A stretch of 64,000 nucleotides of DNA. It comes from a virus. Taxonomy: Duplodnaviria > Caudoviricetes. Positions 1 through 64,000 of this stretch are shown in pieces. Within the stretch, counting starts at the first letter, position 1; every line of letters starts with the position of its first letter. A program made the translations under genes and the position numbers. The notes below the pieces were generated by a model, which did not search any database, was not told the origin of the DNA, and saw only the letters and a list, made by a program, of their open reading frames with translations. The stretch spans positions 1 to 64,000 of the IMG/VR virus record IMGVR_UViG_3300022906_000002, one strand, 5' to 3'.

Positions 1-971
1 ACGCCATCTATTGCGGCGATTCGCTGGAAGTCATGCCAACCCTGCCGTCAGGGTCGATTCACCTCTCGGTGTACAGCCCGCCGTTTTTCGGTTCAACGAG
101 CGGACTGTACCAGTATTCCAGCAGTCCGAACGATCTGTCGAACGCCAGAAGCCGCGGCGAATTCTTTGAGCACTACGGCTTCGTGGTGGACGAGATTCAC
201 CGCCTGACGATGCCCGGCCGAATGACCGCTGTTCACTGTATGGACGTGCCATCCGGCAACTCCGGCAACGATCATTTGATCGACTTCCCGGGCGACATCA
301 TCCGCCTGCACGAAGAGCGCGGATTCCACTACGTTGCACGCTATGCGGTATGGAAAGAGCCTCTCGCCGTGCGAAACCGGACGCTCACCAAGGCGCTCGC
401 TCACAAGACGATCGTAGACGACTCTTCGCGCTGTACGGTCGCGAGCGCCGACTATCTTCTCGTATTCCGAAAGAAGGGCGACAACCCGGTGCCGATCGCG
501 CACCCGACCGGGTTGATGGGTTATGCCGGATCCCGCGAGATCCCGCGCGAACTACTCGGCTATCGCGGATGGACAGGAAAGCAAACCGAGAACCGCTACT
601 CTCATTGGATCTGGAGGCAGTATGCAAGCGCCTTCTGGGATGACGTTCGGATCGATCGAGTTCTACCTTACAAACCGGCGCGCGACCAGGAAGACGAAAA
701 ACACGTACACCCCTTGCAGCTGGACGTGATCGAGCGCTGCGTTATCTTGTGGAGCAACCCTGGCGAGAACGTTCTAACTCCGTTCATGGGCGTTGGTTCG
801 GAGGTCTACGGCGCTGTGCAGGCTGGTCGTCGCGGAATCGGTATCGAGTTGAAGCTCTCCTACTACCGACAGGCCGTGAAAAATATGGCCGCGGCTGGCG
901 CGCCCGAAGATGAACAGCCGGACCTCGGATTCGAGATGCTTGAAGCCCGGCCGGAATCAGGACTGGCATGA
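1..971 (+). CDS. N4-C/N6-A DNA methyltransferase (beta class), 5'-partial
   Basis: The frame is open from the window edge (AIYCGDSLEVM). Motif IV SPPF precedes HPLQ and motif I VLTPFMGVGS...GIGIELK. Confidence 0.9.
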   Translation, partial: AIYCGDSLEVMPTLPSGSIHLSVYSPPFFGSTSGLYQYSSSPNDLSNARSRGEFFEHYGFVVDEIHRLTMPGRMTAVHCMDVPSGNSGNDHLIDFPGDIIRLHEERGFHYVARYAVWKEPLAVRNRTLTKALAHKTIVDDSSRCTVASADYLLVFRKKGDNPVPIAHPTGLMGYAGSREIPRELLGYRGWTGKQTENRYSHWIWRQYASAFWDDVRIDRVLPYKPARDQEDEKHVHPLQLDVIERCVILWSNPGENVLTPFMGVGSEVYGAVQAGRRGIGIELKLSYYRQAVKNMAAAGAPEDEQPDLGFEMLEARPESGLA

Positions 972-1459
972 CCGCCACCGACTACACACTCACCAAGGCC
1001 CACGCCGAACAGATCGCCGACCTGGTCCATCTTCCGCTTGACCTCCGACGCAAATTGATTGAGAAGATCGCGCGCAACTTCGGCCCGTACGGGATTCAGG
1101 AGATGTTAGCGCAGTTCATCGGGCTTGCGAATTCGGTGACCGCGAACAACCGGTCGATGCTCGAACGGGAAGCGATCAAGGCGGGAGCAGCCACCGCGGA
1201 AGAAGCGCCGCGGATCAATTCGCCGACGATCGCCGGGGCAATCCAGGGCGCGATGCTGGCGGACGGGATCGAGGCGGACGGACGCTGCTCGGAATGTGCA
1301 TTCCGCTTAGGCTCGCCCGCAAACCAAAGCGACACCGCTTACTCGGCGGCCGAGTGCGTTCGGGAGGGCGAGCCCTTCTGGTGCCACGTTCCGGGGCGCG
1401 CAGGGGTTCGGGCGCGGAAGGTCTGCGCGGGGTATCGGGCGGCGCGGAAGGGCGGTTGA
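968..1459 (+). CDS. hypothetical protein with Cys/His cluster
   Basis: ATGA overlap with the MTase; CSEC...FWCH...VC. Confidence 0.6.
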   Translation: MTATDYTLTKAHAEQIADLVHLPLDLRRKLIEKIARNFGPYGIQEMLAQFIGLANSVTANNRSMLEREAIKAGAATAEEAPRINSPTIAGAIQGAMLADGIEADGRCSECAFRLGSPANQSDTAYSAAECVREGEPFWCHVPGRAGVRARKVCAGYRAARKGG

Positions 1460-1485
1460 CTTCCCTTGCATCCATCTAGTACCAT
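1456..1485 (+). promoter_or_regulatory. sigma70-type promoter
   Basis: TTGACT-18-TACCAT upstream of the RHH/cca/nucleotidyltransferase genes. Confidence 0.6.
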
Positions 1486-1494
1486 AGAGAAGTC

Positions 1495-1662
1495 ATGAAA
1501 AACATAGACTTGGTTGGCCTTTCCGTCCTGCTCCCCCGCGAGCTACGCGACAACTTTCGCCAGAAGCTTGGGCGAGAGTCTCGCAAGGCATCCCCGCTGA
1601 TTACCACCTGGATTCAAAACTTCGTCGCGACCGGCGATCCGTCCGGCAAGGTGCCGTCGTGA
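1495..1662 (+). CDS. small ribbon-helix-helix-like DNA-binding protein (55 aa)
   Basis: Translated by hand: MKNIDLVGLSVLLPRELRDNFRQKLGRESRKASPLITTWIQNFV. GTGA overlap with cca. Confidence 0.55.
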   Translation: MKNIDLVGLSVLLPRELRDNFRQKLGRESRKASPLITTWIQNFVATGDPSGKVPS

Positions 1663-2930
1663 GGTTCTGCCGTTACTTGGTCGGCGGAGCCGTCCGCGAT
1701 CACCTGCTCGGCAAGGCCCCGGCCGATCGAGACTTCGTCGTCGTCGGCTCGACGCCCGAAGAAATGGATGCGCTCGGATTCAAGCCGGTCGGCGCATCGT
1801 TCCGGGTCTACCTCGATCCCGAGACGGGCGAAGAGCACGCGCTCGCGCGGCGGGAGCGAAAGATCGCCCCGGGCCATCGCGGCTTCGAGATCGAGTTCGG
1901 GCCGGAGGTCACGCTCGAAGAGGATCTCTCGCGGCGCGACCTAACCGTCAACGCAATCGCGATGGACCCGGAAAGCGGCGAGATCTTCGACCCTCTCGGC
2001 GGGCGAGCGGACCTGGAATCGAAAACGCTACGCGCGGCGAACCCGTCCGCCTTCGCCGATGATCCGGTTCGCGTTCTGAGGCTCGCTCGATTCGCGGCGA
2101 CGCTCGGTTTCGAGATCGAGGCTGAGACGCTGGCGCTTGCGCGGGTGGCGGTCGAAGGCGGAGAACTGGCGAGCGAGCCCGGCGAGAGGATCTACCAGGA
2201 GGCAACGCTGGCGCTGACGAAATGCTCGACTCCGAGCGTCTTCTTCCGCGTCCTCGAAGCGGCCGGAGCGCTCGCCGTGGTTCTTCCTGAACTTCACGCG
2301 TTGATCGGCGTCGAGCAGCCCGCGCACGGCCATCCGGAGGGCGACGCCTTCGAGCACACCATGATGGTGATCGATGCCGCGGCGCTTGGCTTGCCGGAGG
2401 TGGCTTGGGCCGCGCTCTGTCACGACTTCGGCAAGGCGCTCACTCCGCGCGAAGAGTGGCCCGCGCACCACCGGCACGAGAAGCGGGGGCTGGTACCGAT
2501 CGAGGCGGCGCTGCGGCGATTGAAGGCGCCGAACGAGGTTCTCGACTTCTCGCTCTCGGCCTGCCGCCACCATATGCGGATGCACCGCTGGCGAGAGCTG
2601 CGGGCGGGGACCGTTCTGGAGATCGTCGCGGAGTTCGGAGGGTTGCGCGGATGGAGCGGCGTCGCGAAATTCCTCAAGGTGTGCGACGCCGACACCGCGG
2701 GCCGGGACTTGCCAGAGGACGGCGCCGAGCTTCGAGACCGCGAGCGGTTCTTTCTCGAAGCGCGGCACCGGGCGGCGTCCGTTCTCGGCAAAGAGATCCT
2801 CGCAAGGGCGGCCGAGAGCGCCGCTCGCCGCGGAGTCCCGGCAAAAGCTCCTGGCGCCTGGGTTGGCGATGCGCTGCTCGCGGCTCGCATTCGGTCGATC
2901 GGTTCGATCTCTCGGGAGGTTCCGGCATGA
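1659..2930 (+). CDS. cca: tRNA nucleotidyltransferase (CCA-adding, class II) with HD domain
   Basis: YLVGGAVRD...DRDFVV, EDLSRRDLTVNAIA, DDPVRVLRLARFAA, HPEGDAFEHT, ALCHDFGK. Confidence 0.93.
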   Translation: MRFCRYLVGGAVRDHLLGKAPADRDFVVVGSTPEEMDALGFKPVGASFRVYLDPETGEEHALARRERKIAPGHRGFEIEFGPEVTLEEDLSRRDLTVNAIAMDPESGEIFDPLGGRADLESKTLRAANPSAFADDPVRVLRLARFAATLGFEIEAETLALARVAVEGGELASEPGERIYQEATLALTKCSTPSVFFRVLEAAGALAVVLPELHALIGVEQPAHGHPEGDAFEHTMMVIDAAALGLPEVAWAALCHDFGKALTPREEWPAHHRHEKRGLVPIEAALRRLKAPNEVLDFSLSACRHHMRMHRWRELRAGTVLEIVAEFGGLRGWSGVAKFLKVCDADTAGRDLPEDGAELRDRERFFLEARHRAASVLGKEILARAAESAARRGVPAKAPGAWVGDALLAARIRSIGSISREVPA

Positions 2931-3865
2931 GCAGCAAGGTGCAACATCTCGCGTTGAAGGGGCTAGTCTCGCCGCCGCCGTGGCTCCCGTCGAACGTGCA
3001 TTACGAAGCAGTTATGGGTTCGATGGCCTATGGTGTGGCCGAGAACGATTCAGATATGGACGTTTATGGTTTCGCGATCCCTCCCAAGACGATGATCTTT
3101 CCGCACTTGGCCGGCGAAATCGAAGGGTTCGGAACAAAGCTCCCGCGCTTCGAAGTCTGGCAACAGCACCACATCAAAGAACAGGACGCGCTCGGCGGTC
3201 GCGGTCGGGAATACGACTTCCAGATCTTCGGCATCGTGAAGTTCTTCCAGTTGTGCATGCAAAATAACCCCAACATGGTTGACGCCCTGTTTGTCCCGGG
3301 AAACTGCTTACTCCATTGCACCCGCCTCGGTCAGCGCGTCCGAGACCGGCGGCGAGACTTTCTACACAAAGGGAGCTATCACCGCTTCCGAGGCTACGCG
3401 CATGCGCAGCTCCACAAAATGCGCGGCGACCGCGACCGGCCGGAAGGTAAGCGCCGGGAGTCGGTTGAAAAGCACGGATTCGACGTGAAGTTCGCCTATC
3501 ACGTGGTCCGGCTCTTGGACGAAGCGGAACAGATCCTTGAAACCGGCGATTTAGTTCTCGGCCGCAACCGCGAGATCCTGAAGGAGATCCGGCGCGGCGA
3601 ATGGACCGAGGATCGAGTGCGGGAGTACTTCGCGGCGCGGGAGGATCATCTCTCGAATCTGTACCAGGACTCGAAGCTACCGCACGGGCCTGACGAAGGC
3701 GCGATCCGAGCGCTGCTTATGGAGTGCCTCGAAGAGCACTTCGGCTCGCTGGCGGCGGCCGTGGTGACTCCGGGCGCGGCCGAGCGGGCTTTGCGGGAGA
3801 TCGCGGCGAGTATGGAGAAGTACGAACTCGCGGCGGCGGCGTTGCCCGCGCTGGCGGAGCCGTGA
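2927..3865 (+). CDS. Pol-beta superfamily nucleotidyltransferase (RlaP/YcgL-like)
   Basis: GSMAYG..NDSDMD motif, NNPNM, FDVKFAYHVVRLL. ATGA overlap with cca. Confidence 0.85.
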   Translation: MSSKVQHLALKGLVSPPPWLPSNVHYEAVMGSMAYGVAENDSDMDVYGFAIPPKTMIFPHLAGEIEGFGTKLPRFEVWQQHHIKEQDALGGRGREYDFQIFGIVKFFQLCMQNNPNMVDALFVPGNCLLHCTRLGQRVRDRRRDFLHKGSYHRFRGYAHAQLHKMRGDRDRPEGKRRESVEKHGFDVKFAYHVVRLLDEAEQILETGDLVLGRNREILKEIRRGEWTEDRVREYFAAREDHLSNLYQDSKLPHGPDEGAIRALLMECLEEHFGSLAAAVVTPGAAERALREIAASMEKYELAAAALPALAEP

Positions 3866-4203
3866 CCGACCCCGACTTCGACCTCCCCGGACTAGTCGAA
3901 GCGCTCGTCGCTAAGCGCGACGCCGACGGTCTCACGTGGCGCCAGGTAGCCGCGCAAGCTCGGGTTAGTGCGTCCACCTTGACGCGGCTACAGCAGGGCG
4001 CGTGGCCGGACTTGCGGACGTTTTCGCGGATCGTGCGGTGGCTCGGGGTGTCGCCGGAGGACTTCTTACCGGGCGAGGGCAGCGAGTCCGGGTTCGCGGT
4101 GGCGGCGCGAGCGATTCGGGAGGACGGCGATCTGACGACGGCCGAGTCGCTGGCGATCGTGGCGATTCTTCGGGCGGCGTACGGACTAGCGAGTCGACCA
4201 TGA
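3862..4203 (+). CDS. XRE-family HTH regulator
   Basis: LTWRQVAAQARVSASTLTRLQQG..PDLRTFSRIVRWLGV. Confidence 0.85.
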   Translation: MTDPDFDLPGLVEALVAKRDADGLTWRQVAAQARVSASTLTRLQQGAWPDLRTFSRIVRWLGVSPEDFLPGEGSESGFAVAARAIREDGDLTTAESLAIVAILRAAYGLASRP

Positions 4204-4475
4204 AGCGCGGAGTCAACGGCGAGATGTACCGGCCGGTCACCATGGCCGAAGTCCTGTCCCGGCTACGCGCAGACTACCGGCCGGTGCGTGCAGAGAGTCT
4301 CGGCGGCGATCTATGGCCCCACCTGGACGGACGGGGACCCTCGCGCAGCGGCCCGTCTTCGTGCGCCGTGGCCGCTACGTACATGCTCGGCCGGCTCCGG
4401 GCGCGTGGCCAGGTCGAGCAGTTGCGGGACCGGACGTGGCGGGCGGTTCGTGGTCCGGTGAAGCTCTTGACGTAG
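4200..4475 (+). CDS. hypothetical protein (possible winged helix)
   Basis: ATGA-coupled ORF; LGRLRARGQVEQ..RTWRA. Confidence 0.5.
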   Translation: MKRGVNGEMYRPVTMAEVLSRLRADYRPVRAESLGGDLWPHLDGRGPSRSGPSSCAVAATYMLGRLRARGQVEQLRDRTWRAVRGPVKLLT

Positions 4476-4495
4476 CGAGCGGATAGCGGTACGAT
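4467..4495 (+). promoter_or_regulatory. sigma70-type promoter of the replication operon
   Basis: TTGACG-17-TACGAT, followed by an AGGAG RBS. Confidence 0.7.
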
Positions 4496-4528
4496 AGCGC
4501 CTAGTATTTACTCTAGGAGAATTCCCGG

Positions 4529-4714
4529 ATGTTCGATCCTTCTATGCTCCCGGAACCCGGCGCCGACCGGCGCTCGAATCAGCAGACGGTGTTCCTGACG
4601 AAGCGGTCTGCGGCGAAGCTGGCGGAGTTGGCGAAGTCTCGCGGCGAGCCTCCCGGCCGGGTCGCGGGGCGCATTCTGGAGGTGGCCCTCGGGTCAGATA
4701 GCGAGGCGGCGTAA
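4529..4714 (+). CDS. small RHH-like protein
   Basis: QQTVFLTKRSAAKLAELAKSRGEPPGRVAGRILE; AGGAG upstream. Confidence 0.55.
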   Translation: MFDPSMLPEPGADRRSNQQTVFLTKRSAAKLAELAKSRGEPPGRVAGRILEVALGSDSEAA

Positions 4715-6013
4715 ATGGGCGCCGACGGCGGAGGCGACAAGCCTCCCCGCCCCGCGCGCGACGTCTACCGCAAGGTTTCGCGAAGAATGTGGTCCGACGC
4801 CAAGTTTATGGCGCTCTCGGGTCCGCAGCCCAACGGTCAATCCCTCTTAGTCCATCTCTTGACCGGCCCCCATACCGGGATGATCCCCGGCCTTTCCGTG
4901 GCCGGGCAGGCGCAACTCGCCGAGCAACTGGGGTGGGATCTTGGGTCGGAAGGGTTACCGGAAGGGTTACGTCAAGGGTTGCCCGGAGGGTTGCCGGAAG
5001 GGTGCGCCGACGGTATGCCGGACGGGTTCCGGCAGGCGTTCGCAGAAGTGGCGCATCAGGGCATTGCGGTAGCCGACTGGAAGGCTCGCCTGGTCTGGCT
5101 TCCGAAGGCCGTTTACCACAACGAGCCGGAGTCCCCGAACGTCGTCAGGTCGTGGCGTTCAGCGTGGACGGAGATCCCTGAGTGCAGCCTTAAGCACGTT
5201 GCGTGGCAGGGACTTAGGGCGTTTATGGAGGCGCGCGGTGCGACGTTCCTGGAAGCCTTCGACGAAGCCTTACCGGAACCCTTCACGGAACCGTTACCCG
5301 CACCCTTACCGCCACCCTTGGGCGAATCAAGAACAAGAACAGGAACAGGAGTAAGAGCAGTTACAGGACCTTCTCCTTCCAAGGTTCTACCTAAAAAAGT
5401 AGACGGCCTACTCCTCCTCGCGCCGGACCCGAGTGCCTCGGGCTCCGCCGCCCGGACAAAGGTTTCGCCCGGTGAACTTTTCGAACTGGGCCCGGAAACG
5501 GACAGGATGACCGATCCGGTGGAGTACTGGTTTCCGATCGCGGGCGACGAGCCGCCTAAGCATTCCCCGCACGGCCCGTGGCGACGCAACGCGGCCGGTG
5601 CTTTCGAGTGGGGGCTCCGGAGATCGCAGGTTCTGAAGCTCGCCGAACTGTACCCCGGCGTCGGCGAAGGCGGAGAGGCCGGCGTCCGGCTAGAGATCGC
5701 TCGATGCCAGGACTGGAATGTCGAAAACCCGAGCCGGCGGAAGACCTACCCGCGCGGGCAGGGCTCCGGGGTCTGGGAGCACTTGAAGCGCTGGCTTGGG
5801 GATAAGCATGGCAAGGGCGGGCCGGGTGGCAACGGTAACGGCACCAACGGCCACGCCAACGGAGTCTCCGGCAAATACGGCGTGACCGACGCCATGCGTC
5901 TTGCCGCCCGCGGGGACATGGGCCGTCACCCCGAACTCGACGCACGGGCCGCAGACATTCAGCAGCGGATTATAGACGAACGCAAGCGTCAGGAGGCAGC
6001 ACGTGGAAATTGA
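4715..6013 (+). CDS. phage replication initiator (O-like)
   Basis: YRKV..RMWSDAKF..LS...LLTGPHT..IPGL N-terminus; internal iteron-like repeats; upstream of the loader and helicase. Confidence 0.75.
   Translation: MGADGGGDKPPRPARDVYRKVSRRMWSDAKFMALSGPQPNGQSLLVHLLTGPHTGMIPGLSVAGQAQLAEQLGWDLGSEGLPEGLRQGLPGGLPEGCADGMPDGFRQAFAEVAHQGIAVADWKARLVWLPKAVYHNEPESPNVVRSWRSAWTEIPECSLKHVAWQGLRAFMEARGATFLEAFDEALPEPFTEPLPAPLPPPLGESRTRTGTGVRAVTGPSPSKVLPKKVDGLLLLAPDPSASGSAARTKVSPGELFELGPETDRMTDPVEYWFPIAGDEPPKHSPHGPWRRNAAGAFEWGLRRSQVLKLAELYPGVGEGGEAGVRLEIARCQDWNVENPSRRKTYPRGQGSGVWEHLKRWLGDKHGKGGPGGNGNGTNGHANGVSGKYGVTDAMRLAARGDMGRHPELDARAADIQQRIIDERKRQEAARGN
4949..5370. repeat. two opposed 12-bp-period arrays plus a purine-rich 6-bp array (putative origin)
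   Basis: 7x GAAGGGTTRCCG-like units (4949-5032), 6x GAACCCTTACCG-like units (5252-5323), then CAAGAACAAGAACAGGAACAGGA. Confidence 0.65.
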
Positions 6014-6680
6014 ACCGACCGCCGCGCCGGCACCGTATCCCTGGAACTGTTCGGCTTGCGGGAAGCCGCAGAGGACCGGCAAGGCGGGATTCGACGACCT
6101 CAAAGGGCTTTGCTACGACTGCGACGAAATCCAGCGATACACGCCGACCCGCGGGCAGATCGCCGACTACGCGGACGTTCCTCCCGCCTACCGGCGCGGA
6201 GCGTTCAAGGAGCCGGCGGCGTGGCCGGTCGAGCTTCTCCGCGGCGGAAACCTCGCAGAATGGAAGGGCAAGCCCTGGTCTGTGGTTCTGACGGGCGACG
6301 CCGGGGCCGGAAAGACGACGCTCGCCACCGAAATGTTCTACCGCGCGGCGGTTGCCGGGATGCGCCCCGACGGCTGCCTGTGGATTCGCGCATCCCAGCT
6401 CTCTGCGGCGCTCGACGGCCCCGACCGGGAGCGCTGGCGGATTCGCGCCAACGAGGCGCGCGTCGCCGTCTTCGACGACCTCGGCAGGGAATTCAGTTCC
6501 GGTGGAATTCTTCGGCTTGTCGAAATCCTCGCCACCCGCTTTGACTACCAGCGGCCGACGATTGTCACGACGAACATGCCGTTCGTCGGCCGGGGCGGGA
6601 TCGACCAGCTCGACGCCGGACTGTTTCGCCGACTCTCTGAGGGCTATCTGGTCGAGATGACGGGGAGCTGGAGGCCGTGA
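6003..6680 (+). CDS. DnaC/IstB-like AAA+ helicase loader
   Basis: N-terminal Zn finger, Walker A GDAGAGKTT, VFDDLGRE, PTIVTTN. Confidence 0.85.
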   Translation: MEIEPTAAPAPYPWNCSACGKPQRTGKAGFDDLKGLCYDCDEIQRYTPTRGQIADYADVPPAYRRGAFKEPAAWPVELLRGGNLAEWKGKPWSVVLTGDAGAGKTTLATEMFYRAAVAGMRPDGCLWIRASQLSAALDGPDRERWRIRANEARVAVFDDLGREFSSGGILRLVEILATRFDYQRPTIVTTNMPFVGRGGIDQLDAGLFRRLSEGYLVEMTGSWRP

Positions 6681-8128
6681 GCGGAACCAACGGCACGAAC
6701 GGCAAGGCGAGCGGCCGGAGCATGGCTGACGTTCTCGCGCCGTTCCCCGGGCACGCCATGGGCGCGCTCGGCCCGAACAGCGAAGAGGCGGAGCGTGCCG
6801 TTTTGGCCGGGTTCCTTTTGGAGAACGGCTACATTGCGAACTTCTCGCTAGAGCCAAGGCTCTTCTACGGCGAGCGGCACCAGATCCTCTATGCGGCGAT
6901 GGCCGAACTGTGGGAGGAGGGCGAGCCGATCGACCTGCGAACGATGCAGGCGAGGCTCGAAGAGAAGGCGCTTTTCGAAAAGGCGGGCGGAATATCCTAC
7001 CTCGCGAACCTAGATCTCGACCTGCCGGACCTCGGCCGGCTCGACTCCTACGTCGGGATCATCAAGGATCGAGCGTTCCGCCGGGACTACATGAACGAGG
7101 CGACGCGCATGATCCGCGCGGCGAACGACGGGACGAAAGACCAGGCCGCGCTCATCTCGGCGCTACAGACGGCGATTCTGAAGCTCCAGAGTAAAACGGA
7201 GGCACGGACGGACGACTTCAAGCCGCTCGGGCCGGAGGCCGCAGCACTTCTCGACGAAATCGAGGCGACCGCGCCCGGGCATTCGCCCGGGGTGACGACC
7301 GGATTCGCCCCGATCGACACGCTCACGAACGGAATGTCGCCCGGGAAGTTTTGGGTTCTCGGTGGCCGGCCGGGTGCGGGAAAGACGGCGTTCGCCTTGA
7401 ACGTGGCGATGAATCAGGCGGAGGCGGGAATTCCGGTATCGTTCGTGTCGCTCGAAATGAGCATCCGCGGGCTGGTAGTTCGCGTGCTGTCGAGCGGGTC
7501 CGGGGTGAGGTCGCGCCGGTTTCTGCGCGGCTATTCCGACGCTATGGAGCGGGATAGCATGCGGCGGTTCGTGAAGCAGGCGGAATTCCTGCCGCTGTAC
7601 ATCAACGACCAGCCGGCGCAGAGAATCGAGAAGATCGGCAACTTTGCCCGGGCGCTGGTCGCCAAGGGCATGTGCCGCGTTTTGATGCTCGACCACCTCC
7701 GGCACATCCTCTGCGAAGCGATGCGGAGCCGGACAGAGGAGATCGCCTTCATCACCCGGTTCCTTGTGGGGCTCGCGAAAGAGCTGGATATCACGGCGGT
7801 ACTCTTGGCGCAGCTGAACCGAAACATCGAGCACCGGGGGCCGGACGCGATCCCGATTCCCTCTGACTTCGAGGGCGGCGGCTCGATCGAGCAGGACGCG
7901 GACGTGATCGCGTTTCTTCACCGCGACCAGACGAAAGACGTCGCGGGTACTCACGTCGGATCGCACTTCATCGCCGCTAAGAATCGGGACGGCGACACCG
8001 GCCGTCCGCCGAAGGAAAAAGGGATCGCGCCTGACGGGCCAGACCTCATTTTTGACCGCAGCACCACGACGTTCTTTCTTCCGGCGCCAGAGGTTGACGC
8101 GTCCGGATCTTGGGGAGGTGAGCAGTGA
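6677..8128 (+). CDS. dnaB: replicative DNA helicase
   Basis: EAERAVLAG, GRPGAGKTAF, VSLEMS, AQLNR, GSIEQDADVI, AKNRDG. Confidence 0.95.
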   Translation: MSGTNGTNGKASGRSMADVLAPFPGHAMGALGPNSEEAERAVLAGFLLENGYIANFSLEPRLFYGERHQILYAAMAELWEEGEPIDLRTMQARLEEKALFEKAGGISYLANLDLDLPDLGRLDSYVGIIKDRAFRRDYMNEATRMIRAANDGTKDQAALISALQTAILKLQSKTEARTDDFKPLGPEAAALLDEIEATAPGHSPGVTTGFAPIDTLTNGMSPGKFWVLGGRPGAGKTAFALNVAMNQAEAGIPVSFVSLEMSIRGLVVRVLSSGSGVRSRRFLRGYSDAMERDSMRRFVKQAEFLPLYINDQPAQRIEKIGNFARALVAKGMCRVLMLDHLRHILCEAMRSRTEEIAFITRFLVGLAKELDITAVLLAQLNRNIEHRGPDAIPIPSDFEGGGSIEQDADVIAFLHRDQTKDVAGTHVGSHFIAAKNRDGDTGRPPKEKGIAPDGPDLIFDRSTTTFFLPAPEVDASGSWGGEQ

Positions 8129-8442
8129 GCGCGAAGAGGGTGGCACTGGAGTGCGTCCGCGCGGAATGCCGCGGCCTCCGCGGGATTTCAGAGACGGTGA
8201 TCTACGCAGAAGCCATGAGCCGGCTTGCTGCGGACATGGATACTCCGACCCGATGGATCGAGGATTCGCTTAAAGCCCTGAAAAATCTCGCCGCGGCAAC
8301 CGGGTCCGATCGCGAGACGGCGACCGCGGAATTCCTGGCGCGGGCGGGCGAGCTGTTCGGCGAAGCGGCGAAGGCACTGCGGGCGGCGGGCGAGCCGGAA
8401 TATTTCAAGGCGGCCGCGATGTCCGGGAAGGGGATCGAATGA
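8125..8442 (+). CDS. hypothetical protein
   Basis: Coupled ORF with a GGAGG RBS. Confidence 0.55.
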   Translation: MSAKRVALECVRAECRGLRGISETVIYAEAMSRLAADMDTPTRWIEDSLKALKNLAAATGSDRETATAEFLARAGELFGEAAKALRAAGEPEYFKAAAMSGKGIE

Positions 8443-8933
8443 GCGACGCGGTGTTCTGGTCAGAAGTCGAGCGATGCGTTGAAGACGGAGAGACGGTCGT
8501 TGTCGCCAGAGGGCGGAATCTGCGGGGACCGGAAGCGCCTGCGGGCGGCACCGATGAAGGCTTACGGCAGACAATCGGGCTACGCGCGGCGTCCCTTGGC
8601 GAGTTGCGGGCCGAGCTGGTCAAACGGCGGAATCGATCGCGATCTGCCGAATGCGCGGCGGTAATCGATGAAGTTCTCGGCTTGATCGAAGCGGGCGACG
8701 AAGAGCGGCGGGATGCGGTTCGGTATCGGATCGTGCGGGAGTTCACCCCGGACGAATACCTGGAGCTTCGGGAAGAGATATACAGCTTGGAACTCGGATT
8801 CGATGCACGCTTCGACGCGGCGGTCGAGGCTAGGGCGGAAAAGGCCATTGGCCGGACTTTCGATCAGGAAATTCACCGGCTCGCGAGCTTGGAAGTCGCG
8901 GAGGCGACGTTCGCAGGAGCGGGGTCGGCGTGA
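8439..8933 (+). CDS. hypothetical protein
   Basis: ATGA/GTGA coupling on both sides. Confidence 0.55.
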   Translation: MSDAVFWSEVERCVEDGETVVVARGRNLRGPEAPAGGTDEGLRQTIGLRAASLGELRAELVKRRNRSRSAECAAVIDEVLGLIEAGDEERRDAVRYRIVREFTPDEYLELREEIYSLELGFDARFDAAVEARAEKAIGRTFDQEIHRLASLEVAEATFAGAGSA

Positions 8934-9568
8934 AGCTGCGGGCGCTTGATCTGTTCTGCGGAGCCGGTGGGGTATCGGAAGGACTCCGTCGCGCGGGGTT
9001 TGAAGTGACCGGCGTCGATCTCGCCGAGCAGCCTAGATACCGCGGCGGTGTCTTCGTCCAGGACGACGCGCTCGAATACCCGCTTGGAGGCTTCGACTTC
9101 ATATGGGCCAGCCCGCCTTGCCAGGCGCACACCGCGCTCCGGAGCGTGACCGGCGGCCGCGAGTATCCCGACCTGATACCAGCAACCCGGGATCGGCTTC
9201 AAGGATCGGGCATTCCGTGGGTGATCGAGAACGTGCCGGGCGCCCCGCTGCGCCACGGCTTCATGCTCTGCGGTCAATCGTTCGGCCTGAAAGTCTATCG
9301 ACATCGCCTCTTTGAGCCTTCGTTCGGAGTGCTTTCGCCGCCGTGCCCGGGACATCCGGAAGCGGTCCCGAAGGCCGGTCGCGGGCCGAGTCCCGGAGGC
9401 TACATCTGCGTTACCGGAAACACTGTCGGAGCGGTTGAATTCGGCGGCCCAGCAATGGGCATCGACTGGATGAATCGGCGCGAACTCTCTCAAGCGATCC
9501 CGCCAGCGTATGCCGAATGGATCGGCTGGCATGCGGCAGAGCACATTCTTGCTAAGAGGGGCGTGTGA
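8930..9568 (+). CDS. short C5-cytosine DNA methyltransferase
   Basis: LDLFCGAGG, WASPPCQ, IENV, RHRLF, QAIPPAY. Confidence 0.88.
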   Translation: MKLRALDLFCGAGGVSEGLRRAGFEVTGVDLAEQPRYRGGVFVQDDALEYPLGGFDFIWASPPCQAHTALRSVTGGREYPDLIPATRDRLQGSGIPWVIENVPGAPLRHGFMLCGQSFGLKVYRHRLFEPSFGVLSPPCPGHPEAVPKAGRGPSPGGYICVTGNTVGAVEFGGPAMGIDWMNRRELSQAIPPAYAEWIGWHAAEHILAKRGV

Positions 9569-10026
9569 AAATCGCCGTGGCCGGAGCCCGCGACGGAATC
9601 GTCACCGCCGAGCAGGCCAAGATCTTCGGCCGAATCTGGCGGCACCTTGGCGGCTCCATCTTGCTCCACGGCTGCTGCCCGGCGCGCGGCACACTGAAGA
9701 CCGACGGCGTACCGGAGCGAATACGCGGAGTAGACGCATGGGCTCACGAACGGGCGACGGCGCGCGGTATCCCGGTCGAGACGTTCCCGGCGCTTCAGAT
9801 CGCGATCGGCTGGCCACGGTGCGGCCCGGAGCGAGTCCGCCGAATGGTGAAGGCCTGCGATGTGGCCGTAGCCTTCCCGGGCGGCAAGGGGACGGAAAAC
9901 TTCCGAGACTTCGCGATCGAATTCGGAAAACTGCTCTACGACATACCGTTGGAGTCGGCCGAAGAACATAGAATCATCGCAACGCCGCGAGCATTGACGC
10001 CCGCGGAACTGGAGGGGATGCCATGA
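9565..10026 (+). CDS. SLOG-family protein (DUF2493/YspA-like)
   Basis: KIAVAGARD, LLHG, GVDAWA, GPER..RM, VAFPGGKGT. Confidence 0.8.
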   Translation: MKIAVAGARDGIVTAEQAKIFGRIWRHLGGSILLHGCCPARGTLKTDGVPERIRGVDAWAHERATARGIPVETFPALQIAIGWPRCGPERVRRMVKACDVAVAFPGGKGTENFRDFAIEFGKLLYDIPLESAEEHRIIATPRALTPAELEGMP

Positions 10027-10259
10027 ACGAACGGGAAGCGGGAAGCTCGATTGATCCTTGGGACGATTCGCGGGTGAACTTGGGGCAGTGGCCGCGAATG
10101 GCCGCCCCGACATCGATCGACCCGGACGGAAGACCGAATGCCGACGGCGGAAGCGCAATCCACCCGATTGGCGATCCGGCCGCAGACGGGGCGACCGGGA
10201 TTGATCCGGTAGGGCTCGACGGGAGCTCGATCATCGATCCCGTCGGCGGAGTCGCGTAG
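10023..10259 (+). CDS. 78-aa peptide with five I-D-P-x-G-type repeats
   Basis: SSIDPWD, TSIDPDG, SAIHPIG, TGIDPVG, SIIDPVG; GGAGG RBS and ATGA overlap. Confidence 0.6.
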   Translation: MNEREAGSSIDPWDDSRVNLGQWPRMAAPTSIDPDGRPNADGGSAIHPIGDPAADGATGIDPVGLDGSSIIDPVGGVA

Positions 10260-10745
10260 ATGTGCGGACCGTGCCTCGCCCGTACCAACCATTACGGAGA
10301 CCCCGCCGAACTCGCCAAGGCCATCGCCCGCTTCAAGGCGCAAGGATTCCGCGCCGTCAAAACCCGCACCCCGAATCCAGGTGAGTACCTGGTTGGCGAG
10401 AAGCTCGGGACTTGGGGCGAGTCGATCGGCACTATCCAGTGGCGGGCCAAGGGTGCGCCGCTGCCATTCCGGCAGGGACCGGACGCCCGTCCGGCGACCG
10501 CGCCGCGTCCGGGATCTACTGCGGATGACCGGGAGCGAGCGATTCTCGGTGCGCTCGGCACTGGATCGAAGACTCGCGGCGACCTCCTCTTCGAACTCCG
10601 AAAGATCGGAGGCGAGAAGGCGATCGAGGAAGCGATTCAAGCGCTCATCGCGCGCGGCGAGATCTTCGCCAGGGTCGAGAGGCATCGGCGGCATCGCTTC
10701 TTCCGGGCAGATCGGGCGGCGGATGCCCTGACGGTCGCCGCATAG
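10260..10745 (+). CDS. hypothetical protein with a C-terminal winged-helix-like region
   Basis: ILGALGTGSKTRGDL...IEEAIQALIARGEI. Confidence 0.5.
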   Translation: MCGPCLARTNHYGDPAELAKAIARFKAQGFRAVKTRTPNPGEYLVGEKLGTWGESIGTIQWRAKGAPLPFRQGPDARPATAPRPGSTADDRERAILGALGTGSKTRGDLLFELRKIGGEKAIEEAIQALIARGEIFARVERHRRHRFFRADRAADALTVAA

Positions 10746-10792
10746 CACAAGCCTGGGTTGCGGCCGAGATCGTTCAGGGCTAGACTATCCCC

Positions 10793-11413
10793 GTGCCGCA
10801 ACCCCTTCGCCCTCACCCGCCCGAGGCTTCGCGCCAGGTTCTGCCTGCGCCGGAGCTTGCGCTCTGGGCTCACGAGACGTTCATCGAACTCGGCGCGCCG
10901 CTCCACAACCCGGACCATTTTCACTTGGCGGGCGCCGGCATTCTGTGGCTTTGGGCGTACGGCGAGAACAAGCGCAACGGTCGAGTCGTCCTCGGCGACT
11001 GCTCGATCCCTCAAGCGCCGACTACCGGCGGGGTATGGGGTCGCGCTCTCTACTGGCAGACGATCGAGGAACTGTACGGGCGCGACGGCGAGAGGCCCGA
11101 TTTCGTCATCCGGATCTCGGCGCCGTACTTCAAGGAATGCGACGACATCTCGGCCTGCGCCCTGATCGAGCACGAGCTGTACCACGCGGGCCAAGCCGAT
11201 GACGAGTTCGGCGACCCGAAATTCGACCGCGAGACGGGGCTGCCGAAGTGGTCGATCCGCGGGCATAGCGTGGAAGAGCACATCGGCGTCGTCGAGCGCT
11301 ACGGCGCGGCGACACCCGATCTCGAACGCCTAAGGCTCGCCCTCAACCAACCGCCGACCGTCGGCCGAGCGTCCATCGCGAACGCTTGCGGCACCTGCAG
11401 GATTGCGGCGTAA
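10793..11413 (+). CDS. phage putative metallopeptidase
   Basis: LHNPDHFHL, ALIEHELYH (HExxH), RGHSVEEHIGVVERYG. Confidence 0.85.
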   Translation: MPQPLRPHPPEASRQVLPAPELALWAHETFIELGAPLHNPDHFHLAGAGILWLWAYGENKRNGRVVLGDCSIPQAPTTGGVWGRALYWQTIEELYGRDGERPDFVIRISAPYFKECDDISACALIEHELYHAGQADDEFGDPKFDRETGLPKWSIRGHSVEEHIGVVERYGAATPDLERLRLALNQPPTVGRASIANACGTCRIAA

Positions 11414-11432
11414 GTCCCTTTGGCTTACCTTT

Positions 11433-12038
11433 ATGGCTGATCGTAAGGTAAATGTCCCGACCCGCAGCTCCGAGGCGGTGCCCAAGCTCTCGGAAGATGC
11501 CAAGCACTACGTCGTGACCTCGCTCGCGATGTGGAGGGGGCCGACCGAGATCCTAAGGGTGCTCGCCGAGGACTACGGGACACCAATTTCGGCGCCGGGC
11601 TTGTGGCACTACGACCCGCGGAATCCGGAGTGTCCGAAACGATGGCGAGATCTGCATGCCACGACTCGCGCCGCGTTCGTTGCGAACGTATCCGAGATTG
11701 CGATCGCCAACCCGGCATGGCGCCTCAAGGAGCGGGAGCGGTTGTATCGGCACGTAGCGGAGAAGGCGAACCCGAATGTGCCGCTGGCTACCGAGATCCT
11801 TGACCAGGCGGCGCGAGACGCGGGCGGGGCGTTCGGAAACCGGCTGCGCGTCGAAGAGTCCGGCCCAAACGGCGGCCCGATCGAGCACTCGGTGACCGGG
11901 CAGATCGATCACGTTGCCTCATGCGTATTCGGCTTGGCGGCGGTCGAGTCGGACGCCCTGGACGCGATCATTGCTCAGGCGCTGGGCGATGCGACGGCGC
12001 CAGCCAAGGCGGCAGCGGCGAATAAGCCGAAGCGTTAG
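11433..12038 (+). CDS. DUF2280-type protein, probable terminase small subunit
   Basis: KHYVVTSLA..PTE, YDP, TRAAF..IAIAN..WRL, ILDQAARDAGG.FGN, SGPNGGPIE. Confidence 0.75.
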   Translation: MADRKVNVPTRSSEAVPKLSEDAKHYVVTSLAMWRGPTEILRVLAEDYGTPISAPGLWHYDPRNPECPKRWRDLHATTRAAFVANVSEIAIANPAWRLKERERLYRHVAEKANPNVPLATEILDQAARDAGGAFGNRLRVEESGPNGGPIEHSVTGQIDHVASCVFGLAAVESDALDAIIAQALGDATAPAKAAAANKPKR

Positions 12039-12044
12039 CCTTAA

Positions 12045-12430
12045 GCCTCCCGCAGTAGCAGGCGACCTCGGCCGTCGGGTCTCGCCACAATCCCTTCCGT
12101 AGGTTTCCCTTCGGCTCCGTCCGTGGCGGAGCGTCCGATAACGCGCCGCCCTGCTCGCGGTTCGGACTGCGCCGCGCTGGCTGGGATGCGTGAAGATCCC
12201 GGGATTAGCCAGGTCGCACCCTCTCCGAAGTCGAGCCCCGCTTTCGATCGATCCCGCAGCTAGCCCATGATCGGCACGGCGCGCGCGGGATGCCCTAAAA
12301 CGTCTAGGGTCCGGTCGGCGCCTTCGGTGCTGTCGTGCCGTCCCCGAGCTGCCGGTCGTTGCCGGCGACTAAGGCGCACGTCCCGGATGATTCGCGGCGC
12401 AGTGGTAGCGCGCTCGCGGGTCCGGGGCTT
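12045..12430. ncRNA. candidate structured non-coding RNA
   Basis: Gap without a convincing ORF, tiled by about 10 stems (see findings). Confidence 0.35.
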
Positions 12431-12605
12431 GCCTCGCGGGTGAATGGCACGGCAGGAGGATAGCGCGAGCGCTCCGGGGCCTGTCAATGCGTGGGTAGAA
12501 AGGTAACAGGCGCGGCAATTCGCCCCAGGGCATCTTGGGTGGTTCCAATGCTAGCTTGGACGATCTATATTTAGTCCAGAAGAGCAAACCAAGGAGAACG
12601 CGCCG

Positions 12606-12926
12606 GTGACCACGCACCTGATCAGCTCGCAGCGCTACATCGACGACGCGATCGTCGCATCGAAGCTCGCCGCTGGAATCTTCGAGGTTCGCGTTTCGCC
12701 AGAGTTCGAGGTGGACGGCGAGCTATTCGCGGTCATCCTCGACGGTCACCACGCCTTCGCCGCCGCGCGCGCGGCCGGAGTCGAGCCGAGCATCATAGAG
12801 ATGCGCAGGGACGAGCACGACGCGATTGCCTTGCTTGACCGCGGCGCGATTGAGGACTTTCTCGAAGTCACGCACTTCGGCGATGACTACTATTTCGCCG
12901 CGACCGGCCGGAACGTTTGGCAGTAG
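12606..12926 (+). CDS. ParB/Srx-like small protein
   Basis: VILDGHHAFAAA; AAGGAG RBS. Confidence 0.6.
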   Translation: MTTHLISSQRYIDDAIVASKLAAGIFEVRVSPEFEVDGELFAVILDGHHAFAAARAAGVEPSIIEMRRDEHDAIALLDRGAIEDFLEVTHFGDDYYFAATGRNVWQ

Positions 12927-12974
12927 CGCATCTAAACCGGGCATATTGGTAGGTGCGAATCACCGGGACACCCC

Positions 12975-13003
12975 TTGACGCGCGCTCATGGCCGATCTAT
13001 TAT
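12975..13003 (+). promoter_or_regulatory. sigma70-type early promoter
   Basis: TTGACG-17-TATTAT. Confidence 0.75.
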
Positions 13004-13049
13004 TAGTCAGTCGGGAGCAATCAAACCCGAGACCAACCGGAGAGAGCCA

Positions 13050-13232
13050 ATGACCACTACCGCCACCGCGACCTACCCGATGTTCCGAAAGACCAGCAAC
13101 GGCGACGCTACCCGCGGACCGCTCTTCCAGTTCGCCACCGGGGAATCGGTTTTCCATCCCGGCCGGCCGAACTGGACGCTTCGCTCCTTTACCCTGGAGT
13201 ACGCCAAGGAGTTGGCGCGAAACGGAAAGTAA
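13050..13232 (+). CDS. hypothetical protein
   Basis: GGAGA RBS; first gene after the promoter. Confidence 0.6.
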   Translation: MTTTATATYPMFRKTSNGDATRGPLFQFATGESVFHPGRPNWTLRSFTLEYAKELARNGK

Positions 13233-13302
13233 AACTCGGCGGCTCACGCCAGCCCGGCGCGCCGGGCCTTCGTGAACCGCTGGGCCTAACAGGGAGGGAG
13301 CC

Positions 13303-13473
13303 ATGACAACACCGAAGCTTGCGCGCCTGAAAGAGTGGATGACGGATTACGAACAGGACGCCCTAAGAGAAGCGGCTGATTGCCTGCTGGAGCGAAGCGC
13401 GGACGATTTTCAGCTCGCGGTAGAAGCGCTGATCGCCGCCCAGGTTCGACGCGGCCGACGGGCGGGCGCATGA
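13303..13473 (+). CDS. hypothetical protein (56 aa)
   Basis: Translated by hand: MTTPKLARLKEWMTDYEQ...; GGAGGGAG RBS. Confidence 0.55.
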   Translation: MTTPKLARLKEWMTDYEQDALREAADCLLERSADDFQLAVEALIAAQVRRGRRAGA

Positions 13474-13709
13474 ACCTCAATCCGCAGAACCATCCGTTTC
13501 AACCCGAGGGCGGATTTAGCCGCCACAACCGAACCGCGGGCGGCATGTCGAGCGTAGATGTGCGCCCGGATAATCCATGCGAGCACTGCGAGCGCGATAG
13601 ATCGGAGCATCGAACGGAGTTGGTCGAAGTCGAGATCAAGGCCTCGGCGCCCACTCCGAATGATCACGGCGGCCGCGCAATGATCGTCGCCAATCGGAGT
13701 TTGTCGTGA
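13470..13709 (+). CDS. hypothetical protein
   Basis: Coupled ORF; HPF...CEHC...H. Confidence 0.5.
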   Translation: MNLNPQNHPFQPEGGFSRHNRTAGGMSSVDVRPDNPCEHCERDRSEHRTELVEVEIKASAPTPNDHGGRAMIVANRSLS

Positions 13710-14182
13710 GCGGGTTCGCCGCAATCGGCCTTTTCCACCCCAAGAACGGCGTCAACGTCGGCGCCGTTCTCCGCGCGGCTGGCGTCTTCGATGTTGCCAT
13801 GGTCGCCGTCACCGGCAACCGGTTCAAGGCGTACCCGACCGACACCGAATGCGTCCGACGGCGCATGCCCCTGCTGTTCGTGGACGATCTGCGTTCCGTC
13901 ATTCCGCACGACTGCGTTCCGATCGCGATCGAGCTGATACCTGGAGCCAAGCCTCTGCCGACATTTCCACATCCGCCGCGAGCGTTCTACGTCTTCGGGC
14001 CGGAGGACGGCTCGCTTGGACAGGGCGTGACGTCGTGGTGCCGCGACGTGTTGTACATCCCGGCCGGCTGCCTGAATCTCGCCGCCGCGGTCAACGTGGT
14101 GCTCTACGATCGAATGGTTAAGCGGGGGGAATGGATGCGAGACCAGCGGAGCGAGCGCGGGCGAGACGAGGTGGTCGCGTGA
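13706..14182 (+). CDS. SPOUT (SpoU/TrmH/TrmL-like) RNA methyltransferase
   Basis: PKNGVNVGAVLRAA, YVFGPEDGSL, YIP...LNLAAAVNVVLYDR. Confidence 0.9.
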   Translation: MSGFAAIGLFHPKNGVNVGAVLRAAGVFDVAMVAVTGNRFKAYPTDTECVRRRMPLLFVDDLRSVIPHDCVPIAIELIPGAKPLPTFPHPPRAFYVFGPEDGSLGQGVTSWCRDVLYIPAGCLNLAAAVNVVLYDRMVKRGEWMRDQRSERGRDEVVA

Positions 14183-14589
14183 GCGCGGGCCGGTGCTTCG
14201 CCTGCGACCGCCCGCTAGGCCGAGACCCGCGGCGCGCCGACACCCGAGACGGCCAACGCGTCTACGTCGGGCGGGATTGCCTGCGCAAGATCGTGGCGGC
14301 CGGAGAGGAAGGCTATCAGCCCCCGGCCGGTGGGCCGCTCTTGTACCTGCTCTCGGCCGAGGATGCGCGGGCCGAGCAGGTCGAGCGGATGGCCCGGTCT
14401 CGCGCCGCTCGATTCGGCAAGTCGGCCATCGCCGAGATGACGGTGACCGAGTTGGAGCTGCGCGCGAGCATGGCGACCACTTTGACCGCGAAGGCCCGAT
14501 GGCTGCGTAAGATCGCGGCCCGCGGCCTCGCCTTGAGCCCGGCGCAGGCGGAGATCCTGGCGCGGGAGCATGCGCGGAAGATTCCCTGA
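14179..14589 (+). CDS. Zn-finger plus basic domain protein (paralog of 16746-17189)
   Basis: CFAC...VGRDC; shares the KS.IA.M.VTE.ELRAS...RWLR.IAARG domain. Confidence 0.65.
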   Translation: MSAGRCFACDRPLGRDPRRADTRDGQRVYVGRDCLRKIVAAGEEGYQPPAGGPLLYLLSAEDARAEQVERMARSRAARFGKSAIAEMTVTELELRASMATTLTAKARWLRKIAARGLALSPAQAEILAREHARKIP

Positions 14590-14609
14590 AATTTCCTCGA
14601 AATAAACTC

Positions 14610-14638
14610 TTGACTTGGGCGTATGCCGTTGGTATAGT
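14610..14638 (+). promoter_or_regulatory. sigma70-type early promoter
   Basis: TTGACT-17-TATAGT with an AT-rich upstream element. Confidence 0.8.
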
Positions 14639-14688
14639 CTGTTTATCGAAGGGCAAGCAAGCCCCGAAGCGAACGAAAGGAAAAAGCC

Positions 14689-15348
14689 ATGTATCAGACC
14701 ACCGCGCAGAAGGCCGCAACGATTCGCCAGACGATCAAGGAAGAGCTTGGATTCAATTCGCGTCAGGTGTCCGTGCGTTGCAGTGCGGGTGGCGGCTCGA
14801 TCCGCGTCGAGATCAACGTCGCCGTCGGCGACAAGTTCCGCCAGATCGAGCGGATCGCCGAGGCGCAAGAGAGCGTCAGGTATTGCGAGGCGTCCGGCGA
14901 GATCTTGAGTGGCGGCAATACCTTCGTGACGGTGGGCTTCAATTGCGAACTGGTCAAGGCGACGGCGCCCCAGTTTTACGATTGGCTCGACTCCCTCACG
15001 ATCGAGCACGAAGACCGGATGCACCCTTCGGATCTCTATAGCAACGACGGCGGGGTGGTCTCGCGCATCATGGTAAGCCGCACGGCGGCCGGATTCTCGC
15101 ATCGGATGTGGGGCGGCTGCCGCTACGACCGCGACGAATTTGCCAGGATCATGGCGCGCTACTTCCTGCGCGGCGTACGGCCAGAAGAGGAGCAAGCCGA
15201 AATTGCCCCGGCCGTCGAAGTGGTCGCTTCGCCCGCCATCTTCGAGGCACCCGGCGAGCCCTTCGAGCTGACGGCCCTTGCAATCCGCGCCGCGCTAGCC
15301 GTCGGGTGGTCCGGCATGTCGTCCGGCGTTGCCGAAAGATTCCACTGA
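14689..15348 (+). CDS. hypothetical early protein
   Basis: AAGGA RBS; QVSVR..SIRVEI, GEILSGGNTFV. Confidence 0.65.
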   Translation: MYQTTAQKAATIRQTIKEELGFNSRQVSVRCSAGGGSIRVEINVAVGDKFRQIERIAEAQESVRYCEASGEILSGGNTFVTVGFNCELVKATAPQFYDWLDSLTIEHEDRMHPSDLYSNDGGVVSRIMVSRTAAGFSHRMWGGCRYDRDEFARIMARYFLRGVRPEEEQAEIAPAVEVVASPAIFEAPGEPFELTALAIRAALAVGWSGMSSGVAERFH

Positions 15349-15366
15349 GATTGTCGAAGGTTGTTG

Positions 15367-15395
15367 TTGACATTCGGCGTAGTGCTTGATATCGC
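15367..15395 (+). promoter_or_regulatory. sigma70-type promoter (weak -10)
   Basis: TTGACA-17-TATCGC. Confidence 0.5.
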
Positions 15396-15435
15396 CGGTT
15401 GAGTCAAGACGAACGGCAACCCGGGAGATTACAAA

Positions 15436-16038
15436 ATGACCATCGCGACCAAGAACACCTACAACCGCCGCCCGCTCATGCTGGGCCGCGCGACCGACGA
15501 AGAGCGCGCACAGGCCGACCGTATCGCCGCAGAGAAGGTCGCCGCGTACCAGGCGAACCCGACCGCCGAAGCGTGGGCGGCCCTGGCTCCTGATCCTGCG
15601 GTGTGGCGTCCGTTCTGCGATGCGGGTCGGATCGCGACGCCCGCCAGCGACCAGGTTGCCGCCGACGGATATCTGGACGGGCTCGAAGGGCACGACCGGC
15701 TGGCAGAGATCGTGGACGGCGCGGATCGGATCGTCTACGGGGCGGCGATGGAGTCGGGGCGGCTCGACCGGGTGACGACCGTGGCGGGGAATCTCGACGA
15801 GGGCGAATCGTTACACGGGCGAATTGGAAGCGAGTACGTCTACAGGCTCACGCCGACCGGTGCAAATTCGGCCAAGTATGGGCCGTGCGAGGTGTGCGGA
15901 AAGCCGGCCACCGAAGTGGTTCATCAGGTGGAGGCGCGATACTTCAGGGATTCAGAAACAGGCGAGATTCGACAGACCGGCGCCGGGTGCAGCGACATGT
16001 TCGGGCACCGGGAGTGCCTGGAGTCTCGCCGCCGATAG
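15436..16038 (+). CDS. hypothetical protein with a C-terminal Zn-binding motif
   Basis: GGAGA RBS; CEVC...FGHREC. Confidence 0.65.
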   Translation: MTIATKNTYNRRPLMLGRATDEERAQADRIAAEKVAAYQANPTAEAWAALAPDPAVWRPFCDAGRIATPASDQVAADGYLDGLEGHDRLAEIVDGADRIVYGAAMESGRLDRVTTVAGNLDEGESLHGRIGSEYVYRLTPTGANSAKYGPCEVCGKPATEVVHQVEARYFRDSETGEIRQTGAGCSDMFGHRECLESRRR

Positions 16039-16116
16039 CTCTCGGGCGCCCCACGCCCGCCCCGGTTCGCCCGGGGGCATCCGTGAGGCTCCGGAGGGAG
16101 CGAGGAGGGCGAGAGC

Positions 16117-16398
16117 ATGAGCAATGCAGCGACGGAACTGATCGAGCGGGCGGAACGAGAGTGCGGCGGACGATTCGACGACGAAGAGCGCTGGGCGAAC
16201 GTGATGAGTCTGATCTTCGGCGCGCTCGCAAGAGAGACCGGACGAAGCACCCACCGGAAGGAGGATGACTTCGTGGCCGGCGCCATCATTCGGCACCAGA
16301 ACAGCCCGGCTGGTCAGCGGCAGCGTGCGAGCGATGAAGCGCTTGGCCGACTCCTCATGATGGGCGTAGATCCGGCCGATCTGTATGGCAAGGAGTAA
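16117..16398 (+). CDS. hypothetical protein
   Basis: GGAGG RBS. Confidence 0.55.
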   Translation: MSNAATELIERAERECGGRFDDEERWANVMSLIFGALARETGRSTHRKEDDFVAGAIIRHQNSPAGQRQRASDEALGRLLMMGVDPADLYGKE

Positions 16399-16401
16399 GA
16401 G

Positions 16402-16749
16402 ATGAAAGAAAGAACTGTTATCGCGGCCCTTGCGGCGGTCGGAAGACTGGACGGTGAAGAGGCGTGGCTTCTTGGTCGAAGCGCCAGGCGGGCCGGCATT
16501 GGCTCCTTCGAGCAAATGATGCAGGCGGTCGCCCGAGGGTACCGAGCCGAAAAGGATCGTGAGGTGAGCGAGGCCGATCGGCAGGAGTCGGCGTCCAATC
16601 TGGCGACGATCCCTCGTGAGAATCTGCGCTTTCCGCTGTCCGGCATGTCAAGCGGAGAGTTGGAGAGGCTCGATCAGTCGATCGGGCGGATTCTCGGCGA
16701 CAACCTCGATCGACAAGAATCGCGAGCGCGCGAGCAGGAGCACCAATGA
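16402..16749 (+). CDS. hypothetical protein
   Basis: AAGGAG RBS. Confidence 0.55.
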   Translation: MKERTVIAALAAVGRLDGEEAWLLGRSARRAGIGSFEQMMQAVARGYRAEKDREVSEADRQESASNLATIPRENLRFPLSGMSSGELERLDQSIGRILGDNLDRQESRAREQEHQ

Positions 16750-17189
16750 CCCGACCCGATACCCCGGCGCGAGCCAAGGCCGAGAAGCCGTCACCGCAGC
16801 GCGCAGAAGACCCGATGCCGCACTCTGAGCGCGGGGCCATCGGCGGGCGCATGCGAACACCGGCCAAGGCCAAGGCGAGCGCCGAGAACCTGGCGAAAGG
16901 GCGGGCGTCTCGATTCACGAAATCCGAGATTGCGGCCATGTCGGTAACCGAGATGGAGCTAAGGGCGAGCACCGCCAAGTACCGAGTCACCGCGGCCCGA
17001 TGGCTCCGGCGGATCGCGGCGAGAGGGATTACATTGACGCCGCGGCAAGCCGAGATCGTGGCCGCCGAGGATGCCAAGATCGCCCGCCCGTGGTCGGCGT
17101 GGAAGGGCTCGGCGCGGCAGATCGAGAGTGCGCGGGCGAACGTGGCGAAGGCTACCGCGGCGCGAAAGATTGTCAAGAAAAAGACTTGA
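16746..17189 (+). CDS. basic putative DNA-binding protein
   Basis: Central domain shared with 14179-14589 and tail shared with 20783-21466. Confidence 0.65.
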   Translation: MTRPDTPARAKAEKPSPQRAEDPMPHSERGAIGGRMRTPAKAKASAENLAKGRASRFTKSEIAAMSVTEMELRASTAKYRVTAARWLRRIAARGITLTPRQAEIVAAEDAKIARPWSAWKGSARQIESARANVAKATAARKIVKKKT

Positions 17190-17214
17190 CGTAAGCCTGG
17201 CCTTATCTTATAGT
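17186..17214 (+). promoter_or_regulatory. sigma70-type early promoter
   Basis: TTGACG-17-TATAGT. Confidence 0.8.
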
Positions 17215-17244
17215 CATCCGCAGAGAGAACGAGGAGACAATGCC

Positions 17245-17886
17245 ATGACCACTGCCGACCGCACTGAACCGCACACCAGCCCGTGGATTGTCGGCTTACT
17301 GCTCGCCGTTTCCGTGGCCGCTATCGGTGCGCAGCTATTCTTTCCGCAGTCGGCCGCGGGCGCCGTGAAGCCATGGGACCGGCCAAGCTGGGGCGCAGGC
17401 GACGGCCGGAACGATGGCCGGAACACGCGGAACGAGATCATCGCCGAGCGGTGTGTGCGCGTCGAGTGGAGGGGCGGGGCGGCGACGCGGGCCACGTGCC
17501 GCGATCAATACTCCGGAGAGATCTCGACGCGCAAGGCGACGGGCTTCCAGGTGGACCACGTGTACGCGGCCGTGGTCGCCTGGCGAGCGCGGGCTTGGCG
17601 ACAGGCGGACGGCTCGACCTGCTGGAAGGCGGCCGGTTGCCGAGAGTTTGTCGCGTTCTTCAATGATCAGAGAAATTTGCAGGTAACCACGGCGCACGAG
17701 AACATGAGCAAGGGTTCGAAGGGGCCAGGCGAGTGGTGCCCGTCGCTTCGCGGCGCTCGGATGCTGCTCGCCAAGCGGTACCGGGCGACGGCGGTGTCGT
17801 GGCGCTTACCGATCTCGGCGAAGGATGCGCGTGGCCTGGACGCCTGGAGCCGCGGCGAGTGTGTCAAGGGTCGGCCCGGAAGATAG
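17245..17886 (+). CDS. exported/membrane-anchored His-Me finger nuclease (DUF1524-like)
   Basis: Hydrophobic N-terminus; NTRNEII, DQYSG, QVDHV, FFND..NL..T...NMSKG.KGP.EW.P. Confidence 0.8.
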   Translation: MTTADRTEPHTSPWIVGLLLAVSVAAIGAQLFFPQSAAGAVKPWDRPSWGAGDGRNDGRNTRNEIIAERCVRVEWRGGAATRATCRDQYSGEISTRKATGFQVDHVYAAVVAWRARAWRQADGSTCWKAAGCREFVAFFNDQRNLQVTTAHENMSKGSKGPGEWCPSLRGARMLLAKRYRATAVSWRLPISAKDARGLDAWSRGECVKGRPGR

Positions 17887-17910
17887 GTAGAGATTGACGG
17901 CCGGGAAGTA

Positions 17911-17939
17911 TTGACAGACGAGTGCCGCGCTGCTATAGT
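17911..17939 (+). promoter_or_regulatory. sigma70-type early promoter
   Basis: TTGACA-17-TATAGT with TG at the extended -10 position. Confidence 0.85.
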
Positions 17940-17988
17940 CTTGTCAGTAGAGAACAGCCCGGCCATCAAGGACAACGGAGAGCGCGCC

Positions 17989-18195
17989 ATGAGCATCGAG
18001 AAAGTCCAAGCCCAGCACCTGAAGGTAGGCGACCGAATCCCGGGGCGCTACGGCGTTCGGGTCGTGACCCATGAACCGAGCAACGGGCTCAAGACTCCGA
18101 GCGGCAAGGTAGAACTCGGGCTCGACGGCTACAAGGCGACGTGGGGCGCGCGGACTGAGATCGCGGTCGAGCGGGCCGAGCAGGTGGCGGCATGA
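17989..18195 (+). CDS. hypothetical protein
   Basis: GGAGA RBS; AQHLKVGDRI. Confidence 0.6.
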   Translation: MSIEKVQAQHLKVGDRIPGRYGVRVVTHEPSNGLKTPSGKVELGLDGYKATWGARTEIAVERAEQVAA

Positions 18196-18683
18196 ACTCG
18201 GGCGCCGTGGACACCAATATCCAAGAAAACCTGAACCCGCCGCGATTCGACGTTAGGTCATGGCCTCAGGTTTCGGGACAAGCGCACCGTGACGGCGTCC
18301 ATGCGGCGCGGTGCGGCTTTCGTTTCAAGGTCGGATCGTTCGAAGAAGGTTATCCGGGCGAGACGGAAGCCGATCGCGACAATCGGATTGCCTACCGCGC
18401 TGGATACCAGGCTGAACTCGTCCGGATCGCGAACCGGCGGATGACTGCCGAGCAGCGGGATCTGCTGATTGCGCACGATCGCGCGGCCGGAGTCTTCTCG
18501 ACTGCAGTCGAGCTATTCGGTTGCGAGGCAAGCCAAAGCGAGGGATTTATCCGCGCCGACATGGCCCTCTTTCAGATGAGCCCATGGCAGACGCTCGGGA
18601 TCACGCTCGGCCAATACCAGGGGCCGGCGGAGCAGGCGAAGGGACGGCTTGGTGACGCGGCGCGCCGGAGGATGGCGTCATGA
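18192..18683 (+). CDS. hypothetical protein
   Basis: ATGA-coupled. Confidence 0.55.
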   Translation: MNSGAVDTNIQENLNPPRFDVRSWPQVSGQAHRDGVHAARCGFRFKVGSFEEGYPGETEADRDNRIAYRAGYQAELVRIANRRMTAEQRDLLIAHDRAAGVFSTAVELFGCEASQSEGFIRADMALFQMSPWQTLGITLGQYQGPAEQAKGRLGDAARRRMAS

Positions 18684-18877
18684 GCGAGCCAATCGAATCG
18701 CCCGAAATCGGTCAGGCATGGTGGAAGCCGTCGTACCCGTTCCCGACCGTCGTCAAAATCATCGGGACCGATGGCGAGAACGTGACGGTCAAGTGGGAGC
18801 GGCGACGGCCCGTGAAACTGTCGGTGTCGCTGTTTCTTTCGCAGGGGTTCCGGCGACAAGAGGAGGCCAAGCCATGA
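18680..18877 (+). CDS. hypothetical protein
   Basis: ATGA-coupled; GGAGG RBS. Confidence 0.55.
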   Translation: MSEPIESPEIGQAWWKPSYPFPTVVKIIGTDGENVTVKWERRRPVKLSVSLFLSQGFRRQEEAKP

Positions 18878-19122
18878 AGGCGAGCGCCACCCGAACCGCC
18901 AAGGACCAGGCCGCCAAGGACCAGGCCGCCAAGGACCAGGCCGTGAAGGATCGGCCCGCACCCGGCCCGCACTACGCCGGCCGAGAGTGCCCAGAATGCC
19001 GCAACTTCGTGCGCGAGGATGGCGACCACGAGACGTGGTGCCCGGAAATAACGTGGAGCTTGGCCGACGAAATCAGCGCTACCCAGCTCGCCTATGAGCG
19101 CGGATATGAGGGGGATCTATGA
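18874..19122 (+). CDS. hypothetical protein with AKDQA repeats and CPEC..H...C
   Basis: GGAGG RBS; coupled. Confidence 0.55.
   Translation: MKASATRTAKDQAAKDQAAKDQAVKDRPAPGPHYAGRECPECRNFVREDGDHETWCPEITWSLADEISATQLAYERGYEGDL
18898..18951 (+). repeat. 15-bp in-frame tandem repeat
   Basis: GCCAAGGACCAGGCC x3 plus a partial copy. Confidence 0.9.
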
Positions 19123-19385
19123 GCGCATGTGAGCGATGTTGGAGTGAAGCACAGACCAACGAAGATCCGTCAGCTCGGTATCTCCAGCTCGTACGGTCGC
19201 GGACAGGAGAGCGAACCTGCTCGCCCGAAGAGCAGGCCGGCTCGGACGCGGAAGAGTGCCCGGATTGCAAGCGGATGACCCGGCACCAGCATACTGGCGA
19301 GTGCATGCTCTGCCATGCACTGCCGCGTGTCAGGCCGTGCGTTGTTGGGCATCTTGATCAAGCGAGGACGGAGGGATGCGAATGA
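19119..19385 (+). CDS. Cys-rich (Zn ribbon) hypothetical protein
   Basis: CERC, CPDC, CMLC. Confidence 0.55.
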   Translation: MSACERCWSEAQTNEDPSARYLQLVRSRTGERTCSPEEQAGSDAEECPDCKRMTRHQHTGECMLCHALPRVRPCVVGHLDQARTEGCE

Positions 19386-19864
19386 GCCTTGACCGACTGG
19401 CCCCGTGGGGCATAGTCCTCGTTTTGTGCGCCTGGGGAATCGTCGTGACGCTCATGATCCGAGACGCCATGGTCCACGATATCTGCGGACGGTGGTATCC
19501 GGAGATCGAGGCCCGGGACGCGGCGCCTGATGAGAGATACGTCGATCGAGAGCGCGAGAAAACTCGCGAACGGCGAAACGCCTTCGGCGCTCGTGGGTTG
19601 ACGTACTGCGCGAAGAGCGGCCCAGCTGAGGGTAGGTTGTCGGTCTTCGTGGCGCAGCTTCCGCGGTGTGGCGCGGATAACCTAGGGGACGGATGGCCTG
19701 TGAGCGACGCTTGGCCGGACTGCTCTGCGGGCAGTGGCATCAAGGGTACTGGTTGGGCGATGTGCATCTGCAATCAATCCGGGAAGTGGGAAGCCGTTCA
19801 TGTCTGGGATGTCCGTGTCGCGCACCGCGGGCTTGATGATCGCGGGGAGGGCGGAAAGAAGTGA
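19382..19864 (+). CDS. single-TM Cys-rich protein
   Basis: WGIVLVLCAWGIVVTLMI followed by several Cys. Confidence 0.55.
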   Translation: MSLDRLAPWGIVLVLCAWGIVVTLMIRDAMVHDICGRWYPEIEARDAAPDERYVDREREKTRERRNAFGARGLTYCAKSGPAEGRLSVFVAQLPRCGADNLGDGWPVSDAWPDCSAGSGIKGTGWAMCICNQSGKWEAVHVWDVRVAHRGLDDRGEGGKK

Positions 19865-20268
19865 GCCGCACGCTCCCGCAGTGGGTCGCGCGCAAGCGGT
19901 CGAATAGGGCAGCAAGTCGAGCGGCGCATCGATCAACGGCCGCACCGCACCCGGCGGATTCCCGCACATTGACCTTCGACGACTTGCGCGACGCCCTGCG
20001 CTTACTCGGACCGATCCCGCGCCGATGGATGGTTCGTGCCGCAGATCTTGAGCCGCACGAAGACGAGGCGCTCCGGCGCATGATGATTCCGACGCGGCCC
20101 GAGCGCTCGCACTGCCTGCCGACCGGGGCGCTGGCGGTGGTATTCGAGGGGGCATTATTCGCTGTCGAAAGTATGGATTGGATATCGGATCGCATCGTGG
20201 ACGAAGGGGCGAAGATGACCGTGATTTATCGCGACGGATATACCGGCGCCCGGGTTGGTGCCGAGTGA
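19861..20268 (+). CDS. hypothetical protein
   Basis: GTGA-coupled. Confidence 0.5.
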   Translation: MSRTLPQWVARKRSNRAASRAAHRSTAAPHPADSRTLTFDDLRDALRLLGPIPRRWMVRAADLEPHEDEALRRMMIPTRPERSHCLPTGALAVVFEGALFAVESMDWISDRIVDEGAKMTVIYRDGYTGARVGAE

Positions 20269-20519
20269 AGCTCTTCATCTGGCACGATCCCGAGCGAATC
20301 AACTATGGATGCTGCGACCTGTTCGTGATCGCCGAGGACCTGGAATCCGCGCTCGCCAAGGTAGAAGCGGGGCCGGTCGGTCGGCGGTGTCTGTCCGTAA
20401 GCCCGATGGCGCCACCTTATGCGGAGTGGAGGTACACGCGCGAAGAGTTGGGCAAGCTCAAGCGCACAGATGTCGATCTCGCGGATGGATTCGCCGAGCT
20501 GGTCTACTTCGAAGAATGA
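20265..20519 (+). CDS. hypothetical protein flanked by direct repeats
   Basis: MKLFIWHD...; GTGA-coupled. Confidence 0.55.
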   Translation: MKLFIWHDPERINYGCCDLFVIAEDLESALAKVEAGPVGRRCLSVSPMAPPYAEWRYTREELGKLKRTDVDLADGFAELVYFEE

Positions 20520-20555
20520 CGACGGCGCCCGGGTTGGCGCGGAGAGGGGTAGGGA

Positions 20556-20786
20556 TTGGCGACGAAGATATACGACGGCGTATCGGGAGGCGAAATGGTC
20601 CATTTCCATGCCCCTGATCTGTCGGTGCTTGTGGTGGGCATGCGAAGTGTTCCGCGAGTCGGCGAATCTGTCGTCTTGGAGAAGTCGGCATGGCGCGTCG
20701 TCAAGGTCCTATGGGATCCGGCGGCGGCGATGGACCCGCGTATCCGATGTTACGTTCAGCGCGAAGAAGAAGGCGAGACCTGGTGA
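20556..20786 (+). CDS. hypothetical protein
   Basis: VPRVGESV..WRVVKVLW; start uncertain. Confidence 0.5.
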   Translation: MATKIYDGVSGGEMVHFHAPDLSVLVVGMRSVPRVGESVVLEKSAWRVVKVLWDPAAAMDPRIRCYVQREEEGETW

Positions 20787-21466
20787 AGCCGCGCACCCAC
20801 CCGCGCGGCACAATCGCCGCATACATCCGGCACCTCGACGAAACCGTAGCGCTCGACGACCTGGGCGCCGAAGCATGGCGCGCGGCAATCGAGAGAGGAT
20901 GCAAGCCGCGGCCCTTCGGGTCGTGGCTCTATTCAGCCAGCCGCGATCTGTTCGGCGCTCAACTCCAATACGACCTAGGCGAGGGCCTGTGGTCGTTCGA
21001 GCCACCCGCTAAGCAGGGGCGACAGAAGCCGGTTGTCTCGCGCAGGGCAGAACAGAAGGCCGCGACACTGGAAAAGGCGTACGCCGCGGCCGAGATTCGG
21101 CAGAGGCCCGCAACGCTCGAACAGGTAGGCGTCGAGATGGGCGTGACGCGGGAGCGGGCGCGGCAGCTTTGCGCGATGGTCCTGGGCGACTGGCGGCCGC
21201 GGCTTGAGCGTCCGCAGTCGGCGAGCCGAGCGAGCAAGTGTCGTCGGCCGGGATGTCGCCGACGCTCGCTCGCGTTCTGCCTGCCGTGTCGCCGAATCGC
21301 CGAGCGCCGCGGCGTAGACCCCGCCGACCTGCCGCCGATTGGCGACCTGCCGCACGATTGGTCCGGGTGGGTGGGTTCAGAAGCGCAGAGGAGGGCGCGG
21401 CGCGAGAACGTCAAGAAGGCCATCGCCGGGCGTAGGGCGAAGTGCGCTGAAAGAAAGTCAAAATAA
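20783..21466 (+). CDS. protein with a sigma-region-4-type HTH and Cys motif
   Basis: TLEQVGVEMGVTRERARQL; CRRPGC..FCLPC; basic tail. Confidence 0.7.
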   Translation: MKPRTHPRGTIAAYIRHLDETVALDDLGAEAWRAAIERGCKPRPFGSWLYSASRDLFGAQLQYDLGEGLWSFEPPAKQGRQKPVVSRRAEQKAATLEKAYAAAEIRQRPATLEQVGVEMGVTRERARQLCAMVLGDWRPRLERPQSASRASKCRRPGCRRRSLAFCLPCRRIAERRGVDPADLPPIGDLPHDWSGWVGSEAQRRARRENVKKAIAGRRAKCAERKSK

Positions 21467-21480
21467 GCGCGAGAAAAGTA

Positions 21481-21510
21481 TTGACATGATCCGCACCGTA
21501 GAGTTACATT
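21481..21510 (+). promoter_or_regulatory. sigma70-type promoter
   Basis: TTGACA-18-TACATT with an A-rich upstream region. Confidence 0.7.
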
Positions 21511-21516
21511 ACGGAC

Positions 21517-21900
21517 ATGGAAACCAACGGCAAGGCGCGCAAGGCTACGGCGAACGGGAACGGCGGCGGGAAATGGATCACCCCGACCCGTAGATTAGCG
21601 CTGTACTTGAGGGATCGCTTCATTTGCGTCTATTGCCTTCGGGATCTCCACGACGCCGACCCGCGCGACGTGACGCTCGATCATCTGGTCTGCGGGCACT
21701 TCGCCGGAAATCACGGAAGCGAGAACCTGGCGACATGTTGCAGATCCTGTAATTCCTCAAGACGTGACCTCCCGCTCGCCCGCTTCGCTTCAAGGGATGC
21801 GCGGGCGCATATCCGACGCAACACCTCGCGCAGTATGGCGAAGTACCTCAAGCTCGCCAAAGCCATCATGGCCGGCGAAATGGGAGACCCTAGGTCATGA
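21517..21900 (+). CDS. HNH endonuclease
   Basis: RDRFICVYC, TLDHL, NLATCCRSCNSSR. Confidence 0.88.
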   Translation: METNGKARKATANGNGGGKWITPTRRLALYLRDRFICVYCLRDLHDADPRDVTLDHLVCGHFAGNHGSENLATCCRSCNSSRRDLPLARFASRDARAHIRRNTSRSMAKYLKLAKAIMAGEMGDPRS

Positions 21901-22118
21901 CATTCCGCAATGAGGTCGTATTCACTCAGTTCTCGCCCGCGCTCGGGTTGCGCGTGCAACAGTCCCGGATCTACTACCGCGAGCACCGACTCACGATCGC
22001 GGGCGCCGAGCGGATGCTGAGGCGCGGCGCGCCGGTCAGCCCGGGCGACTTCGCATCCCTCCGTCCGGCGCCCGGGTCGATCGTCGAGCGTGTCGAAGTC
22101 GTGGTGGACGCCAGGTAG
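21897..22118 (+). CDS. hypothetical protein
   Basis: ATGA-coupled. Confidence 0.5.
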   Translation: MTFRNEVVFTQFSPALGLRVQQSRIYYREHRLTIAGAERMLRRGAPVSPGDFASLRPAPGSIVERVEVVVDAR

Positions 22119-22125
22119 GCGCGTA

Positions 22126-22326
22126 ATGGCAGAGGAGGCGGACCGGATCGAGGAGCTAGCGCGCGGCAAGGGGTATGACCTGTGGCCCGCGCAAATCAAG
22201 CTACTGCGGGCCGTTGAAGCGCAAAGGAAGGGCGGCCCGCCAGTGGTGATTGCACGATGCCACCGACACGGACGGACCGCCTGCATGGAATTCGATGCCG
22301 AACTCCGCCAAAGGATTGATCGCTAG
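22126..22326 (+). CDS. hypothetical protein
   Basis: Short ORF that ends the rightward unit. Confidence 0.45.
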   Translation: MAEEADRIEELARGKGYDLWPAQIKLLRAVEAQRKGGPPVVIARCHRHGRTACMEFDAELRQRIDR

Positions 22327-22733
22327 GGCGCAACCGGCTCGCCGACCTTCCCGTTCTCCCTCTTCCGGCGCGGCAAATCGCCCTCGACCACCACGACGCC
22401 CGGATCAACGGCCGGAACGGGCGCAACCGTCTCGGCCATCGACGGGACCACTAGCGCAACCGGATCGACCGCGCCCGCCGTCTCACCGAGCACGAACGTC
22501 TCTTTGATCGGCGCGATCGATCCGAGTGGCAGGGAAGTGCCGGAGTTGATCTCGCCGTCTGCGGTTGTCAGGATGGAGACGGATTTGCCGAGGGCCAGGG
22601 CGACCCCCTTGGCCCCGAGGTGGACGGTGACGGGCTTCGGGTCGGCGAACAGCGCGGCGATGGATGACTGGTCGCGCGTCTCCGTTCGGGCGATGGTGTC
22701 GAGCATGGATTCGAGAGTCTGGCGGGTGTTCAT
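22323..22733 (-). CDS. hypothetical protein
   Basis: AGGAG RBS; MNTRQTLESMLD. Confidence 0.6.
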   Translation of the reverse strand: MNTRQTLESMLDTIARTETRDQSSIAALFADPKPVTVHLGAKGVALALGKSVSILTTADGEINSGTSLPLGSIAPIKETFVLGETAGAVDPVALVVPSMAETVAPVPAVDPGVVVVEGDLPRRKRENGKVGEPVAP

Positions 22734-23025
22734 GGATTGGGGCTCCTGTACGAACGAGAGGGCGCGGGCCGTAATGGCGGGTGCGGCGGTCGGGTAGATT
22801 CTTCGCTTCGAGCAGCACATTGCGTTAGGATAGCGCACCATGAGAGAGATCGTCATGGACTACCGCGGCATTCCGGGGCGCCTTAACTGTGAGACATTCA
22901 AGCCCTTCGCCAGGGCGAGAATGGCGAATCCTCGGAAATCCGTTAAGGCACTGCTTCCGGGCGGAGTAACGACCGGCGGATTTTCCCTGGGCCAATCCAT
23001 CGCGAGCTGATAAACGGAGAAGTCG

Positions 23026-24435
23026 ATGCCCATGAATACGCTACCTTTCCGCTTGGCCGTCTTCGTTGCGTTCGCCGCCGCATCGGCATCCGCGCAGACC
23101 AACAACGCGATCAAGGTTGCGCAGCTCCTGGAGTGCAACGCCCGGCGCCAAGGCCGAATGGTGACGGTCAGCGATGCGTCACCGGATTGCACGACAGGCA
23201 GCGGCGTGTCCGGCACTAAGTACGCATTGTGCATCTGTAATCCGGCGACCGGATGGTTCACGCTCTCCGCCGGTACGACCGGCGCCAGTTCGCCGACGGC
23301 CGAACAGAAGGCGGCCATGGGCGGCACGTCCGGCGCGCCAAGCGCGTCGAATCTCTTCGTCACCGATGCCGACTCGCGGAACGCGGATGCCCGGACCCCT
23401 ACGGCCCACCAGGCCAGCCATCTCCAGGGCGGATCGGATGCGCTCTCCGGCACGCTTGCCGTAAGCATTGCCGGCAACGCCGCGACCGCGACCTCAGCGA
23501 CGACGGCCGCTTCGGCAATCTCGGCAGCGACGGCGCTCGGGGTAAGCGGCTTTGCCGCGTCCAGGTGCGCCAGGTTCAACGGCAGCGGGGTCCTCGTGGC
23601 TGCGGCTGGCGACTGCGCTTCAGGCGACACGGACACCCAGGGCTCCGGCACGGTCACATCCGTTGCCGTGGCGACCGCGAACGGGATCAGCGGGATCGTA
23701 GCGAATGCGACCTCTACGCCGTATATCACCTTGAGTCTGGGAGCTATCACCCCGACTTCGGTCGCCGCCTCCGGAGCGGTCACCGCCTCCAATATCAGCG
23801 GCACGAATACAGGCGATCAGGTCAACATCTCGGGCAATGCGGCGACCGCGACGATGGCCGCCGGAGTCTCCGGCTTCACGGCCTCGCGATGCGCGCGCTT
23901 CAACTCTTCCGGGGTCCTGGTCGCGTCCTCGGGCGACTGTTCGGCAGGAGACACCAACGCGGGCGGTACGGTTACGACGGCATCGGTCACTTCGGCGAAT
24001 GGGGTGTCGGCGTCCGTGGCCAACGCCACGACGACTCCGGCGTTCACCTTCGCCCTCGGCGCGATTACCCCGTCCTCAGTGGCAGCAACGGGTGCCGTCA
24101 CCGGCTCGAACCTTTCGGGGACAAATACCGGCGATCAATCGAGCGTCACCGGGAATGCTGGCACGGCTACGGCGCTCGCATCCAACGGCTCTAACTGCGC
24201 GGCAGGGTTCCTCGCCGCTGGAGTAGACGCTTCGGGTAACGCCGAGGGATGCACGGCGGCCGGAGCGTTCTCGATCATGCAACTCACCCCGCGGGCCACT
24301 CCACCGTTCACCTGCGATGCCGGCCACGCGGGCGCCGTCTACTTCGACAACTCGGGATCTGGCACCTTTTGCGATTGTGCGGGCGACGGGTGGATTAACC
24401 GGTATACCCTGCGGCTCGGTAGCGGTTGCGTATGA
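23026..24435 (+). CDS. signal-peptide-bearing, Cys-containing fibre-like repeat protein
   Basis: RLAVFVAFAAASASA|Q signal; duplicated GF.ASRCARFN.SG.LVA and GTVT..ANG...SGTNTGDQ repeats. Confidence 0.7.
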   Translation: MPMNTLPFRLAVFVAFAAASASAQTNNAIKVAQLLECNARRQGRMVTVSDASPDCTTGSGVSGTKYALCICNPATGWFTLSAGTTGASSPTAEQKAAMGGTSGAPSASNLFVTDADSRNADARTPTAHQASHLQGGSDALSGTLAVSIAGNAATATSATTAASAISAATALGVSGFAASRCARFNGSGVLVAAAGDCASGDTDTQGSGTVTSVAVATANGISGIVANATSTPYITLSLGAITPTSVAASGAVTASNISGTNTGDQVNISGNAATATMAAGVSGFTASRCARFNSSGVLVASSGDCSAGDTNAGGTVTTASVTSANGVSASVANATTTPAFTFALGAITPSSVAATGAVTGSNLSGTNTGDQSSVTGNAGTATALASNGSNCAAGFLAAGVDASGNAEGCTAAGAFSIMQLTPRATPPFTCDAGHAGAVYFDNSGSGTFCDCAGDGWINRYTLRLGSGCV

Positions 24436-24439
24436 AGCC

Positions 24440-26203
24440 TTGGATCTCCAAACCCCCGTCCGCGTAGAAACCCTCGCCGACAAGGACGAGTGGTGGCCCC
24501 TCGAAGTCAGGCGCCGTCGCGATCGGGCCAAGGTATTCGACCGACTCGCGCGGTCCAAGTTGCCGGCCGACCACGCGATCATTGAAGCCGAGCGCGAGAG
24601 GTGCCGGCGAGACGTCAAGTACTGGATCGACAACTACTGTTGGACGAAGGCCCCGCAGGATCTCTCGCCCGACAATCCATACCGCGGCACCGTGCCCATG
24701 GTTCTCTGGCCGCGGCAGCGCGAGCTAATCGACTGGATTCTGGAGATGTACCACGCGGGCCGATCGGGGATCGTGCCGAAGGGGCGTGCGACCGGTGCCT
24801 CATGGATCATGTGCATGGTCATCTTCTGGCTGTGCTGGCATCAGCGAGGATTCGGGGCGCTGATGATTTCCAGGAAAGAGGACCTGGTCGACGATACGGG
24901 CAAGAACGACCGGAAGCGAGCGGCGGACGGAGGCGCGGCAGGCACGAGCACCGACTCGCTGTTCGGCAAGATGGACTTCATCTTGCGGTGCCAGCCGTCA
25001 TGGCTGCGGCCGCGGGTCGAGTTGCCGCGCGCGCCGATGGAGATGCGATTCCTGGACACCGATGCCCTGGTGACCGGCGAATCGACGAACGCCGGAGCCG
25101 GAGCCGGCCCCCGGAAATCGCTCAACTTCGTGGACGAGATGGCGAAGATGGAGCCCTCGATTCAGACTTCTCTCTGGCGTACGCTCGTTGCCGCGACCGG
25201 CCGATCGACGATTGCCGTCTCGTCACCCGGCAGCCCGTGGGCGCGCTTCGAGACTCTGCGGAAAGACTTGGAGCCCGATGCCGTTTTCGAGGTGGACTAC
25301 GACGCGGACCCGAGGCGCGATGAAGAATGGAAGCGGCGGGTCATCGCCAACCTCGGGGGCATTGACGACTTCCTGATCGAGCACGGCATGCGGCCCGTTC
25401 GCCCTTCCGCCGGACGCATCTGGTCGAAATCCACGTCGGGCTCCGTCTTCTACACCGATGCCCAGCTCTTCGACATCGAGCCGGACGCGCGGAAGAGGTG
25501 GCAAGTCTTCGGCGCGTGGGACTTCGGGAGCGGGCCGTCTCTTCTCGTGTGCTTCCTGTTCCTCGTCGAGTTCCGGGGCGGAGGGTACCGGCTATGGCTC
25601 GATCAGGAAATGACGTGGGAGCAAGAGGACTGGCGCAAGGTGGCGTCGGACATCCTCGACGGTAAGCAGGACGAGGATGGCGCCATCGTCGGCGGGCTGC
25701 GTCCGAACTATGAGAAATTCGGGATTCACTTCGGCGACCCCTCGGGCATCGCTCGGGAGTCCGATCAAAACTCCTGGGTAACGAATCTCCAATCGGGCGG
25801 CGTGCCGGTCCACGCGCTAGACGGAGAGTGCAACACCCGCGACCAGCGCGAATGGCAGATCCGCAAGGTCGGCGCCATGCTCTACGATGGCACGCTCCGG
25901 GTCCACGAGCGGTGCAAGTACGCGCTCGACTGTATCGATAGCTGGACGCGCGATATCCCGAAGGGCCAAACGGTCGAGAGCAGCGGGAGCGTGTACCTCA
26001 AGCCGAAGCACGACAAGTGGAGCCACGGGGGCACGGCTTTGTGCTTCGGGGTCGCGGGCATCCTGCCGGCGGCATCGGCCATGCTCGATGGCGGAAGCGG
26101 GTCGTCGGACTACCAGAGCGAGCGCGAGTACGGATACCACCCGGCCGCGCCGAGTTACATCGACGACGGCGGGAGTTTAGACTCGATTCTGGCGCAGTTG
26201 TGA
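24440..26203 (+). CDS. terL: terminase large subunit
   Basis: LWPRQ, PKGRATGASW (Walker A), FVDEMA (Walker B), VSSP, AWDFG, GDPSG. TTG start inferred. Confidence 0.88.
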   Translation: MDLQTPVRVETLADKDEWWPLEVRRRRDRAKVFDRLARSKLPADHAIIEAERERCRRDVKYWIDNYCWTKAPQDLSPDNPYRGTVPMVLWPRQRELIDWILEMYHAGRSGIVPKGRATGASWIMCMVIFWLCWHQRGFGALMISRKEDLVDDTGKNDRKRAADGGAAGTSTDSLFGKMDFILRCQPSWLRPRVELPRAPMEMRFLDTDALVTGESTNAGAGAGPRKSLNFVDEMAKMEPSIQTSLWRTLVAATGRSTIAVSSPGSPWARFETLRKDLEPDAVFEVDYDADPRRDEEWKRRVIANLGGIDDFLIEHGMRPVRPSAGRIWSKSTSGSVFYTDAQLFDIEPDARKRWQVFGAWDFGSGPSLLVCFLFLVEFRGGGYRLWLDQEMTWEQEDWRKVASDILDGKQDEDGAIVGGLRPNYEKFGIHFGDPSGIARESDQNSWVTNLQSGGVPVHALDGECNTRDQREWQIRKVGAMLYDGTLRVHERCKYALDCIDSWTRDIPKGQTVESSGSVYLKPKHDKWSHGGTALCFGVAGILPAASAMLDGGSGSSDYQSEREYGYHPAAPSYIDDGGSLDSILAQL

Positions 26204-26216
26204 GGTAGGATTGCAG

Positions 26217-26291
26217 AGTCGGGTAGAGGAGTCCGGAGTCCTCGGTGGTCTCATAAGCCGCAGATCGCGGGTTCAAATCCCGCCCCGGCAA
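26217..26291 (+). tRNA. tRNA with CAT anticodon (Met-type), no encoded CCA
   Basis: Cloverleaf: AGTCGGG/CCCGGCA, GAGG/CCTC, GTGGT-CTCATAA-GCCGC, GCGGG-TTCAAAT-CCCGC. Confidence 0.85.
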
Positions 26292-26295
26292 ATGC

Positions 26296-26372
26296 CTGAG
26301 CTTGGGCCAGTCTGGTCGGTCACCGCGTTTGGGGCGCGGACTACAGAGGTTCGAATCCTCTAGCTCAGACCA
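26296..26372 (+). tRNA. tRNA-Pro(TGG), CCA encoded
   Basis: CTGAGCT/AGCTCAG-A-CCA, CCGCG-TTTGGGG-CGCGG, AGAGG-TTCGAAT-CCTCT. Confidence 0.92.
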
Positions 26373-26639
26373 AAGATCTCTGCTCTGAGATTCCCCCGTC
26401 GACGGGGTCAGCATTGATCCGAGAGCCGTCCGATCCGGCGAGCGGGGAGTTGGCCCTAAGATCGGCGGCGGGGGATTCTGAGGGCGGCATCGAATCCTTG
26501 AACGAGTCCGGATCTTTCCTCTACGAGGACGGGAGGCGCGACGCGGATGGCGCCGAGAGCCGGGTTCGTTGAGGGATTTGAGTAGGCGCCGGGTAATGCT
26601 ACCGGCTCGCTGGCCGAGGGCAAGCGCGAAGGGATTTCA

Positions 26640-26765
26640 GGGATTGCGACCGAGTTGGCAGAGTGGGCGAATGCGACCGACGGCGGTCCTGTCGGTAATC
26701 TACGGTGCGAGCCTAAGCGCATCGGTCCGATTCGCGGGTTCGAATCCCGCACTCGCCGCAATCCC
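26640..26765 (+). ncRNA. atypical tRNA-like RNA
   Basis: Canonical D (TGGCAGAGTGG) and T (GCGGGTTCGAATCCCGC) arms; abnormal acceptor, anticodon and variable arms. Confidence 0.7.
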
Positions 26766-26790
26766 GGTTCTCCGGTGAGCGCGCACCGAT

Positions 26791-26820
26791 TTGACCGCAG
26801 CCGCCCGCCCGCGCTAACCT
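26791..26820 (+). promoter_or_regulatory. possible promoter
   Basis: TTGACC-18-TAACCT. Confidence 0.4.
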
Positions 26821-26863
26821 CTCCGATCGTGCAGCAGCGAACTATCGCGATCGGAGAAAGACA

Positions 26864-27871
26864 ATGAAGAGAATCGCCGTCTCGGTCGCGCTCGCGATCG
26901 GCATCGTTTCCGCCCTGCCGTCTCACGCACTCCCTGCCGGCAACTACTGCGTCGGCCATCAACTCGGACCGACCGGGCAGCACCTTCGCGCCCGAATCGT
27001 CGTCGTGGACGGCACCGGGGCGACCGGGTGCGACGTACGCGACATCGGGACCGCGAACGCCTACGTCGCCGCGCAAACCCGGGGCGCCGCGGCTCAGTGG
27101 ACCGTCATGGTCATGCCGGGCGCCAACAACACCACGTACAACTACACCGAGACGAGCGGCAGCGTTCCGAGCTGGACCACGATCGTCGGCCCGAGCGCGG
27201 CGAACCGTCCGATTCTTCGACTGACCGGCGTTACCGGGACGCTCCTCTCGATGGGAACTGGCGCAGCCATTCAGAACCTTGCGATCACGGTCGGTGGCAC
27301 CGCGGCGACGACCGGTGCGGTCAAGGTAGTGGCGACGACCGGGACCTCGGCTTCGCTGATCGACGTTTCGATCGCGGTGGGCTCGACGTTCGGCGACGCG
27401 CAGAACGTGGATCTCGTGAGCAACGATGCGGGCACCTTGGCTATGACTCGCGTGGACCTGTCGAAAACCGGCACGGCGACAAAGGTCCGGCTGCTGGTGA
27501 ATGGAGCGGCCGGAACAGCGATCACGGCGAGCGGCGGAAACTGGACCGCCGGAACCTCGCAAGCCAAGGGCGCCGAGAACCTGAACGCGTCCGGCACCCT
27601 CGCCCTCTCGGGCATCAAGATCCTGACCTCGGCGACCGCGGATCTCGCCGGGACGACCGGACCGATTACGCCTTCCCTCATGACCTATGGCGCCACCTCG
27701 GGTACCGTCACGCCGGCCGACGTTCGCGCTTCCCTGCTGTACGTCGCCGCCTGCACTCCGGCAAGCGCCTCCGCCACGTGCACGGCCGGCCAGGTGTGCT
27801 TGAACGCCACGTTCGTCTACTACTGCGCGGCGACGAATACATGGGTCCGCGGGGCGCTGGCCACGTGGTAA
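26864..27871 (+). CDS. signal-peptide-bearing beta-rich fibre-like protein
   Basis: MKRIAVSVALAIGIVSALPSHA|L; C-terminal TPASASATCTAGQVC..YYCAATNTW.R.ALATW fibre-tip-like motif. Confidence 0.65.
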   Translation: MKRIAVSVALAIGIVSALPSHALPAGNYCVGHQLGPTGQHLRARIVVVDGTGATGCDVRDIGTANAYVAAQTRGAAAQWTVMVMPGANNTTYNYTETSGSVPSWTTIVGPSAANRPILRLTGVTGTLLSMGTGAAIQNLAITVGGTAATTGAVKVVATTGTSASLIDVSIAVGSTFGDAQNVDLVSNDAGTLAMTRVDLSKTGTATKVRLLVNGAAGTAITASGGNWTAGTSQAKGAENLNASGTLALSGIKILTSATADLAGTTGPITPSLMTYGATSGTVTPADVRASLLYVAACTPASASATCTAGQVCLNATFVYYCAATNTWVRGALATW

Positions 27872-27885
27872 GAAGGAGCCGGGAC

Positions 27886-28977
27886 ATGAAGCAAATCGGG
27901 CGATGGATCTTCGCGGGGGCCTGGTGCTTCGGTGCTGTACTATCGGCCGATGCACAAGATGCGCGGACGGCGCTTCGGGTATCCCAGCTCCCGCCGTGCA
28001 TCCTCGCAAAGCAGGGATGGGCACGGACCGTGAACGACGCGGACCCCGATTGCCAGACGGGGAGCGGGGTTGCGGGATCTCAGTATGCCCTGTGCATTTG
28101 CGATCCCGTTCTCGGATGGCTGGCGCTCACTCCGGGCGGCGGGGGTGGAGGTGGCGCCCCGAGCGGTCCGGCGGGCGGCGACCTGACGGGTACCTATCCG
28201 AACCCGAGCGTAGCGCCGAACGCTGTGGCCCTCGGCACCGACACCACGGGGCCGTATGCTGGCAGCGCCTCCGAAGCCGGACCGGCAACGTCCGCGCTCG
28301 CCGTGACGGGCTTCACCGCATCGAAGTGCGCGCGATTCGACGGCTCCGGCAACCTTGTCGCGGCGACCGACGATTGCCCGGACGGCGCGGCGGGCGGCGG
28401 TGGCGGCATCGGCGGGGACACCGGGGCGACAGACGGGGCCATGCTTCTCGCCGACGGTACAGGCGGCTCGACGGTCAAGGCGTCCACCAACGTCTACCAG
28501 GATGCCAGCCAGAACCTGGTACTCGAAGATGCGACGGGCGCCCGAGAGCTTTGGTTCGGGTCGGTGGCAACCGCACCCGTTCTCAAGCGCAGCGGCACGA
28601 CGCTCGTGGTTATCGGCAACGACGGCGTGCAGCGTTCGCTGAACGTGGGGCAACTTACCGCGGGCGACGCGGGCGCTCCCTCGGCGTTTCAGGGCGGCAT
28701 CCAAATCGGCAACGGTAAGGGTGTCTGCTTTAGCGATGGCGTGGACTACGGCCAAGGCTTCGAGTCGGTCTCCGGGGTCATGTGGAGCAGCGATTGCGCT
28801 GGTACCGCCCGCAGTTTCGGGATGCGCAGTCTCCGCCTGTCGCCGTTGTCGGCGCCACCTTATGCGTGCAGCTCGACCACTGAGGGGGCGATCTACTCCG
28901 ATCTCGACGATCACGGGCTGTGCTATTGCGACGGCACGGACTGGGGCGCCATCTTCGGCCTCGGGGTGTGTAGCTGA
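27886..28977 (+). CDS. signal-peptide-bearing fibre-like protein, paralog of 23026-24435
   Basis: AAGGAG RBS; shared N-terminal, middle and C-terminal Cys domains; GPAGGDLTGTYPNP motif. Confidence 0.7.
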   Translation: MKQIGRWIFAGAWCFGAVLSADAQDARTALRVSQLPPCILAKQGWARTVNDADPDCQTGSGVAGSQYALCICDPVLGWLALTPGGGGGGGAPSGPAGGDLTGTYPNPSVAPNAVALGTDTTGPYAGSASEAGPATSALAVTGFTASKCARFDGSGNLVAATDDCPDGAAGGGGGIGGDTGATDGAMLLADGTGGSTVKASTNVYQDASQNLVLEDATGARELWFGSVATAPVLKRSGTTLVVIGNDGVQRSLNVGQLTAGDAGAPSAFQGGIQIGNGKGVCFSDGVDYGQGFESVSGVMWSSDCAGTARSFGMRSLRLSPLSAPPYACSSTTEGAIYSDLDDHGLCYCDGTDWGAIFGLGVCS

Positions 28978-29020
28978 CTTCGCAGGACCTAACCCACAAC
29001 GACCGACAGGAGATTTATCG

Positions 29021-29221
29021 ATGCCGGAACTAAAGATGGTGACCGATCTCAACGGCTACGAAGGCTTCACGGGAGTGCAGATCGTCGATGGCGAGGAAGT
29101 CCTCGGCACCGCCGCGATCTTCAAGATGCAGGACGGCAAGTGGATTCTCAACCGGCCGGGCGTCTCGGCGGACCTCTGCCACGTGGACGAACTCAACCGC
29201 ATCGCCTTGGACGCGCCGTAG
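29021..29221 (+). CDS. hypothetical protein
   Basis: AGGAG RBS. Confidence 0.55.
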   Translation: MPELKMVTDLNGYEGFTGVQIVDGEEVLGTAAIFKMQDGKWILNRPGVSADLCHVDELNRIALDAP

Positions 29222-29225
29222 CCGC

Positions 29226-30614
29226 ATGCCGCCCGTCTCCCAAGCTAAGCGCCGCGAAGAGGTCCTGCCGTTCGGCGTGGCCTCGCTCGGGCGTCAGATC
29301 GCCTCGGAGACGGGCAAGCTGTTCCTCCTGGAACCCGAGGACCCGGTCCTCGCCCGCCTGGCGCACGAGAACCCGCACCGCCTGTATCAGCGCCTCGGGA
29401 TCACCGACGCCACGGTGGCCGGGGCCTGGTCTCAGATCGTCACGTGCCTTCTGGCCTATCCGATCGATCTACTCCCCGCCAGCTCGAAACAAGGGTACGG
29501 GCGCGAGCCGTCACGGGCGCAGCGTCGAATGCACCGCTACGTGCAGTCGGCGATCGATCAGGTCACGATGTGGGAAACGGTGCTCTGCCGGGCGCTCGAC
29601 GCGGTGGCCTGGGGATGGCGGCCCTTCGAGATCACGTACGACCGCGACCTGTACGTCATGGGCACCCGATACTGGCGGCCGGTGACGATGCGGGAGAAGG
29701 ACCCGAGCCTGTTCCGTTTCAACGGCAATCGCGATTTGGTGCTGGTGGCGACCCGGGAGTCGATGATTTTCGATGGCCCCGACGATCCGGCCCGGTGGTG
29801 GCTGTGCCAGAGCGGATCTCTGGATTGTCCGTACGGGATCGGCCTGTTTCAGCCGGCGTGGCTCCCGTCGTATCTCAAGAGCCAATACCTCACGCTATGG
29901 AAGGCCGGACTCACGCGCCAGAACGGCGTCCTCCGGGTGAAGTCGTCGAAGCCGGCGGATGTGAACCTGACGAACCCTAGCACCGCCGTCTCACCGCGGC
30001 AGACGGTATCCGCTGTCGTCGCGGCCGCCCGGGAGATGATGCGGGCCGTGAACGAGGACGGCATTCTGGTCACGATGAACGGCTTCGAGGCAAGCTTCGA
30101 GGAAGGTCTGACGGCGAGCGCCGACACATTCCAGGGGCCGATCAGCTATCTCGACGGGCTGATCAATTTGGTGCTGTTGGGGCAGCAGCTCACGGCGGCA
30201 TCGGCCAAGGACACCAGTTCGCGGGCGGCCGGCGAAGTGGCGCGGAAGACGACGATCGACCGGGCGCGAGGTGTCGGCGGATCGCTCGTTGGCATGCTCA
30301 ACGTTCTGGTCGGCATGCTCTGCCGCTTGAACTTCGGGGACGACGCGGACCCCGCCGACTTCCCCTATTGGCGATCCCAGATCGACCGCACATCTAAGCT
30401 CGACGCAGCGGCCAAGCTCTTCGCGATGGGCGCGATCATCGACGGTAACCAGCTCGCCGAGGATTCAGGGGTGCCGCTGCTCAAAGAGGGAGAGCCCGGA
30501 GCGCTACAGAAGACGGCGGCCACGGCTGACTTGACCGTTGATTCCGCTACCCAAGGCGACCCGCAGAACACCGGGGACGCCGCGACCGGTGAGCAGGACG
30601 CGGCGTCCGGGTAG
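29226..30614 (+). CDS. portal protein (Mu gp29/DUF935-like)
   Basis: LDAVAWGW..FEI, PYGIGL...W.P..LK, LLGQQLT..SSRAAGEV, LNFG; position after terL. Confidence 0.8.
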   Translation: MPPVSQAKRREEVLPFGVASLGRQIASETGKLFLLEPEDPVLARLAHENPHRLYQRLGITDATVAGAWSQIVTCLLAYPIDLLPASSKQGYGREPSRAQRRMHRYVQSAIDQVTMWETVLCRALDAVAWGWRPFEITYDRDLYVMGTRYWRPVTMREKDPSLFRFNGNRDLVLVATRESMIFDGPDDPARWWLCQSGSLDCPYGIGLFQPAWLPSYLKSQYLTLWKAGLTRQNGVLRVKSSKPADVNLTNPSTAVSPRQTVSAVVAAAREMMRAVNEDGILVTMNGFEASFEEGLTASADTFQGPISYLDGLINLVLLGQQLTAASAKDTSSRAAGEVARKTTIDRARGVGGSLVGMLNVLVGMLCRLNFGDDADPADFPYWRSQIDRTSKLDAAAKLFAMGAIIDGNQLAEDSGVPLLKEGEPGALQKTAATADLTVDSATQGDPQNTGDAATGEQDAASG

Positions 30615-30618
30615 GGTA

Positions 30619-30828
30619 TCAAGCAGGCGACGCCCGCTCTGGGTTCGTCAATCCATGTGCAACTACGACTTCCGCGAGTCGTTTTTCTTCGATCCATCGC
30701 GGCTCGCCCACGGTCGGCTCGATTCGCACCTGAACGCTGCCGCCGATGTCGAAGCAAATCGAGGTGGCCGATCCGGTGAATCCGCTCACCGTGTCTTTGT
30801 AAAACTTGCCGAGGTCGTCTTTCGTCAT
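30619..30828 (-). CDS. hypothetical phage protein
   Basis: AGGAG RBS; LGK.YKD.VSGFTG. Confidence 0.6.
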   Translation of the reverse strand: MTKDDLGKFYKDTVSGFTGSATSICFDIGGSVQVRIEPTVGEPRWIEEKRLAEVVVAHGLTNPERASPA

Positions 30829-30898
30829 TATTTCGGATCTCCTATTCTTCTCCGCCCGGGCTTGGGCGGGAATGCATTGCGTCAGGCCCTCATGGGGA

Positions 30899-31093
30899 TT
30901 AATCCGCCGCGTCGCTTGGATTTGGTTCGCCAACCCACGAGCCCATCCACGCCCCGATAGCCCCCACCAACACCGGTACGATAACCTGGCGCAGGCCCCA
31001 TGATGGCCCTCCCGCTCCCGCAATGAATCCCAAGGCTCCGCCGTAGAGAAAGTATCCGGCCGACTTGATGGCGCGCCGATCATTAACTGTCAT
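30899..31093 (-). CDS. small 2-TM protein
   Basis: Two Gly-rich hydrophobic segments. Confidence 0.5.
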   Translation of the reverse strand: MTVNDRRAIKSAGYFLYGGALGFIAGAGGPSWGLRQVIVPVLVGAIGAWMGSWVGEPNPSDAAD

Positions 31094-32630
31094 GTCGCAC
31101 CGCCCTCGCCCCCGAAGCCACAGACCGCGCCATGCACTCCGGGCACATCTCGCCCTCGGACAAGTCGCGACTATGAACCATGCAGCGGAATGCGGGGCGC
31201 GATGCGTTGGCGGTCGGGACATGAACCGCGATCTCGGATGGCGCAAGTTCAAGGCCGAGATCTTCGTGCCCGCGATCCTCGGCCGGCACTGAGGTCTCCG
31301 GACTTTCGGACCGAATGCGATACGTCCTCGGATTGAAGCTCCCTCGGCCCCCGGCGTCGGCAAGCTCAAGAATGCCGTTCCGCACGTGCCGCTCCATTAC
31401 GCCCCGGACGGTCGATCGCGTAGTGGTATCTTCGGGGTGCGCCGCGTTCCATGCCGCCCAAGCTTGCGGTGCGCTGAAGGGCTGCGGCAGGGATCGGGCG
31501 AGGTCGAGCAGCGGTTCGTCCAAGGCGCGGCGCTTCGGCGGTGGCGGCAGGGATCGAGCCGGGGCGACGGTGACGGGGTTCCCGGGGTCGTTGGTAATCT
31601 TGACGTACAGATCATTGCCGTCGGCGCCTTCCGGTATCGCGACCTCGCGCCAATGGTCGGGAGGGAATCCGGGCGGGTACGGCAGTTCGTCGCTCTCGCC
31701 GCATCGCGAGCAGGCGTCGCCTTCCCGGTACAACTCGCCATGTTCGGGGCATCGCTTGCATACAACGCCTTCGACGCGGAAGCGGTCGGTCGACAGGTGC
31801 CCGCCGTCCGCTGCCGCTCGCTTCCATCGCGCCTCCTCGATCCCGGCATCGAACTGCGCTCGCCGCTCCGGGTCCGCGCAGATCGGGCAGCGGCCGTCTG
31901 GCGGGAAGTCCTCGGCATGCTCCGCGCAGCGGAGAGAGATCGGCGGGCGGCAGAAGGGACACTGACCACCGATCGGGTACGGGTCGCCGTGCTTCTGGCA
32001 AAAGACGAACCGAGCGGCGCGCTCGAAGTAGTCGTTGCCGGAAGTTCCGCAGTTCGAACAAGAGAACTCGCCTGTCGGGGTGAGCAAGAATTTCAAGCTG
32101 TAGCATACGGGGCAGAGGACGGGCGGGGCGTCAGCAAGATCGCCTGACGTCTCCGATCTGATCTTCGCTCCCGGGTCCCGATGTTCCGCCAGCGCCACGG
32201 CGACCCGCGAATCAACCCAGCGCACGGCATCCCGGTAGATCTGCTCGGGATCGGTCGCCGGGTGCGCGACGAACAGGCGTTCGGCCATTCTGGAGATGCG
32301 GTCGGCGCGGATCGCCTCCTCGCATGCGCGAGCGTTGGCGGCCCGCTCGGACTCTGAGGATGGCGGCCCGCCTTCTGTCGGTTCGTCATGGACCGGGCAC
32401 TCTTCCGGCGGTAGCGCTGGGATCGGCAGAGGCATCGCCGGATAGTTCGCGGGTAGCGGCTTTTGGATCGGAACGCCCGGCGCCAAGGGATTCCGGTTGG
32501 CTCCCGCGAAGTGCTGCCCCGGCATGTTCCGCCTGAACCGCGCCCGGATCTCGCACCGGTTCAGGTAGATCACGACGGCGGCGAGGACGAGAAGGCCAAG
32601 GATGATCGATGGCCAGAAGATTTCGCTCAT
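31083..32630 (-). CDS. membrane-anchored multi-zinc-finger protein with a winged-helix-like domain
   Basis: N-terminal TM; one C4 ribbon; four CxxH-x9-CxxC units; wHTH-like segment. Confidence 0.65.
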   Translation of the reverse strand: MSEIFWPSIILGLLVLAAVVIYLNRCEIRARFRRNMPGQHFAGANRNPLAPGVPIQKPLPANYPAMPLPIPALPPEECPVHDEPTEGGPPSSESERAANARACEEAIRADRISRMAERLFVAHPATDPEQIYRDAVRWVDSRVAVALAEHRDPGAKIRSETSGDLADAPPVLCPVCYSLKFLLTPTGEFSCSNCGTSGNDYFERAARFVFCQKHGDPYPIGGQCPFCRPPISLRCAEHAEDFPPDGRCPICADPERRAQFDAGIEEARWKRAAADGGHLSTDRFRVEGVVCKRCPEHGELYREGDACSRCGESDELPYPPGFPPDHWREVAIPEGADGNDLYVKITNDPGNPVTVAPARSLPPPPKRRALDEPLLDLARSLPQPFSAPQAWAAWNAAHPEDTTTRSTVRGVMERHVRNGILELADAGGRGSFNPRTYRIRSESPETSVPAEDRGHEDLGLELAPSEIAVHVPTANASRPAFRCMVHSRDLSEGEMCPECMARSVASGARAVRHDS

Positions 32631-32806
32631 TTCCCGTTCCCTTCGAAGCCCGGCCATTGAACTTCGACTGGCTTTAGGCTGAGGCGTTTTTCGATTCTAT
32701 TGATTCGCTGTTCCGCGTTTACGATCCAAGCAACCAGCAGGTACAGCAAGGCGAAAAGCATGAACGCCGAGAAGCATCCCGGACCACTCGATCCCTTTTC
32801 TTCCAT
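32627..32806 (-). CDS. small single-TM protein (59 aa)
   Basis: Translated by hand: MEEKGSSGPGCFSAFMLFALLYLLVAWIV...; coupled. Confidence 0.5.
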   Translation of the reverse strand: MEEKGSSGPGCFSAFMLFALLYLLVAWIVNAEQRINRIEKRLSLKPVEVQWPGFEGNGK

Positions 32807-33166
32807 CTACAGCCCTCCCGCGATTCGGTTAACCTCGGCGAAATCGAGACCGAGGGCAAGGCACACGCCGCGGAGTCGAGCGCGACGATCTCCGCGGCCG
32901 AGTGGCAGAACGGGACCGCATTCCAGCCCTTCGATGTGGCGCGATGTAACGTCCACCTCCCGCCAGATCTTGCGCTCTTCAGCGGTGACGTAGATCGGCG
33001 TTACGAAATCCGCAGCAGAGTCGCGAAGGCATGCCTCGGCTTCGACGGCTAGCGCTTCCCGGCTCCATCCGCGCGCGTCCCGAGCGCGCCGAATCATGGT
33101 GGCGAGGTAGTCGCTGGACGCGGTCGGCAGATACTGGTGGCGGGCGTGTCGCTGCGGTGCGGTCAT
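32807..33166 (-). CDS. XRE-HTH-like protein with an insertion
   Basis: IRRARDARGWSREALA...VTSRHIEGLE...CLALGLD. Confidence 0.55.
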   Translation of the reverse strand: MTAPQRHARHQYLPTASSDYLATMIRRARDARGWSREALAVEAEACLRDSAADFVTPIYVTAEERKIWREVDVTSRHIEGLECGPVLPLGRGDRRARLRGVCLALGLDFAEVNRIAGGL

Positions 33167-33411
33167 GCGGCGGGCTCCGTCCTGAGGCGTTGGATTTCGA
33201 GCAATCGCCTGGTGCATAGATCTTCGGATTCCGACAGCGCGGCGGTCATTCTGGCGGCTCGCTGCTCGGCCCACGTGCAACGCTCCTTCGCGTTCATTAT
33301 TGCGGGAAGAGCGACCAATGAGACCGTCCCGGCCGAGAATGGAACCCGCTCACCCGTCGCGTCCGCGAGCGCCTGGGCCAATCGGTGGACCTCGGCGAAG
33401 TCGACGCTCAC
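33163..33411 (-). CDS. hypothetical protein
   Basis: Coupled ORF. Confidence 0.5.
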   Translation of the reverse strand: MSVDFAEVHRLAQALADATGERVPFSAGTVSLVALPAIMNAKERCTWAEQRAARMTAALSESEDLCTRRLLEIQRLRTEPAA

Positions 33412-33587
33412 CGAGCCACCTCACGAAAGGCAATGAGGCAGCCGACGCCTACGACAGCGAGCCCGATTCGTAATGCGTACGACGGATCAAAGAGTCTGCT
33501 CGCCATAAATCCCATACCCAGAGCAATGACGGTCAGGGCCGCGGTAAGCCACGGCCCCAAGCCTGTAGATTTATCGGATTGGTCCAT
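33408..33587 (-). CDS. small 2-TM protein (59 aa)
   Basis: Translated by hand: MDQSDKSTGLGPWLTAALTVIALGMGF...IGLAVVGVGCLIAF. Confidence 0.5.
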   Translation of the reverse strand: MDQSDKSTGLGPWLTAALTVIALGMGFMASRLFDPSYALRIGLAVVGVGCLIAFREVAR

Positions 33588-33691
33588 CGACCCACCCTCT
33601 TTCCGCCCGTCCGGGCGCCCGATTCTACCGCATTTCTACGCAAACCCGGCGCACTTGCGGTGCCGCTTCCCGTGTAGCGCCGAAAGTTCAC

Positions 33692-35251
33692 GTGCGAAAT
33701 GCTTTCGCCGTGTCCGACGCACTCGATCGACTAGCGTTTCGTTTTGCCCCCGGCAAGACGGCGCGCCGCTACGTAGCCAAGCATCAATGGGCGATTACTC
33801 CGGAGGCTATGGAGACGATCGCCGACGTCGTTGCGGCTCACTGCGCGGGCGCCCGATTCTCTGACGAAGAGCGCGAGCAGCGAATCGCTGCCGCCGGGTG
33901 TCGCGCCGAATCCCCGGAATCACCGATCGAGGACTTGTCGGCGGCCGGGAACAAGGTAGCCGTCATCCCGTTGCGCGGAGTCTTGGCGCGGCACATGGAT
34001 CTGATGATGCGCTACAGCGGTGGCACGTCTACGGACGCCTTCGCGGCAGCCGTCCGCGCTGCGGCGAGCGACGAGAACGTCACCGGCATCATGCTCTTCT
34101 GCGATACACCGGGCGGCACGGTAGACGGGGCTCAGGAAGCCGCCGCTGCCGTCCGGGAGGTTGTCGCGGCGGGCAAGAAGCCGGTGCTCGCCTACGTCGA
34201 AGGCGAATGCTGCTCGGCCGGAATGTGGATCGCGAGCCAAGCGCAGCGTCTCGTGTCCGCGCCTCACGGAATCATCGGCAGCCTCGGCGTCCTCTTGCAG
34301 CATATGGACGTTTCGAGCGCCGACGAAAAAGAGGGCGTGAAGTTCACCTACATCACGTACCCGGAGGGCGGCAATAAGGCCGAGGCAAACCCTCACCAGC
34401 CGCTCAAGGCCGAGACGCTTGAACACCTCCAGGAGCTAATCAAGCCGGCCGGCGATGCGTTCTACGCCGCGGTCGCCGAGGGCCGAGGCGTGACCCTCGC
34501 GAAGGTCAATCAGTGGGGCAAGGGGCGCGTGTTCGATGCCTCGCAAGCCCTCGAAATGGGAATGATCGACGACGTTACCAACTTCGACGGGGCACTTGCC
34601 CTGCTCGACGAGCTTTCCGGGGACGACCCCGAAGAGGAGACGGACATGGCCAATATTGACGACGCGGCAGTCGCCGCTAGCGTCAAGGCGGCGCTACCCG
34701 AAGCATTGGCGGCGACGCTGCCCTCGACTCTTCGGGCCGAGCTGGAGCCGCTGCTCGCTGCGCACGCCGAGAAGATCAACCTCGGATCGGCCGCCGCGAT
34801 GGCGCCGATCGACGAACGACTGAAGGCAGTAGAGGCCGGACAGGTCGAGATGAAGGCGAGCCTCGCCGCGAGCAACAAGGCGACCGCCGAGACCCTGACC
34901 CGTCAGGCGCTCGAACGGCTCGCGGATTCCGGGCAGCTCGCTCCGGCGCTGGTCGAAGAGGAACTGGCGGACTTGATGTGTCTCTCCGAAGAGCGGCGTC
35001 AGGCTCGGCTCGACCGCATGAAGACCGCGAAGAGCGTGGTTCCGACGAACGCGGCGAACCTGCCGCTCGGCGCGGATCCCGTCGCATCCAACGCCGCCGC
35101 CCGTGACTTCGGGATGCCCAACGGCGACGGCCCGGACCCGCTCGAAGCTTCGGTCGTCGCTCGACTCGACGAAGAGGGCATCAGCCCGGCCGATGGCGCC
35201 AAGTACGTGGCGCGCTACAACGCTCTCATGAAGGAGACGGCCGATGCCTAG
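33692..35251 (+). CDS. S49 (SppA-like) prohead protease with C-terminal scaffold
   Basis: VAVIPLRG, DTPGG, CCSAGMWIAS, IGSLGV, VAEGRG; internal GAGGAG..ATG that may start a scaffold protein. Confidence 0.9.
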   Translation: MRNAFAVSDALDRLAFRFAPGKTARRYVAKHQWAITPEAMETIADVVAAHCAGARFSDEEREQRIAAAGCRAESPESPIEDLSAAGNKVAVIPLRGVLARHMDLMMRYSGGTSTDAFAAAVRAAASDENVTGIMLFCDTPGGTVDGAQEAAAAVREVVAAGKKPVLAYVEGECCSAGMWIASQAQRLVSAPHGIIGSLGVLLQHMDVSSADEKEGVKFTYITYPEGGNKAEANPHQPLKAETLEHLQELIKPAGDAFYAAVAEGRGVTLAKVNQWGKGRVFDASQALEMGMIDDVTNFDGALALLDELSGDDPEEETDMANIDDAAVAASVKAALPEALAATLPSTLRAELEPLLAAHAEKINLGSAAAMAPIDERLKAVEAGQVEMKASLAASNKATAETLTRQALERLADSGQLAPALVEEELADLMCLSEERRQARLDRMKTAKSVVPTNAANLPLGADPVASNAAARDFGMPNGDGPDPLEASVVARLDEEGISPADGAKYVARYNALMKETADA

Positions 35252-35645
35252 TCTCAATGCAGCCCGGTCCGAACAGATCGTTGATACCTACATCCCCAAG
35301 GCGGCCACCGACATGACCGCGGGTCAGGGCTGCGTCCTGGCAAGCACGGGCGTGCAGCACATCGAGCCGTCCGTGGCGGCATCGGTCTACCTGCTCGGCG
35401 TTCTGGCTTACGACGCACTCGCCCTCAACGAGGTGCGAGTCGTCGAGCGCGGACAGGTCGAGGTGCAGGTCAAGAACGGCGAGACCTGGGCGATCAACGA
35501 CAAGATCGGCCTAGCCGCCGCCGGCCAATTCACGAAGGTCACCACGGGCAACTACTTCGCCGTCTCCCAGGGCACCACCACGGGCGGCACTGGCGAAAAG
35601 TGCTTCGTGAAACTCTTGGGCCATGCGCCCGCGACGTTCGCCTAA
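35244..35645 (+). CDS. capsid decoration/cement protein
   Basis: Small beta-rich protein between the protease and MCP; LGVLAYDA...V.V...G.V.V. Confidence 0.7.
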   Translation: MPSLNAARSEQIVDTYIPKAATDMTAGQGCVLASTGVQHIEPSVAASVYLLGVLAYDALALNEVRVVERGQVEVQVKNGETWAINDKIGLAAAGQFTKVTTGNYFAVSQGTTTGGTGEKCFVKLLGHAPATFA

Positions 35646-35657
35646 GGAGCCCTGAAA

Positions 35658-36635
35658 ATGGCAATTACCGTGGCCACCCTTCCCGGCCCTTTCGCCAACG
35701 AGCGCAGCACGTCGCCGCTTCTGACCAGCCTCGTGCTCGGGCAGCCGACGCGGCCCGGCGCCGCGGACATCTTCTTCCCCCGCGTTCCCGTACCCTCGCC
35801 GGTCTTCGAGTTCCGGCAGTACGACAACGCCGAGATCGTGCCGGTCGAGACGAGCAGGGCGTTTAGCGCGCCCTACAAGACCAAGACGGCAGGCGGGCGC
35901 CTCCTGACCGCGGCCCTCCAGCGACACTCGTTTGCGGGTATGGCCGACATCGATCAGTTCAAAATCTCGAAGTCGTTCGGCGGAGATCCGCTCTTTCAAG
36001 CGCGTCAGGCGGCGATCGGCAAGCGCATCGTTGATCTGACCCGCGAGATCAAGGCGTCGGAAGTCCTGACGAATACCGCCACCTACCCGGCCGGACACAC
36101 CCTCGCGCTGGCGAGCGGCAGTGAATGGAACGCGGCCGGCGGCGACAGCCAGGGCGATATCACCACGGCGGCCGACGCCATCCTCAGCAAGACGGCGGCC
36201 GGCCGAGAGGAGTTGATGGTCGGCCTCAGCTCTTCGGCCCTCAACGCGGCGCTCGCCGATCCCGTGTTCAAGGCGTCGCGGGTTTACACCAACTCGGCGT
36301 TCCCGAGCGTCCGCGATCTGGCGGCGTATTGGGGCGTCAAGGAAGTTCGGAGCTTCAACCCCGTGGCCGCCGCCAGCCAGGAAGTCGGCTCGGTGCCGGC
36401 TCCGATCTACGGTGACGTAGCGATCGTGTTCGTCCCGATGTTCGATCCGGCCAACTACGACTTGACGACCGGCACGATGGTCTTCGGCGCCGGATTCACG
36501 TGGAACACGGGCGTCGCTAACGTCCCGTTCTACGACGACAAGACGTCGTCGTGGTACTACCCCTGGACCGACTGGTTCGATTTCGAAGTCATCTCGGGCG
36601 GCGCCGGATTCCTAATCACCAACTGCGCCGCTTAA
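35658..36635 (+). CDS. major capsid protein
   Basis: AAGGAG RBS; ADIFFPRVPV, REIKAS, SEWN; size and synteny. Confidence 0.8.
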   Translation: MAITVATLPGPFANERSTSPLLTSLVLGQPTRPGAADIFFPRVPVPSPVFEFRQYDNAEIVPVETSRAFSAPYKTKTAGGRLLTAALQRHSFAGMADIDQFKISKSFGGDPLFQARQAAIGKRIVDLTREIKASEVLTNTATYPAGHTLALASGSEWNAAGGDSQGDITTAADAILSKTAAGREELMVGLSSSALNAALADPVFKASRVYTNSAFPSVRDLAAYWGVKEVRSFNPVAAASQEVGSVPAPIYGDVAIVFVPMFDPANYDLTTGTMVFGAGFTWNTGVANVPFYDDKTSSWYYPWTDWFDFEVISGGAGFLITNCAA

Positions 36636-36647
36636 ACGGAGACCGTC

Positions 36648-36914
36648 ATGGCCGAAGACAAGAAGAACGAGAAGGACGGCAAGCCGGGCGCACCGCCAGT
36701 GCCGGACGCGCCGGAGGTCGAAGCCTCGAAGCCGAAGCCGCCCGTGGAGTCGCCAATGCCCTTGCTGCGTCGATCCGCTGGCCACAAGGTCGTCGGCCTG
36801 ATCAAGCACGGCTCGCGGATGTTCCGTCCGGGCGACCCCATCAAGCCCGGCGACCTGCCGGAGGGTGACTTCGAGCGGTTCGTCACGAGTGGTGCCATCA
36901 CCGCGGAGCGGTAA
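36648..36914 (+). CDS. hypothetical virion-associated protein
   Basis: Follows the MCP; IKHG..FRPGD.I...GAI. Confidence 0.55.
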   Translation: MAEDKKNEKDGKPGAPPVPDAPEVEASKPKPPVESPMPLLRRSAGHKVVGLIKHGSRMFRPGDPIKPGDLPEGDFERFVTSGAITAER

Positions 36915-36923
36915 GAGGGCGCG

Positions 36924-37403
36924 ATGCCGTGGAGCGATTACGAGGCGGTTCTGTTGCAGATTCCGGAGGCGGAAGCCGAACGGATCGCAACGGAGCATGG
37001 CGCGTCGGAAGGAGGGTCGCCCACATTCGAGGAGTGGTGGGTGGCCCGAATCGATGCGGCCGTGCCATTGGTCCTCGGGACGCTTCGCGGCAACGGGTAC
37101 AGTCCGCCCGATGACCCGGCCGAGTTGACGGCTGCTGACGCCTTGCTTCTATCCGAGGCCATCGCGCAGCAAGCCGTCCTTGAGGCGAGGCCGCACGAGG
37201 TTCGGGTAGGCGGCGGCGAGAAGTACCCGGTAGCCGAGCTGTGCATCCGCCTACGTCAGATCGTCGGGGGGATTGTGCGCCTCGACATGTCGGCGGAGTC
37301 GGCGCCGTCGGCCGTCTTCATCCCGGGCACGGTCAACGCCCCGGGCTACCGCCGGCCGCTCTGGTATGACGACTTCGTCGGCTGCGATTCGTGGTGGCCC
37401 TAA
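36924..37403 (+). CDS. putative head-tail adaptor
   Basis: Synteny; GYS.P...LRQIVGG.VRL resembles Mu gp36-type adaptors. Confidence 0.5.
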   Translation: MPWSDYEAVLLQIPEAEAERIATEHGASEGGSPTFEEWWVARIDAAVPLVLGTLRGNGYSPPDDPAELTAADALLLSEAIAQQAVLEARPHEVRVGGGEKYPVAELCIRLRQIVGGIVRLDMSAESAPSAVFIPGTVNAPGYRRPLWYDDFVGCDSWWP

Positions 37404-37407
37404 GCCC

Positions 37408-37953
37408 ATGAACATTACATTCGCCGTGAACAACCGCGCGGCCCTAAAGGCTCTTGACGCGCAGATCGAGGCGACGGCCCAGCCCTTCGCTGCGCCTCGC
37501 GGTGCACGGGTCGTGAAGGCGATTCGCTTGGCCATCGGCGAGGAGTTCTCGCGGGGCGCCGAGCGGACGGATTCCGGTTTCAAGAAATGGAAGCCGACGC
37601 AGTCCTTCGGCACAAAGACCGCCACGAACCCGCCGCTCGGTGGCAAGGCGGGGCGGGTCGCGCGGGCGTGGGCAGGAGGGGCCGGCGGCTTCTCGACGGT
37701 CAGCGGGACTGAAATCGTCATCGGAGTTCGCGCGCCGTGGGCTGCGGTCCACCGCGGCGACAATGGCCCGGTCACGACGATCCGGCCGCGCGGCGGCGAC
37801 AGGATGCGATTCTTCTTGGGACGCGCTTTTGGCGTATGGATCTCGCGCGCACGGCTGGCGCAGGGTCTCAAGGTTCCGGCTCGTCCGCACGCCACGGCCA
37901 ACAAGAGCCTATCGGAGATCATCCGCGATGCACTGCTGGGGGTGAAGGCGTGA
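37408..37953 (+). CDS. neck/virion morphogenesis protein (Mu gpG-like)
   Basis: KWKP, IG...WAAVH.G, KVPARP. Confidence 0.65.
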   Translation: MNITFAVNNRAALKALDAQIEATAQPFAAPRGARVVKAIRLAIGEEFSRGAERTDSGFKKWKPTQSFGTKTATNPPLGGKAGRVARAWAGGAGGFSTVSGTEIVIGVRAPWAAVHRGDNGPVTTIRPRGGDRMRFFLGRAFGVWISRARLAQGLKVPARPHATANKSLSEIIRDALLGVKA

Positions 37954-38444
37954 GCACGAGCCTATCCATTCCCATCAAGGATGTGGACCTGCTCGCGGTC
38001 GAGGTGAAGTCTCGGCTCGCCGCGGCAACGGAGCTAGACGGTTATCGGGTCCGAGTGGACCGCGTACCGATGCTCCAAGAGGCGGTGGCCCTGGTGCCCG
38101 GCAATATTCTTGTGGCGCCGACGCGACTTTCGAGCGCGCCGCAAGTCGGATGCTTCGAGCATGAGGCGGCGATCGGAATGCTCTTCCCGTTCACGGAGAG
38201 CCCGGTACCGCTCAAGGATGACGAAGTGGGGCCGGCGACGCTCGTGGATACGGTCCTCGGCATGGTCGAGAGTTGGAACAAGACGATCGCGACGCCCTCG
38301 ACGAAGTGGAGTTTCCGCGACGCCGATGCCACGTTCTTCGACTCGCCGGACGTTGAGGGTCGCCACCGGCCGACGGGTACCACGCTGATCGGATTTCTCG
38401 TGAATCTGACGTATACCGGCAAGCGATTCTTCGCTCAGCCTTAG
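37950..38444 (+). CDS. putative tail terminator
   Basis: Synteny before the tail tube; size. Confidence 0.45.
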   Translation: MSTSLSIPIKDVDLLAVEVKSRLAAATELDGYRVRVDRVPMLQEAVALVPGNILVAPTRLSSAPQVGCFEHEAAIGMLFPFTESPVPLKDDEVGPATLVDTVLGMVESWNKTIATPSTKWSFRDADATFFDSPDVEGRHRPTGTTLIGFLVNLTYTGKRFFAQP

Positions 38445-38454
38445 GAGATAGCAA

Positions 38455-39786
38455 ATGGGCGATACCTTCCAGGGCGGCAATTCCCAATTCCGAGTGGGCG
38501 TCGAAGCGCGGCCCGGACAGCCCCCGCAGACCACCGGGGAATATGCGGATCTCATGTTCAGCGAGGCCGACCATGGCCCGGAATTCACGGACACCGAGGA
38601 CCCCAATCTCCAGCCGGGCGGACAGGAGTCCGAGGGCTACACGGGGAAAATCGTCGTATCGGGTAGCGTCACCGGCACGATGTATCCGGACCTCGCGAAC
38701 GGCCGGTTTCTGGCGGAAGCGCAGCGCCGGATCACGACGACTTCGCCGGCCACCGACGTCTATTTGCACCGGATGGGCGTGAGCGAGACGACCGCCGTCA
38801 AGAGCGTCGCAACTCGGCTGTCGCGCGACGACGGCGCTCCGGAGACGGCGGCGCTGACCGCCGTGCAGACTCTCGACATTACCGTCGAGCCCGGCAGCCT
38901 GCCCGAGGTGAGCTACGGCCTGGTCTCGGCGCGCGTGACCCGATGGTCATTGGCCACGGCCACGGTGGGCACGGTCACATCCAGCAAGTTCGGCTCGCTG
39001 CGGGGACTGCCGAGCGCGGCTCTCCTGGCGCTGCCTGACGGAGACATCTACGTCAAGATTGTGGACGTGACGGGCTCGCCGAACTCGGTGACCGTCAAAG
39101 TGAAGATCGGCGCGGCGTCCACCTACGACGGCGCGGACATCGTCATCCCGTGCGGCGCCGACAGTATCGGCCGGCCGAAGTGGACGCCGCTGACCGACGA
39201 GGACGATGCGCGCATCGGAACCCGCGACATGCCGATCGAACTGGCGATCACGACGGGCGCCGGGTTTTCGGTCAACGACGTAATGAAGTTCACCCGCGAG
39301 GCGCCCGCCTGGGTGACGGTTCCGCCGACGATGGCGCCGTTCAACGAGGTGTATTGCGAGATCACCTTCGACGACGAGAGCTACTGCCTGACTTCGTGGT
39401 CGCTGTCGGCGACGTTCCCCGTGGACGTCAACGAGTGCATCGGCGGACGTTTCGCGGACAGCTTGATCCGCGAGGGTCGGCGAGAGATTCGGATCTCCAT
39501 CGACCGAAAGTACACCGACCGCCGGATCGTGGACAAACTGATTAGCGGCGCCCGTTTCGCGCTGAAGGCGATTCTCTCCAACGGCGAGCAAGTCGAGGAC
39601 GGATTCGACTTCTTGCTAACCGTCACATGCCCTCGGTGCAAGGCGACCGGCAAGGCTCCGAGCGCCCAAGAAGAACTGACCGAGAGCGTCGAGTTCGCTG
39701 CATATCCGTCGCCCGGCGACATCTCGGGGTATGTGGACGACATGACCATCGAGCTTCAGAACGCCTCGCCCTCGCTGATTGCGTAA
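38455..39786 (+). CDS. major tail tube protein with an inserted domain
   Basis: AGGAG RBS; VGVEA.PG, VSGSV, GRREI..SI, IELQN. Confidence 0.7.
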   Translation: MGDTFQGGNSQFRVGVEARPGQPPQTTGEYADLMFSEADHGPEFTDTEDPNLQPGGQESEGYTGKIVVSGSVTGTMYPDLANGRFLAEAQRRITTTSPATDVYLHRMGVSETTAVKSVATRLSRDDGAPETAALTAVQTLDITVEPGSLPEVSYGLVSARVTRWSLATATVGTVTSSKFGSLRGLPSAALLALPDGDIYVKIVDVTGSPNSVTVKVKIGAASTYDGADIVIPCGADSIGRPKWTPLTDEDDARIGTRDMPIELAITTGAGFSVNDVMKFTREAPAWVTVPPTMAPFNEVYCEITFDDESYCLTSWSLSATFPVDVNECIGGRFADSLIREGRREIRISIDRKYTDRRIVDKLISGARFALKAILSNGEQVEDGFDFLLTVTCPRCKATGKAPSAQEELTESVEFAAYPSPGDISGYVDDMTIELQNASPSLIA

Positions 39787-39858
39787 GCCGCGCGGCGTAG
39801 CCCCGCATCCGCCCGGGTCGGGGTGCCGCAAACCTGACCCGGGCGAGACGGAATCCGT

Positions 39859-42800
39859 TTGGCGCAAGTAAATCAGGAAGTCCTTCTCCGTATCCTCGCC
39901 GAGGTGGCGGACGCCCTCAAGGGCCTGAATCAGGTCCGGGACGGCGTCCGCGCGCTCGCATCGGAGACAAAGGCCGAATCGCCTCTGAAGTTGGATCTTC
40001 AGATCGGCGAGGGCCTGGCGCGCCTGCGGGAGTTGCGGACGGGGATCGAGGAGACGGTCCGCGTCACGAAGGGCGACGGCGGAAAGATCAATCTCAAGCT
40101 TGATGTCGGGGCGATCGACAAGGAGCTGAAGGATCTCGCGAGTCGCGTAAAGACGGGCGTCACCGAGATCCGAAATTCCTTCGAGGGCCTGGGCAAGGTC
40201 AAGGTCGATCTCGGACTTGCAAGGAAGGGGTCGAAGGAATTCCAGGAGTTCCAGGCGGAATTGCGCAAACTGGAATCCCAATTTCAAGGTGCAGTCAACC
40301 GGCTGAACACGGCGAGTCGCGGGGTGACGTTCGATCCGATCTCGCGATCGGCGACGCTCGCTCGCGACAAAGTGCGGATCGCGGCCGAGAACATGGCCGA
40401 CTTCCTTGGGAAGATCCCGGCGGCCGTCACCAAGGATGAGGCGGCATTCGCCGGGCTCCAAGCGAAGATCGAATCGCTGCGGGCCGCAGCCGCCAGGCTC
40501 TCTCAAATCGACGTAGTGCCCCCGGGCGGCGTCCCGGCCGCGGCGTCCTTGACGTCTTCGATTGGGTCGCTGGAGTCCGCATTCGGCTTGGCCAGTAAGG
40601 CCGCGCAGCTCTTTCTCGCTTCGCTGGTCGTCCAGAAGCTATTGGACTTCGGCAAGTCGGCGGTACAGGTTGCGTCCGACCTGCAAATCCTCCAAGGACA
40701 GCTAGAGATTTTCGTCGGCGGTCCGCAGGAAGCGGCTGACGCCATTGACCATCTGCGCGACGTCGCCGACGACGTAGGCATCTCCTTCATTACGCTGACC
40801 GACAACTTTCAGAAGTTTCTGGTGCCGGCGCAGGCCGCGGGCCTGTCGCTGAAGGAGACTCAGCAGGTATTCGACGCGATCTCGATTGCCGTGGCGGGCG
40901 CAGGCAAGAGCACCGAAGAAGTTAACGGCATCTTCAAGACGTTCACCGACGTCCTCCAGAAGGGCGTCATTCAGGCCGAGGAGTTGGTCAAGCAGTTCGC
41001 GAACAACGGCATTCCGGCGACGGCGCTGCTGGCAAGGGCCTACGGAAAGACGACGGCAGAAGTCCGAGAACTGACCAAAGAGCACCAGATTCTCGCGCGC
41101 GACGGCGTCCCGGCTCTCGCCGCGGAAATGTTGAAGGTCTATGGCCCGGCCGCGCTGAAAAACGTGGAATCCTTCCGCTCAGAAAACGAGCGGTTCAAGA
41201 ACGAGATCATCGATCTTAAGCAAGCCTTTGGTGACGAGCTACTGCCGGCGCTCGTTGAAGTTCTCCAGACGCTGAAGGGGTTTGACGGGGAGGGCACCTT
41301 CGCTTCTCTCGGATCTGACGTGGCGACAGTCATCCGGCTTCTCGGCGACGTGGCCCGCATCTTTCGCGACCTCAAGAACTTTGACCTGAAGTCGGCGTTT
41401 GTCGGCATTGACGTGCTGTTCCTGAACCTCGCGGCCACGGGAGTCAAGTCGTTCGGGGCGCTCGAAGAGTCGGCCGCCAAGCTGACGGAGGCCTTGGGTC
41501 TGGCGCCGAAGGGCTTCGCTGATGCCGTCGCCAAGTCGGTTGATGAGGCCGTCGAGAAGCTTCGATTCGCGGCAAAGGAAGCGCGAAAGTTGGGCGAGGA
41601 GTCGCGGGCGGGCGCCGAGGAGGGCGGCGAGGGCGTCCGCAACCTCGGCGAAGAATGGAAGAAGCTCTATGAGAACCTAAAGAAGCAGCAGGCCGCCCAC
41701 CAAAAGAACGCCGAGGACAGCGAGAAGGAGCTGACGAAGAAGCAGCTCGCAGAGATCAAGAAGCGAGAGGACGCGTATAAATCGTTCTTCCAGAAGCTCG
41801 CCGAGCTGTCGAAGACGCCCGATCCGAACGCGCCGGATCTTGCGGGTTCGGTCCCGTCAAGCGTCAAGGCGCCGGACGTTCAGCCCGGGGATTCGACTTC
41901 TCTGGCCAAGCTCCGCGAAGAACTAGCCGCCACGCTACAGGCCAAGAGGGAGCTAGAGCTTCAGCCCAGCGTGAGCACGGAAGATCTGGCGCAGATCGAT
42001 TCTCTGCGCGGCAAGGTCCAGGACCTCGAGACGCAGATTCGGAGCTATGGCTCGGCGAGCGGCGCGGCTGGGGACCAGGCCGCGGCCGGGCTCCAGAAGA
42101 CCCAACAGGCGGCGGCCGAGGCGGCGGCCAAGGTACAGGCCGAACTCGGGACAAAGACGCTTGACGCGCTGCGCCAACTGATCACCGGAACCGACGATTT
42201 CGCGAAGGCCTTTACGGACCTGAGCCCGAAGGCGCAGAACGCGGTGACCGGAATCGTCGCCGCCTTTGAGCAAGCGGCGCAGTCCGGCAACATCTCGCGC
42301 GATCAGATCGCCGAGTTCGGGCAACTTCTGATCAAGGCCTTTCAGGACGGCGGTCTCGTCGGCAAGCAGTTCGCCGCTGATTTGGCGGCGGCGTTCGGCA
42401 CCACGGGCACGGCCGCGGGCTCTCTGACCGCGGCGCTCCGCGCGCTCGCCGACGGCTCGAAGACCGCGGGTGCCGGGCTCAAGGAAGTGGGCGGGGGCGC
42501 GACCGCTACGGCCGCCAGCCTGAAGGGTCTCACCGGAGAGGCGAACGTGTCGGCCGCTGGCCTAAAGGGGGTGGGGTCAGAGGCGGGCGCGTCCGTGCCC
42601 AGCCTGACCGGGGCCGGCCAGGCTGCCGAGACAGCCGCGACCGCCGTGCGCCACGCAGGCGAAAGCGCCAAAGAGTTTGACGACCGCATCCGAAGCCTGA
42701 TCGACACTTCCGGCGGCACGGCGACCGCAGTTCGCGGAGTGGGTGAGGCTGCCAATGATGCTGCAATCCAGGTTAACGGGGCCGCTCAAGCCGCTGCGTC

Positions 42801-44436
42801 AGCGTCACAGAACTTCATAGGCGTCCGTGATGCGGCCGGCAACCTTGGGCCAAACCTCCTGAAGACGGGCGAGGACGCAAAGACCGCGAAGAGCGAAATC
42901 GACGGCGTAGCCGTGGCTGCCGCGAAGGCGGCCGACAACTTCATCGGCGTGCGGGATGCCGCGGGCAACGTCGGCCCGAACCTGCTCGACGTCAGTAAGA
43001 GCGCGGGCGAGGCGAAGAAGGGCGTGGACGACCTCTCGAAGGCCGAGCCTCCGACGAAGCTGAACGAGGGCTTGACGACTACCGCGGACGCCGCGCAAAA
43101 GGTGGTCGATCCCATCAAGTCGATCGCCGAATCGACCGCCAAGCTCGGCGACGCGACGCAAGTGGAGGGCGCGGCCAAGTTGGGCGAGGCGCTGACCGGA
43201 TTGACGGCTCCGGCCGCCGCTCTGGCGCCTCCGCTGGAGCTTGTAGCGGGCGCCGCGTCCCGATTGTCGCAAGCCGTCCAGGCGCTCCTTGCGGAGCCGG
43301 GGCTCGGGACGATCGAATCTCAGTTGACGCCGCTACTCGTGCCGCTTCAGAACCTGACCGAGCCCGTCACGACATTGAGTGAGGCGCTCGCGAAGTTGGG
43401 CCAGGCGACGCAGACGGTCAAGGCCGACGGTCTCACTGCGCTCGGAGAGGCTGGGGCGAAGCTGTCGAGCCTCGCCGAACCCGCATCGAGCGCCGCGAAG
43501 GCGCTGGGTCCGCTGACCGAAGCGAGCACGCTACTGGGGACGACGTTCGCCACGGTCAATACCAATGCCTCGTCCTTCTCGACGACACTCGCGGCGATTG
43601 GTGAGGCGACCACCGCATTGGTTGCCAGCCTCTCGGATGCCGCGCTCACCACGGGACTCGACGGACTCACCGAATCTTTCGCTGGCGCCGGACCGGATCT
43701 GGCCTCCGTGGCCACGGAGTTAGATCGTTTCGCGAAGGCCCTCGACGCATCGAAGGTGGCGCTGCCTGAGGTGCAAGCGGGTATCGAGGCGATCGCCGAG
43801 TCCGTGGGCAAGCCAGAAGTCAAAGACGGGCTGAACAGTCTCGCGGGATCGATCGACAAAATCGCGTCCAGCGCGACCGGCGCGGGCGAGGGCCTGGTCG
43901 TCGTCGGGGAATCCCTGGCGGCGATAAGTGGGTCTGCCGAAAAGGCGGCCGATGGGCTTGCATCGATCGCCAAGTCGCTTCATGCCGATGAGGTTCGAAA
44001 GGGTGCCGCGGCCATCAAGGAACTCGGCGAATCCGGGGCGTCGGCGGCCACTGGAGCGAAGAATCTAGCCGACAGCGCCAAGGACGCAAAGGTAGAGATC
44101 GAGCTACTGACCGCCGTCTTGGATGAGGCGACCAGGGCCGAGATATCGATCGGAGAAGCTGCGGCGCGCGCCGCGCCTATAATCCAAGGAGACCTGAAGG
44201 TTGCATTCCGTCAGTTAAACGAGCCTCTGGAGGTGTCGAAGGAAAGCTTCGAGGCTATCGTCGGAGTCATCACTTATCTCGGGCGAGATGCCCTCGGCAT
44301 CATTCAGGTCGTTACAGAGCAGGTCAATGGACTGGCGACTGCATGGCAGAAAGTGGCGAGCGCGGCAGCCGCCGCGAAGCAGGCCATTACTGGCATACGG
44401 TTGCCGCCGGCCGTCGGCCAGTCAGGGGGGGGCTAG
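39859..44436 (+). CDS. tape measure protein
   Basis: 1525 aa, Ala-rich and helical; QKGVIQAEELVKQF tape-measure motif; internal NFIGVRDAAGN.GPNLL duplication. Confidence 0.92.
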   Translation: MAQVNQEVLLRILAEVADALKGLNQVRDGVRALASETKAESPLKLDLQIGEGLARLRELRTGIEETVRVTKGDGGKINLKLDVGAIDKELKDLASRVKTGVTEIRNSFEGLGKVKVDLGLARKGSKEFQEFQAELRKLESQFQGAVNRLNTASRGVTFDPISRSATLARDKVRIAAENMADFLGKIPAAVTKDEAAFAGLQAKIESLRAAAARLSQIDVVPPGGVPAAASLTSSIGSLESAFGLASKAAQLFLASLVVQKLLDFGKSAVQVASDLQILQGQLEIFVGGPQEAADAIDHLRDVADDVGISFITLTDNFQKFLVPAQAAGLSLKETQQVFDAISIAVAGAGKSTEEVNGIFKTFTDVLQKGVIQAEELVKQFANNGIPATALLARAYGKTTAEVRELTKEHQILARDGVPALAAEMLKVYGPAALKNVESFRSENERFKNEIIDLKQAFGDELLPALVEVLQTLKGFDGEGTFASLGSDVATVIRLLGDVARIFRDLKNFDLKSAFVGIDVLFLNLAATGVKSFGALEESAAKLTEALGLAPKGFADAVAKSVDEAVEKLRFAAKEARKLGEESRAGAEEGGEGVRNLGEEWKKLYENLKKQQAAHQKNAEDSEKELTKKQLAEIKKREDAYKSFFQKLAELSKTPDPNAPDLAGSVPSSVKAPDVQPGDSTSLAKLREELAATLQAKRELELQPSVSTEDLAQIDSLRGKVQDLETQIRSYGSASGAAGDQAAAGLQKTQQAAAEAAAKVQAELGTKTLDALRQLITGTDDFAKAFTDLSPKAQNAVTGIVAAFEQAAQSGNISRDQIAEFGQLLIKAFQDGGLVGKQFAADLAAAFGTTGTAAGSLTAALRALADGSKTAGAGLKEVGGGATATAASLKGLTGEANVSAAGLKGVGSEAGASVPSLTGAGQAAETAATAVRHAGESAKEFDDRIRSLIDTSGGTATAVRGVGEAANDAAIQVNGAAQAAASASQNFIGVRDAAGNLGPNLLKTGEDAKTAKSEIDGVAVAAAKAADNFIGVRDAAGNVGPNLLDVSKSAGEAKKGVDDLSKAEPPTKLNEGLTTTADAAQKVVDPIKSIAESTAKLGDATQVEGAAKLGEALTGLTAPAAALAPPLELVAGAASRLSQAVQALLAEPGLGTIESQLTPLLVPLQNLTEPVTTLSEALAKLGQATQTVKADGLTALGEAGAKLSSLAEPASSAAKALGPLTEASTLLGTTFATVNTNASSFSTTLAAIGEATTALVASLSDAALTTGLDGLTESFAGAGPDLASVATELDRFAKALDASKVALPEVQAGIEAIAESVGKPEVKDGLNSLAGSIDKIASSATGAGEGLVVVGESLAAISGSAEKAADGLASIAKSLHADEVRKGAAAIKELGESGASAATGAKNLADSAKDAKVEIELLTAVLDEATRAEISIGEAAARAAPIIQGDLKVAFRQLNEPLEVSKESFEAIVGVITYLGRDALGIIQVVTEQVNGLATAWQKVASAAAAAKQAITGIRLPPAVGQSGGG

Positions 44437-44675
44437 CGTGGTCCAGACCCATTTCCGGGATACGATTGCCGCCGATTGTGGCAAGCGGGAGCTAATGGAA
44501 AATGCGGACGATCGTCGATCAGGTGAATGACTTGGCCAAGGGGCTCGACCGCGTGGCGCGGAATTCGCGACGGATCAAGGGCTTCTCGCCGGGAGCGCCG
44601 ATCGCCGCCGGGAGCGCAGCGCCGCGGCCATTTCCAGATCCCGTCGAATTGCGGCGGCGCGAGGTTTAAGGCGGC

Positions 44676-45329
44676 ATGCCGATCGATCAGGGACCGATTT
44701 CGTGGGAGCGGTATGCGCCGTTCGCCCGCCCGCCACTCTTCGCGGGGAGACCGCTTTCGAGCCGCCTGGCAACGATTCGCATCGATCCCGCGCCCTCGGG
44801 TATCGAACTGCCGATGCTGGACGGCGGATCGGTCTTCCAGGTCGAATTGCTGCCGGCCGATGCCTCGTTGTCGCGCGCCTCTTCAGAAATCACCCTGACC
44901 TATGCGGCGGCCACCGAGGAAGATTCGCGGGCCGCCGATCTGCTCGGGGCACTGTGCCGCGAAGATGTGCAGCCCGTCATCCTGTGGGACGTGTTCTCGG
45001 ACTACTGGCGAATCGGCGGCACGACGCGCACCTCGTGGGGGCTGTCTCGCGAATCGGCTCCCGCGCCGCCGGATGTGCATTCCGGCGAGATCATTGCGCC
45101 GGACGGATCGATTACCGCGTTAACCCTCGTTAGCGGCACTCCCGATTCCGGCGAGATCGCGGTATCCGGGTCCACGGCGACGACCGCCGATCTTTCGGGA
45201 TTGGCCGGGAGTCTTCTGCACGTGAGGTATTACCCGGTCCGATACGTGGCGTCCATCACCCGGAGCCAAGACTACTCGGAGGCCGGATTGATGACCTTCG
45301 ATTTGACGTTCCGGGAGTGGCTCCCGTAG
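44676..45329 (+). CDS. putative distal tail protein
   Basis: Directly after the TMP; C-terminal FDLTFRE. Confidence 0.55.
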   Translation: MPIDQGPISWERYAPFARPPLFAGRPLSSRLATIRIDPAPSGIELPMLDGGSVFQVELLPADASLSRASSEITLTYAAATEEDSRAADLLGALCREDVQPVILWDVFSDYWRIGGTTRTSWGLSRESAPAPPDVHSGEIIAPDGSITALTLVSGTPDSGEIAVSGSTATTADLSGLAGSLLHVRYYPVRYVASITRSQDYSEAGLMTFDLTFREWLP

Positions 45330-47495
45330 ATGGCGACCCTCTTGACGCTCGGGGCTTCGATCGCCGCTTCGTCGGCGCCCGAGGCATCGCTGATCCTTGG
45401 GGTCTACGTTGATCCCTCGGGCGAGGAGTTGGCGCTCGACGTGACGCCCCACGCGGCGGCCGATCAGGTGCTTGCGCGCAGCGGCGATCGTCAGCAGGTG
45501 CGAGTCGAGGCGACGGTCGCGCTCGCTCCGTTCGGTGTGACCGTGGCCCCGATCTCGATCGGGTGGGGATCGGAGGTCAACGCGGGCGGACACGGGTCGA
45601 TCACCATGCCCGCGTCGTCGGCGAACTGGGTGCCCGGGCCGCTGGGGTATGAAACGCAGTTCGGCGGACCGCCTCCGGGCGCCGCGCTGATCGACGTGAA
45701 CGCGATCTACGGTTCGCGATCTGACCCGCTGGCGATCCCCTTGACGAGCGGTGCGGTGTCCGCGCAGAGTACCCGGAGCCTGAGTAAGGACGGCCATACG
45801 CTCCAATTCGAGATGCTGGACTACGGCGGCCGATCGGACGGAGAGTCCTTCGATTACGTGCTGCCCGCGCTTCACGGCAAGCGGCCGGGCGAGATGATTC
45901 GCGAGATGGCGACGCTCGCCGGGGTGCCCTCGTCGAGGATTGCTGTGCCGACGTTCGGGCCGCAGCTTCGCAAGGGGTTCGAATCGCTGGGGACCGGATG
46001 GATGGGCCGCGCGCGCGATCTTGCGTCGAGCTTTGGGTATGCCCTGGACTTCGACGGGCAAGGAGTGCTGACCGCCTACCGTTGGCCGCCGACCGCCGAT
46101 CCGGAAGCCGTATTCGATGCCCGCTCGTTCGCCGCGGAGGCCGGATTGAGCGCCGATGCCGATGCCTCGGTTCCGCGGTGCATCAAGATCCTCGGCAACG
46201 CTCCGGAGATCCCAGGCGGCGGCGGGGTCGTCAGCTTCCCGCCCGAGATTCGCGAGACGATCGAGCCCTTCTCGCCGCCGCGCGCGCAGTTCCGGCAGGA
46301 CGCGGGTCCCGATACGTTCACGGCCACCGGTTTCGGCACAGCGACCGTCGGCAACTACGTGACCGAGCGGATCGAGACCTACCGCGTCAAGGAGGGCACG
46401 TGCGTCCTCCGCGAAGAGGTGGTGACTTGGCGATGGTACGCGCCGCGAGCCGCGCGGTACCAGAAGTTCTTCGACGAACTGACCCCGCGATACGCCGGGA
46501 CCGTTTGGATCTACGATCCGGAGTCCGTGGCCGGCGATTCGGCGGAAGCCTACCTGTGGCCTGTGCAGCGCTTTGTCGTCGTCAGTCGCGATGTCACGGT
46601 TTGGCATTACGACGGGCCGGGTGAAGAGCTGACCCGGAAGGTGGTAGCGCACGGCGGATGGTACAACCGGCGGGCGGCAATCGCCGAGAAGGACACGCCG
46701 ACCGATCTCCCGCTCACCTACTACTACGAGGGCAACGGGCGCGCCGTGGCCCACTTGGCGGAAGATTTCTACTGGGGCAACGACGCGACCGCCGAATTCG
46801 TCAATCCGGAGGGCTCGGGCGATCTCGGGACGAGTTCAAATCTGGCGAGCGAGATCACGGCGTACGAGTTCGCGGGCGGCTATAAGACGGCGGAGACGGA
46901 AGTGGCCCGCACGATTCTCGCGCTGCCCGGCGGAAACTTTCTGTATTCGGACGGCGCGTACTACGGCGCGAGCGGCGTCGGAGATGGCGCGAGCGAGGAA
47001 TACCGGGTCTCGTCTACGAAGCGCGTCAATTACCTTCCGACCGGCCCGTCGTCTTCCGACATCGTGACCGACATCCGCGGGCCGAACGGCGAATTCGTGC
47101 GCCGTGTCGCCGAGGGTTCGGAGGGCTACTTGCCGGCGATCGAGACGTGCAACCCCGAGATCGACGCAGAGCGAAGTGCGCGCCCCTTCGAGGTCGAGGT
47201 GTGCGCCGTGTTCTCCTCGGGTACCGGTCGGACCGAGATCATCCAAAACGATTTCGTGGAAGACGAGGCGCAGGCCACGGAACTTGCGGGATGGGAGCTT
47301 CGGCGGCGGCGGGCTATCGCAGTCAAGGCCCGGGTGCCGTTGTGGGCCGCGGGTCGCCCCGGAACGCCCGTCGCCATCGCCATGCCCCGCCAAGGTTACC
47401 CGGGGCTCAAGGGGTGGGTGCATGGCGCGGAGCATTCGGCGTCCGGCGTGCGCGAGCCGGCCGTTACCGATCTCGACTTAAGGATTGAGACGTGA
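45330..47495 (+). CDS. putative tail hub/tip protein
   Basis: Synteny; LDFDGQG.L and C-terminal PG..V.I..P...G..GWV..EHS hub-like pattern. Confidence 0.6.
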   Translation: MATLLTLGASIAASSAPEASLILGVYVDPSGEELALDVTPHAAADQVLARSGDRQQVRVEATVALAPFGVTVAPISIGWGSEVNAGGHGSITMPASSANWVPGPLGYETQFGGPPPGAALIDVNAIYGSRSDPLAIPLTSGAVSAQSTRSLSKDGHTLQFEMLDYGGRSDGESFDYVLPALHGKRPGEMIREMATLAGVPSSRIAVPTFGPQLRKGFESLGTGWMGRARDLASSFGYALDFDGQGVLTAYRWPPTADPEAVFDARSFAAEAGLSADADASVPRCIKILGNAPEIPGGGGVVSFPPEIRETIEPFSPPRAQFRQDAGPDTFTATGFGTATVGNYVTERIETYRVKEGTCVLREEVVTWRWYAPRAARYQKFFDELTPRYAGTVWIYDPESVAGDSAEAYLWPVQRFVVVSRDVTVWHYDGPGEELTRKVVAHGGWYNRRAAIAEKDTPTDLPLTYYYEGNGRAVAHLAEDFYWGNDATAEFVNPEGSGDLGTSSNLASEITAYEFAGGYKTAETEVARTILALPGGNFLYSDGAYYGASGVGDGASEEYRVSSTKRVNYLPTGPSSSDIVTDIRGPNGEFVRRVAEGSEGYLPAIETCNPEIDAERSARPFEVEVCAVFSSGTGRTEIIQNDFVEDEAQATELAGWELRRRRAIAVKARVPLWAAGRPGTPVAIAMPRQGYPGLKGWVHGAEHSASGVREPAVTDLDLRIET

Positions 47496-49159
47496 GTAGC
47501 GGCGAAGATCTGATCAAGGCGACACTCGACGCACGGCGAGTGAGGGAGGCCGACCTCCGCTTTGCAACCTACGTGTCGCCCGATGGCCGCGGGTACCATC
47601 GCGTCCGGTTGGCCGGAAGCGGCACCATTATCCTGGTGGCGTCGGCGGTCGGCTCACGGACGTTTGCGCCTAGCGAATTGATCCTGCTCGGCAGTAACAG
47701 CGGGAGATTTGGATTCGTCCTGCTGGGCTCCTCGCCGCCCGGCGGGCAGGGGGCGAGCGGCTTTCCGCCTTCAACGCCGCTCGTCTTCGCCGCAGACTCG
47801 ATCCTCATTACGGCGGCCGTACCGGACACCGTGAGCCCAGGCGAAACGGTGGACGTGGACGTTTTCGGGTACGGGCTGTTGCCGTCCGTGGATTCGTGGT
47901 CGATTGTCACGATCCCGTCGGCCCTCGATTTGTCACCGGTCACACTGGACACCGCGGCGACCGTCCTATCCTGGGAGAGCCTTGACCCGGAGTCTGAAGG
48001 CTACACGCTCGCCCCGGGTCAGTCGGTCGTTCGCGTGACGATCGAGGTGGCGGACGATGCGCCGGCCGGCCACGGATTGACGTTCCGAGTGGAGCGCGAG
48101 ACGGCGATTACCCTTTCGCCGGACCTGGTGACGGTTGAGGTGCCGCCCGCGCCCCCGGAGCCCGATCACTACGCGCTGATCATATCGGACCTGACCGACC
48201 CGACCGAGGCGATCGGCGCATACTTCCTCGGCGGCATATCGGGCGGGGTGGCTATCCCGCGGCAGAGCACGGGAACCTTCTATAGCAGGGTCTCGCCGGC
48301 AGCCACTGCGATCCACGAGGCTGGCGCCGTCGGGGCCGAGTCGATCGTCTACCGAGCTGGCGGGACCGACCCAGTTGGCGACCCGACGGGAGACACTCCG
48401 CGCCTCATCGTGATGGACTCCGCCACCGGCAATCTACTCACCTGGAATCCGGCGGACGGCTTCGACGTGACGCCGGCCGTGCTCGGCCACGATGGGCGCC
48501 TCTGGTTCGTTGAATGGGAAATCGGATCGCACGCGCCGGACCCGCCCGGGGCCGCCGTCAGCACGATCCGGATTCGGTCGAGCGACACCGACCTATCCGA
48601 CGTGACCGAGCATGCGACGTTCGATTTTGTGCCGCCCGGAGGGATCGCGCACGCCATCATCTGCCCGCGTATCACCGAAGACGACCTCTATTTCGGGTGG
48701 GCGTACGGGTTCAGCGAAACCTCCGGGTACGTGGATTACATCTACCCGCTGGCCGGAGGCGAGCTGATCGACCGAACGGACGACTGGGATGAAGGGCACA
48801 ATGGGATCGACCTCGGATCGAATCCGCACCGATCTAACACTGGCGCCTACGGCATATTGGCCGGCGAGGGTAACGGGTGTTCCTACATACTCGGCGAGAC
48901 CATCTGGCGCCAATCGGCTGATCGAACGCCTCCAGTCCTCGCGTGGCCGATCTCCGAAGCGTGGCCGGTGGTCAATCAGTCGCTCGATTGGTCGCCGTTG
49001 TCTGGGCTCCTGGTCTACGGGAATCAGGTCGCTGTTCGTGGACCGGTTACCGCGGCCGAGGACTCGACGCCGATCGAGGTAACGGACGTAGAATTCTGGC
49101 TCGACGTCGAGAACGACACGAACTTTCCTGTGCAAGCCTACTTCTTTAGGATTCCCTGA
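47492..49159 (+). CDS. putative tail spike/receptor-binding protein
   Basis: Acidic beta-rich protein in the tail-tip module. Confidence 0.5.
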   Translation: MSSGEDLIKATLDARRVREADLRFATYVSPDGRGYHRVRLAGSGTIILVASAVGSRTFAPSELILLGSNSGRFGFVLLGSSPPGGQGASGFPPSTPLVFAADSILITAAVPDTVSPGETVDVDVFGYGLLPSVDSWSIVTIPSALDLSPVTLDTAATVLSWESLDPESEGYTLAPGQSVVRVTIEVADDAPAGHGLTFRVERETAITLSPDLVTVEVPPAPPEPDHYALIISDLTDPTEAIGAYFLGGISGGVAIPRQSTGTFYSRVSPAATAIHEAGAVGAESIVYRAGGTDPVGDPTGDTPRLIVMDSATGNLLTWNPADGFDVTPAVLGHDGRLWFVEWEIGSHAPDPPGAAVSTIRIRSSDTDLSDVTEHATFDFVPPGGIAHAIICPRITEDDLYFGWAYGFSETSGYVDYIYPLAGGELIDRTDDWDEGHNGIDLGSNPHRSNTGAYGILAGEGNGCSYILGETIWRQSADRTPPVLAWPISEAWPVVNQSLDWSPLSGLLVYGNQVAVRGPVTAAEDSTPIEVTDVEFWLDVENDTNFPVQAYFFRIP

Positions 49160-49161
49160 CT

Positions 49162-50631
49162 ATGCCGACGAAGCTCTCTTGGACCGACGACGCAGACGAA
49201 CCGGTCACATCCCTGACGTTCGCATCGTTTGCCCCGGGCTCGCCGAGCGCATGGCAAGATCTGCGGCTCTGGAATGACCGTCTTTCCGAGGGTGCGGATG
49301 ACGCTCGGTCCGTTCGTTTGTCGGCCATGGCCAAGCCGCGCGGCGCCTCGGTGCCCTATGAGGCGACTGGCGTGCCGGTGCTCACCTACCATGCGATCGA
49401 AGTCGAGATCGTGGGCGCGGGGATCGTGGCTCTTGGGACGTCCTCCGAGATCGTAGTGCCAGACATCGCGGCCGGTGAATTCGTTGCCGTGCGGGTGCGG
49501 GTGCGAGCGCCGGCCGGTTTTTCGTTGGCCGCGGCCGACGTGCTGCTGCGGCTCTCGGACGATCCGTACGAAGAGCTTGGAAACGCGGCGCCCTCGCCCG
49601 GCGGTATCGATCTTGGGCAAAGTTTCTCCCAGCTCTTCGAGGGCGGCGCGGTCACCGAAACGTCTTCGCCGTCCACGTCGGTAACCGTGGCCGCGGGCGC
49701 CGCGCAGGTCGGTGGCAGAATTCGCGGATGGGCGACGCAGGATCTCGTGCTCGGATCGCTCGACGGCGACGGCGACGCGCTGGCGAGCGGCGAGGCGTAC
49801 GGCGCTCTAGTCGTCGAGACCCTCGACGGTCCGGCGGTCGTCAAGGGCATCAAAGTGACCGGATCGCCAGCGCCCGGAGATTTCCCCTTGGCGCCGCTTG
49901 GCGCCGTCCCGCTGGCGTCGGCCATTCAGGGCTTCGGCGTGAATGTAGAAAACGCGGATATCACCGACCTTCGGGTCATGGGTGGCTTCGCGGTGGCGGC
50001 GACGGGCGGGCTTGGTCTTAGCGCAGGGAAGGGCATCGCGATCGTCGGGACGCGTCGGGTCCGCGCGGACGTGGCGACATCGTTCACCGCTGAAGCATCG
50101 GTCACGGGTGCCGTGCTTTGGCTGGACGAGCGGCGGCAATTGGTCGCGACGGACGGGTCGGCACTGGTGCCGGGTGAGCCGTTGCTGCGCTACTCGACCG
50201 ACGCAACGACCGTCACGGCGACCGAGGACTTGCGGCGCGTGGCCGGTCCGTGGCTGCGCGGCTCGGCGATGCTGCCGGGGCTTGTGGCCGATGAGGTTGC
50301 GCCGATCGCCCTTCCGCCGGGCGGGATCGAGATTTGCCCGCTTAGTGGCGTGGTCGTCTCGGTCGGCGACGATCCGGCGACGCTCGCCAATACTTCCGTG
50401 GACTGGGAAATCGAGATCGAGGCGTTCATCGCGGGCACGTGGACGACGATCTACGCGGACGGCGCGCCGACGATCGCGTTCGATGCGGCGCTCCCCTGGA
50501 CGGCGCCGACGCCGCAGCTACTCCACTTCGAAGCGCCGATGCTTCGGGCGCGCGTGGTCTCGGTGCCGACGGGCGGGGACTTGGCGCCGATCGCCGTCTC
50601 GGTGCTCTATCGGGCGGCCTATGCGGGATAG
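49162..50631 (+). CDS. minor tail protein
   Basis: VTVAAG.A.VGG, P.GAVPLA..., ITDLR motifs. Confidence 0.55.
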   Translation: MPTKLSWTDDADEPVTSLTFASFAPGSPSAWQDLRLWNDRLSEGADDARSVRLSAMAKPRGASVPYEATGVPVLTYHAIEVEIVGAGIVALGTSSEIVVPDIAAGEFVAVRVRVRAPAGFSLAAADVLLRLSDDPYEELGNAAPSPGGIDLGQSFSQLFEGGAVTETSSPSTSVTVAAGAAQVGGRIRGWATQDLVLGSLDGDGDALASGEAYGALVVETLDGPAVVKGIKVTGSPAPGDFPLAPLGAVPLASAIQGFGVNVENADITDLRVMGGFAVAATGGLGLSAGKGIAIVGTRRVRADVATSFTAEASVTGAVLWLDERRQLVATDGSALVPGEPLLRYSTDATTVTATEDLRRVAGPWLRGSAMLPGLVADEVAPIALPPGGIEICPLSGVVVSVGDDPATLANTSVDWEIEIEAFIAGTWTTIYADGAPTIAFDAALPWTAPTPQLLHFEAPMLRARVVSVPTGGDLAPIAVSVLYRAAYAG

Positions 50632-50679
50632 GGCGGGCTCGCTTTTCTGCTCGGCGCGCACCCTGAAAGGTAGGGCCTA

Positions 50680-50991
50680 ATGACGATCATCGCGATAGCG
50701 GCAATGCAGGTCACGGCACGGGGCGGGGCCGATGCGATCCTTGAGAATGCCGTCGGCATCATGCTCGCTCTGGCTATCGGTCAAACCGTGGCCGGCGTGG
50801 TCGCTTTGATCGGACTGAACGCCAAGGTCAACCAGTTCATGAGTGTACAGTTCCCTGCGCTGCAACGAAGCCTTGACGAGACGAACCACAATCTGCGGGA
50901 CTTGCGGGACGAGTTCGCAGAGTTGCGGGAGAAGGTAGTCCGCCATGACGAGCGCATCGAGCGCCTAATCTCTGAGAGAGGACACCGATGA
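50680..50991 (+). CDS. TM plus coiled-coil membrane protein (holin-like)
   Basis: Hydrophobic helix followed by heptads ending HDERIERL; after the tail genes. Confidence 0.45.
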   Translation: MTIIAIAAMQVTARGGADAILENAVGIMLALAIGQTVAGVVALIGLNAKVNQFMSVQFPALQRSLDETNHNLRDLRDEFAELREKVVRHDERIERLISERGHR

Positions 50992-51275
50992 ATGCAGACC
51001 GCCAGCGCCGCATCGTTCGGGTCCAGTTCGATGGCGTTACCATGCCCAGTTGGGCCGCCGTGGCTCTGGTCATCGCATCCGTCTTTTCCGCGACCCTGTT
51101 TCTTTTTGGTATCGTCACGATCCGCGATCTCGTTCGGGAAGTGAGAGTGCTACAGATTCACGTGCAGGACATCGAATCTGCGTTGATCGATGCCGGGCTC
51201 GTGGACCGAAGGAACATTGCAGGATGGACGGCCGGAGATAACCAAAGGCCGCGAGACGAGGAGCGCGAAAAGTGA
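50988..51275 (+). CDS. single-TM protein (possibly lysis-related)
   Basis: WAAVALVIASVFSATLFLFGIV; coupled. Confidence 0.45.
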   Translation: MNADRQRRIVRVQFDGVTMPSWAAVALVIASVFSATLFLFGIVTIRDLVREVRVLQIHVQDIESALIDAGLVDRRNIAGWTAGDNQRPRDEEREK

Positions 51276-51535
51276 ACGAGATGACAGGAGCACCCACGGG
51301 AGCGCCAGTGGCCATTCTTGGCGGAAGACCCTGCAAGGCAATCATCAACGGTGATCTTCAGAACACGGCCGACGACATCGGACACCTGATTCTGGCCATG
51401 ATCTTCGCGAGCATCAGCGGATCAGTGGAAGCGCTGACGGCCAAGGAGCTGGAGGTCATCAAGGAGCACGCCGGCCCGCTGCGCGAAGTTTGCTGCGCCG
51501 CTACCGCTCGTATCGAAGGACAGCTCCCGGGCTAG
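51272..51535 (+). CDS. hypothetical protein
   Basis: GTGA-coupled. Confidence 0.5.
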   Translation: MNEMTGAPTGAPVAILGGRPCKAIINGDLQNTADDIGHLILAMIFASISGSVEALTAKELEVIKEHAGPLREVCCAATARIEGQLPG

Positions 51536-51603
51536 CTCTCGCACGATTCCGGCACTACTTCACCTCAGCCCGGCGGACGATTCCGCCGGGCGCCTGCCGC
51601 CAC

Positions 51604-51774
51604 TTACTTCTCGATCGATTCGACCGACATGACGACGGCATCAATGCCCGGCCATTGAGCCATCGGCGGATCAAGGACACCGATCCGGGCCGCGTGATAC
51701 TGAACCCATGCTCGGACCTGTTCGGCTGCGGCTCCTTCTGGCGCCTTGACGGTCATGGTAACGGTCCACTTCAC
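51604..51774 (-). CDS. hypothetical protein
   Basis: AAGGAGG RBS; coupled. Confidence 0.45.
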   Translation of the reverse strand: MKWTVTMTVKAPEGAAAEQVRAWVQYHAARIGVLDPPMAQWPGIDAVVMSVESIEK

Positions 51775-52091
51775 GGCTTGCCCTCCTTGCACTGCGGCAG
51801 GTCGCTATCAAGCGCGCACGGGTCGGCGGGATCATCCGGCCCGTCGGTGTCGCCGACGGGGAAAGTCGGAATCGGCAAAAGTACGCACTCGGCGCCCAAG
51901 ATGCGAATCTTGCCGCCCATGGGATCGCATATGGCTGTGCCGTCCATTCGCACAGCGAACTCTCCGATCCCGGCGCAGCGCATGACGTGCGTGGGCGGCG
52001 ACGGATCGCAGGGATTCGGATGAGATGGACCGCACCCGGCCGCGATGATTGCTAGGCTTAGCAGGGCGACGCGTGCGGTCTTCGCGGCCAA
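51771..52091 (-). CDS. Cys-rich lipoprotein
   Basis: KTARVALLSLAIIAAG|C lipobox; six further Cys. Confidence 0.6.
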   Translation of the reverse strand: MAAKTARVALLSLAIIAAGCGPSHPNPCDPSPPTHVMRCAGIGEFAVRMDGTAICDPMGGKIRILGAECVLLPIPTFPVGDTDGPDDPADPCALDSDLPQCKEGKP

Positions 52092-52106
52092 GCTGCCGTG
52101 AACGCT

Positions 52107-52418
52107 CTATCTGAGCCACCGCTTCGAGGTTCTGGGGTCCATCGGGAGGAATTCGATCTCCGCCAAAGAGTGAACGAAAGCGGCCGCCTTGTCACGATTC
52201 ATCGTCAGGAACGCCCCGGCATCATTGGCCGCGCGGGCCGCTCGAATCACGGCATGCGCCCAATGGATCTCCCATGAGCGAAGATTCTCCGCGCCGGGGC
52301 CGCGCGATGCGCGGGTGTCGAGCACGGCAACGGCAGAGGCGGTGAGCACATTGAACACCCCTCGCCGCCTCTGTTGTTTCAGCGGCGCGCTGAATCGCCG
52401 CAAGGCTTCAATCCTCAT
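52107..52418 (-). CDS. hypothetical protein
   Basis: GGAGG RBS. Confidence 0.5.
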   Translation of the reverse strand: MRIEALRRFSAPLKQQRRRGVFNVLTASAVAVLDTRASRGPGAENLRSWEIHWAHAVIRAARAANDAGAFLTMNRDKAAAFVHSLAEIEFLPMDPRTSKRWLR

Positions 52419-52465
52419 GTTCCCCTCCAGTCTCTGCCCCGGATCGCCCGAGGCGGTCAAAAAGT

Positions 52466-52684
52466 CTACGTGCCGCCCTCTCGCTCCCGAATGGCCAGCC
52501 CTTGCGCGACTAGCTTCCGTACCCGAGCGGCGCCGATGGGCGTCCCGGTCTCGCGTCCAGGGCCGACCGCACTCAGGATGCCGCCGATCTCGCCTAGGTC
52601 GCGGCCTTCTTCGAACATCCCGAGCGCGCGCAGTGAACGCTCCCTGCTCTGTGCTCGACCGGCCGTTTTCGAGAGGAAGGTCAT
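52466..52684 (-). CDS. small HTH-like protein
   Basis: GRDLGEIG..L...IGAARVRKLV..GL. Confidence 0.5.
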   Translation of the reverse strand: MTFLSKTAGRAQSRERSLRALGMFEEGRDLGEIGGILSAVGPGRETGTPIGAARVRKLVAQGLAIREREGGT

Positions 52685-53346
52685 TCAATCGCCTCTCTTG
52701 TCTCCCGCTCTTGACGCTCGAATTTGCGCGTCCCGAGTCCTCCTTCACGGAGAGTCCTGACGATTCGGTCAATGCTGGTGCGGACGGTGAAGGTCGTCTC
52801 TACCGCGAAGGGCACGCTCTCTTCCCTTTCGCCAAGGTGTCCGCCGAATGCTTCGCGAACCCAGATTATCGCGCGCCGCTTCTCTGGGAAGTCGAGGCCA
52901 CCGAAGCGGTAGAAATATTCGTCGGCCTTCCAGAAGGCCCGCGTCACCTTGGCGTAGAAGCGATGCTGCTCGCCTTCGAGCATGTCCAGCGGCGACATTC
53001 CAACGATCGGATAGAAACTCTCGTTGCTCATGTTGCACAGCCTCTCGGTGCCGATCTCGCGGATGGTCGCGGTGGCATGCCCACGCGGCTCTTGCTCCAC
53101 GTACCATCCGATCGTCCATGGATGCAGACCGGACGAATTGCACAGCACGAGGTCACCGACTACCGGCTGGCGGTATGCGGCGAAGTGAGCGTAATGGCCG
53201 CGGTCGCCAAATCCGCGCTCGAAGTCGGCGGCGCTGAACGTGAGGTTGACCTTGCGCGCGAGGATCTGCGTCGTCGAAAGTTCGCGCACGATCGCCGTCA
53301 ATATGCGCTCCTTGTCCGTCATCTCGGGGTCTGAATTGCGCTTCAT
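52681..53346 (-). CDS. hypothetical protein
   Basis: Coupled on both sides. Confidence 0.6.
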   Translation of the reverse strand: MKRNSDPEMTDKERILTAIVRELSTTQILARKVNLTFSAADFERGFGDRGHYAHFAAYRQPVVGDLVLCNSSGLHPWTIGWYVEQEPRGHATATIREIGTERLCNMSNESFYPIVGMSPLDMLEGEQHRFYAKVTRAFWKADEYFYRFGGLDFPEKRRAIIWVREAFGGHLGEREESVPFAVETTFTVRTSIDRIVRTLREGGLGTRKFERQERETREAIE

Positions 53347-53624
53347 GTCACCACCTTCGCCCGGGTCATTCCTGTTCTTTCGCGATCCCATCGCGCCAGG
53401 TTCCGGGCGGCGGCCGAGAGAGCACGCGCCTCACCACGCGATCCGCTCCAATGCTGAGGACCGCGCCAGAACTTTAAGAACTCCTTGCGGGCCTCCCATG
53501 TTTCGGCGTCAACGTTCTCTATCTTGCTCAGGTAGCAGACTGGCGGCTCGTCCCTGAGGTGGTCGCCTTGAACGATCAGGCCGAGCGAACGGAGTGCGTC
53601 GAAGGTCGAACCGATGGCGCTCAT
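53343..53624 (-). CDS. hypothetical protein
   Basis: Coupled. Confidence 0.5.
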   Translation of the reverse strand: MSAIGSTFDALRSLGLIVQGDHLRDEPPVCYLSKIENVDAETWEARKEFLKFWRGPQHWSGSRGEARALSAAARNLARWDRERTGMTRAKVVT

Positions 53625-53884
53625 ACCGCCGCCGCCCTTGCCCGCGTTTCGTCAAGCATCGCCCGCCGCTCGTTTTCTAGTCGACGACGGTCGATCTCGT
53701 GGAATCGGTCGAGCAGGTCGCCAACATTCACGGCGCGGCTCCATCCACGGTAATCGTCTTCAGAAAGCTCGACCGACTGATCCCGGCACCATTCAATGAA
53801 GCCTTCTATGGCTCGCCGTTCGTCGAGGTTTCTGGCCCATCGGTCGATCATGGGCTCGACGCCAGGGCTTGGCGTATCGTTCAT
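53621..53884 (-). CDS. hypothetical protein
   Basis: Coupled; EID..RLE.ERRAML. Confidence 0.55.
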   Translation of the reverse strand: MNDTPSPGVEPMIDRWARNLDERRAIEGFIEWCRDQSVELSEDDYRGWSRAVNVGDLLDRFHEIDRRRLENERRAMLDETRARAAAV

Positions 53885-54360
53885 GGCGCTTCTCCGAAAG
53901 CTGCCGGGAGTAGCCGCTGCGTCTTCCCGGTCGCGTATGCCGCCGACAGCGCGGGCATCGCATGATCGCCGACGCTCCGCCCGTCCGGCATGAGGATGTA
54001 GGCCAGGAATTCCTCCTCGAACGTCGCGATTCCGGCGGCCACCGCTTCGAGCTTCGCCTTGACCGCTAGCGCCAGCGCGCGCCATCTCTGCCGGCTCGCT
54101 TGTTCCCATGCGGCGCGAGCTGCGGTATCCGACCGCGGGCGACCTTGCGAGGTCGTGACGAATTCCTCGGCGTTCGGGTCCGGCATCGGCAGCTCGAAGC
54201 GGATGCGCTTCCCACCGATCATGAATGCGATGATCGCCCGCTTGCCTGAATCCTCCCATCCGTACATGAAGCCCTGCGCGCCGTAGCGCGTGAGCGTCTT
54301 CTCGATCTCGTTGCGTGACCGGTCGGCGGGGACTTCGGTCTTCTCGGCGTAGCGGCTCAT
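53881..54360 (-). CDS. phage hypothetical protein
   Basis: YAEKTEVP.DRSR.EIEKTL.RYGA, WRALAL.VKAKLEAV..GI.TFEEEFLA. Confidence 0.75.
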   Translation of the reverse strand: MSRYAEKTEVPADRSRNEIEKTLTRYGAQGFMYGWEDSGKRAIIAFMIGGKRIRFELPMPDPNAEEFVTTSQGRPRSDTAARAAWEQASRQRWRALALAVKAKLEAVAAGIATFEEEFLAYILMPDGRSVGDHAMPALSAAYATGKTQRLLPAAFGEAP

Positions 54361-54752
54361 GACGCGCTCCCAAAGTTCCCGAACGTCCCGCCGCCGCGCT
54401 TCCATGCAAGTAGGTTTTGCAGCATCTTCCAGCCCTTCGCGGTCAGGTCGTAAACCGGCGCGATTCCGGTACCCAGCGAGACCAGCAGCCCGGCCGCTTC
54501 GATGTCTTCGGCGCAACTCCAGTCGTCGTGCGGGATGTGCGCTGGCATCTCGCGCCCCTTCAACCGAGTCAGTGCCGGCGGAAAGTTCATGAGGTGCCCA
54601 AGCATTCCAGGCGGAACGAGTCCGGGATGGATCTTCGGCTCGCAACGCATCCTTTTGAGATCCGGCCTCCCGCCGGCACCGACGACGCACGAGGCGAGGT
54701 AGGCAAACGTGGACCAATGGTCCTTGCCGAAGTCCTTGAGCTTGACGGTCAC
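54357..54752 (-). CDS. phage hypothetical protein
   Basis: FGKDHWSTFAY, TRLKG, HDDW.C. Confidence 0.65.
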   Translation of the reverse strand: MTVKLKDFGKDHWSTFAYLASCVVGAGGRPDLKRMRCEPKIHPGLVPPGMLGHLMNFPPALTRLKGREMPAHIPHDDWSCAEDIEAAGLLVSLGTGIAPVYDLTAKGWKMLQNLLAWKRGGGTFGNFGSAS

Positions 54753-55174
54753 GCCCCACCTCCCGCCGCCTCAATCGCTTCCAGTTCCGCCTTCGCCTTC
54801 GCCAGCTCGGCGCCGGATTCGAGGGCGGCGATGCGCGCCCGAAGATCCGTCGCCTTGGCGTTGCGGTCGATCTCGGCCTTGATCTCGCGGGCTTGACGCT
54901 CCATTTCCCGGACTGCATCTTCTCGATCCTTCTTCGTAGCCCGGAACTGGTCAAGGGCTTCCGTCAGCCGCGCGGTAAGCGCTTCGTCTAGAATCCAAAG
55001 CGACGGCTTTTGCGTGCCGTTTTCGTCTTCGTCGGGCGTGCACTGCACCGCGTCTGCGATCAACTCCTCGATCGTTTCGCCCTCTACCTCGCGGAAGGCG
55101 TCCTCGTACCCGCTGTAACCGTCGGCGTAGGCGTCCGGACAGTACAGTAGCGCCCTGATCTTCGCTTCGCTCAT
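54749..55174 (-). CDS. coiled-coil hypothetical protein
   Basis: Coupled; C-terminal heptads. Confidence 0.55.
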   Translation of the reverse strand: MSEAKIRALLYCPDAYADGYSGYEDAFREVEGETIEELIADAVQCTPDEDENGTQKPSLWILDEALTARLTEALDQFRATKKDREDAVREMERQAREIKAEIDRNAKATDLRARIAALESGAELAKAKAELEAIEAAGGGA

Positions 55175-55377
55175 GATTCACTACCTCCAGTAGATTCAAC
55201 CCGCGGCGCCCAAATTGCTCGGATCATTCCCGATAGTCCGACACCAACCATGATGCCGCCAGAGAAGATTAGAAACTCTCCGCCAGCGTCTACCGCGGCC
55301 GCGGCGTATGCGGCAAGGCCGGCGACGGCGAGGGCGCCGCAGAGGCAGAGATAGACGACCCGTTGCCCGAACGTCAC
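55171..55377 (-). CDS. small 2-TM protein
   Basis: Two hydrophobic helices; GGAGG RBS. Confidence 0.5.
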   Translation of the reverse strand: MTFGQRVVYLCLCGALAVAGLAAYAAAAVDAGGEFLIFSGGIMVGVGLSGMIRAIWAPRVESTGGSES

Positions 55378-55568
55378 GGCTTCCTCCGGCGCCCGCGCTC
55401 CATGGGCCACGTGCGAGCGAGCAGATCTCGAACTACGGCCCCCAAGGGAACGCCGAGGCATGCCGCCCGCTCGCGGTAGTCGGCGAGATCATCGGCCGGT
55501 ATGAGCACCTGGAAGGCGGGGTCTCGCTTGCGAGTCAGCGATGCGGAGATGTTTTTCGGATCAGGCAT
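55374..55568 (-). CDS. RHH-like protein
   Basis: FQVLIPADDLADYRERAACLGVPLGAVVRDLL. Confidence 0.55.
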   Translation of the reverse strand: MPDPKNISASLTRKRDPAFQVLIPADDLADYRERAACLGVPLGAVVRDLLARTWPMERGRRRKP

Positions 55569-55755
55569 CGGCGGCGTCCTCTTCCTTGTCGCGCTCGCCG
55601 ATCGTGAGCAGTGGGCCGGCAACCGCGTGCGCGTCTCGGTGCTCGCCGCAGTGGCGGCAGTGGCCCATGCGCGGCAGGTAAATCGGGCCGAGCGCCGGAA
55701 TCAGGTTGACGCTTTGTTCTTCCTCGAATTCATGCTTCAGCGGATCGCGATCCAT
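55561..55755 (-). CDS. hypothetical protein
   Basis: AAGGAG RBS; HEF...CRHCG...H. Confidence 0.55.
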   Translation of the reverse strand: MDRDPLKHEFEEEQSVNLIPALGPIYLPRMGHCRHCGEHRDAHAVAGPLLTIGERDKEEDAADA

Positions 55756-55798
55756 GGGCGTCTTCTCCTTTTGGCGAGCAGCGCGCTCGACTTGAGAA

Positions 55799-55835
55799 AT
55801 AGTGACACAGTCACTAACGCTTGTCAACGTGACAA
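55799..55835 (-). promoter_or_regulatory. leftward promoter overlapped by two palindromic operator-like sites
   Basis: TTGACA-17-CACTAT (minus strand); AGTGAC-ACA-GTCACT and TTGTCA-ACG-TGACAA. Confidence 0.7.
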
Positions 55836-55902
55836 ATCGCAGAACGCCGCACTCGCTTCATCGTCAAGCGCAACCTGCGCGCAGTGCTAAACTCCCGCCC
55901 CA

Positions 55903-56298
55903 ATGGACCACTCGATCCTCATGTACGTCCGGGACCGCTGCATCACGTCAATACCGTTGCTGGTGGCGCTGGTCGTCGGAAACGCGCTGATCGCCGCCTG
56001 CTACCTCTACATTCCCGCCGTCCTCGACCGCATCGCTCGGGCCATCGGATCAGACTCCCCGGGCTTCCACGAGATCCGCGGCACGGCCCGGTTCGTGCGC
56101 GCCTGCGGATTCACTCACGTGGCGTCGATCGCCGTTTTGTTTTGGCCGGGGCTCGATTGGCCCGCCGTCTTCGTCCTGGCGCTGACCGGCGTCGTCTCGG
56201 CCGCTTTCGCCGCCCGCCTGCATGCGCACTACCGCGAGATCATCCGGGAGTTGGAGGCGGCACGAGAGCTGCGCGCGTTGAGGTCGGCGAATGTCTGA
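55903..56298 (+). CDS. stand-alone ethylene-receptor (ETR1)-like 3-TM sensor domain
   Basis: GNALIAACYLYIP, FVRACGFTH, LTGVVSA match ETR1-type SD.FIA.AYFSIP, FIVLCGATH, LTAVVSC. Confidence 0.75.
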   Translation: MDHSILMYVRDRCITSIPLLVALVVGNALIAACYLYIPAVLDRIARAIGSDSPGFHEIRGTARFVRACGFTHVASIAVLFWPGLDWPAVFVLALTGVVSAAFAARLHAHYREIIRELEAARELRALRSANV

Positions 56299-57007
56299 CC
56301 GGGTGGACGGGTGGGTGACAGAGCACTGGGATGGCATCGTTGGCGGCGGGGCGGCCGGCTTCATGCTGCTCCGCGAGCTGTACCGGATGTGGACGGAGCG
56401 CTCCAAGATCGCAGCGGACACGGCGCGCGACCACCGGGCGGAGGGCGAGGGACTCGTTTCGCAGGCGCTGGCCATGGTCAAGGAGCTTCAGGCGCGCGAC
56501 GACCGATCCCAGAAGGAGATCGCGGATCGCGGCACGCGGATCGAACGGCTTGTCGCCGAACTGGAGCACGTTCAGGAGGCGCACGAAGCGCTCGGCCGCG
56601 ACGTCGGCCGCCGCGGGCTCGCGATCTTGGCCGAGGAGCTAATCGACCCGATCGACTCCTTGGGCGGCGTTCTCGACGCGCTGCCCTGCGCCCTAGTCGT
56701 CACGCGCAAGCACGACGGCCGATTCATTTTCCCGAACCGCGTGTTCTGCGAACTACTCGGCGCCTCGCGGGCCGATCTCATCTCGCAAAGCTGGCGCGAT
56801 CGCATCGCCCCGTCAGATCTCACGGCGACTATGGCGATTGAAGCCAGGGCGCTCGGTGAGCCGGTCGAGATCGAGAACAGCTACCGAACGGGTCCGAACG
56901 CGGATGGGCCGTTGGTGCGACTGCACTGGTGGGCCGCCCGGTATGCCAAGGGCGGGGTCTCGATCGCCTACGCCATGCCGGTCACGCGGGGTCAGGACGA
57001 GACTTGA
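56291..57007 (+). CDS. TM-coiled-coil-PAS domain protein
   Basis: Short hydrophobic N-terminal helix, heptads, then LDALPCALVV..DGRFIFPN..FCELLG.S..DLI..SW.D.IAP.D PAS signature. Confidence 0.8.
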   Translation: MSDRVDGWVTEHWDGIVGGGAAGFMLLRELYRMWTERSKIAADTARDHRAEGEGLVSQALAMVKELQARDDRSQKEIADRGTRIERLVAELEHVQEAHEALGRDVGRRGLAILAEELIDPIDSLGGVLDALPCALVVTRKHDGRFIFPNRVFCELLGASRADLISQSWRDRIAPSDLTATMAIEARALGEPVEIENSYRTGPNADGPLVRLHWWAARYAKGGVSIAYAMPVTRGQDET

Positions 57008-57122
57008 GCTCCGCCCCGAACCGCGTCCGCATTCTATTCGCCGGGCGGAATTGTCCGTGCTGCGATCAGTTGGACGGTGCGCGTATTCGGAGCGGAGAAT
57101 CGGAAAGAGCTGTCGCGGCCGG

Positions 57123-57284
57123 TCAAGAGGGATCGACGGAAGCGACGTAGCGCTGCGGGAATACTGCGGCGAGCACTACGGCCTTGATCGTCCTCCGCTC
57201 TGCCGCGGCGCGGGCGAGGATCTCTATGTGCTCTTCGTCCGTGAGTTCTACGTATAGGTGCTTCGGTTTTGGCTTCTTTTCCAT
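57123..57284 (-). CDS. RHH-like protein (53 aa)
   Basis: Translated by hand: KHLYVELTDEEHIEILARAAAERRTIKAVVL; GGAGG RBS. Confidence 0.55.
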   Translation of the reverse strand: MEKKPKPKHLYVELTDEEHIEILARAAAERRTIKAVVLAAVFPQRYVASVDPS

Positions 57285-57322
57285 GGATTCCCTCCGTCCA
57301 AATCAGGGGTTTCGTTCTGCTG

Positions 57323-57460
57323 TTAGCCGTCGATCATCTTTTGCGCCGCGTCGTGGATGTCCTCGCACTTCTCGTAAAGCGCCGGCTGTCCGTGAGCCAG
57401 ACCCCTCGCGACGTTCGCAAGCTTTTTGATCAACTCAAGAATCTTCTCGGTGTCCGTCAT
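57323..57460 (-). CDS. hypothetical protein (45 aa)
   Basis: Translated by hand: MTDTEKILELIKKLAN; GGAGG RBS. Confidence 0.45.
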   Translation of the reverse strand: MTDTEKILELIKKLANVARGLAHGQPALYEKCEDIHDAAQKMIDG

Positions 57461-57546
57461 TGCTCTTGCCCTCCCGCTCGATCCTCCGGCTATTCGGAAG
57501 CTCGCGGAGTGCGCCGCCGAAGCGGCGCCCTACCGCCAGCCGCCGA

Positions 57547-58119
57547 TCAGGGCTTCAATACCCAGGCGTGCTGACTCAGAAGAACGGCAACCATGCCGCG
57601 TGGGCAGTCGCTCGCGATCCTTAACTCGCCGTCCTCGGTTCTGTAGGCCAGCGGCCGATGGTCGCCGGCCTTGTCGCGGTCGCGGTCGTAGAATTCGCAA
57701 CCCTCGGAAATCCTGCCGCCGTCCGGCAGATGCTTGACTCGATCCCGCTTGAAGACTTCCTTTGCCTTCGGCGCGTTGACGCTTTCGATCCAAGCCCGCG
57801 AGTCGTGGCACCCCGGCGCGGTCAGGTCCACGCTTAGCCCGCTCGCGCTCGGAACGCATCCCTTTTCTTGCGCAACCCTGAGCAGGGCGGCCTTTGCAGG
57901 CTCGATCTCTCGAAACCAGAGATCGTAGGAGCGGTCCTGGATCGCCCACATGACATGCAAGATGAATCCGGGGCCGTCCGGCGTGTCCTCCAGCGTCCCG
58001 CTCATCCCGTCCCAGATGCACAGGCCGTGGTCGCCCTGGATCTCACTGAGCAACCCTTGCAGGTGCGCCATCTCTGCGCGGATTTCTTCGACGCTCTTCG
58101 TGGTGATGGTTGCGTTCAT
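57547..58119 (-). CDS. hypothetical protein
   Basis: Long ORF in the leftward unit. Confidence 0.55.
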   Translation of the reverse strand: MNATITTKSVEEIRAEMAHLQGLLSEIQGDHGLCIWDGMSGTLEDTPDGPGFILHVMWAIQDRSYDLWFREIEPAKAALLRVAQEKGCVPSASGLSVDLTAPGCHDSRAWIESVNAPKAKEVFKRDRVKHLPDGGRISEGCEFYDRDRDKAGDHRPLAYRTEDGELRIASDCPRGMVAVLLSQHAWVLKP

Positions 58120-58211
58120 TGGGTCCCGCCTTTCGTAGCCAAGCCGTCCGATCATCGGAGGCTCGCGGTGACCGAGCCGAAACCCGGCTGCCGTGAACCA
58201 CCGCGGGCCTA

Positions 58212-58448
58212 CTACAAGTAACCCGGCGAGTCAGTCTCGTCGCCGACCAGAACCAGCCATGGCCGAGCAGGTCTCCAGTCCACGGGGGCGCCCGTGGAAA
58301 CCTCGGCCACCTCGACCTCGGACGAATTCGGGTTCTGGGCGATAATACGCGCCCCTTCGATACAGGTCTCCACTTTGTCGCTGAACAGATGGCGCCGCAC
58401 TACTCGGTCGCCGCACCTGAACACCCAACTAACGCCGTACCTGCCCAT
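58212..58448 (-). CDS. hypothetical protein
   Basis: AAGGGG RBS. Confidence 0.45.
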   Translation of the reverse strand: MGRYGVSWVFRCGDRVVRRHLFSDKVETCIEGARIIAQNPNSSEVEVAEVSTGAPVDWRPARPWLVLVGDETDSPGYL

Positions 58449-58491
58449 ACTAAGCCCCCTTCTCTCTGTAACCCGCTCCGCGCGGGAATGT

Positions 58492-58788
58492 TCAGTAGCA
58501 CCGAATTTCCCGAGAAAAGGTTCTCCGGTCGCCGTAGGCGTGCTCGAACCAGATCGCGCGGGGAAATGAACGGTGGCGCCCCCGTGCTGCGCGGACCGCA
58601 GCCCTTCGGACCAGCTCCGCGCCGACAGCGTTGAGCGCTTCGATCTGGTCGAAGGCGGACCGGCTTCCACGCGTGCCTTGGGCGCACGCTTCGATCAACT
58701 CGATCTCCATTTGGCGGCCGATCTCGCGAAGAAGTTCGTCTTCCATCTTGCGGGCGTTGCGGGTGGTGGTGTCGAAGTGAATCTTCAT
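58492..58788 (-). CDS. hypothetical protein
   Basis: GGAGA RBS; first gene after the promoter. Confidence 0.6.
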   Translation of the reverse strand: MKIHFDTTTRNARKMEDELLREIGRQMEIELIEACAQGTRGSRSAFDQIEALNAVGAELVRRAAVRAARGRHRSFPRAIWFEHAYGDRRTFSREIRCY

Positions 58789-58821
58789 GGCGCTCTCCGT
58801 TCGATTCGTCCAACGGGAGAC

Positions 58822-58850
58822 ATTATTCCCTCATCTTTCCTCTAAGTCAA
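58822..58850 (-). promoter_or_regulatory. sigma70-type promoter
   Basis: TTGACT-17-AATAAT (minus strand), overlapped by TTCCCTC-like repeats. Confidence 0.65.
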
Positions 58851-58904
58851 GAGGGAAATAGAGGGCATATCGATGTCGCCCAAAGAGAGTAGAATCAGCC
58901 GCGA

Positions 58905-59837
58905 ATGGCCACCGACAAGCTATCTTTAGTTATTGCTGAGGGGTGGGAGGGCGGCGGAACGCTTGCCGCGAGCTACAGCCCTATCGTCGAAGCCTTCGAA
59001 GAGCGCGCCCCGGGGATCGTTCACCACGCCGGGACATCCGCGGGGGCTATCACCGCGCTCCTGCGGGCCATTCTCGCTCCGGCCGCGCACATCCGGGAGT
59101 TGCAAGAACTGACGCCGTGGGACCGATTCGCTGGATACCGGCCGCCCGCTTTCATCCGCCTGCTCCTCCGCGGCGGATGGCACCCGATCGACTACGCGCG
59201 CTCATGGATCGCCGATCGCCTCCGGGACGCGGGGCTACCGAACGGCCTCACGTTCGCCGGGCTCAAGAAGCGCAAGGGGCACTCGCTCTACGTGGCGGCC
59301 ACGCGGTATTTTCGCCACGTGGACGGCGGCGTCGAAGCGGAGCCCTACTTGTTCAGCCCCGCGACTACGCCGGACGCCCCGGTGGGTGCCGCGGTCCTTG
59401 CTTCGATGGCGGTGCCTCTCTTCTGGCCTCCGGTCGGCGTCGGCGGCTGGTTCTTTTGCGACGGAGGAGTCGCACAGAATCATCCGCTTTCCGTCTTCGC
59501 GCAGTTCCCTCTAGAGCAGATCGTCGGCATTCGGCTCGACTCGCGGAGGGAGCTGCTCTTCGAATCCGGGGAGATCGCCAAGGAACCGGTGCGGCCGGGA
59601 ATCGGCGGAATCGTGGCCGCGAACGCCACCATGCTCCGGACGATTGCAAACCGGACGTTTGTCCCGGATACCCTATGGCCGCGGATTATCCGAATCGACA
59701 CGGGAGACGAGAGCGCCCTGGACTTCCGGGCGAACCCGGATCGGTTGGTGCGACTGCGGGCGGCTGGGTCCGCGGCGCTCGACTCGTGGCTGGCGATGGA
59801 GGAGCATAATTCTGAGCTCCAAGGAGCGAGACGATGA
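58905..59837 (+). CDS. patatin-like phospholipase
   Basis: EGGG oxyanion loop, GTSAG nucleophile elbow, ASMAVP.F.P, DGG. Confidence 0.92.
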   Translation: MATDKLSLVIAEGWEGGGTLAASYSPIVEAFEERAPGIVHHAGTSAGAITALLRAILAPAAHIRELQELTPWDRFAGYRPPAFIRLLLRGGWHPIDYARSWIADRLRDAGLPNGLTFAGLKKRKGHSLYVAATRYFRHVDGGVEAEPYLFSPATTPDAPVGAAVLASMAVPLFWPPVGVGGWFFCDGGVAQNHPLSVFAQFPLEQIVGIRLDSRRELLFESGEIAKEPVRPGIGGIVAANATMLRTIANRTFVPDTLWPRIIRIDTGDESALDFRANPDRLVRLRAAGSAALDSWLAMEEHNSELQGARR

Positions 59838-60520
59838 CGACCGTAGAAGGCCCCGCCGCGGGCGAAACGTTACGGTTCCCGCGAATCGCTACGCCGTCGG
59901 TTCCCGTGGCGAAGAAGCCGCGAACCGACCGGCCTGGCGCCATGACACCGCCGAGCCTAAACCAGATCGCCGTCCTCGATTGGCTGCGCCGATGGCCCGG
60001 ATTGCGGCTCCGCGAAAAAGGCCGATGGACGGCGACGTGGAACAGCGAAGCGTCCCGCTTACAGATGCTCCGGACGGCCGTTCACTTGCAGGGTTACGCG
60101 CCCGCAGAGGCACTGGACGGCAAGGAGGGATGGGGATCTTTCGACTACACCCCGCGGTGCGGCACGTCCACATTGAATGCGCTCATTGCTCGCGGGCTAG
60201 TTGATCCGGAGGCGGTCGGCAGGTATCTCCACTACCGCCTGTCGGACGCCGGGCGCGCGGCCCTCTTGCGCTTCTGCTTCCTGCTAGCCGCCTTCGTTCC
60301 GGTGAGGTCGAGCGAGCGGACGAAGCGGCCCGTTAAACCGTCTGCCGGGTTACTCAAGCGATACGGCGGCCGGGCGGCGGCGGAGTCGCACATGAAGTTC
60401 CACCAACAGCAGGCCGCCTACCATGCCCGGATCGCCGACCGTCTTCGCGCATCGCTCGAACTTTACGAAGGCTCCGAAGAGCAGCGCCGGGACGAATGGA
60501 AGGCGCGAGCAAAGCGATGA
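59834..60520 (+). CDS. hypothetical protein (winged-helix-like)
   Basis: STLNALIARGLV...YRLSDAGR. Confidence 0.55.
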   Translation: MTTVEGPAAGETLRFPRIATPSVPVAKKPRTDRPGAMTPPSLNQIAVLDWLRRWPGLRLREKGRWTATWNSEASRLQMLRTAVHLQGYAPAEALDGKEGWGSFDYTPRCGTSTLNALIARGLVDPEAVGRYLHYRLSDAGRAALLRFCFLLAAFVPVRSSERTKRPVKPSAGLLKRYGGRAAAESHMKFHQQQAAYHARIADRLRASLELYEGSEEQRRDEWKARAKR

Positions 60521-60744
60521 TCGACCCAGCATTCACGCACCGCGGATGGTTTGGAGTCTGTCCGATTTACCTTGACGGACTCGGCGACGGTCCAGTTCTC
60601 GCACCGCGGCATTGGATCTTCGAGCCCCTGCTCTGGATTTCCGAGGCAGCCTTTGCGCTGGCGAACTTCTGGCTTTCGGCGACCGATCCGGAGTTCGAGC
60701 CCGGGTTTCCGATTCGGGTTACGGGGCTGATTGTGCGGCCCTGA
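60517..60744 (+). CDS. hypothetical protein
   Basis: FTHRGWFGVCPIYL; coupled. Confidence 0.55.
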   Translation: MIDPAFTHRGWFGVCPIYLDGLGDGPVLAPRHWIFEPLLWISEAAFALANFWLSATDPEFEPGFPIRVTGLIVRP

Positions 60745-60746
60745 CC

Positions 60747-60775
60747 TTGACGCCAAACCGGCTTCGGCATAGACT
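60747..60775 (+). promoter_or_regulatory. sigma70-type promoter
   Basis: TTGACG-17-TAGACT. Confidence 0.7.
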
Positions 60776-60811
60776 AGCCTCCTAATGCCCGCGAGGGGGC
60801 AGGGGGGCAAT

Positions 60812-61057
60812 ATGGATCGAACGGTCGGAACTTGCGGTGAGTGCGGCGGCCGCGTGACGCTCCCGGAGGCATGGATGGGCACAAGGCCGCCGATCCCGAG
60901 TTGCGAAAGTTGCGGGGCCACAAAGGCGCAGCCGTACGGGCCGGTGGTGAAGATGCGGCCGCGTCCCGTGGCGGGCGTCGTCAACGTAGCTGCGCGGGGC
61001 AAGTCGGCGGCGGAAATCGAGGCGTATCTTCGCGGGTGCCGGAAGGTGATCGCATGA
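60812..61057 (+). CDS. Zn-ribbon protein
   Basis: CGECGG...CESCG. Confidence 0.55.
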   Translation: MDRTVGTCGECGGRVTLPEAWMGTRPPIPSCESCGATKAQPYGPVVKMRPRPVAGVVNVAARGKSAAEIEAYLRGCRKVIA

Positions 61058-61338
61058 GCGCGTGGTCACAGCGCGTCGATCAGCTTTTCGCCGACGAAAA
61101 GGAACTCGCCTCGATCCCCGAAGGCGTGACTCTCGAACGCGACGGGCGCGGATGGTTCTGCTATTGCACCTTCCTGGACTACTTCGCGGGCGGAGATACT
61201 CCGGCGGATGCCGTGCGCCGCTTCTGGCTCGGACTTATGGCGACGATCGCACTGAACCTCAGGAATTCCGGCGACTTCAAGCCAGTTCCTCGCGCGCGAT
61301 ACGACGAAGAGCTGGCGCTCGGGAGGGCTGCGGCGTGA
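61054..61338 (+). CDS. HicB-like (RNase H-fold) protein
   Basis: LERDGRGWFCYCTFLDYFAGGDTPADAV. Confidence 0.55.
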   Translation: MSAWSQRVDQLFADEKELASIPEGVTLERDGRGWFCYCTFLDYFAGGDTPADAVRRFWLGLMATIALNLRNSGDFKPVPRARYDEELALGRAAA

Positions 61339-61682
61339 CGCGACCGAAAGGGGCGCCGCCGGAGCTTCGCCGTTCGGATGAAGTCCTCGAAGAGATCCGC
61401 GCGCTGCTCGCCGATCAATCCGTCGTCGGCGTCCAGGGGTTTAAGGTCACGGCGAGGACAGAGCACTCGACCCGTCAAGTCGAATGGGGCGATCAGCGCA
61501 TCCGGCCGTCCGCCTACCTCTCGGCCATCGGCAAGTCCGGCGGCGAGCAGTCCGGATTCGTTCGCCGATTTGAGCGTGCGATGGCCGACCGTAACCTTCT
61601 CGACGCGGTCGGCATGGCTCGGGTCGAAGCGCGGCGAGAACTGGCGACCAAGGCGGCACGCAAGCGGTGGGGAAAGGAGTAG
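61335..61682 (+). CDS. hypothetical protein with a basic C-terminal helix
   Basis: YLSAIG..GG...RRELATKAARKRW. Confidence 0.55.
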   Translation: MTRPKGAPPELRRSDEVLEEIRALLADQSVVGVQGFKVTARTEHSTRQVEWGDQRIRPSAYLSAIGKSGGEQSGFVRRFERAMADRNLLDAVGMARVEARRELATKAARKRWGKE

Positions 61683-62015
61683 AATCCGACTCGCCCGCGC
61701 GCACCGCCTCCAGTCGGAACCCGCGCGAGCTTCGGGCGGCTCGGTAACGCGGGTCGCCCGTTTTTCGCTTAGTCCGAGTTATCCGTCGGGCTAAATTTAC
61801 CCTCCAAGCTAAACGTCTCTAAGCCTCCGCCCGTCGTGCTATCCTTCACTCAGCGCCCGGACAGTTCGGTGGCGGCTCGCGCAAAGGTTCTTCGCTGTCG
61901 ACAAAACTACCAGACGGGTTTTTCGCTCGGCGATAGGTGACGGGGTCAAAGGAGTGGCAAGCGACAGCACGGGAGGGCAGTACACTCCGGCGCTTGCCGA
62001 GGTTGACGGACTCGG

Positions 62016-62645
62016 TCACCGAGGATCGAGCAGCGCACCGGAGCCGGTGGAAGCCCGGCGAATCTCTTCGTAATAGTTGTCGTACCGCGCGTCATCCGGA
62101 TTGTCCCAGATTCTCCGAAGCACATCGTAAGACAGGCATGCGGGCCAGTCCTGGTACGCGCGGTGGCGCTCTTCTCGCACCTCCCTGCGTCGGATCGTCG
62201 CATTCCGAATAACGCCGCCCAATGGCCGATAGGCGTGAAATCGGACCATTCCGAGCCTCGGAACGCGAACCCTGTTGTTCTCGCACCCAACTCGTCCAAT
62301 ACCAAAAGAATCGAATCGCCGCTGACTGCGGAATCTGGGGAACCCCGGCGCAGCCCCTCCCGTTTTATGCCGGCGAAAGAATGCCTTGAACGCTCGATCG
62401 AGGCGACGGAGAATTGAGCGAGCGGTATCGGACGGTACGGCAGCGGCATCACCATCAACCGCCCTAATGGCCACCAACTCGGCGGCCTGATCGTTGTAAT
62501 TGACCGAAACCCGCGCCGCTTTCCACGCGCCAATGCGATGCTCTAACCCAGCGTTGTAGAGCTGGCGGCAGAATTCCAGCCACGCAAGCAGGACGGTTTC
62601 CTGCTTGCGGGTTGGATAGAGCGGGTAGCGGTAGGTGCGGATCAT
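62016..62645 (-). pseudogene. tnpB: C-terminally truncated IS200/IS605 TnpB (no RuvC) fused to an unrelated tail
   Basis: TYRYPLYPT..Q, CRQLYN.GL, LDRAFKAFF, PGFPRFR, VPRLG..RF, I.NATI.R, then no GIDLG or zinc finger. Confidence 0.8.
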
Positions 62646-62655
62646 GAGATCGGTA

Positions 62656-62883
62656 CTATTCCTCCGGTACCAGAAATGCCCCCTCGCCTTCGGGCCAGTG
62701 CGGATTGTTCAGGCGCCACCCCTTCGGCGGTTCGTACGATGCGCGCGGATCGGCAAGGTCGAGCAGGAGGCGCGATACTGACTTGCGCTCGACTTCGGCC
62801 CGCTTGCGTATGCGGGCGGCTTCGTGCTCGTTGCACGTCAGGCGCAGGCGGACAGGCCGGCTCTTCGTGGCAGTGCTCGGCAT
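62656..62883 (-). CDS. RHH/MobC-like protein
   Basis: VRLRLTCNEHEAARIRKRAEVERKSVSRLL. Confidence 0.6.
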   Translation of the reverse strand: MPSTATKSRPVRLRLTCNEHEAARIRKRAEVERKSVSRLLLDLADPRASYEPPKGWRLNNPHWPEGEGAFLVPEE

Positions 62884-62886
62884 GGC

Positions 62887-63732
62887 TTATGCCGCCTTCT
62901 TCTGCGCTGTGGCGATCGAGCGCGGCAAGGCAATGGCCTCGGGAATTGGGAAAAGGTCCTCGCGGCTCGCTTTCAAGAGTTTGGGTTCGGCGCGATCCAG
63001 AAAATAGCGGAGCGCGTTTTGAGACCGGGCGAACATATCCGCCCGCGTTCCGCGCGCCCGGCATTCCCGATTCGCGAGCAGCCAGTTCCGCATCTGGAGA
63101 GCGGCGTTGTCGTCGGGGACGGTGAGCGGCGTTCCGCTCTGGAGAACGTTCACGTAATCGAGCAGACGGCCGCGATCGTGGCCAAACCAGGCGCGGGCTA
63201 CGGGCGCAAGGACGGGCGCCACGGTCACGCCGCGGACATGAGTCTTGACGGCGTCCGCAGCGAACATCGCGGCAGTCCCGTAGCGTTCGTAAGCGTCTGC
63301 AAGTTCACTCTTCGAGAACGTTCCTTTGCCGATGACTGAATTGAAGAACGCCAGAATCGCCACTGTCATGATCTCGACCTGATGAGCGCCACCCGAGTTG
63401 ATCGTGAGCACATCCGCCCCCGTTCGCCGTCGGTGGTCATCCATGACAATCTGGCGATCGTGAGGCACGTTCCGGCTCACCATCATCTCGACCGGAACGC
63501 CCGCCATCATGACGGCGGCGAGCCGATGCTGCCCGTCGAGGAGGTGGCTCGCTTCGTCGAAGGCGATGCCCTGGTGAGTCAGGAGCCATCGGCCGGCCAC
63601 CATGTCGCGGGCCATGTTCAAGACGGTACCTGTCGAGACCTTCCGATTCGCCCCCTTCGAGTCAAACCATGCCTTCGCCTGGTCCGGCGTCACCTTGACG
63701 ATCTCGGTGACGATCTTTCCGTTTCCGCTCAT
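62887..63732 (-). CDS. ParB-like N-terminal (DGQHR) phage protein
   Basis: VTP.QA..W, NRK, ARDM..G.W, IAFD...LLDGQHRL.A. Confidence 0.75.
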   Translation of the reverse strand: MSGNGKIVTEIVKVTPDQAKAWFDSKGANRKVSTGTVLNMARDMVAGRWLLTHQGIAFDEASHLLDGQHRLAAVMMAGVPVEMMVSRNVPHDRQIVMDDHRRRTGADVLTINSGGAHQVEIMTVAILAFFNSVIGKGTFSKSELADAYERYGTAAMFAADAVKTHVRGVTVAPVLAPVARAWFGHDRGRLLDYVNVLQSGTPLTVPDDNAALQMRNWLLANRECRARGTRADMFARSQNALRYFLDRAEPKLLKASREDLFPIPEAIALPRSIATAQKKAA

Positions 63733-63914
63733 AGCCCTCCCTCGGCGCCTAGCGCCTCTTCGATTTTCGAACCAGACGCAAGCGCCTTCGCGACGCTTGG
63801 CGCCGGCAATCCGGACATCTCTGCGATCTCTTCGATCGGGTATCCCATCGCGGCCATGCGCTGGCAGAATGCGGCCTGTTCGGTAGTCAGGGCTCCGCGG
63901 CCCCATTGCTTCAT
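63729..63914 (-). CDS. small HTH protein
   Basis: MGYPIEEIAEMSGLPAPSVAKAL. Confidence 0.5.
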   Translation of the reverse strand: MKQWGRGALTTEQAAFCQRMAAMGYPIEEIAEMSGLPAPSVAKALASGSKIEEALGAEGGL

Positions 63915-64000
63915 GTGCGCTTGTCGCGCCGGGCTCTGAAGGTACCGATGGCGACACCATCCGCGGTGCCCCCATGATTGACCGCAAGGGCAGTCGCCGA

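Follow-up and report, generated by a model that had tools for sequence, protein, structure and literature searches.

A tRNA-shaped RNA gene with rebuilt ends beside two ordinary tRNA genes of a phage

The 64,000-nt stretch of phage DNA analysed here (the window) carries a 126-nt tRNA-shaped gene at positions 26640-26765 of the + strand, beside two ordinary tRNA genes. The gene combines the elbow of a tRNA with an extended acceptor end, a hairpin in the place of the anticodon arm and a long variable arm. The first-pass annotation had described a tRNA-shaped element with rebuilt ends, and this observation is confirmed. Our tentative first choice, held with somewhat less than even confidence, is that the element mimics the shape of a tRNA and does so as a free RNA.

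The window covers the initial 64 kb of a virus record of 96.7 kb, which is estimated to be 73% complete and has 65% G+C. Positions 26204-26863 form a non-coding stretch of 660 nt; in a frame plot, the codon-position G+C bias is absent there and present in the flanking genes. The order within this stretch, all on the + strand, is tRNA-Met, tRNA-Pro, a structured spacer and then the element, which closes the stretch. The surrounding features are as follows.

24317-26203, + strand: large terminase gene (PHROG terminase large subunit), start of the likely transcription unit
26217-26291, + strand: tRNA-Met(CAU), called by ARAGORN, Rfam 45.7 bits
26296-26372, + strand: tRNA-Pro(UGG), called by ARAGORN, Rfam 47 bits
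26373-26639, + strand: spacer of 267 nt between tRNA-Pro and the element, with hairpin A (26380-26487) and hairpin B (26490-26581)
26773-26788, + strand: small hairpin 3' of the element, followed by AUUU
26791-26819, + strand: promoter-like TTGAC-N18-CTAACC for the downstream gene, bounding the element on its 3' side
29088-30614: Mu-type portal gene (Pfam)

The element itself is divided as follows.

26640-26648, + strand: 5' strand of the extension helix, a perfect 9-bp complement of 26757-26765, pair probability at least 0.95
26649-26655, + strand: 5' strand of the acceptor (tRNA positions 1-7), positions 1-2 unpaired
26656-26675, + strand: U8, G9, D arm and G26, aligned to the tRNA model with high posterior probability
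26676-26696, + strand: hairpin 1, replacing the anticodon arm, ACCGACGG / CUGUCGGU with loop CGGUC
26697-26733, + strand: variable arm of 37 nt, with a 4-bp base AAUC/GAUU, an internal loop, a 7-bp helix CGGUGCG/CGCAUCG, an 8-nt loop AGCCUAAG and C48
26734-26750, + strand: T arm, fully canonical, GCGGG-UUCGAAU-CCCGC
26751-26765, + strand: 3' strand of the acceptor, G discriminator and 3' strand of the extension; CCA is not encoded

The two ends of the element are closed by a long interrupted helix. Nine base pairs of the extension are followed by a 2x1 internal loop, in which A26649 and C26650 lie opposite C26756, and then by an acceptor of five pairs between 26651-26655 and 26751-26755. This is the 14-bp interrupted acceptor helix with an AC/C internal loop and without CCA that the first-pass annotation had drawn. 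The 3' end of the RNA is locked in it, with 9 bp made to the leader. The 9-mer GGGATTGCG is found in exactly two copies in the 64 kb, both strands counted, and these are the two arms of the extension; chance pairing therefore does not explain the extension. Pairs 1:72 (A.C) and 2:71 (C.C) are flagged as non-pairs in the Rfam alignment.

The elbow is that of an ordinary tRNA, and both the D arm and the T arm lie where the annotation had placed them. The D arm (26658-26674) has three pairs, GCA/UGC, plus G13.A22, and a 9-nt loop that holds A14, G15, G18, G19 and A21. The T arm matches that of the neighbouring tRNA-Met at 18/19 positions. The conserved elbow is complete, with U8, A14, the G15-C48 pair, G18, G19, A21, G53, T54, T55, C56, A58 and C61 all present.

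Between the two arms of the elbow the element departs from a tRNA. Hairpin 1 can be drawn with 8 bp and a 5-nt loop, 6 bp and a 9-nt loop or 5 bp and an 11-nt loop, with pair probabilities of 0.90-0.97, in agreement with the earlier description of an anticodon arm of 6-8 bp whose loop lacks U33 and a purine at 37. The helices proposed for a variable arm of about 37 nt are present as well; this arm is one of several competing folds, and the probability of its 7-bp helix is about 0.33. Short repeats also occur inside the element, GA(T/A)TGCGACCGA, TCGGT and CGGTCC each appearing twice. An internal duplication was considered and rejected: the 32-nt segments behind the two (G/T)CGGTCC words agree, by eye, at about 34% of positions, which is near random.

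The five-helix cloverleaf has a folding energy of -55.0 kcal/mol, as against -57.9 for the minimum free energy structure. Four helices, those of the extension, the acceptor, hairpin 1 and the T arm, prevail in the ensemble, each with a pair probability above 0.83. Thermodynamic folding by itself does not favour the D stem or the base of the variable arm; a weak D stem or variable base is common in tRNAs folded without tertiary terms. Compared with shuffled sequence the stability is modest, with z=-2.3 for the whole 126 nt and z=-0.6 for the 110-nt core.

The Rfam tRNA model (RF00005) aligns end to end with 26649-26758 and gives 31.1 bits, above the gathering cut-off of 29, with E=1.9e-4 in a local search and 5.6e-6 against the whole phage record. 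A run over the whole window with default filters reported neither the element nor tRNA-Pro. To align, the model has to insert 10 nt into the anticodon loop and 35 nt into the variable region. The 31 bits stem from the top half of the element only. In substance this is not the score of an ordinary Ser, Leu or Sec tRNA, the outcome that would have told against the first-pass annotation. The score above gathering, the E-values and the unique 9-mer arms show that the element is more than a chance resemblance.

In no register does hairpin 1 combine a loop of 7 nt with U33 and purine 37. Because the 7-nt loop and U33 are missing, the element is unable to decode by standard rules; the unpaired 1:72 and 2:71 and the buried 3' end agree with the earlier description of the RNA as non-decoding. 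ARAGORN, from which a low-scoring or undetermined call had been expected, makes no tRNA call at the element under default settings, and no tmRNA call. With introns allowed it proposes a tRNA(GCG) in which ACCGA pairs with the second TCGGT and a 34-nt intron is removed. That the element could be a working tRNA, charged and decoding with an expanded loop or spliced through this 34-nt "intron" to a class I form, gains something from the intron model, from the Rfam score above cut-off and from a CCA-adding enzyme encoded by the phage. However, position 33 of the intron model is a G and its variable loop has 7 nt, and we know of no bacterial or phage machinery for removing such short introns, so the model was rejected. 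The two mismatches at the acceptor end and the lack of a free 3' end also count against a working tRNA, as do the terminase and portal genes, which read normally under table 11 with no sign of recoding. We consider decoding by this RNA very unlikely.

The element is most simply the tail of a terminase-tRNA unit, since it shares the strand of the two tRNA genes, is not preceded by a promoter of the phage's own type and has a conserved promoter behind it. The promoter-like TTGAC-N18-CTAACC occurs three times in the window against 0.06 expected, and it also stands upstream of the homologous gene in three related phages (L007, L052 and L054). The small hairpin at 26773-26788 fails a consensus terminator scan. 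The gene neighbours are the terminase and a secreted fibre-like protein, and there is no linked protein partner. The element has short complementarities to 26870-26895, and a role as antisense regulator of the downstream gene was considered; this was rejected, as the duplexes formed with that region, at -64.5 and -70.5, lie within the usual range for the genome (mean -62.8, sd 8.0).

The spacer ahead of the element is itself highly structured. Its minimum free energy is -133.7 kcal/mol (z=-3.9, with none of 200 shuffles as good), while the reverse strand reaches only z=-0.6. Hairpin B is kept in L052 at 81-87% identity with a C-G to U-A exchange (z=-4.2). The T-loop-like words at 26485-26497 and 26573-26581 were considered as tRNA remnants and rejected, being the two arms of hairpin B. 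This arrangement bears on another reading, that the element is a cis-acting processing or stability element ("tRNA punctuation") that recruits RNase P or RNase Z, or caps the 3' end against exonucleases, and has no role as a free RNA. The element is the last structure ahead of the next promoter, follows a long structured spacer on the same strand and has no recognisable promoter of its own, and its internal loop lies exactly at the expected RNase P cut position. RNase P can cut tRNA-like domains, as in YrlA of M. smegmatis (PMC4201824). Against this, the relatives manage without a tRNA-like element, L052 conserving hairpin B instead, and the elaborate hairpin 1 and variable arm would be unnecessary for such a role. 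We regard a purely cis-acting function as improbable.

The sequence of the elbow points to the origin of the element. Its D arm, of the UGGCAGAGUGGNCGAAUGC type, is shared by 57 viral contigs, mostly in canonical tRNA-Ser, tRNA-Cys and tRNA-Tyr genes, and is identical to the D arm of tRNA-Tyr in a 118-kb phage contig (L110). The T arm together with the 3' acceptor strand (ACTCGCC) is identical to a tRNA-Cys 3' fragment in another contig (L125), and the 3' strand with its G discriminator and ACUC.CC resembles phage tRNA-Ser. Judged by these identities, the element clearly derives from an ordinary tRNA of the Ser/Cys/Tyr group.

The fragment in L125 also brings up an attP site, that is, a DNA-level copy of a host tRNA. 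The 3' halves of tRNAs are frequently duplicated in the attP sites of phages, and L125 has such a fragment with the same T arm and acceptor strand. The element, however, has a complete 5' half with acceptor and D arm; its exact 3' half is absent from 401 sampled Pseudomonadota genomes and its D arm from the genome collection, and neither a tyrosine integrase (PF00589) nor a reverse transcriptase finds a match in the 73%-complete record. The missing reverse transcriptase match likewise led us to reject a role as primer for reverse transcription. An attP site is highly unlikely, and even taken together with a decoding tRNA it has only a slim chance.

The element is, among the viral, metagenome and genome collections scanned, an orphan represented by a single sequence. 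A blastn search of 26100-26900 against 50,697 GenBank phages matches only tRNA-Met, which is about 81% identical over 70 nt to tRNAs of Caulobacter and Brevundimonas phages. Exact and degenerate pattern scans of viral, metagenome and genome contigs returned other tRNAs and irregular tRNA-likes, and none with the middle part or the extension of the element. The genes on both sides do have relatives, at 54-57% identity for the terminase and 59-77% for the downstream protein of 335 aa. In the three related phages whose DNA was read (L007, L052 and L054) the element is absent: L007 has tRNA-Met alone after the terminase gene, and tRNA genes are missing from both L052 and L054. Among more distant terminase relatives in IMG/VR, none has a tRNA in the vicinity. 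The content of the interval from the terminase to the next gene differs in every relative. In the three closest further contigs, Logan ERR14172371 of 64.8 kb, ENA ERZ22666005 of 8.6 kb and ENA ERZ22666056 of 3.2 kb, the interval at the corresponding place spans 0.3-1.1 kb. Since the bona fide tRNA-Pro is equally absent from L007, L052 and L054, and tRNA-Met from two of the three, the absence of the element from relatives reflects turnover in a hot spot and is not evidence of non-function.

The same observations can also be read as those of a rearranged tRNA relic. In this view a small number of insertions, duplications or template switches disrupted a phage tRNA with the Cys/Ser/Tyr type of D arm, and the remnant persists without function in an intergenic hot spot that changes fast; it would be so recent that the elbow has not yet decayed. 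The orphan status, the absence from the three related phages and the variable interval fit such a history. The internal short repeats hint at slippage or template switching, positions 1:72 and 2:71 do not pair, and the identities to the L125 tRNA-Cys fragment and to the D arm of a phage tRNA-Tyr make the element look like an ordinary tRNA with additions. Yet at least three separate remodellings would be required, of the loop, the variable arm and the leader-trailer helix, each giving clean helices and leaving the elbow nucleotides untouched. Phage genomes are moreover compact, and comparable irregular tRNA-likes elsewhere are under purifying selection. We judge that a relic, the main rival to our first choice, is somewhat unlikely.

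The comparable cases come from other phages. RNAs with the same type of D arm, a canonical T arm and a non-decoding middle are found in L005, L028 (= L075), L080, L011 (= L024), L017, L008/L029 and L006 (= L019); in L017 the tRNA-like lies at the end of an array of 36 tRNAs with a tmRNA. One group consists of phages of about 42 kb with a primase-polymerase. In the gap that follows their conserved exonuclease gene lie a promoter-like site, a 20-nt leader that is also conserved and an irregular tRNA-like RNA. Four members with this type of D arm (L005, L028, L130 and L132) show compensatory pairs in the acceptor and T stems (C-G/G-C, G-C/A-U and U-A/A-U) and an invariant C.A mismatch at 2:71, with a middle that varies in length and sequence; their flanking protein is 44-65% identical. 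Two complete genomes of the group have no canonical tRNA. From the compensatory changes in these four we conclude that phages maintain non-decoding tRNA-shaped RNAs under selection, which bears on the element in the window by analogy only. Like the element, this family has the D arm, a canonical T arm, an acceptor mismatch near the end, a helix reaching past position 1 and a variable non-decoding middle. It is unlike the element in its 20-nt leader, its invariant 2:71 C.A and its place in a replication module, and the middle of the element is unrelated in sequence.

We return to the reading that we tentatively favour, a tRNA-shape mimic. The element would be a tRNA-derived RNA gene that kept the top half, with the acceptor/T minihelix and the D/T elbow, and lost both working ends. 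It would be transcribed as the tail of the terminase-tRNA unit, and its intact elbow would let readers of tRNA shape bind, such as RNase P, T-loop modifying enzymes, CCA-adding enzymes and tRNA-directed nucleases. Being non-decoding, with its 3' end locked in a helix and a very stable 8-bp lower hairpin, it may be a tRNA look-alike that resists cleavage, and as such would serve as decoy or sponge for a host factor that binds RNAs by their tRNA shape. The most plausible target would be a tRNA-targeting defence nuclease. The gene would be an accessory one, coming and going like the real tRNAs of the phage.

This reading is favoured by the pattern of damage, which is non-random: the elbow nucleotides and the helices are intact, and the anticodon loop, the variable region and positions 1-2 are remodelled. 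It is also favoured by the extension that is unique in 64 kb, by a tRNA-model score above cut-off and by the non-coding nature of the region. The irregular tRNA-likes of other phages, one family of them with compensatory changes, offer precedents by analogy. Phage tRNAs acting in counter-defence are established (PMC10264068; PMC11555353). The phage, furthermore, invests in the maintenance of tRNA ends, with a CCA-adding-type enzyme at 1659-2930 (PolyA_pol head, RNA-binding domain and HD) and an RlaP nucleotidyltransferase gene after it. Counting against a mimic are the single sequence, the modest z-scores, the lack of a linked protein partner, the loops that differ from known nuclease targets, and the D stem and variable base that thermodynamics do not favour. 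A template-switch (quasi-palindrome) mutation can, in addition, make perfect helices without selection.

The more specific proposals of the first-pass annotation fare less well than its anatomy. Its argument against simple decay is plausible, as all conserved elbow nucleotides and helices are intact. A decoy for anticodon nucleases in particular finds no direct support, the loops being unlike any known nuclease target. A partnership with RNA-repair enzymes also finds none: the CCA-adding enzyme and RlaP are real but lie 24 kb from the element, and Ro/TROVE (PF05731) and RtcB have no match in the 96.7-kb record (73% complete). Of five other phages that were checked, four with irregular tRNA-likes and L110 with its canonical tRNA-Tyr, none has a CCA-adding enzyme and one has RlaP.

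A wider possibility, which we put forward as doubtful, is that the element is one instance of a broad and undescribed class of phage "top-half tRNAs", uncleavable decoys for defence nucleases or for enzymes that attack tRNA ends. The class as a whole would share a conserved elbow and acceptor/T minihelix, a protected 3' end and a non-decoding lower half free to evolve, and the family in the ~42-kb phages (L005, L028, L130 and L132) would be another instance. If true, this would point to a second anti-defence strategy, in which the attacker is titrated or tRNA-handling enzymes are hijacked, as against one that replaces lost tRNA. It would, moreover, illustrate from nature to what extent a tRNA can be remodelled in its lower half and at its ends with the core of the L-shape retained. 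At present the element is one unconserved sequence, valuable mainly as a lead alongside a better-supported family of irregular tRNA-likes.

Several known RNAs resemble the element in part. It shares with canonical tRNA (RF00005) U8, the D arm, G26, the T arm, the Levitt pair and the 3' acceptor strand, and scores above gathering; unlike canonical tRNA, it lacks paired 1:72 and 2:71, a free 3' end, the 7-nt loop, U33 and R37, and has a 9-bp leader-trailer helix. Its variable arm measures 37 nt, whereas 4-5 or 13-21 nt is the norm for tRNA. The allo-tRNAs and "irregular tRNAs" are similar in their Ser-like body, long variable arm and occurrence in phages and soil metagenomes (PMC5389517; PMC7609411). 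Among the irregular tRNAs that Mukai et al. 2017 describe, some do not function in translation, and for these a regulatory role or a link to toxin-antitoxin systems is suspected; five-stem junctions have also been described (PMC5389517; PMC7609411). Allo-tRNAs, however, have a 12-bp acceptor branch with an 8/4 or 9/3 split of acceptor and T stem, and a 7-nt anticodon loop (PMC5389517), whereas the element has a T stem of 5 bp and an acceptor of 5 bp plus a loop. Oversize Ser-bodied tRNAs in bacterial genomes (L112, L115, L118 and L123) all have 7-nt loops and are allo-tRNA-like.

tRNA-Sec has an 8-bp acceptor, a 6-bp D stem with a 4-nt loop and a UCA anticodon. The element differs from it in a D stem of 3 bp with a 9-nt loop and in having no UCA loop, and the generic tRNA model won the clan competition. 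tmRNA has a tRNA-like domain that lacks a D stem, and carries in addition a tag reading frame and pseudoknots; in contrast, the element has a D stem, is only 126 nt long and, as noted, draws no tmRNA call from ARAGORN.

Closer in kind are the YrlA Y RNAs of bacteria and phages, non-coding tRNA mimics with canonical D and T arms and a long stem that closes the RNA ends (PMC4201824). They are recognised by tRNA enzymes and linked to RNA-repair operons (PMC4201824). YrlA is, however, permuted: the T arm comes first, then an acceptor that is a closed stem-loop, then the D arm, and its ends leave at the anticodon position in a stem that binds Ro. It also has Ro60 as a neighbour (PMC4201824). The element follows the normal tRNA order, with ends that leave at the acceptor; there is no TROVE/Ro gene in the record, and the suggested comparison with Rfam Y RNA models gives no match to any Y-RNA family at E up to 10. 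Reasoning by analogy, the element would work most like a tRNA mimic of the YrlA kind.

The RNAs C and D of phage T4 (RNAC/RNAD) show features of tRNAs and are encoded within the tRNA gene cluster of T4, a location comparable to that of the element. They resemble the element as small stable RNAs that are encoded by a phage and have no function assigned (PMC9697503), but belong to another host and phage type, and no sequence relation is expected. Nuclease-resistant phage tRNAs are also genes of tRNA clusters, with changes in the anticodon arm that make them poor nuclease substrates; unlike the element, they still decode and replace depleted host tRNA (PMC10264068; PMC11555353). Since the element is unable to decode by standard rules, it could only titrate an attacker and not replace a host tRNA. 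It is neither a canonical tRNA nor an allo-tRNA, a tRNA-Sec, a tmRNA or a YrlA Y RNA. We place it, as a variant, with the irregular tRNA-like genes already known from the tRNA clusters of phages.

The tRNA-like element contains direct repeats. GA(T/A)TGCGACCGA occurs at window positions 26642-26653 and 26669-26680, with one copy in the leader/acceptor strand and the other running from the last part of the D arm into the beginning of hairpin 1, the arm at the anticodon position. TCGGT and CGGTCC are also each found twice in the element. These repeats could come from alternative pairings or from duplication history. The features flanking the element, together with the distant copies of a promoter-like motif, are as follows.

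26373-26639, + strand: structured spacer RNA between tRNA-Pro and the element
26791-26819, + strand: TTGAC-N17-19-CTANCC, promoter-like
12458-12487, - strand: TTGAC-N17-19-CTANCC, promoter-like
37125-37154, + strand: TTGAC-N17-19-CTANCC, promoter-like
26820-26857, + strand: 12-bp hairpin, GGAGA in its 3' arm

Strong folding of the spacer is confined to the + strand (z = -3.9 vs -0.6 for the reverse strand), and the spacer matches no Rfam family. Hairpin B (26490-26581), one of its two long hairpins, is kept in the related phage L052 at 1031-1112, where a C-G pair is replaced by U-A in a compensatory exchange; L052 has no tRNAs. The three copies of the promoter-like motif in the window compare with 0.06 expected, and the motif also precedes the homologous gene in L052 and in two other related phages (L007 and L054). 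It looks like the phage's own promoter, of alphaproteobacterial type. GGAGA in the 12-bp hairpin serves the gene that starts at 26864 as its ribosome-binding site, and the hairpin may control translation of this gene; conservation of the region in L052 is partial.

A CCA end is encoded in tRNA-Pro and is absent from both the tRNA-Met gene and the element. Two adjacent genes in the window form a candidate tRNA 3'-end repair pair.

1659-2930, + strand: CCA-adding-type enzyme (PolyA_pol head, RNA-binding domain, HD)
about 2927-3865, + strand: RlaP-family nucleotidyltransferase, directly after the former

The phage tRNA-Met(CAU) (26217-26291) has an A1.A72 mismatch, and its L007 counterpart (7753-7829) has C1.A72. 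The acceptor end is initiator-like, and the three anticodon-stem G-C pairs of the initiator are missing; the tRNA could equally be of the tRNA-Ile2 (CAU) type.

An irregular tRNA-like RNA family sits after the exonuclease gene in phages of about 42 kb, at these loci.

L005 6277-6881, - strand
L028 9394-10188
L126 3160-3605
L129 1658-1929
L130 3295-3964
L132 3183-3637
L133 3119-3555

The leader CTCGGCGGAGGATAAACGTG is conserved, and it looks like a ribosome-binding site plus GTG start as well. The acceptor helix carries an invariant C.A mismatch, the T arm is canonical and the middle is hypervariable; the D arm is missing in some members, and one has three T-arm-like hairpins. Some loci hold two copies. 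Compensatory changes are seen in the acceptor and T stems.

Contig L017 carries 35 tRNA genes and a tmRNA within 9 kb, with one irregular gene at the end.

L017 9148-9230, + strand: irregular tRNA-like gene with a Ser body, an 8-bp stem and an 8-nt loop that lacks U33

tRNA-Ser(UGA)-like genes with an insertion of about 18 nt in the anticodon loop occur in low-G+C soil contigs (L014, L018, L023, L026, L119); those of L014 and L018 are half copies, one of the acceptor strands failing to match. Very long variable arms and anticodons other than those for Ser (GCA, AAG, GAA, UAG) are found in Ser-bodied tRNAs from bacterial MAGs (L112, L115, L118, L123) and metagenome contigs (L009, L015, L021, L022, L025, L031), the sources being Acidobacteriaceae, Holophagales, Armatimonadota and one Pseudomonadota MAG. 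These tRNAs resemble the allo-tRNA kind.

Follow-up and report, generated by a model that had tools for sequence, protein, structure and literature searches.

We found two overlapping rightward genes, A and B, in a 64,000-nt window (positions 1 to 64,000) of IMG/VR record IMGVR_UViG_3300022906_000002, an uncultured phage from leaf litter whose record covers 96.7 kb and is ~73% complete. The ATG of B lies at 56291 and the TGA of A at 56296-56298, so the genes share 8 nt, and the genes flanking the pair on both sides are leftward, which agrees with the overlap and the rightward island described in the initial annotation of this DNA. Both genes are strongly coding (GC3 of 0.86 for A and 0.84 for B). 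A GAGG Shine-Dalgarno sequence sits within A, shortly before the start codon of B (Table 1), and thus B is translationally coupled to A; no Shine-Dalgarno sequence precedes A itself.

Table 1. Positions of the two genes and their associated features in the window
Feature	Position	Strand	Basis
Divergent intergenic region, from the leftward 64-aa gene to A	55756..55902		read in sequence
ORF A, 131 aa, stand-alone ETR1_N (ethylene-binding-domain-type) protein	55903..56298	+	Pfam, model, GC3, dN/dS, tree
C68-G-F-T-H72 motif codons in helix 2 of A	56104..56118	+	TGC 56104-56106, CAC 56116-56118
GAGG Shine-Dalgarno sequence for B, within the 3' end of A	56280..56283	+	sequence; 7 nt before ATG
ORF B, 238 aa, partner protein	56291..57007	+	Pfam, TIGR, model, GC3, dN/dS
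B residues 9-118, long helix/coiled coil common to all family partners	56315..56644	+	model, alignments, hydropathy/charge
B residues 122-230, PAS domain	56654..56980	+	Pfam PAS, Foldseek against PDB

A divergent intergenic region separates the island from a leftward 64-aa gene, which starts with an ATG at 55755 and has the minus-strand ribosome-binding site AAGGAGAA ahead of it. Two palindromes lie in this region, GTGACacaGTCAC (55802-55814) and TTGTCAacgTGACAA (55821-55835); as candidate operators they were rejected, each being unique in the window and neither rising above chance. Homology to L010, a close relative among the phage-like contigs, begins ~7 nt before the start codon of A and stops at the end of B, so the divergent upstream region is specific to this phage. 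L002, L005, L007, and L011 likewise have the pair as an island behind a divergent promoter-like region, and no clear motif is common to the sequences upstream of the other island-type loci. The A+B module is swapped as a unit between mosaic genomes.

Gene A encodes a genuine ETR1-type ethylene-binding-domain protein of the stand-alone kind, as the initial annotation had proposed from motifs that are all found in the protein. It scores 40.4 bits with the Pfam family ETR1_N (PF25487), for which the cutoff is 27 (E 3.7e-10), over profile positions 3-93 of 97 (91/97 covered), and a six-frame search with this family gave a single match in the phage (40.3 bits) and none in 14 control genomes. The AlphaFold2 model (pLDDT 92.3) consists of three long hydrophobic helices (residues 17-48, 55-80, and 82-108), in agreement with the hydropathy profile and with the three hydrophobic helices first noticed, followed by a charged, Arg/Glu-rich C-terminal helix (110-130). 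The protein stops 23 residues past helix 3, and no second domain was matched. Foldseek comparison of the model with the PDB gave nothing at E <= 0.001 (best 0.23), and a wide VIA-align search returned generic helical bundles and BAR domains only, the best with a Z of 10.8, which is below the level that helical models reach through chance; no solved ETR1 membrane domain was located through sequence search. Weak matches to PspM/Rv2743c and CyanoTRADDas_TM lay far under the cutoffs of these families and were dismissed. No holin family matched A in Pfam (E up to 10) or PHROGs (E up to 1), and the generic holin features that A does have, namely its length of 131 aa, three transmembrane (TM) helices, and a charged C-terminal tail, are unspecific.

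Alignments confirm that the Tyr, Ile, Pro, Cys, and His residues of the ethylene site are kept in A and that Asp25 is replaced by Asn, both of which had been read from the sequence at the outset. C68 and H72 are the equivalents of the ETR1 Cu(I) ligands Cys65 and His69 (CxxxH). Together with Y34 they are invariant in 113 relatives (22 close and 91 distant), down to ~25% identity, and C13, I37, and F64 are nearly invariant. C13, the N-terminal Cys, recalls the disulfide through which ETR1 dimerizes. Within the 22 clade members, Y34 is present in 22, I37 in 20, and P38 in 18, and the equivalent of Ile62 is V65 (V in 13, I in 9), a conservative change. The position that we provisionally equate with Lys91 of ETR1 carries a hydrophobic residue in A, in keeping with the Leu assigned there earlier insofar as this mapping holds.

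The equivalent of Asp25 is N27 in the window, and in the clade this position is N in 16, D in 3, H in 2, and S in 1 of 22; among 30 fused relatives it is D in 17 and N in 11. Tyr32, Ile35, Pro36, and Ile62 are four of the seven residues that AtETR1 needs for ethylene binding, and Asp25, which positions His69, is also needed: Ala mutants at Asp25 of AtETR1 abolish binding, and a D35A mutant of the bacterial receptor AzoEtr1 was made as a predicted non-binder (PMC11819568). Since the Asp25 equivalent is mostly Asn in the clade and the Ala mutants do not bind, ethylene itself is doubtful as the ligand of A. The invariance of the Tyr/Cys/His core in more than 110 proteins favors a conserved ligand site over a generic holin.

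Protein B starts with a weakly hydrophobic, Gly/Ala-rich segment, continues as one long helix, and ends in a PAS domain. The PAS assignment, which had been made from the sequence, is supported by PF00989 (29.0 bits, cutoff 22.6), TIGR00229 (28 bits, cutoff 22.9), and superposition on PDB structures, with 8px4 as the best Foldseek match (E 1.7e-7, TM 0.86-0.88, rmsd 1.8 Å) and PAS/LOV domains as all of the top matches. Reading of the PAS sequences of the window, L010, and L005 revealed no NCRFL-type (LOV) motif. The helix region contains the weakly hydrophobic segment (residues ~13-31) and a conserved EGEG-L/I-x-x-x-AL motif. The initial annotation had described a TM-coiled-coil-PAS membrane protein; the long helix and the PAS domain stand, but the TM segment and, with it, the status of B as a membrane protein are unsupported, since the best 17-residue Kyte-Doolittle mean is 1.01 (residues 15-31), under the TM threshold. 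Acidic residues precede this segment and basic residues follow it. The N-termini of the partners in related phages are likewise mostly under TM hydropathy, and their charge distribution places the coiled coil inside the cell.

Among the partners, the PAS domain is confined to the subclade that comprises the window, L010/L004, and L005; in L002/L003 an in-frame deletion of ~95 aa has removed half of it, which shows that it is dispensable in at least one lineage. Most family partners, as well as the ancestral partner form, are without PAS. The PAS domain is an add-on of the cytoplasmic type gained in one subclade. Between the PAS domain of B and those of fused ethylene-binding-domain (EBD) proteins there is one weak 13-bit match and no detectable kinship. 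The pair had been noted to lack any kinase or output domain, and this extends to the phage as a whole, as no HisKA, HATPase_c, or receiver (Response_reg) domain was found in A, B, or the 96.7 kb record.

Relatives of A mostly match the same family (21/22 close relatives, best E 4e-25; 91/91 distant relatives, best E 1.4e-41), and among the 91 distant ones a PAS domain is present in 10 and kinase domains in 13. In the phylogenetic tree, A falls in a monophyletic clade consisting of stand-alone proteins only (SH-aLRT 100), with 30/30 fused proteins on the other side. No fused close relative of A was found, and a word-based search for longer fused forms was also empty. The stand-alone clade of A is old and separate from all fused forms. 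The order of A followed by a partner gene is kept in 12/12 of the independent phage-like contig lineages sampled where the sequence continues, with overlaps of 1-14 nt plus one 11-nt gap, and the downstream partners in these lineages share the N-terminal segment, the motif, and the coiled coil. The split between A and partner, with its ribosome-binding site, recurs in the 12 lineages down to 30% identity. Both genes have dN/dS values consistent with purifying selection, 0.21-0.24 in A and 0.11 in B (against L010).

The pair-bearing uncultured tailed phages probably have alphaproteobacterial hosts, and the host is probably Gram-negative. Several further searches were negative: none of the 50,697 GenBank phage records gave a tblastn match to A, P0013, or P0031, a blastn search with the region gave no match, and no relatives were confirmed by pattern scans of IMG/VR (with A1, P0013, and P0007) or of 185,579 species genomes and JGI metagenomes (with A5).

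Mapping the neighborhoods of the pair, we found that genes for lysis recur beside it. The gene immediately upstream of A encodes an M15 endolysin in L010/L004, across a gap of 5 nt, and in L012, with an overlap of 4 nt; in L006 a GH24 lysozyme gene takes this place. The endolysin class varies while adjacency to A persists. An M15 endolysin is also encoded 2.2 kb from the pair in L005 and 3.9 kb from it in L011. In L008, the pair is preceded by a gene homologous to 50988, the post-tail membrane gene of the window (E 8e-11), and followed by a Lipase_3 gene, and in L009 and L013 it comes after tail genes; 3/12 contexts have no lysis gene within the available sequence. The window pair itself adjoins no endolysin, and six common endolysin queries had no match in the phage record at its present completeness. 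The guess in the initial annotation that the pair affects lysis timing thus gains support from context, through the endolysin directly upstream in three lineages of relatives. Separate 2-TM holin-like genes lie beside the endolysin or endolysin-like gene in L005 and L015, and therefore A need not be the holin. A 158-aa gene of L015 with an SxHxxGxAxD-like motif was considered as an M15 endolysin but counts as a weak candidate, having no Pfam match, a blastp E of 0.03 against P0006, and only a weak PHROG endolysin match (E 0.004).

We tentatively favor, at somewhat less than an even chance, the view that A and B make up a conserved and mobile module in the lysis region of a group of uncultured tailed phages, and that this module serves as an accessory, holin- or antiholin-like device for lysis control. 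Judged from its charge distribution, A would lie in the inner membrane, N-terminus outside and C-terminus inside, presumably as a dimer with a Cys/His-bound metal, most likely Cu(I). B would sit at the cytoplasmic face of the membrane beside the charged C-terminal helix of A, acting as its cytoplasmic regulator, and by non-covalent association the two may rebuild the "EBD - helix - PAS" front of AzoEtr1-like sensors without a phosphorelay. A complex prediction for A (alignment A2) with residues 1-120 of B (alignment A6) scored 0.00, which favors neither side. Relatives of the pair sit right behind an endolysin gene or, where the late operon ends, among small membrane genes, so membrane permeabilization is the most likely target of the output. 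A could be holin-like or antiholin-like, either forming the hole or timing another holin, with its trigger set by the state of the metal site, whether through copper loading, redox, or a small hydrophobic ligand; in the window's subclade the PAS domain would supply a second input from the cytoplasm. The strict form of this idea, in which A is a holin or antiholin triggered by the occupancy or redox state of a Cu(I) site in the membrane and the partner adds a PAS-sensed cue, we regard as unlikely. In that form, copper, the oxygen or redox state, or a small unsaturated or gaseous ligand might be the cue, and the burst would be timed to an environmental or metabolic signal without a kinase.

Instead of acting on lysis, A, with B, could heterodimerize with or mimic the front end of a host EBD-PAS-kinase, having no direct role in lysis; in that case the pair would block or bias an ethylene- or copper-responsive two-component pathway of the host during infection or lysogeny. 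The near-invariant N-terminal Cys, reminiscent of a dimer disulfide, fits such a role, as does the independence of the window pair, an island with its own upstream region. Alphaproteobacteria do have EBD-PAS-histidine kinases, such as AzoEtr1 (PMC11819568), and the A+B order mimics their architecture; some distant relatives of A likewise carry PAS or kinase domains. Leaf litter makes ethylene plausible as a signal, although it is the source sample itself and hence no independent evidence. However, the majority of partners have no PAS, the PAS of B shows no clear kinship with those of fused proteins, and the clade of A is old and apart from every fused form. Moreover, no close relative that could be the mimicked host protein was found among the 185,579 species genomes, and endolysins of two classes directly upstream are left unexplained. 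We consider both the mimicry and its proposed effect on the host pathway improbable.

Somewhat less probable still, the pair could be a membrane moron with its own promoter, possibly borne by a prophage, that changes the inner membrane or periplasm and so excludes superinfecting phage or buffers envelope or copper stress. The island with a divergent promoter-like region in the window and in the four loci named above, the exchange of the module as a unit, and the fact that exclusion genes are typically small membrane proteins on independent promoters are all consistent with this. However, a search of the phage record found no integrase, and neither A nor B matched the PADLOC defence models; the direct or overlapping endolysin junctions in three lineages point to late co-expression, and membrane-buried invariant Cys/His/Tyr residues are not known from exclusion proteins.

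A conventional lysis cassette, with A as a class I holin whose likeness to ETR1_N is functionally meaningless and B as an Rz-like i-spanin, is quite improbable. The three TM helices and charged C-terminal tail of A would suit it, as would a Gram-negative host, and the short partners (100-120 aa), with an N-terminal hydrophobic segment and a coiled coil, look Rz-like. Against this, the partner N-termini are mostly under TM hydropathy and carry charges that place the coiled coil inside the cell, a cytoplasmic-type PAS is attached in the window's subclade, no lipobox ORF lies inside or after B, the endolysin gene of L005 is preceded by a TM+coiled-coil gene distinct from the pair and by a signal-peptide gene, and the invariant Tyr/Cys/His core speaks for a conserved ligand site. 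Finally, the view that A+B is a decayed, frame-shifted, and functionless fragment of a host EBD-PAS sensor kinase, to which the adjacent frames, the AzoEtr1-like order of EBD then PAS, and the missing output domain might have pointed, can be dismissed as very improbable given the low dN/dS and high GC3 of both genes, the same split with its ribosome-binding site in 12 lineages, the PAS-less ancestral partner, and the position of A within an all-stand-alone clade with no fused close relative.

The closest described counterpart is AzoEtr1 of Azospirillum brasilense, an EBD-PAS-histidine kinase of 525 aa (PMC11819568). It shares with A+B the ETR1_N family, three TM helices, the Cys/His/Tyr/Ile/Pro core, and a PAS domain after the membrane domain, and its organism belongs to the phylum of the probable phage host. 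In contrast to AzoEtr1, the phage version spreads these parts over two genes, with neither a kinase nor a receiver in the record and with Asn in place of Asp; its PAS shows no detectable kinship with those of fused relatives, and its clade is separate and all-stand-alone. With Arabidopsis ETR1/ERS1 and Synechocystis SynEtr1, A has above-threshold profile homology, the CGxTH of helix 2, the AY..IP of helix 1, and the N-terminal Cys ahead of helix 1 in common. Unlike these receptors, A has no GAF, kinase, or phytochrome output, has Asn at the Asp25 equivalent and a hydrophobic residue at what we take to be Lys91, and is phage-borne, with the genes of its relatives in lysis cassettes.

On the lysis side, phages have holin/antiholin pairs such as lambda S105/S107, T4 T with RI and RIII, and P1 LydA/LydB. 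A resembles these in being small and multi-TM, with a charged cytoplasmic tail and a place next to the endolysin in several relatives, and for its small partner one can picture either an RIII-like action in the cytoplasm or, as with RI, action via a SAR-like, weakly hydrophobic N-terminus. It differs from holin/antiholin families in having no sequence or profile similarity to them and a metal-site-like Cys/His/Tyr core in the membrane, and the phage partner B differs in bearing a PAS domain.

To our knowledge, the ethylene-binding domain has so far been described only at the input end of receptors, with attached kinase, GAF, or cyclase domains; here, a phage clade keeps a bare ethylene-binding-type membrane protein of ~130 residues under selection, coupled to a partner and repeatedly beside an endolysin. 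If the role in lysis control is true, a metal- and small-molecule-sensing fold would here for the first time underlie a holin- or antiholin-type system, and this would give a direct handle on how phages might adjust their burst timing to copper, redox, and volatiles in plant-associated habitats. For the ethylene-receptor field, A is a minimal natural EBD with Asn for Asp25 and without output, suited to structural work and to questions about the fold's ancestral ligand.

The initial annotation knew of no described phage system of this kind, and no paper on one was found in the literature searched; the ESM Atlas, however, already auto-names stand-alone ETR1_N proteins, in clusters of 122-138 aa with a large viral share. 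These have the same domain and size as A and no output domain. What is new here is the obligate, coupled partner of the stand-alone protein: compared with the other stand-alone ETR1_N proteins, the present clade has a conserved coupled coiled-coil partner throughout, with a PAS add-on in one subclade, and the window pair is detached from any recognizable endolysin. A search of sequencing runs found the sequence only in a leaf-litter sample, probably the source of the record, with no RNA run among those listed. The ESM Atlas neighbors of the N-terminal part of B are viral hypothetical proteins (score 0.88), which serve as a lead only.

Searching the window's ORF A, a stand-alone protein of 131 aa, against Pfam ETR1_N (PF25487), we found a match of 40.4 bits (cutoff, 27) covering 91 of 97 profile positions. 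A six-frame search gave this single ETR1_N match in the phage genome and none in 14 control genomes, indicating that the model is not simply picking up membrane helices in general. Searched exhaustively with HMMER, 1.84 billion representatives yielded 114 relatives; the best 14 (E < 1e-10) all have lengths of 123-140 aa, and ETR1_N is matched by 21 of 22 close relatives (best E 4e-25) and 91 of 91 distant ones (best E 1.4e-41). Three residues, Y34, C68, and H72, never vary in either set, and C13, I37, and F64 almost never do; Y34, C68, H72, I37, and F64 correspond to Arabidopsis ETR1 Tyr32, Cys65, His69, Ile35, and Phe61, and the Ile62 equivalent is Val or Ile. The profile match and the three invariant residues bear out the initial annotation of a real ETR1-type domain, and its account of the site holds for the retained Cys, His, Tyr, and Ile equivalents and for Asn in place of Asp25. 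Asn is found here in 16 of 22 clade members, and fused relatives (proteins with attached output domains such as PAS or kinase) mostly have Asp (17/30). Asp25 is one of seven residues that AtETR1 needs for ethylene binding and is thought to position His69 (PMC11819568). Because of this substitution, we assign ORF A to the ETR1_N family by sequence but do not file it as a predicted ethylene binder. Its AlphaFold2 model, built from a 22-sequence alignment, shows three long helices, then a further one at the C-terminus (pLDDT 92.3); sequence and structure searches found no comparable solved structure.

ORF B, the 238-aa partner, overlaps ORF A by 8 nt, with GAGG placed 7 nt ahead of its ATG, and the rightward pair lies between leftward genes, as previously described. 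The protein had been read as a transmembrane, coiled-coil, PAS protein. Its PAS part is real, passing Pfam and NCBIfam cutoffs and superposing on solved structures of PAS and LOV domains (TM scores 0.86-0.88), and the model shows a single helix (residues 9-118) followed by the PAS fold. The transmembrane label is unconfirmed, since the N-terminal segment, rich in Gly/Ala, shows no more than weak hydrophobicity (Kyte-Doolittle 1.01). The segment has acidic residues on its N-terminal side and basic ones on its C-terminal side; if it inserts, the coiled coil and PAS would lie on the cytoplasmic side, where a PAS of this type would be expected. Upstream of ORF A there is no Shine-Dalgarno sequence and a -10-like hexamer, TAAACT, ends 9 nt before its ATG, so its transcript could be leaderless. 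The 147-bp divergent region 5' of ORF A also holds the palindromes GTGACacaGTCAC and TTGTCAacgTGACAA, each unique within the window yet not above chance.

Features of the window and of phage-like contigs carrying A-like genes (L002-L015)
Sequence	Feature or gene order	Position	Strand	Remarks
Window	ORF A	55903-56298	+	GC3 0.86
Window	ORF B	56291-57007	+	GC3 0.84
L002	Deleted partner gene	10392-10823		In-frame deletion
L003	Deleted partner gene	1431-1862		In-frame deletion
L010/L004	Dam-type methylase, VanY/M15 endolysin, A, B			5-nt gap between endolysin and A
L012	M15 endolysin, A, partner			Endolysin overlaps A by 4 nt
L006	GH24 phage lysozyme, A			PF00959, E 9e-7; 7 nt 5' of A
L005	M15 endolysin			2.2 kb from pair
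L011	M15 endolysin			3.9 kb from pair
L008	Small membrane genes, pair, Lipase_3 gene			
L009, L013	Pair after tail genes			
L015	Pair, weak endolysin-like gene, 2-TM protein			
Window	Palindromes	55800-55835		
Window	Patatin-like phospholipase	58905-59837	+	Intact; Pfam E 7.5e-21
Window	Small post-tail genes	50680-50991, 50988-51275, 51272-51535	+	
Window	Lipoprotein-like ORF	51771-52091	-	106 aa; L002 homologue at 4360-4701
Window	Ribbon-helix-helix protein	57123-57284	-	53 aa
Window	tRNA-Met(CAT), tRNA-Pro(TGG)	26217-26372	+	4 nt apart; directly past 628-aa ORF 24317-26203
L002	Adenylosuccinate-synthetase-family gene	6506-7795	-	PF00709; 429 aa
L013	Acb2/Tad1-hairpin-family protein	9791-10030	-	

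Inspecting twelve independent lineages of A-like genes on their contigs, we found a partner gene 3' of the A-like gene wherever the sequence continues, with junctions overlapping by 1-14 nt apart from one 11-nt gap. Common to all partners are an N-terminus of weak hydrophobicity, a motif of the EGE-x-I/L-F-x-R/Q-A-L type, and a coiled coil. A complete PAS is limited to the window, L010/L004, and L005, and in L002/L003 an in-frame deletion of ~95 aa has taken out the coiled coil together with the N-terminal half of PAS while leaving the frame open. This form occurs on three contigs from two runs and thus is a natural PAS-less variant. The distribution indicates that PAS is a late add-on, dispensable in at least one lineage. 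Homology to L010 begins ~7 nt before the start codon of A and stops at the end of B, bounds from which A and B evidently travel jointly as a cassette.

The gene context of the pair points to lysis. An endolysin, of one of two classes, directly adjoins A in three of the 12 lineages, whereas a random gene in a genome of ~100 genes would adjoin a single endolysin in ~2% of cases. A rough binomial of our own puts the probability of three in twelve at ~2e-3, the lineages being not fully independent. The analysis establishes the domain family of A, the conservation of its site residues, its coupled partner, and the linkage to lysis genes in relatives; the phage record contains no phosphorelay parts. 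We tentatively favor, with somewhat less than even confidence, a module in which A would be a dimer in the inner membrane that binds a metal through Cys/His, B would sit at the cytoplasmic face against the charged C-terminal helix of A, and both would jointly modulate membrane permeabilization in a holin- or antiholin-like manner. For the ligand, the candidates are copper or redox state, or else a small hydrophobic compound. Against A being simply the holin, it matches no known holin family in Pfam or PHROGs, separate 2-TM holin-like genes occur in L005 and L015, and six common endolysin queries gave no match in the window's 96.7-kb record.

A decoy for host signaling is the strongest rival, though unlikely: the PAS of B has no detectable relatedness to those of fused ethylene-binding-domain proteins. 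An exclusion or envelope moron is slightly less probable again. That A and B are a plain holin and spanin is improbable. A maximum-likelihood tree of 112 ETR1_N domains, from a quick search over few columns, places the window's A in an all-stand-alone clade (SH-aLRT 100), with 30 of 30 fused proteins on the other side. We reject as highly improbable a decayed host kinase fragment, given this clade, the conserved partner, dN/dS against close relatives of 0.21-0.24 (A) and 0.11 (B), and the lack of detectable PAS kinship.

No paper connecting phages or holins with ethylene receptors or the domain by which these bind ethylene turned up in full-text searches, and in a review the only mention is of histidine kinases exchanged with giant algal viruses. 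In the ESM Atlas, proteins of 122-138 aa already form clusters that carry the automatic name 'ethylene receptor 1-like N-terminal domain'; of the members for which a taxon is recorded, about half belong to tailed phages. The locus adds an obligate, translationally coupled coiled-coil partner family, one subclade of which bears PAS, together with purifying selection on A and B alike and a phylogenetic position apart from fused receptors.

The parent record is a linear IMG/VR viral contig of 96.7 kb, ~73% complete by CheckV estimate; the window covers its first 64 kb and encodes portal, head protease, major head, and tape measure proteins. Its nearest cultured relative by major head protein, Rhizobium phage RR1-B (28% identity), and its G+C of 65% suggest an alphaproteobacterial host. 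Only one sequencing run contains the stretch, a metagenome from leaf litter that is probably the source sample. The window also carries two tRNA genes.

Further genes were noted in the window and on the phage-like contigs. The patatin-like phospholipase, 1.9 kb 3' of the pair, matches PADLOC phospholipase effectors only weakly; in L011 a patatin gene lies ~4.8 kb from the pair, and in L008 the Lipase_3 gene is 0.7 kb away. Since the window's record has no recognizable endolysin, a lipase may belong to the lysis apparatus. Three small genes right behind the tail genes have no Pfam or PHROG function; the first two, each with one TM helix and a coiled coil, are holin- or spanin-like candidates and are matched by post-tail genes of L002, and the second has a homologue two genes 5' of the A-like gene in L008 (E 8e-11). 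The lipoprotein-like ORF (…LAIIAAGC, then a Pro-rich stretch) resembles an o-spanin in style, although it is long and lies on the opposite strand. Just 3' of ORF B, on the opposite strand, the ribbon-helix-helix protein matches the ParD antitoxin just short of the cutoff (E 3.4e-5, 24.6 bits versus 27.3). The family of the L002 adenylosuccinate-synthetase gene, which has no counterpart in the window's own record, takes in PurZ of phages with 2-aminoadenine genomes. L013, a pair-bearing phage-like contig in NCBI MAG assembly GCA_040384425.1, encodes a protein of the anti-CBASS/Thoeris sponge family.
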